Shown piece by piece: positions 1-15,220 of a DNA stretch of 15,220 nucleotides (position 1 is the first letter of the stretch; every line of letters starts with the position of its first letter). The notes under the pieces are model-generated. The model saw only the letters and a list, made by a program, of their open reading frames with translations. It searched no databases and was not told the origin of the DNA. The stretch comes from Nitrososphaerota archaeon (GTDB lineage: Archaea > Thermoproteota > Nitrososphaeria > Nitrososphaerales > Gagatemarchaeaceae): assembly GCA_003135575.1 (NCBI GenBank), contig PLCG01000104.1, positions 15,631-30,850 of the forward strand. The letters are read 5' to 3'. The position numbers and the translations under genes are program-made.

Positions 1-65
1 GTTGACAGAACAAGATTGAAGTCAGGGCAAAAGCTATCTCCTTGCAGGCTCTCGTTATCTGATGG

Positions 66-332
66 ATGAAGAGAATCCTTCGAGTCGGAATGGTCATAGG
101 GATTATCGGAGTCATGTTCTTCTTCGTCCCTTGGGTTCAGACCGTGAATTTGAGTTGGGGCAGAGGACAGACAGTCGGCTGGGTGTCCCCGTCGTTCGCT
201 GTTCTCCAGTGCGGGGTCGCCACAGGCGGATATGCAGTTGAGGTGCCCAACGGTGCCACAGTCAATGGCGTGGAGCCGCTCTGGGCAAAGTTCTCGGGCT
301 GGAACTGCGAATTTCCTCACCTGATGGCCTGA
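66..332 (+). CDS. small secreted/membrane-anchored protein
   Basis: ATG ORF of 88 aa. Basic N-terminus MKRILR is followed by about 20 hydrophobic residues (VGMVIGIIGVMFFFVPWV). The string CGVATGGYAV resembles CSATGGPGYSV in the 7732-8358 protein. Confidence 0.55.
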   Translation: MKRILRVGMVIGIIGVMFFFVPWVQTVNLSWGRGQTVGWVSPSFAVLQCGVATGGYAVEVPNGATVNGVEPLWAKFSGWNCEFPHLMA

Positions 333-375
333 CCCGACGGTTACCAGCCTCTTCCCTGACCCGCTAGGTTACCAG
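328..375. repeat. two tandem copies of CCTGACCCG-N(2-3)-GGTTACCAG
   Basis: CCTGACCCGacGGTTACCAG at 328-347 and CCTGACCCGctaGGTTACCAG at 355-375. They start at the stop codon of the 66-332 ORF and lie upstream of the 409/469 ORF. Confidence 0.9.
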
Positions 376-408
376 AACCGGAGAACAAGTGGATAACCAT
401 AATACAGA

Positions 409-1008
409 ATGCCACGAAAAGCATGCCAAATGAAGATACCGAACCGTGAAAGAAAACCAAGGAGGAGAATGCTTCTGGACTTCGCTCTCCTTGAGGTCGT
501 CGTGGTCGTAGTTACCCTCACCCTCATCCAAGCTACTGGGTTAGGGGCATATGCGGGGTTCTTCGCCGGTGTCATTGCTGCCTCAGCGGCTGCTCTTGGA
601 AGCGTGGTATTTCGAAGCGGCATTGAAAAGCCAACGTCAGCTCTATTGGTGATTGTAGTCATTCTCGCGGCTGGACTGGCCGTCGCGGCAGGTCAAGCCC
701 TATCCTTGGGCAATCAGGTCTCGACCCTCAAAGAGTCCGGACGCTCCTACTGCGCGATGGTCAATAGAGGCATCGCGGAGATATACGCCTTGTTCTCGAA
801 CACGACTCAGACTCTCCATCAGCAGATTGCGAATGACACTTCGATGATTTCGATGCTCAACGCCAGCAAGCCCGCCGGTTACGAAGGGATGGTCGCCACG
901 CTCGACAGTCAGATTTCTCAAGACCGAGCGCTGGAAGCGAGTTTCCCTCCCGAAACCACCCATCTCGACACCCTCGTCGGTGGCTTTTGCGCATTGGTCA
1001 ACCAATAA
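409..1008 (+). CDS. membrane protein (2-3 TM) with soluble C-terminal domain
   Basis: 199-aa ORF. The more likely start is ATG 469, preceded by AGGAGG at 460-465. It has hydrophobic helices (LLEVVVVVVTLTLI, AGFFAGVIAASAAALGSVV, ALLVIVVILAAGLAVAAG) and three N-x-S/T sequons (NTT, NDT, NAS) in the C-terminal part. Confidence 0.6.
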   Translation: MPRKACQMKIPNRERKPRRRMLLDFALLEVVVVVVTLTLIQATGLGAYAGFFAGVIAASAAALGSVVFRSGIEKPTSALLVIVVILAAGLAVAAGQALSLGNQVSTLKESGRSYCAMVNRGIAEIYALFSNTTQTLHQQIANDTSMISMLNASKPAGYEGMVATLDSQISQDRALEASFPPETTHLDTLVGGFCALVNQ

Positions 1009-1016
1009 CCGCATAG

Positions 1017-1478
1017 ATGGCGGCTCACGACCCGGGCAGTTACCACCCTCACACCGAACCCGCAAAGTTACCAGAACCCGTGAGTCGTTCCAAAACCTAT
1101 TATCAGACCAGCCCGGGAGCACGCACGCTAGATCCGATGAGCTCTCTGACCAAGCTCAAGCTGATGCTGGCGATGATGGCGAGCAAAGTCCAGCCAAGAA
1201 AGAGACGCGTCGACTTCGGGGCGCCGAGCCCTCACAGCCAACGATGGGACGAGAGGGAGAGGACAGAATCGGCCCGGGCGCAGCAGATCGGGTACTCCGG
1301 TCGAGCCTTCAACATGAGGGTCTTGGCGCTCATCGGCGTGATGTTCGCTGTCTCCCTGTTGGCCGACCTCTTTCTATCCCGTATCATGGGCACCGCCGTG
1401 GGCTTGGTTCTCTTGGGCGGGGCGCTCGCGTACATGCTCTATGTCCGACAAAAACGCTCCTCATATCGGATGATGTAG
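1017..1478 (+). CDS. hypothetical protein with C-terminal 2-TM hairpin (start uncertain)
   Basis: 153-aa ORF. Only the last ~54 aa (MRVLALIGVMFAVSLLADLFLSRIMGTAVGLVLLGGALAYMLYV) look clearly protein-like, so alternative starts are ATG 1137 or ATG 1314. It competes with the Arg-rich 980-1807 ORF, which I regard as spurious. Confidence 0.4.
   Translation: MAAHDPGSYHPHTEPAKLPEPVSRSKTYYQTSPGARTLDPMSSLTKLKLMLAMMASKVQPRKRRVDFGAPSPHSQRWDERERTESARAQQIGYSGRAFNMRVLALIGVMFAVSLLADLFLSRIMGTAVGLVLLGGALAYMLYVRQKRSSYRMM
1029..1080. repeat. two further copies of the GACCCG-N4-GTTACCA(G) motif
   Basis: GACCCGggcaGTTACCA at 1029-1045 and GAACCCGcaaaGTTACCAG at 1056-1074. The 12-mer GTTACCAGAACC at 1067-1078 is identical to 368-379. 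They lie just downstream of the stop at 1006-1008. Confidence 0.85.
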
Positions 1479-1496
1479 GCCCTCTCCACGCCGGGA

Positions 1497-1519
1497 TTCT
1501 ATCCTCTTGGAGAATAGAA
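1497..1519. terminator. hairpin between convergent genes
   Basis: TTCTAT (1497-1502) and ATAGAA (1514-1519) form an inverted repeat in the 44-nt gap between the stops at 1478 (+) and 1523 (-). Confidence 0.25.
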
Positions 1520-1522
1520 CGC

Positions 1523-1963
1523 CTAGACATTAGGAGGGCAGTTCGCGGAGAACTGGAAGAAGAACTCCGTTGCAGGAGGCGGCGAATACGAAATGTCCGA
1601 CCCCATACACCACAGATACTCCGTGACCGACTCGATCTGTGTGACACTGGAGCATCCATGAAAGTTGCAAACGGACCCGCTACTCTGGCCGCTCGGAAGC
1701 GTTTGGATGGCCGGCGCGAAGAACAGCACTACGACTCCGATCAACATGATCGCCGCGAGTCTTTTCTCCCCCACAACAAGCTTCGTACTCTTTGTGATAT
1801 AGTCTAAACTCAGCGTGAGTCCGCTCAGTGCGAGTAGAAGGAGAAAAGTAGCTCCGGCGAACCAATAGAGCGACATGGACGAGGCTATGTCCAAGACAAG
1901 CACGGCTAGTGCTGTCACGAATAGCACTAGGCCGGCCTTCTGAGGTCTACGCAACAACCCCAT
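1523..1963 (-). CDS. membrane protein (3 TM) with Cys-containing extracytoplasmic tail
   Basis: ATG ORF of 146 aa with three hydrophobic helices. The C-terminal tail carries four Cys (VCNFHGC, WCMG, ANCPP). Confidence 0.6.
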   Translation of the reverse strand: MGLLRRPQKAGLVLFVTALAVLVLDIASSMSLYWFAGATFLLLLALSGLTLSLDYITKSTKLVVGEKRLAAIMLIGVVVLFFAPAIQTLPSGQSSGSVCNFHGCSSVTQIESVTEYLWCMGSDISYSPPPATEFFFQFSANCPPNV

Positions 1964-2060
1964 CCGCAGCTGATGGTTTCAGTTAAACCTGATTCTGAAT
2001 GGACGTCCAAAGCTTCACCTGTGCCTTGTCGAGCTGACGGCGCTCGTCAACTCTGTAGGA

Positions 2061-2625
2061 TTGTCCGTTTGGTGCAAGTTCTTTTCGAACTTATCATCCG
2101 CCTCTAGGCATTTCGTGGACATAACATCAGGCGTGCTCTTCTTGCAGCTCGCATCAGCCGCTATCCTGCCCTCTGCGAGGAGTGTCTTTGGGAATCAAAA
2201 TAGCATCGTCGCTCGAAAGATCTTCACGAGATGGCGAGTGGGGATAGTTGGCGCGGCCCTTGGAATCGCTCTTGTTCTCCCCGGCTGGTTTCTCGTCTTT
2301 CCGGTTGGATGCAACCTCGCGACATCATGTCCTGCAAGCCCCGCAGGGTCTTGGTCCACAGATTGGCCAAACGTTCTGACGCTCATCCTTGGGGCCCGAC
2401 GTAATTTCCGGAGGTTTGGGTGTCGCACTCGTCCTGCTAGGCCTGGTCCTTGCATTCCTCACGTGGCCAGCGCACAATCGAGTCCAGGCGCAGCCGCACC
2501 TAGGGGCCGGAGATCGTCGCAATGCCGGCGAAGTGCACAGGGCTGCAACCCAGCAAAGTTTGGACTCCATTGGGGCCTTGCTCCGCAGTGACGCCCCCGC
2601 TACTGCTGGGCACTTCTCTTCCTGA
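2061..2625 (+). pseudogene. small TM / CxxxxxC loop / TM protein split by a 1-nt frameshift
   Basis: Frame A reads ...VGIVGAALGIALVLPGWFLVFPVGCNLATSCPASPAGSWSTDWPNVLTLILG, then becomes Arg-rich nonsense. Frame B (the 2389-2625 ORF) reads GPDVISGGLGVALVLLGLVLAFLTW. Removing one G from the GGGG run at 2391-2394 joins them. The likely start is GTG 2238. Confidence 0.4.
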
Positions 2626-3135
2626 GAGGGAACCTGAGGGCAAACTCAGCACTACGAGGGTAATCCCCTCTCCGCAAATCTGAGACTTCGCCTGATAGCT
2701 CTTCCCGGAGTATGTCATGTTGAGCCAGAAGGCGTTTCCGGCGAGCTCGGAGGACGGAACCGAGACGAAGCCGGTACCGTTGGTGACATAATCCCATTTC
2801 CCAAGGATTGATGCGGTCTCCCTTGGCGGCGGGCAGACGGGCACGCCGGACGACCCGGGAGCGCCTTTGCATGAGCCCATGAAAGGGCAGCCGCTCACGA
2901 GCTCGCCGGTCACGGCCAGGCCCGGCATCGGCTTGCCTGTGTCAGAAACGACCTGAAGATAATAGCCTTCGCCGGGGGAGAAAGAGCAACTGTACGACTG
3001 CGCCGCGGACTGCCCCCCGTCTGCGCTCAGAATGTAGTATGCGCTGATGCTGGCCACCAGGACTACGATGACGACGCCTGCCACCAAATAGCGGCGCCTG
3101 TTGACTGGCCCACCATTCTCGTTGGACGGTTCCAT
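2500..3135 (-). CDS. signal-anchored Cys-rich extracytoplasmic protein
   Basis: ATG ORF of 211 aa. It has the N-terminal anchor RRRYLVAGVVIVVLVASISAYYIL, 7 Cys in the ectodomain and the sequons NGT and NMT. Its start lies 3 nt after the stop of the 3139-3471 ORF, which fits an operon. Confidence 0.6.
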   Translation of the reverse strand: MEPSNENGGPVNRRRYLVAGVVIVVLVASISAYYILSADGGQSAAQSYSCSFSPGEGYYLQVVSDTGKPMPGLAVTGELVSGCPFMGSCKGAPGSSGVPVCPPPRETASILGKWDYVTNGTGFVSVPSSELAGNAFWLNMTYSGKSYQAKSQICGEGITLVVLSLPSGSLSGREVPSSSGGVTAEQGPNGVQTLLGCSPVHFAGIATISGP

Positions 3136-3138
3136 ACT

Positions 3139-3471
3139 TTATCGCCTGTCTGCCTTACGCAGCAACATATCGGTTCTGTCCCATTGGCGGGTGATTTCTC
3201 CTCCCGCTTCACTGCTGATGATGAACCGCCCAACAAGAATCAAGCCAGCACCAATGACCGCCAGCAAGACGCCCGAAAAAAGAATCGGGAATCCCGACCA
3301 AAGATAGACTGGCAATTGCAAAAAGGCCTCACAGCCTCCAACAGGGACGGCGCCCGTTAGATGCTCACAATCATAGACGGAAGTGTAGATATCCCAGCCG
3401 AAAAATACGACGAAGAGCAAGCCCGCCACAAGCAATAACGCCCCTGAGACAATCAGAAGCCGGTGTTTCAA
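3139..3471 (-). CDS. small membrane protein (3 TM, Cys pair in loop)
   Basis: 110-aa ORF starting at TTG, with AGAGGAGA immediately upstream (spacing is short). It has three hydrophobic helices and the loop DCEHLTGAVPVGGCE. Confidence 0.55.
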   Translation of the reverse strand: MKHRLLIVSGALLLVAGLLFVVFFGWDIYTSVYDCEHLTGAVPVGGCEAFLQLPVYLWSGFPILFSGVLLAVIGAGLILVGRFIISSEAGGEITRQWDRTDMLLRKADRR

Positions 3472-3625
3472 TCTCCTCTGGCAAATGTGTAGTTCCGACG
3501 TTTATCCCTTGCCGCTGACATGTCGCTGGCAGAGGATGCATAGCGCTTTACGGAGTAGAACTGTCATTCGGACAAAACTACTTATGTTCCCGAGGGTACT
3601 TTTTGCACCAAAGGCGGTCTGAAAT

Positions 3626-4312
3626 ATGCGCGGCAAGATTGCGGCATACCTGGTATCGGTGGTCCTAATTACCGCGATTCTCTCTGCATACGCTGGAATG
3701 AGTCTGACCCCTCCTCGAACGTCGGTGCAGACTATCACTACCTTAGAGCCTCCTACGATTCAACAGATCACGAACACAGTGAACCAAAGCGTGACCGTGA
3801 CGTTTGAACACCCACCTGGTACGGTAGTAATCACCAGCCAAGGCCCGGGCGTCACCAGCACGACGACCCTATCAGGCACTCCTAGCACGACCACTGTGAC
3901 CCAGTACTATTGCGGGGCGGGAACCACAGTCATGAAAGTAAACGGCTCGAGCTACTGCGCTGTTGATGTCTCGAGCGACACGGTGGTCGGCAATCCGGGC
4001 TTCAGCTACTTCGTCAATGGTTCGGTCACCTTCATGGGAGTGCGCTTCCAGACCTACTGTCCGCCAAACTACTCCGGCTGTCCCGTTCCTCCGAATTACA
4101 CGACCACCACGCAGACGCTCACGACCGTGTCAATTGGGGATATGCGGTTCAACATGACTTTTCCAGACGGAAAGGTCGAAGTCGCAGGCAACGTCATCGG
4201 CGATTCATCCAGCGTACTGATGCTGTCAAGGCACGTCAATCCGATGGCCGGGATGCTGATCCAGGCCAAGCCTTATGGTTACAGCGTCTTCCTGTTGGTT
4301 CGATATGCTTAG
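3626..4312 (+). CDS. Thr-rich secreted/surface protein
   Basis: ATG ORF of 228 aa with signal-anchor KIAAYLVSVVLITAILSAYAG. It has Thr/Ser-rich runs (TSTTTLSGTPSTTTVT), six N-x-S/T sequons (NQS, NGS x2, NYS, NYT, NMT) and 4 Cys. Confidence 0.7.
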   Translation: MRGKIAAYLVSVVLITAILSAYAGMSLTPPRTSVQTITTLEPPTIQQITNTVNQSVTVTFEHPPGTVVITSQGPGVTSTTTLSGTPSTTTVTQYYCGAGTTVMKVNGSSYCAVDVSSDTVVGNPGFSYFVNGSVTFMGVRFQTYCPPNYSGCPVPPNYTTTTQTLTTVSIGDMRFNMTFPDGKVEVAGNVIGDSSSVLMLSRHVNPMAGMLIQAKPYGYSVFLLVRYA

Positions 4313-4335
4313 CTTGTCCTAGAGGTGAAGAGCTA

Positions 4336-4587
4336 ATGGATCGATTTCAGTTCACGCGCATCAGCCCAGCCTTGGCAATTATCGGCGTAGTGCTGGTCAT
4401 TGTCGGGATTGCCATTGTTTCCCAGGACGTAGGTTCATGCCCGATGAATGCTCCTGATTGCTTTCACACTTTTGCGGGGACCAACAGTCCGATAACACCG
4501 ATTGGAGATGCGGTCGGAGTCATCGGCGCCTTGTTTGTGGTTTCAAGCTTTGTCGTTGCGCTGACGCATCGAAGTCAGCCCAAGTAA
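4336..4587 (+). CDS. small 2-TM membrane protein with CPMNAPDC loop
   Basis: ATG ORF of 83 aa. GAGGTGA lies 7 nt upstream. It has two hydrophobic helices. Confidence 0.65.
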   Translation: MDRFQFTRISPALAIIGVVLVIVGIAIVSQDVGSCPMNAPDCFHTFAGTNSPITPIGDAVGVIGALFVVSSFVVALTHRSQPK

Positions 4588-4611
4588 TGGCAACACCAGT
4601 CTCTCTGTAAG

Positions 4612-4890
4612 TTGAACATGAGAACCGTTGTGTTCGCGGCCAGCTTCGTCTTCGGGCTCGGCATCACAATCTACGCGCTATTCGTCTGGAACAACTTCCC
4701 CGCAGACCTCTGCCTGGGTGCCCCTCCGCTTCCTTACTCCGCGGGCTGCATCAGCCTGATGCGGCCAGAGTACATGCTCGTCAACATTCTCTTGGGAGCC
4801 ATTCTAACCGTGGCCTCTCTTGGCGGATTACTTTGGACCGCCATCATCTCTCCAAGAAGACGCAAGATCACGCTCACCAACCCAAAGTAG
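4612..4890 (+). CDS. small 2-TM membrane protein with C-x11-C loop
   Basis: 92-aa ORF. The listed start is TTG 4612, but ATG 4618 (MRTVVFAASF...) is more likely. The loop reads LCLGAPPLPYSAGC. Confidence 0.55.
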   Translation: MNMRTVVFAASFVFGLGITIYALFVWNNFPADLCLGAPPLPYSAGCISLMRPEYMLVNILLGAILTVASLGGLLWTAIISPRRRKITLTNPK

Positions 4891-4903
4891 CCGTCACCAG
4901 AAG

Positions 4904-5140
4904 ATGCAACGGCATCAGAAGCGCCATCGCGGAAGGCTCTTAAGCCGTGATGACTGCAATTCCCAACGGAGTCACTTGAAGGTCAGCCTTCAGTTTTCAA
5001 CGGACGTCAATTCTCTTGTGAACCTAATCTGGTTGGTCGTGGTCATACTCGGTCTCTACTGGCTCTTCCGCACTCTACGAAGAATCGATAGAACTCTGCA
5101 AGAGGTCAAGAAGGCCGTCACCCGCAGCGCGACACCTTGA
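4904..5140 (+). CDS. small protein with basic N-terminus and a single C-terminal TM
   Basis: This is the ATG-initiated part (78 aa) of the 4820-5140 ORF. The convincing part is NLIWLVVVILGLYWLFRTLRRIDRTLQEVKK. A shorter version from GTG 5018 is also possible. Confidence 0.35.
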   Translation: MQRHQKRHRGRLLSRDDCNSQRSHLKVSLQFSTDVNSLVNLIWLVVVILGLYWLFRTLRRIDRTLQEVKKAVTRSATP

Positions 5141-5197
5141 CGAACCACCCGAGGATGCAACAGAACCGTGCCTGGCGCACGGGCCATAAAATGGACC

Positions 5198-5233
5198 AAA
5201 AAAAGGGGAGAGGCGGATATGAATAATATCCGC
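5198..5233 (-). terminator. hairpin plus T7 tract (read on minus strand)
   Basis: Perfect 8-bp stem GCGGATAT (5213-5220) / ATATCCGC (5226-5233) with a 5-nt loop. On the minus strand it is followed, after 8 nt, by TTTTTTT (5198-5204). Confidence 0.3.
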
Positions 5234-5326
5234 ATTCATGTGAGAGCTCAGGATGGCTCTTCGCCTTCCCGGTGCTGCGAGGAGGGGTGATGACGGTTGG
5301 ATATTAGCCTAGCGACTCGACTGGGG

Positions 5327-5513
5327 TAGCAGCTCGCCACGCTCCGCTTTTCCCGCATGCATTCGATAAGCGCTCCACGCACTGGTGGGCGTATTCTGAC
5401 GATTCAACGGAAGCGGAGCATGCCACACTCAACGGCAAAGCTCTCGGAGCAAGAGCCCCGTGCTCAGCGGATATGCAGTGGTCAGGCGCGCTGCCCTATC
5501 CCAACTGTCTCCA
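5327..5513 (-). ncRNA. candidate IS-encoded guide (bridge/seek-type) RNA region
   Basis: About 190 nt of non-coding sequence lies 3' of the transposase stop, inside the repeat-bracketed element. It has a perfect 9-bp long-range stem GCTCCGCTT (5341-5349) / AAGCGGAGC (5411-5419) plus nested stems. The region 5' of the CDS is only about 10-20 nt. Confidence 0.3.
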
Positions 5514-6659
5514 CTAGGCTACGCCGCCACCTCCTCCCTTTTCGAGGTCCTCGAGCTTCTTGTTCGTGAGCGCCTCGTTCTCCCACCTCCAGTGCTCCCT
5601 CGTCTTCAGGACGTGGTAGATCATTCGGAGCAGCTTCTTCATAGTAAGGATGTGGGCTCGTTTCCCGCTTCTCGTCCTCTCCTTCTGGTGGGCGTAGTAG
5701 TGGTGCAGGTGGGGATTCCAATGCATGACCGTATCGGTCATGATTCCGAGCGTCCACCTGGCTATCGACGGACCGTCCTTGGACATCCTCCCTCGCCTCT
5801 TCACGTTCGCGCTGTCGCCGCTCTCGGGTATGATTCCGAAGAAGCTCGCTAGGTGGTCGATGGTCGGGAAGCGATTGACGTCCCTGACGTACGATGAGAG
5901 CAGCGAGGCGAGGTAGTAATCGACGCCAGGAATCGTCATGAGGAGTCTCACATCGTCATTGTCCATGACCAGAGCCATGATTCTCTCCTCGAGTGGAGTG
6001 CATCGTTCCTCGTAGAACGTGAGCTTCTCCATCATGATCTTCAGGACGAGGTCCCTGTCGTCGCCGAACCTGACCGCTCGAATGGCTTCCCTCCTCACGC
6101 CACTGAAGTTGCTGTCCGTCTTCGGGAGCGTGGGGTAGACGTCTTCCCTCTTGAGATAGCTGGTTATCGAGTTCTTTGTTCGGGTGATCTCCACGCCCAA
6201 CTTTACCCGCTGGATGAGGAGGTCTCTGAGAATCTGCTCTTCCCTCGTCAGGAGGTGCGACTCGGGGAGCATGTCCATGAAGAGGAGTCTCGCAATCTTC
6301 TCGGAGTCTGCCCGGTCGTTCTTCTTCTTTGACCTTACGATGAGAGCGAGCTCCTTCGGGTGAGCGACCGTGATGTTCTGGTATCCCATCGTCCTCAGCC
6401 TCCTGTTGACGGAATAGGCCATCATGCTCGCCTCGTACCCGATCCTCGCCTCCTTCGGTATCCTGCTGGAGAAGAGGGTATAGCCCTCGTCGTCCATGGA
6501 GAAGTTGAACCTCTCCGATATCTCACCAAGGGAAGAGTACATCGTAGCGACGCTGAACTCTTCTCCCAGATCCAGTCCTACGGCAGGTGTCCTCAACATG
6601 CTCAATCGCGTCTCTTGAGCCCTCTTCCCGTTTTTCTCTTTCTTCATCGTTCTCTTCAC
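5514..6659 (-). CDS. IS110-family (DEDD) transposase
   Basis: 381-aa ORF. The N-terminal VGLDLGEEF motif is of the VGIDVSK type. The C-terminal MTIPGVDYYLASLLSSYVRDVNRFPTIDHLASFFGIIPESGDSANVKRRGRMSKDGPSIARWTL is typical of the IS110 C-terminal domain. The listed start is GTG 6659. ATG 6647 (GGTGA 8 nt upstream) or ATG 6599 is more likely. Confidence 0.9.
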   Translation of the reverse strand: MKRTMKKEKNGKRAQETRLSMLRTPAVGLDLGEEFSVATMYSSLGEISERFNFSMDDEGYTLFSSRIPKEARIGYEASMMAYSVNRRLRTMGYQNITVAHPKELALIVRSKKKNDRADSEKIARLLFMDMLPESHLLTREEQILRDLLIQRVKLGVEITRTKNSITSYLKREDVYPTLPKTDSNFSGVRREAIRAVRFGDDRDLVLKIMMEKLTFYEERCTPLEERIMALVMDNDDVRLLMTIPGVDYYLASLLSSYVRDVNRFPTIDHLASFFGIIPESGDSANVKRRGRMSKDGPSIARWTLGIMTDTVMHWNPHLHHYYAHQKERTRSGKRAHILTMKKLLRMIYHVLKTREHWRWENEALTNKKLEDLEKGGGGGVA

Positions 6660-6670
6660 CCAATGCAGTA

Positions 6671-6698
6671 GCGACTCCCATGCCTGACTGGGAGTCGC
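6671..6698. repeat. perfect 10-bp inverted repeat (hairpin) at the transposase 5' side
   Basis: GCGACTCCCA (6671-6680), loop TGCCTGAC, TGGGAGTCGC (6689-6698). Confidence 0.95.
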
Positions 6699-6746
6699 GG
6701 GCGAAGAGCCATCCGAAAGAGAGCTCTCACAATTCAGTCAACGGCG

Positions 6747-7161
6747 TCAGAAGACCGGCTCGATGCCGAGCTTCGCGAACTTCCTGTCGGTGGTTATGGC
6801 CGAGTCAGCGCCGAACTCAAGGCCCGTCGCCGCGATGAGGGTGTCGAAGTAGGAGCCTCTCCAGGTGGCTGTCTTGGACAGCTCTGCAGCCCGTCGGAGG
6901 ACGCCGGGAGTCAGCGGCAGTACTTTGCCCGGGGAATCAGCCCGGCCACCGTCGAGTGGATACCGGCCCTCGACTCGCTGCCCTCGACTCGCTGCCCTCG
7001 CCATGCAACTTCAGCTCCAGGTCGAATTCCATGAGAGTGACCGAGGGCATCAGGATGTCCTGACTGAGGCCGATTTCTATGACGTGCTCGTTCGCCTTCT
7101 TGAAGTGTGGGTCGTTCCTGTCCCTGAAAGCGATCAGGACGACGGTGTCAATGATTCGCAT
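6747..7161 (-). pseudogene. vapC: PIN-domain VapC-type toxin, disrupted
   Basis: The N-terminal half (6937-7161) reads MRIIDTVVLIAF...LMPSVTLMEFDLELKLHG. The C-terminal half (6747-7004, other frame) reads ...KVLPLTPGVLRRAAELS...SYFDTLIAATGLEFGADSAITTDRKFAKLG. Together they make one PIN domain. The break coincides with a 14-nt tandem duplication. Confidence 0.75.
6967..6994. repeat. 14-nt tandem duplication CCCTCGACTCGCTG x2 (plus partial CCCTCG)
   Basis: Bases 6967-6980 and 6981-6994 are identical, and 6995-7000 repeats the first 6 nt. Because 14 is not a multiple of 3, the duplication shifts the vapC frame. Confidence 0.95.
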
Positions 7162-7327
7162 GGGAACCCGACCTTTTCTTCTCCATCGTCCTGAAGAGGT
7201 ACTCCTCAGCGTCCCCGTCCACGTGACCCTTCAGCTTGCCCTGCAGTTGTTCACTCAACTTTAAGGCCAGCCTCTCGAGTTCGGCCCTTGACGGCTTCCT
7301 CTTCTCCTCTTCCTGCTTAGGTTCCAT
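7148..7327 (-). CDS. 59-aa candidate VapB-like antitoxin (below the ORF-track cutoff)
   Basis: ATG at 7327 with GGAGG (7336-7340 on plus) 8 nt upstream. It translates as MEPKQEEEKRKPSRAELERLALKLSEQLQGKLKGHVDGDAEEYLFRTMEKKRSGSHANH. Its stop (7148-7150) overlaps the vapC start (7161) by 14 nt. Confidence 0.5.
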   Translation of the reverse strand: MEPKQEEEKRKPSRAELERLALKLSEQLQGKLKGHVDGDAEEYLFRTMEKKRSGSHANH

Positions 7328-7471
7328 GCCCTTGGCCTCCTGAGCTGGTCGCGTCCTGATAAGGATTGCCGCGCCGTTGGTCGAAACCCGGGGGCGGTGC
7401 CCCGGCAGGCGGGTCGGGCCTGTCGGGGTAGATCAGGTCCAGCACCTTCTTCGTCCTGTCCTGAGGTAAGA

Positions 7472-7558
7472 GTGCGCTGCCAGGCCCGAATTGCTTCGGG
7501 CAGGAAACACGCACCCTCCCTCCCAAACCCGGCGTGATACTTTCGCATCACCGGGCTT
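7472..7558 (-). ncRNA. group II intron 3' fragment-like element (domain V, candidate domain VI)
   Basis: Minus strand 7558->7525 reads AAGCCCGGUGAUGC-GAAA-GUAUCACGCCGGGUUU (34 nt). It folds as a 9-bp lower helix containing an AGC triad with G.U, a 2-nt AC bulge, a 5-bp upper helix and a GAAA tetraloop. A second extended hairpin at 7515->7472 is capped by GCAA and has an unpaired A at 7478. Confidence 0.55.
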
Positions 7559-7731
7559 TCACCCCTACGTCCTCCGTCTTCTTCTTGTGCATCGGATGGA
7601 TTGATTTCAGCTACCTGTTTTGGGCAGCCTACTGTGGCATGTCGCGCACAAAGCGCCCATTCTGCCGCTGGAGCAATTAAGCGCCCCTGCCTAGCCCAAA
7701 ACTGGTGTTTTCCGCCCGCCAAGATGTTTCG

Positions 7732-8358
7732 CTAAGATAGCCGCGGGTCAGGATTGCGTGGTTTGGCGTGCCTCCCTCGGAGTATCGTGACTGTGATTCC
7801 TATTAGGGCGGCTGCAACTCCAGTCCACAACAAATAATCTGCGAGAGCTGGTAGAAGGGCGAATTCATAGCCGCTTGAAGTTGGGGAGCCAGGGAAACTA
7901 ACGATGTAGTAAGTTAGGTAATCGTAAGGAAAACCCATGGGTCTGAGGGTCGCGTCCGAGGCAGGGGTTGGCATCACGATTGACAAAGGAGGGAGCAACA
8001 ACGTGAGGAGAGTGACGCCAAGCCCCGCGACGGCAGCCATCACAAGCGTCGTGAAAGCAATGGTGAAGATGACCACGAGCGATATCGCGAACCAGATACC
8101 AAAGTCCGCAACGAAGTTCAGCTGGTGAAAGTAGTAAGTGTTGTTCAGGGCTACGGAATAGCCAGGGCCACCTGTGGCACTACAGCAGGGGAAGAAGGTC
8201 GCATAGGGGATAGGGAATCCGTAGACGTCAGCGCTTCCAGCCGCCCCATGGCCGCCAGGGATGGACGCTACCACGAACTCTCCGACAAGGAAGGTAGCCT
8301 GAGTAATCAGCAGTGCGACGAGTATCGCAATCGCAATTTCACTGATGACCCTTCTCAT
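7732..8358 (-). CDS. polytopic membrane protein
   Basis: ATG ORF of 208 aa with at least 4 long hydrophobic segments. The loop carries PCCSATGGPGYSV, and the C-terminus is basic (RGRHAKPRNPDPR). Confidence 0.7.
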   Translation of the reverse strand: MRRVISEIAIAILVALLITQATFLVGEFVVASIPGGHGAAGSADVYGFPIPYATFFPCCSATGGPGYSVALNNTYYFHQLNFVADFGIWFAISLVVIFTIAFTTLVMAAVAGLGVTLLTLLLPPLSIVMPTPASDATLRPMGFPYDYLTYYIVSFPGSPTSSGYEFALLPALADYLLWTGVAAALIGITVTILRGRHAKPRNPDPRLS

Positions 8359-8501
8359 CAGGCGTCACGGGCGAGCGATGATTTTCACGATAAAAGGCTT
8401 CGTCCAAACGGGGACCAGATTTTGGCCCTAGATCAAGCGCACCTCGCGTTGTAGAAATCGCGAGCAAAAAGTAACTGTCAAGTCTACGGCGGGAAAGCTA
8501 T

Positions 8502-8993
8502 TTGTTTGTCTGTGACACCAATAACTTGAGAATGAATATTTCAAGGAAATTTCTGATTACGTTCTCGGCTGGAATTGTAGCGGCAATCCTAGTCTATCTA
8601 GGAATGTTCCTTCTCTCCGGAGGATATCATCTAGTCTCAGTGTCATACCCAGATCCAAATTCCCACATAGCCTGCTTTGGTTGCGGCACTGACACTGTTT
8701 ATGGCATTACTCTTCTGATTGCGGGTGCCTCCCTTATTGGGCTGGGAGTTACCTCATTTGCATACTTTCTTCTTCGAAGGGTGAGAAGACTAACAATAAG
8801 CCCCTCGACAGCCGTTGGGTGCGTACTCCTCATGTTTGGTTCGGTCTCCGCGATTTTCATCTCAAGCATGTTTCTCTTGCCGGTGGGAGATATGCGAGAT
8901 GGTCTGGCTGTAGGTTACCCCTTCGCCATTTCGGCTCTTGTGGCTGGAATTATCTTGATACAGAAAGGTGGTAGAGGCAGGAGCAAGTTTTGA
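8502..8993 (+). CDS. membrane protein (4 TM) with CFGC loop
   Basis: 163-aa ORF. The listed start is TTG 8502, but ATG 8532 (MNISRKF...) is more likely. It has four hydrophobic helices. Local GC is visibly low. Confidence 0.65.
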   Translation: MFVCDTNNLRMNISRKFLITFSAGIVAAILVYLGMFLLSGGYHLVSVSYPDPNSHIACFGCGTDTVYGITLLIAGASLIGLGVTSFAYFLLRRVRRLTISPSTAVGCVLLMFGSVSAIFISSMFLLPVGDMRDGLAVGYPFAISALVAGIILIQKGGRGRSKF

Positions 8994-9088
8994 CCCGCGT
9001 TTGGCTTACGTAGTGCGATTCTACGGTGACTTGACGGCACCATCAAAAGGATACGCTTATCTAGTTCCATTATGGTATTATTGGTAGA

Positions 9089-9361
9089 ATGGTAGAAGCG
9101 GTAACCACGATAGACAAGGCCGGAAGAGTGGTAATCCCCAAGGAAATCAGGGAGAAGATGGACCTCAAGGAGAACAGCATCCTGCTGGTGGTCGAAACGG
9201 ACGGAGACGCGCTGATCCTGAAGAAGCTCGATATTCGGCAGATCGCGGAGCGGCTCAGGGGGGAGCTTAAGGGCAAAGACCTGGATGGAATAGCAACAAA
9301 GGTCGAAGTGCAGTCAAATGAGCGAGTCAGGAAAGAGCGGCTCGAGACGCTTCGTCGTTGA
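9089..9361 (+). CDS. vapB: AbrB/SpoVT-family antitoxin
   Basis: 90 aa. The N-terminus TIDKAGRVVIPKEIREKMDLKENSILLVVETDGDALILKKL matches the swapped-hairpin AbrB/SpoVT pattern (G.v.IPkeiRe.l.l..g). It overlaps the downstream PIN gene. Confidence 0.85.
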   Translation: MVEAVTTIDKAGRVVIPKEIREKMDLKENSILLVVETDGDALILKKLDIRQIAERLRGELKGKDLDGIATKVEVQSNERVRKERLETLRR

Positions 9362-9794
9362 TACTAACGTCTTTGTCGCGGCGATAAAGCCCTTCTCGAA
9401 GTCTGGTCACGGGAGATCCTCGACCGACACGGGCTCCCTCGCTCTCCTGCTCAGGATGATCAACGATAATGAGCTGGAGCTGTTCGCCAATAGATGGCTC
9501 CTGGACGAGTACAAGCGACTTGGGGAGGAGCTGAACTCAGAAACGAGCGAGCTGATTCTGGGCCAGTTGACGGCAAAGATGCGTGAAGTCACTGAACTCG
9601 AGGAGATGGCCGTCGCACGTTGCAGGCCCTACCTCCCGGAACGGGAAGCTGCCGACGTCCTGCACGCTGCGACGTGCGTTCAGTCAAAGGCGGTCTTGAT
9701 AACCAACGACCGGGACTTCGATAGGATAAAGGAATCCGGGATCATCGAAATTTGGAGCATCGGCGAGGCAATCAGGAAACTGTCAATCAAATAA
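9318..9794 (+). CDS. vapC: PIN-domain toxin (PIN_3-like)
   Basis: 158 aa. It carries FVVDTNVFVAAI near the N-terminus, LLDEYKRL mid-protein and ADVLHAA...VLITNDRDFDRI near the C-terminus, giving the acidic-residue pattern of PIN nucleases. It overlaps the antitoxin by 44 nt. Confidence 0.85.
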   Translation: MSESGKSGSRRFVVDTNVFVAAIKPFSKSGHGRSSTDTGSLALLLRMINDNELELFANRWLLDEYKRLGEELNSETSELILGQLTAKMREVTELEEMAVARCRPYLPEREAADVLHAATCVQSKAVLITNDRDFDRIKESGIIEIWSIGEAIRKLSIK

Positions 9795-9825
9795 TAGCAA
9801 GAGAAAGGCGTATTACGACACGGTT

Positions 9826-10005
9826 GTGTTGAGTTCGACGTGTGATGCCTTGATTAGGACGTGCGAGTTGTGCGGACAGCCAGCCGCCAAGCAGAGCCCG
9901 GCGCTCCGCGCCGAGTGCTACTACACGTACTGGTTCAGGCAGAAACACAGCCCGCGGCAACCCGTGCCACAGCACGCGACGGTGTTGGGAAGCGTGAGTA
10001 CCTGA
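9826..10005 (+). CDS. 59-aa Cys4 (zinc-ribbon-like) small protein, tentative
   Basis: GTG start. It translates as MLSSTCDALIRTCELCGQPAAKQSPALRAECYYTYWFRQKHSPRQ... with the pattern C-x6-C-x2-C-x14-C. Its TGA shares a base with the next ATG (cTGATGc at 10003-10007). Confidence 0.3.
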   Translation: MLSSTCDALIRTCELCGQPAAKQSPALRAECYYTYWFRQKHSPRQPVPQHATVLGSVST

Positions 10006-10154
10006 TGCCTACAAAGAAGGACAAGAAGGCCGCTCCAGCCCCTGAGACGAAGGTTCGCGACGTGTTTGAGACCTGGCTCGAGAAGCAACCTGTCAGATCA
10101 GCTAGGTCAAAGGCGGGCTACGTCAGCACTCATGAAAGCAAAGAATCCTCGTAG
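10005..10154 (+). CDS. 49-aa basic small protein, tentative
   Basis: This is the ATG-initiated part of the 9861-10154 ORF: MPTKKDKKAAPAPETKVRDVFETWLEKQPVRSARSKAGYVSTHESKESS. It is start/stop coupled to the preceding small ORF. Confidence 0.25.
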   Translation: MPTKKDKKAAPAPETKVRDVFETWLEKQPVRSARSKAGYVSTHESKESS

Positions 10155-10861
10155 TCCACAGGCGGTACGCCGAAATCATAACGCTGATGCCGGCGTTGCC
10201 AGAAGTTGCCAACTCCGTTCCCCGTTAAGAGCCTCGGAACCCAATCAAGGACACGAACCCACTCGAGATAATCTTCCTCTATCTTCCATTTCCCTACTGG
10301 GCCCCGTTCGCGCTGTTTCTGTACAGGCATGACCTCTCCAGGCTGAGGCATCCTGTCAGGGACGACGGCAGCTTGAGGAACTGGTGGGCGGTCCTGAACC
10401 AGCTGGGTTTGCTCAATGACCGCCTTGCGACCCGAAGGCGACGCAGCTACAGGGGCCTGGCGCTCTTCCTTGCAGTTCCATCGGCATCCTTTGGATTGGC
10501 TGTGGCTTGCACGCTCCATTTGCTCCCGTCCGCTTGGGACATCCTTGTGCTCATCCAGGCTGCCGCGGGAACAATCATGACGGTAGCGACTGTGCGACAT
10601 CTCGGCCCACTGCCTCAGAGATCCTACAAGGACTTCCTCCCCTATCCCCTGCTCGGGTCGAGGATGTATGGACCTGGCCACATCGGGTAGCCAATTCCTA
10701 GCTGAAAGCGGGCAAATAACCACGGGCAAGGCTATGTGAATCACGTCGAATTGGCCACCTTCGAAGGGCAACCAGGATCTTCCCGTAAACTTCCTGCCGT
10801 CGACCCGAGGCTGCTTTGACGAAGGGGACCAACTGTTGGGCCGCCGAATTCGGGGGTTCAA
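10130..10861 (-). CDS. hypothetical ORF of doubtful coding status
   Basis: 243 aa with a TTG start. Only the C-terminal ~60 aa (KWKIEEDYLEWVRVLDWVPRLLTGNGVGNFWQRRHQRYDFGVPPVDYE) look protein-like. The rest is Arg/Pro/Ser-rich. I recognise no family. Confidence 0.25.
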   Translation of the reverse strand: MNPRIRRPNSWSPSSKQPRVDGRKFTGRSWLPFEGGQFDVIHIALPVVICPLSARNWLPDVARSIHPRPEQGIGEEVLVGSLRQWAEMSHSRYRHDCSRGSLDEHKDVPSGREQMERASHSQSKGCRWNCKEERQAPVAASPSGRKAVIEQTQLVQDRPPVPQAAVVPDRMPQPGEVMPVQKQRERGPVGKWKIEEDYLEWVRVLDWVPRLLTGNGVGNFWQRRHQRYDFGVPPVDYEDSLLS

Positions 10862-10871
10862 CTGTTGGGCC
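10830..10871. repeat. 13-bp direct repeat CAACTGTTGGGCC x2
   Basis: Bases 10830-10842 and 10859-10871 are identical (29-bp period), and each is preceded by GGGG(A/T). A partial inverted copy, GTCAACAGGGC, lies at 10878-10888. Confidence 0.9.
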
Positions 10872-11120
10872 CCCTATGTCAACAGGGCTCGGCACGTCCG
10901 CCATTTAATCACCTTCTAAATGATTGGACATGTTGTGGAGCGCTGCGGTCGGATGTCGAGATCGAGGGTGATCGACTCGTCTCGCACCCGCACCTGCGTA
11001 TCGAGTGCCTTTTGCACCGTCTTCAAAAAGTCCGTCGCCGTGGTCCCTTCCGATGAAACCCTTCCCTGATATCGGAGCTGGCCTGAACGCCATACTTTCA
11101 AATGTTGAAACTTGCAAATG

Positions 11121-11357
11121 TTAGAAGGTTTTTGCGCCCCGCTTTCCAAAATACGTGTAAGGCGACCCGCTCACGAGGCCACGTTGAAGTTCCCTGAAAT
11201 CGTTCCGTAGGTATTTGTCGTCGTGGTTGTCGAGGCAGAACTCGACGATGTGATTGGCAATCCTTGAATGCCGATTTGGCTCAAGCCAATTGAGACTGCG
11301 CTTGCGTTCGGAAACCGGTTATGTCCCATATTCCGGTGTTTTCCTAGGCTGTCCCAT
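11121..11357 (-). pseudogene. ORF interrupted by an in-frame TAA, tentative
   Basis: ATG 11357 gives MGQPRKTPEYGT, then TAA (11319-11321). The same frame then stays open for 66 codons: PVSERKRSLNWLEPNRHSRIANHIVEFCLDNHDDKYLRNDFRELQRGLVSGSPYTYFGKRGAKTF. There is no start codon inside that second part. Confidence 0.25.
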
Positions 11358-11526
11358 CGCCGGTGATGCGCCGAAGTTTATGTGTTTGCCCCGCTTGCCT
11401 CATGCGACTCTGGAAGGACAGACTCCCGCTCAAGCGGCTGGCGTGGGCCTTGAATCTAAGAAACAAGTGAATGGAGCTAATGAAGCAAGCCTTAGAAGCG
11501 CCTAACCCTTCAAACTCTCAGGAATA

Positions 11527-11787
11527 ATGAGAAGACGCATTGCTGGCTTCGCGATAGGTAGCGCGGCAATCGTTTTATTATTCGCCTTTTTCATTCCCAT
11601 TCCGACCCCGGCCTTTTATGCCGTACCTCCCGACCTAATGACCCTGTGCCCCAATCATGTTTACCCCTGCCCCATATATCTCTCAATCACAGCGAAGTAT
11701 CTCGGGATTGGGGGCATTTCCCAGTATCCGAGTTACGGAATACAAGTGGGAAACAGCTACGGCGGGGCCATATACTACTGGCTGTAA
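11527..11787 (+). CDS. small secreted/membrane-anchored protein
   Basis: ATG ORF of 86 aa. MRRRIAGFAIGSAAIVLLFAFFIPI is followed by the Cys pair CPNHVYPC and a Gly/Tyr-rich tail. Confidence 0.55.
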   Translation: MRRRIAGFAIGSAAIVLLFAFFIPIPTPAFYAVPPDLMTLCPNHVYPCPIYLSITAKYLGIGGISQYPSYGIQVGNSYGGAIYYWL

Positions 11788-11866
11788 GAGACGGCGCTCG
11801 TAAGAATGCGTCACCGGAAGCGGGACAGGTCATCAAATCACCGGAAATTGGGACACAGCCCGGAAA

Positions 11867-11888
11867 CCTATTAAAAACTCTTAATAGG
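11867..11888. promoter_or_regulatory. AT-rich perfect palindrome upstream of abiEi (candidate operator/promoter)
   Basis: CCTATTAA (11867-11874), spacer AAACTC, TTAATAGG (11881-11888). It lies 36-57 nt upstream of ATG 11924. Confidence 0.45.
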
Positions 11889-11923
11889 TAGCGCTGCTGG
11901 AAGGAACATCAGGTAAGCCGAAA

Positions 11924-12631
11924 ATGGCAAACGTGTACGGTACTGAAGGAAGGCTTCTGGAACAGCTGGCGCTGAACGGGGAGCTCAGCGTGAGCCAGCT
12001 GGCCAGGGCAACTGGCCTGTCGTACCCGACCACGTTATACAAGGCATCCTCCTTCCCGTTCGTGGCCTTCCAGAAGGCGGGCAGGGAGAAGAAGCTCAGG
12101 ATCAGGGACGAGGACGTGGATGCGGTCTACCCCTTCCTCATAGCGCTTCAGACCAGCAGGGCAAAGAAGGCGCAGCTGACGATGGCGTTCCTGTCCAGAA
12201 AGGGCCTCAGCGATGCATCGCTGGGCGGAGAGCTCGCGCTCGAGAAGCAGTTGCCCGTGAAAGACGCCGAGCCTGACCCCGAGATCGAGATCAGGACGGG
12301 GAACCAGAAGGCGTTCAGGAGATTTGCCAGCCGAACGCTCTCCAAGGCCATGGACTCGGATTTTACTTCGAATTCCAGGATAGTCGAGGACCGCGACACG
12401 GCATCCGCAAAGAGGATCGGGCTGCTGCAGGTATCGAGGCCGGAGAAGCTGCTGGTCGACGCCGTCGCGGAGAAGCAGTCCAGGGTGTTCGTCGAGAACG
12501 TCGTCGAGGCGATCGTAAACTCCCGCCATAGCGTCGACACGGACTTCCTGAGGTCGTATGCGAAGAGCAGGGGGGTCCTTGAGGAAGTTGTCAGGGAGCT
12601 GGAGGAAGCGAAGGGGTCTGGGTTCCCATAG
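11924..12631 (+). CDS. abiEi: wHTH protein, AbiEi-like antitoxin/regulator
   Basis: 235 aa. The N-terminal winged-HTH-like segment reads LLEQLALNGELSVSQLARATGLSYPTTLYKA. It sits immediately upstream of, and overlaps, an AbiEii-type nucleotidyltransferase gene. The call is based on position plus the wHTH. Confidence 0.65.
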   Translation: MANVYGTEGRLLEQLALNGELSVSQLARATGLSYPTTLYKASSFPFVAFQKAGREKKLRIRDEDVDAVYPFLIALQTSRAKKAQLTMAFLSRKGLSDASLGGELALEKQLPVKDAEPDPEIEIRTGNQKAFRRFASRTLSKAMDSDFTSNSRIVEDRDTASAKRIGLLQVSRPEKLLVDAVAEKQSRVFVENVVEAIVNSRHSVDTDFLRSYAKSRGVLEEVVRELEEAKGSGFP

Positions 12632-13491
12632 TCTCCGACAGGCAGATACAAGAGATAGCAAAGAGGCTGGGGCTGCAGGAGTCCTTCGTCGAGAGGGAAT
12701 ACCAGCTGCTGGTCACGATCGAGGAGCTTCGCGCCGGCGGGCTGATGAAGCCGAAGAGCCCCCTCTGTCTCGGCGGGGGGCACGGAGTGCGCGCCTACCT
12801 GCCGCAGGAGCTCCAGAGGTTCAGCATAGACCTCGATTTCTACTCGAACGACGGGGACGTCCACAACATCCTGAGGGAGGTCAGCGGTCTCCGGGACCTC
12901 AAAGAGGTAGGGTACGGCGCGGAGTCGGAGGGCAGGTTCAAGCGGTACGATTCGGCCGTCCCCGCCGAGCTGAAGAGGTGCACGGTCGCGCTCCTCAAGC
13001 GGTATGGCCAGTCCTTCAAGTCCGGCGACGTCGACCCGGAGTTCTACGTGACCGTCTCGAACACGCTCGCCTTCGGCAAGTACGAGATGAGGAAACCGAA
13101 ATCATACATCGGGGTCGAATACGTCAAGGAGGAGGTCCCGGTGCTTTCGCCGGCGCTGATCATAGCTAGCAAGATCCGGATCATCCCGCACAGGAAGGTC
13201 AAGGACCTTTACAAGGACGTCTTCGACATCTACGCGCTCTTCAATTCGAGCGATATATCGGTGGACGACTCCGAAATCATCGCCGCGCTATCAGCGACGG
13301 GGTCGAGGATCAGGAAGCCCGAGCTTTTCCAGAGGTTCAAGGAAACGTCCGACCCCCGCAACGCGCGGAACGCCATAAAACTGCCCTCGGAGTCTAGGCG
13401 CAGCTACCTGGAAGATTGGAAGTCCATAAACGCCTTTGTGAAAAAGAAGGCCCTGACGGTTCTGGAGGGCGCAGGGATGCTGGATGGCTGA
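12628..13491 (+). CDS. abiEii: AbiEii/AbiGii-type nucleotidyltransferase toxin (DUF1814-like)
   Basis: It carries LCLGGGHGVRAYLPQELQRFSIDLDF (the KGGTAL...RFSEDLDF type NTase motif). The upstream in-frame stretch IQEIAKRLGLQESFVEREYQLLV matches the usual AbiEii N-terminus. The first ATG is only at 12745, so the 5' limit is set at ATA 12628 (see findings). Confidence 0.8.
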   Translation: MVSDRQIQEIAKRLGLQESFVEREYQLLVTIEELRAGGLMKPKSPLCLGGGHGVRAYLPQELQRFSIDLDFYSNDGDVHNILREVSGLRDLKEVGYGAESEGRFKRYDSAVPAELKRCTVALLKRYGQSFKSGDVDPEFYVTVSNTLAFGKYEMRKPKSYIGVEYVKEEVPVLSPALIIASKIRIIPHRKVKDLYKDVFDIYALFNSSDISVDDSEIIAALSATGSRIRKPELFQRFKETSDPRNARNAIKLPSESRRSYLEDWKSINAFVKKKALTVLEGAGMLDG

Positions 13492-13791
13492 AATGCGAAG
13501 ATCGCCTGATTCAGAATTCAGTGTCAAATGCGGTAGCGCGCACGTGGCATAACCGGTCACCACATTGATGCTATTGTGACGCGCTAAAGCCCAGTTGTGC
13601 ACGTTCGTCTTTTGACCTTCGAGCTTAAGCCACGGTGAAATAAGAGCGATCAGACCAACGAGTGGTATGACGAGCGAAACCCAGGCAAACCACACGTTGT
13701 TAGAATCGTAGACGTAGCAAAAGGGAGAAGGCACCAAGCTTTCCTCGCAACGCGCAAAAATTAGGTACGCGCATACCGCAATGCTATTTTC

Positions 13792-14196
13792 TCACCCGAG
13801 CGTTTCCTTCTCATGAACGGTGGCATACCTTTTCCGTCTGTGGAATCGCAAGCTACGTATAAAGCGACTATGGAACCAATCGCAAGTGCTGTATGAACAG
13901 CCTGCTGGGCTCTTCGGCAGATGATATTTTCCGGGCTGGCTCAAAGTTGGGCTCTGCTCCACCAGCCGAAAGTTTGACAGCGCGGAAGCTGGAACCCAGA
14001 GCGTGCAGCCGAAATCTTCCTGAGCCAGGGGCACACCACGGAGACGTCCCTTCACCAATACCTGAACATGCCCTTCCTGCAGAGTGACAAGGAGCAGATG
14101 CTCGAGTGGACCGGTGGGTTGTTCGAAAAGTAAAGGGACGTTCACACGAATCCCTTCCGGCTCACTCGCGTGCAGTAGCTTCAACCCTGCCACCAA
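13792..14196 (-). CDS. hypothetical protein (possibly a small beta-barrel/cupin-like fold)
   Basis: 134 aa with a TTG/GTG start. The segment LEHLLLVTLQEGHVQVLVKGRLRGVPLAQEDFGCTLWVPAS loosely resembles a cupin C-terminal half. A nearby ATG (14218) is in another frame. Confidence 0.3.
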   Translation of the reverse strand: MVAGLKLLHASEPEGIRVNVPLLFEQPTGPLEHLLLVTLQEGHVQVLVKGRLRGVPLAQEDFGCTLWVPASALSNFRLVEQSPTLSQPGKYHLPKSPAGCSYSTCDWFHSRFIRSLRFHRRKRYATVHEKETLG

Positions 14197-14276
14197 TGCG
14201 CGCCGGAAGCACTTTCATTTCGTGGTCGGTTCCTAGAGACTGCGAGTATTCTTAACTATAGGCGAGGAGACGTTCA

Positions 14277-14599
14277 ATGCCGGTGTCTACTGAACCATTC
14301 TTCGAAGTGGTTTCGAAGCTTGACAGAAGAATCAGAATAAGCAACTCCTATTGGGATTACATAGTAAACGTCAATATCCTTCCATGCGCGGATTGGACGA
14401 GTTCGTTAAGAGCTCGCTGACCGAGCCGATTGAGGTCAGGAGGAGCAAAAGAGATCAGAGCGTCCACCTCCACTATGGCAAGTTCAAGGCGAAGCTTCTT
14501 GTCTGCACTGTAGTCAAGTTCTTAAATGGGAGCGGCTTCATAATTACGGCCTACTTGACCAGAAGGATGATCGGTGATTCGATATGGAAACAGAAATAG
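14277..14599 (+). pseudogene. frameshifted toxin-like small gene paired with DUF2283
   Basis: ATG 14277 has GAGGAG 8 nt upstream and reads MPVSTEPFFEVVSKLDRRIRISNSYWDYIVNV. The sense then continues in the -1 frame as ...YPSMRGLDEFVKSSLTEPIEVRRSKRDQSVHLHYGKF...GFIITAYLTRR. Its stop overlaps the DUF2283 start by 16 nt. Confidence 0.5.
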
Positions 14600-14856
14600 T
14601 AAGGTCGCTCTACTATAACCCAGGCACCGACACACTCGACATCTGGCTCGGTGATTCGTCAAGCGAAACTGAAGCTGAACCAATCACCGAAAATCTAGTC
14701 AGCAAGCGTAACCGACGTGGAGAGATAATTGGGTTCGAGATAATCACCCTTGGCAAACTCAACAGCGAAGACATGAGAAAGATGCCCAAAGAAGCCAGAG
14801 TCTTGTTGAAAGAAAGTGCGAATAGGTTGTCTGTCGTCGGCCGTCCGCACAAATGA
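14584..14856 (+). CDS. DUF2283-family protein (putative antitoxin)
   Basis: 90 aa. YYNPGTDTLDIWLGD...EAEPITENLVSKRNRRGEIIGFEIITLGKL fits the DUF2283 pattern (YD.e.D.L.I.l......G.ivGiEIl). GGTGA lies 7 nt upstream. Confidence 0.7.
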   Translation: METEIVRSLYYNPGTDTLDIWLGDSSSETEAEPITENLVSKRNRRGEIIGFEIITLGKLNSEDMRKMPKEARVLLKESANRLSVVGRPHK

Positions 14857-14978
14857 GTTAGGGTAACACCGCTCCTATCCGTGCTGATTAGAGATTTGTA
14901 CCGATTTTGGGTCTAAATACCGGCCGACTCGAACCCTTGACCACGACTAAAAGCTAGGGGGGTTCGGTACTGAGGAAA

Positions 14979-15003
14979 TGGTGGGCCCGGTGGGATTCGA
15001 ACC
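14979..15003 (-). other. tRNA 3'-end-like fragment (T-loop, T-stem 3' strand, acceptor 3' strand, CCA)
   Basis: The minus strand reads GGTTCGAATCCCACCGGGCCCACCA. The sequence 5' of it does not supply a matching T-stem, D-arm or anticodon arm. Confidence 0.5.
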
Positions 15004-15138
15004 ATTCCGGTTAGAAATTCTGTACCACGAAGGGTTCCTGGCAAACCTTGAGGGCTTTGTGAAGAGTATAGGGGCCCTTCGGAAATGAAGAGGGAAGCGC
15101 TCTAACAGGCTATTTCTACCTCCCTTTCTCAGGTATGG

Positions 15139-15220
15139 ATGGCGATGGACACGAAGAGCAAGTTGGGAGGTCCAGAACTCAAGAAAGCTTACGCGAAGCT
15201 CTCGGTCTACACGGCGCTCG
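15139..15220 (+). CDS. 5' end of a gene running off the window
   Basis: ATG 15139 gives MAMDTKSKLGGPELKKAYAKLSVYTAL, open to the window end. ATG 15135 in another frame is also open, so the frame is not secure. Confidence 0.3.
   Translation, partial: MAMDTKSKLGGPELKKAYAKLSVYTAL

What the first reader, a model, noticed from the sequence alone, without database searches (positions are those of the whole stretch)
5327..5513. Structured ~190-nt non-coding arm 3' of the IS110 transposase: candidate bridge/seek-type guide RNA
Inside the repeat-bracketed element almost all non-coding sequence lies downstream of the transposase. The 5' side is only about 10-20 nt if translation starts at ATG 6647. 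The arm contains these stems:
- a perfect 9-bp long-range stem (5341-5349 with 5411-5419)
- a nested stem, CTCCAC (5373-5378) with GTGGG (5386-5390)
- GAGCA (5447-5451) with TGCTC (5461-5465)
- CAGCG (5466-5470) with CGCTG (5488-5492)

Reports from 2024 showed that IS110/IS1111 recombinases use an element-encoded structured RNA whose loops base-pair with target and donor DNA. In the IS1111 group this RNA is encoded 3' of the CDS. This layout matches that arrangement. I could not identify guide segments by eye.
Basis: partly seen in the sequence, partly recalled or inferred. Interest (0 to 1): 0.6.

Follow-up and report, generated by a model that had tools for sequence, protein, structure and literature searches.

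The report
Archaeal IS1111-type bridge (seek) RNA
The non-coding stretch after this archaeal jumping gene's transposase encodes a folded guide RNA whose loops spell out the insertion site and the element's own ends; this RNA-guided transposition was discovered in 2024, so it is a well-supported new example, not a new mechanism.

Summary
The element is an IS110-family insertion sequence of the IS1111 type on the minus strand.

The 3' non-coding arm is 281 nt and carries a ~215-nt structured RNA (5520-5306). The fold is a closing helix with two arms, each an internal loop.

- **Fold:** across 62 distinct relatives, 89.9% of pair cells are paired and 29 of 43 pairs show compensatory changes.
- **Independent model:** a covariance model built without the window's clade hits only 5340-5484(-), at E 2e-14.
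- **Loop A reads the target:** its 5' strand is complementary to the right flank. With 32 distinct guides, cognate pairs match 6.6 of 8 positions against 3.2 for non-cognate pairs. Its 3' strand copies the left flank plus a TG core.
- **Loop B reads the element's ends.**
- **Empty sites:** uninterrupted target sites with a single TG exist in related genomes.

RNA expression and transposase activity were not tested. This is a new member of a known kind, and of moderate interest.

The parts
6741..6748 (-). Left half of the target site (LT), host DNA. It lies just after the stop codon of a co-oriented PIN-domain ORF.
   Evidence: The flank is similar among independent insertions. It continues into the right half in uninterrupted sites. 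PIN C-terminal half, Pfam.
5233..6740 (-). Whole insertion sequence, counted with a TG at each end. One TG belongs to the target, so the element is 1506 bp plus the shared core.
   Evidence: Homology among copies stops at these points. Empty sites carry a single TG.
6700..6731 (-). Left subterminal inverted repeat, in 11-bp and 15-bp blocks, starting 9 nt inside the left end.
   Evidence: It pairs with 5239-5265. Both arms change together in the 69% paralog.
6671..6698 (-). Conserved hairpin in the 5' untranslated region of the left end. Function unknown.
   Evidence: Its stem sequence is nearly invariant in about 30 displayed relatives.
5514..6647 (-). Transposase gene: DEDD/RuvC-like N-terminal domain plus Tnp C-terminal domain, 377 aa from ATG 6647.
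   Evidence: Pfam PF01548 and PF02371. NCBIfam NF033542 scores 163.6 bits against a cut-off of 140. The catalytic Ser aligns to IS621. D26, E72, D111, D114 and S279 are invariant.
5306..5520 (-). Predicted bridge/seek RNA: closing helices P0 and P1 plus two arms.
5466..5477 (-). Loop A, 5' strand (guide 1). Positions 5467-5474 are complementary to the top strand of core G plus the first 7 nt of the right flank (5233-5226).
   Evidence: With 32 distinct guides, cognate pairs match 6.62 of 8 against 3.23 for non-cognate pairs; 0 of 20000 permutations reach the observed total.
5427..5437 (-). Loop A, 3' strand (guide 2). Positions 5429-5436 are identical to the last 5 nt of the left flank, plus TG, plus the next base of the left end (6745-6738), so they pair with the bottom strand.
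   Evidence: With 25 distinct guides, cognate pairs match 4.32 of 6 against 1.75; 0 of 20000 permutations.
5438..5465 (-). Helix P3, which caps loop A. This clade has an extra inserted hairpin here.
   Evidence: Pair 88/117 of alignment A4 is AU in 35 sequences and GC in 27.
5392..5407 (-). Loop B, 5' strand (guide 3). It is conserved and probably pairs with nt 4-11 of the left end (6737-6730), with a 2-nt bulge.
   Evidence: Compensatory changes occur in four clades (L005 group, L071/L082/L083, L016, L065 group). The register is not proven.
5357..5370 (-). Loop B, 3' strand (guide 4). Positions 5359-5364 are identical to the last 5 nt of the right end including TG, plus the first base of the right flank (5237-5232).
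   Evidence: With 13 distinct guides, cognate pairs match 7.08 of 8 against 4.81; 0 of 20000 permutations. The flank position matches in 85% of guides, with 4 different letters seen.
5341..5419 (-). Arm B as a whole: helix P4 (5408-5419 with 5341-5356), loop B and helix P5 (5371-5391).
5239..5265 (-). Right subterminal inverted repeat, ending 6 nt inside the right end.
5196..5232 (-). Right half of the target (RT), host DNA: a hairpin followed by a run of T.
   Evidence: The same sequence follows the single TG in uninterrupted sites of related genomes. It varies more among otherwise near-identical copies than the element does.

Best explanation
The region is the guide-RNA gene of an IS1111-type member of the IS110 family, in a Nitrososphaerota archaeon.

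**Fold.** The RNA is about 215 nt, in the sense of the transposase gene, spanning 5520-5306. It forms a closing helix carrying two arms, and each arm is a stem, an internal loop and a capped stem.

**Loop A is the target-binding loop.**
- Its 5' strand pairs with the top strand of the right half of the insertion site.
- Its 3' strand pairs with the bottom strand of the left half.
- The two matches overlap at a TG core.

**Loop B is the donor-binding loop.**
- Its 3' strand matches the last bases of the right end plus the core.
- Its 5' strand probably matches bases 4-11 of the left end.
- Each 3' strand also carries one base of the partner DNA, like the handshake guides of IS621.

**Mechanism.** The DEDD/Ser transposase bound to this RNA would bring the circularised element and the target together and exchange strands at TG.

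**What is shown.** The fold and its covariation, the guide-flank and guide-end covariation, the element ends, the core, and the uninterrupted target.

**What is inferred.** That the RNA is made, probably as the 3' part of the transposase transcript since no promoter is seen. That it binds the protein. The chemistry, taken by analogy with IS621 and ISEc11.
For: - **Transposase family and catalytic residues:**
- **Ends of the element:** defined from six copies and 80 metagenomic relatives.
- **Empty sites:** uninterrupted sites of the form left flank-TG-right flank occur at least 9 times in genome G036 and in six other genomes of the family. One has 55 of 60 left-flank bases identical to the window.
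- **Structure:** 43 pairs with 89.9% of cells paired, against 28-48% when partners are slid. 29 pairs have double changes, and 0 of 500 shuffles reach the observed values. Many G-U pairs occur on this strand only.
- **Independent covariance model:** 69.5 bits, E 2e-14, a single hit in the window and two in the genome.
- **Guide covariation:**
- **Paralog:** a 69% paralog 8 kb away keeps the stems but has different loop strands matching its own different flanks.
- **Order of matches:** the top-strand match lies 5' of the bottom-strand match, as reported for IS1111 seekRNAs (PMC11187229).
- **Location:** in the right end, as predicted for 93% of IS1111 elements (PMC11208160).
Against: - There are no expression data, so RNA ends and processing are unknown.
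- No promoter was recognised upstream of the RNA. The consensus scan covers only bacterial promoters.
- Rfam has no matching family, so no published model could be applied.
- The pairing of loop B's 5' strand with the left end needs a bulge, and one left-end variant is not compensated.
- In the largest metagenomic clade the right end finishes in CG while the left end starts with TG. The core is therefore not always a perfect repeat.
- The transposase (377 aa) is longer than the 330-350 aa given for IS1111 transposases.
Confidence: 0.88

Rival explanations
1. The conserved arm is only a DNA-level end of the element. Transposase-binding sites and subterminal repeats are recognised by protein, and no RNA is involved.
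For: The arm contains the right subterminal inverted repeat, and sequence-conserved blocks such as 5392-5407. There is no direct evidence of a transcript.
Against: Helices are kept through compensatory changes and through G-U pairs that would be A-C on the other strand. The variable loop strands track the flanking host DNA, which protein-binding sites of the element would have no reason to do. The inverted repeat lies outside the folded part.
Confidence: 0.04
2. The arm is a 3' untranslated regulatory structure of the transposase mRNA (stability, termination or translation control) with no guide function.
For: The closing helix overlaps the stop codon (5514-5520), and no separate promoter is visible.
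Against: This does not explain why 32 distinct loop sequences match their own right flanks and 25 match their own left flanks, with 0 of 20000 permutations reaching the observed totals. It also does not explain why a second loop copies the element's own end.
Confidence: 0.04
3. The loop-flank matches are a by-product of history: pieces of target captured into the element, or relatedness of the sampled copies.
For: Many metagenomic copies are related and share a target. Shuffle tests on related sequences can overstate significance.
Against: The tests used one representative per distinct guide. The matches lie in internal loops 100-250 nt from the ends and on opposite strands. They meet precisely at the junction, and uninterrupted sites share only TG with the element.
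Confidence: 0.02

Closest known systems
seekRNAs of IS1111-family elements (ISEc11, ISPa11, ISKpn4, ISPst6; Siddiquee et al. 2024, PMC11187229)
   Same: - The long non-coding region lies downstream of the transposase gene.
- Subterminal inverted repeats are present.
- The RNA carries one segment complementary to the top strand and one to the bottom strand of the target. These overlap in the target, with the top-strand match 5' of the bottom-strand match.
- Targets are repeated hairpin-like intergenic sequences.
   Different: - The host is an archaeon (Nitrososphaerota).
- The transposase is longer: 377 aa against 330-350.
- The serine motif ends in SA instead of SG or TG.
- The inverted repeat is bipartite and longer (11 + 15 bp).
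- Here the RNA is only predicted, not purified.
IS621 / IS110-group bridge RNA (Durrant et al. 2024, PMC11208160; Hiraizumi et al. 2024, PMC11208158)
   Same: - Two internal loops, with the target-binding loop first and the donor-binding loop second.
- Each loop reads both strands around a 2-nt core.
- An extra base in each loop matches the partner DNA, like the handshake guides.
- The C-terminal domain is similar, with an aligned catalytic Ser (PDB 8wt6, E 8.7e-5).
   Different: - The RNA is encoded in the right end after the gene, not in the left end before it.
- The order of strand matches within the loop is reversed.
- The core is TG, not CT.
- The two arms hang from a long closing helix that reaches the stop codon.
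- Protein similarity to IS621 is weak outside the C-terminal domain.
ISPpu9 of Pseudomonas putida, with the Ssr9 small RNA downstream of the transposase gene (PMC12288879; abstract only seen)
   Same: An IS110-family element inserted into repeated extragenic palindromes, with a small RNA gene after the transposase gene.
   Different: It is bacterial. Extra orphan copies of the RNA gene exist there, whereas the covariance model found no orphan copy in this genome.

Membership tests
IS110 family (RNA-guided DEDD transposases) | Transposase with DEDD_Tnp_IS110 and Transposase_20 domains | tested here: met
   Pfam PF01548 (E 3e-10) and PF02371 (E 1e-17). NCBIfam NF033542 scores 163.6 bits against a cut-off of 140.
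IS110 family (RNA-guided DEDD transposases) | Catalytic D, E, D, D and the C-terminal Ser | tested here: met
   D26, E72, D111, D114 and S279 are invariant in five relatives at 58-86% identity. The Ser aligns with the catalytic Ser region of IS621 in 8wt6. The assignment of the DEDD residues rests on spacing, not on a structure.
IS110 family (RNA-guided DEDD transposases) | Site-specific insertion with no duplication beyond a shared core dinucleotide | tested here: met
   Uninterrupted sites have one TG where the inserted copy has TG at both ends.
IS1111 group | The longer non-coding region lies downstream of the transposase gene | tested here: met
   281 nt downstream against 93 nt upstream. 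The criterion comes from PMC11187229 and PMC11208160.
IS1111 group | Subterminal inverted repeats (7-17 bp in the literature) | tested here: met
   An 11-bp block and a 15-bp block lie 9 nt and 6 nt inside the ends, and they co-vary in the paralog. They are longer than the quoted range.
IS1111 group | GL-P----S(t)G motif and transposase length of 330-350 aa | tested here: inconclusive
   The motif reads G-I-I-P-x4-S-A, an SA variant. The paper lists SG, TG and occasionally TA. The length is 377 aa, outside the quoted range.
IS1111 group | Placement of the transposase within the IS1111 clade in a tree | not tested
   No reference set of ISfinder proteins was available in the tools.
Bridge / seek RNA | Conserved secondary structure in the non-coding end, supported by covariation | tested here: met
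   fold and covariation; covariance model.
Bridge / seek RNA | An internal loop whose two strands match opposite strands of the target and overlap at the core | tested here: met
Bridge / seek RNA | A second loop that matches both ends of the element (the donor) | tested here: inconclusive
   The 3' strand clearly tracks the right end. The 5' strand matches the left end only with a bulge, with four compensatory cases and one uncompensated variant.
Bridge / seek RNA | The RNA is expressed, binds the transposase and is required for transposition | not testable with these tools
   No transcriptome or biochemical data are available.

The most novel reading that the evidence does not exclude
The element may have no promoter of its own, and its guide may be the processed 3' end of the transposase transcript, with the closing helix covering the stop codon. 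The RNA is programmed to insert, in one orientation only, between the stop codon of a host gene and that gene's hairpin-plus-T-run. Host read-through would then drive both the transposase and the guide, and the host terminator would end the transcript. That would be a terminator-targeting, host-transcription-dependent lifestyle for an RNA-guided IS in archaea.
Probability: 0.2. Interest if true: 0.5.

Novelty: new member of a known kind. Interest (0 to 1): 0.35.

Why it matters
- **A fully decoded natural example.** It gives an IS1111-type bridge RNA from soil archaea with ends, TG core, both target guides, one clear donor guide, handshake-like positions and the natural uninterrupted target. 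About 60 relatives carry some 30 different programmed targets.
- **Material for engineering and comparison.** Such natural reprogramming series are useful for engineering bridge recombinases and for comparing the IS1111 and IS110 RNA layouts.
- **Corrected annotation.** The element's boundaries in this window are corrected. It also explains why the copy sits right behind a PIN-domain gene.
- **No change to the mechanism.** It does not alter the known picture of how these elements work.

Tried and rejected
- **Rfam.** The scan at gathering and at permissive thresholds found no bridge-RNA family. It returned only chance snoRNA and lncRNA hits in the element, and a group II intron piece elsewhere.
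- **Empty sites in the window's own genome.** None were found. Contig C104 instead ends exactly at the right half of a second target copy, which suggests a collapsed second IS copy.
- **First guide-1 test.** A fixed register gave a weak per-position signal, because loop length differs by 1-2 nt among clades. Repeating it with the same three offsets allowed for cognate and non-cognate pairs gave the clear result.
- **Uninterrupted site for the paralog.** The search was inconclusive: 52 near-matches in 97 genomes, about what chance gives, and two exact matches in another genus.
- **Terminator scan.** The bacterial-type scan did not flag the target hairpin, because 8 nt separate the stem from the T run. 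'Terminator-like' is therefore my description, not a tool result.
The idea that the internal 16-nt repeat blocks (5310-5325 and 6669-6692) are the element's ends or the guide's target was rejected. Homology among copies and the empty sites put the ends at 6740 and 5233.
- **Loop B register.** A register pairing loop B's 5' strand with the first four bases of the left end was considered. It fits the clade-specific changes less well than the register starting at base 4.

Full report
**What is there**

The window is part of contig C7 of a 2.34-Mb, 87%-complete genome. The closest public relatives of its transposase are MAGs labelled Nitrososphaerota or Thaumarchaeota.

An intact 377-381-aa ORF lies on the minus strand at 6647/6659-5514. 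It carries the two Pfam domains of IS110-family transposases. It passes NCBIfam's equivalog model 'IS110 family RNA-guided transposase' at 163.6 bits against a cut-off of 140.

Its C-terminal domain aligns to the IS621 transposase of PDB 8wt6 (E 8.7e-5), with the catalytic serine region aligned. D26, E72, D111, D114 and S279 are invariant among relatives at 58-86% identity.

**True ends of the element**

I compared three sets of copies:
- a 69%-identical paralog 8 kb away on the same contig (locus L002);
- three 86% copies in one other MAG, plus one in a third;
- 80 metagenomic loci.

Homology starts at window 6740 and stops at 5233. Beyond these points the flanks of the window's clade are similar but vary more than the element itself. 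That is expected of a conserved target.

A pattern made of the last 4 nt of the left flank, 0-4 free bases and the first 7 nt of the right flank was searched in 97 genomes of the family. The version with exactly TG in the middle recurs at least 9 times in genome G036 and is present in six other genomes.

In those places the right flank continues as in the window: a hairpin, then a T run. One place (L129) has 55 of 60 left-flank bases identical to the window's, namely the 3' end of a PIN-domain gene, and no insertion.

Four conclusions follow:
- The element is bounded by TG on both sides, and one of the two TGs belongs to the target.
- It has bipartite subterminal inverted repeats (6731-6700 with 5265-5239) that co-vary in the paralog.
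- The non-coding sides measure 93 nt (5') and 281 nt (3').

**The fold**

The 3' arms of 62 distinct elements align well. RNAalifold and the single-sequence fold agree on the architecture:
- a closing helix, P0 (5520-5514 with 5312-5306) and P1 (5502-5485 with 5338-5323);
- arm A, made of P2, an internal loop and P3;
- arm B, made of P4, an internal loop and P5.

On my 43-pair structure, 89.9% of cells are standard pairs, against 28-48% when the 3' partners are slid. 29 pairs show changes on both sides, and none of 500 shuffles reaches any observed measure. Several pairs are split almost evenly between AU and GC. Many G-U pairs are compatible only with this strand.

I built a covariance model from 57 arms, excluding the window and its 81-86% clade. 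It hits the window once, at 5340-5484 on the minus strand, over its full length, at 69.5 bits and E 2e-14. It hits the whole genome only there and at the paralog. It is present in 7 of 97 genomes of the family, a patchy pattern typical of a mobile element.

**The guides**

The four loop strands were extracted by alignment column and laid beside each element's own junctions.

*Loop A, 5' strand.* Its reverse complement reproduces the last base of the core plus 6-9 nt of the right flank. In the window, 5467-5474 pairs with 5233-5226. With one representative per distinct guide (32), cognate pairs match 6.62 of 8 positions against 3.23 for non-cognate pairs. None of 20000 permutations reaches the observed total.

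*Loop A, 3' strand.* It is identical to the last 4-7 nt of the left flank, then TG, then the next base of the left end. In the window, 5436-5429 equals 6745-6738. With 25 distinct guides, cognate pairs match 4.32 of 6 against 1.75, with 0 of 20000 permutations.

*Loop B, 3' strand.* It is identical to the last 5-7 nt of the right end including the core, plus in 85% of distinct guides the first base of the right flank. In the window, 5364-5359 equals 5237-5232. With 13 distinct guides, cognate pairs match 7.08 of 8 against 4.81, with 0 of 20000 permutations.

*Loop B, 5' strand.* It is conserved, as is the left end. The best register pairs it with left-end bases 4-11 around a 2-nt bulge. Four clades with changed left ends carry the matching change in the RNA, but one left-end variant is not compensated. 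I regard this pairing as probable, not shown.

The paralog in the same genome keeps the stems but has different loop strands that match its own, different flanks.

**Comparison with what is known**

- Siddiquee et al. found that IS1111-family elements have the long non-coding region downstream of the gene. Their seekRNA has a top-strand match 5' of a bottom-strand match, overlapping in the target. That is the layout seen here.
- Durrant et al. predicted bridge RNAs in the right end of 93% of IS1111 elements. They noted donor-binding nucleotides often in multi-loops. Here both loops are simple internal loops on a three-way junction.
- Hiraizumi et al. described handshake guides: bases in each loop that pair with the partner DNA after strand exchange. 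The extra base at the end of each 3' loop strand here behaves in the same way, and for loop B it co-varies with the target.
- Archaeal IS110 recombinases are already catalogued.
- Differences from the IS1111 description are the transposase length (377 aa against 330-350), an SA rather than SG/TG serine motif, and longer bipartite inverted repeats.

**What remains open**

- There is no evidence of transcription. I saw no promoter-like element before the RNA, and the tool covers only bacterial promoters. The closing helix overlaps the stop codon, which suggests a 3'-UTR-derived RNA.
- In three of four insertions of the window's clade, a co-oriented ORF ends 9-10 nt before the left end. In the window it is the C-terminal half of a PIN domain. 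The target's hairpin and T run follow the right end. Host read-through could therefore drive expression. This is inference only.
- In the largest metagenomic clade the right end finishes with CG while the left end starts with TG. This may reflect a tolerated core mismatch or G-T wobble.

**Verdict**

It is a new member of a known kind, of moderate interest.

Noticed in passing
window 7461-7560 (-): Rfam group II intron domain V/VI match (56.7 bits, E 4e-9) with no intron body nearby.
   Followed up: no
G000:C7:12218-13603 (locus L002), about 8 kb outside the window: A second element of the same family, 69% identical in DNA. It has an intact 386-aa ORF and its own guide strands and target. Two differently programmed relatives sit side by side in one genome.
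   Followed up: partly
G000:C104:13090-13132 (locus L003): The contig ends exactly at the first base after the core of a second copy of the right target half. A further copy of the window-type element was probably lost in assembly.
   Followed up: partly
window 6671-6698 (-): This hairpin in the 5' UTR has a stem sequence nearly invariant across the family. Its loop motif is the same as the conserved motif of loop B's 5' strand, and both change together in the L005 clade. Function unknown; it may be a protein site or a regulator of translation.
   Followed up: partly
loci L121-L133; window 368-379 and 1067-1081: The target is part of a repeated intergenic unit. In genome G036, which has no copy of the element, at least 9 sites share about 60 nt upstream of the target. 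That stretch includes a motif resembling the GTTACCAGAACC repeats found after gene ends in this window.
   Followed up: partly
window 5298-5312 (-): An A/T-rich, TATA-like stretch directly after the RNA's last helix points towards the right end. In a circular copy it could drive transcription across the junction into the transposase gene. Its conservation in the family is only partial.
   Followed up: no
loci L020-L088 (largest metagenomic clade): These elements all target a palindromic GT/CA-rich site (left flank ending GGTG, right flank starting CACACAC). Their right end finishes in CG where the left end starts with TG.
   Followed up: partly
locus L080: This copy has the same guides as L085 but sits at a site matching only 4 of 8 right-flank positions. 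It may be a natural off-target insertion.
   Followed up: no
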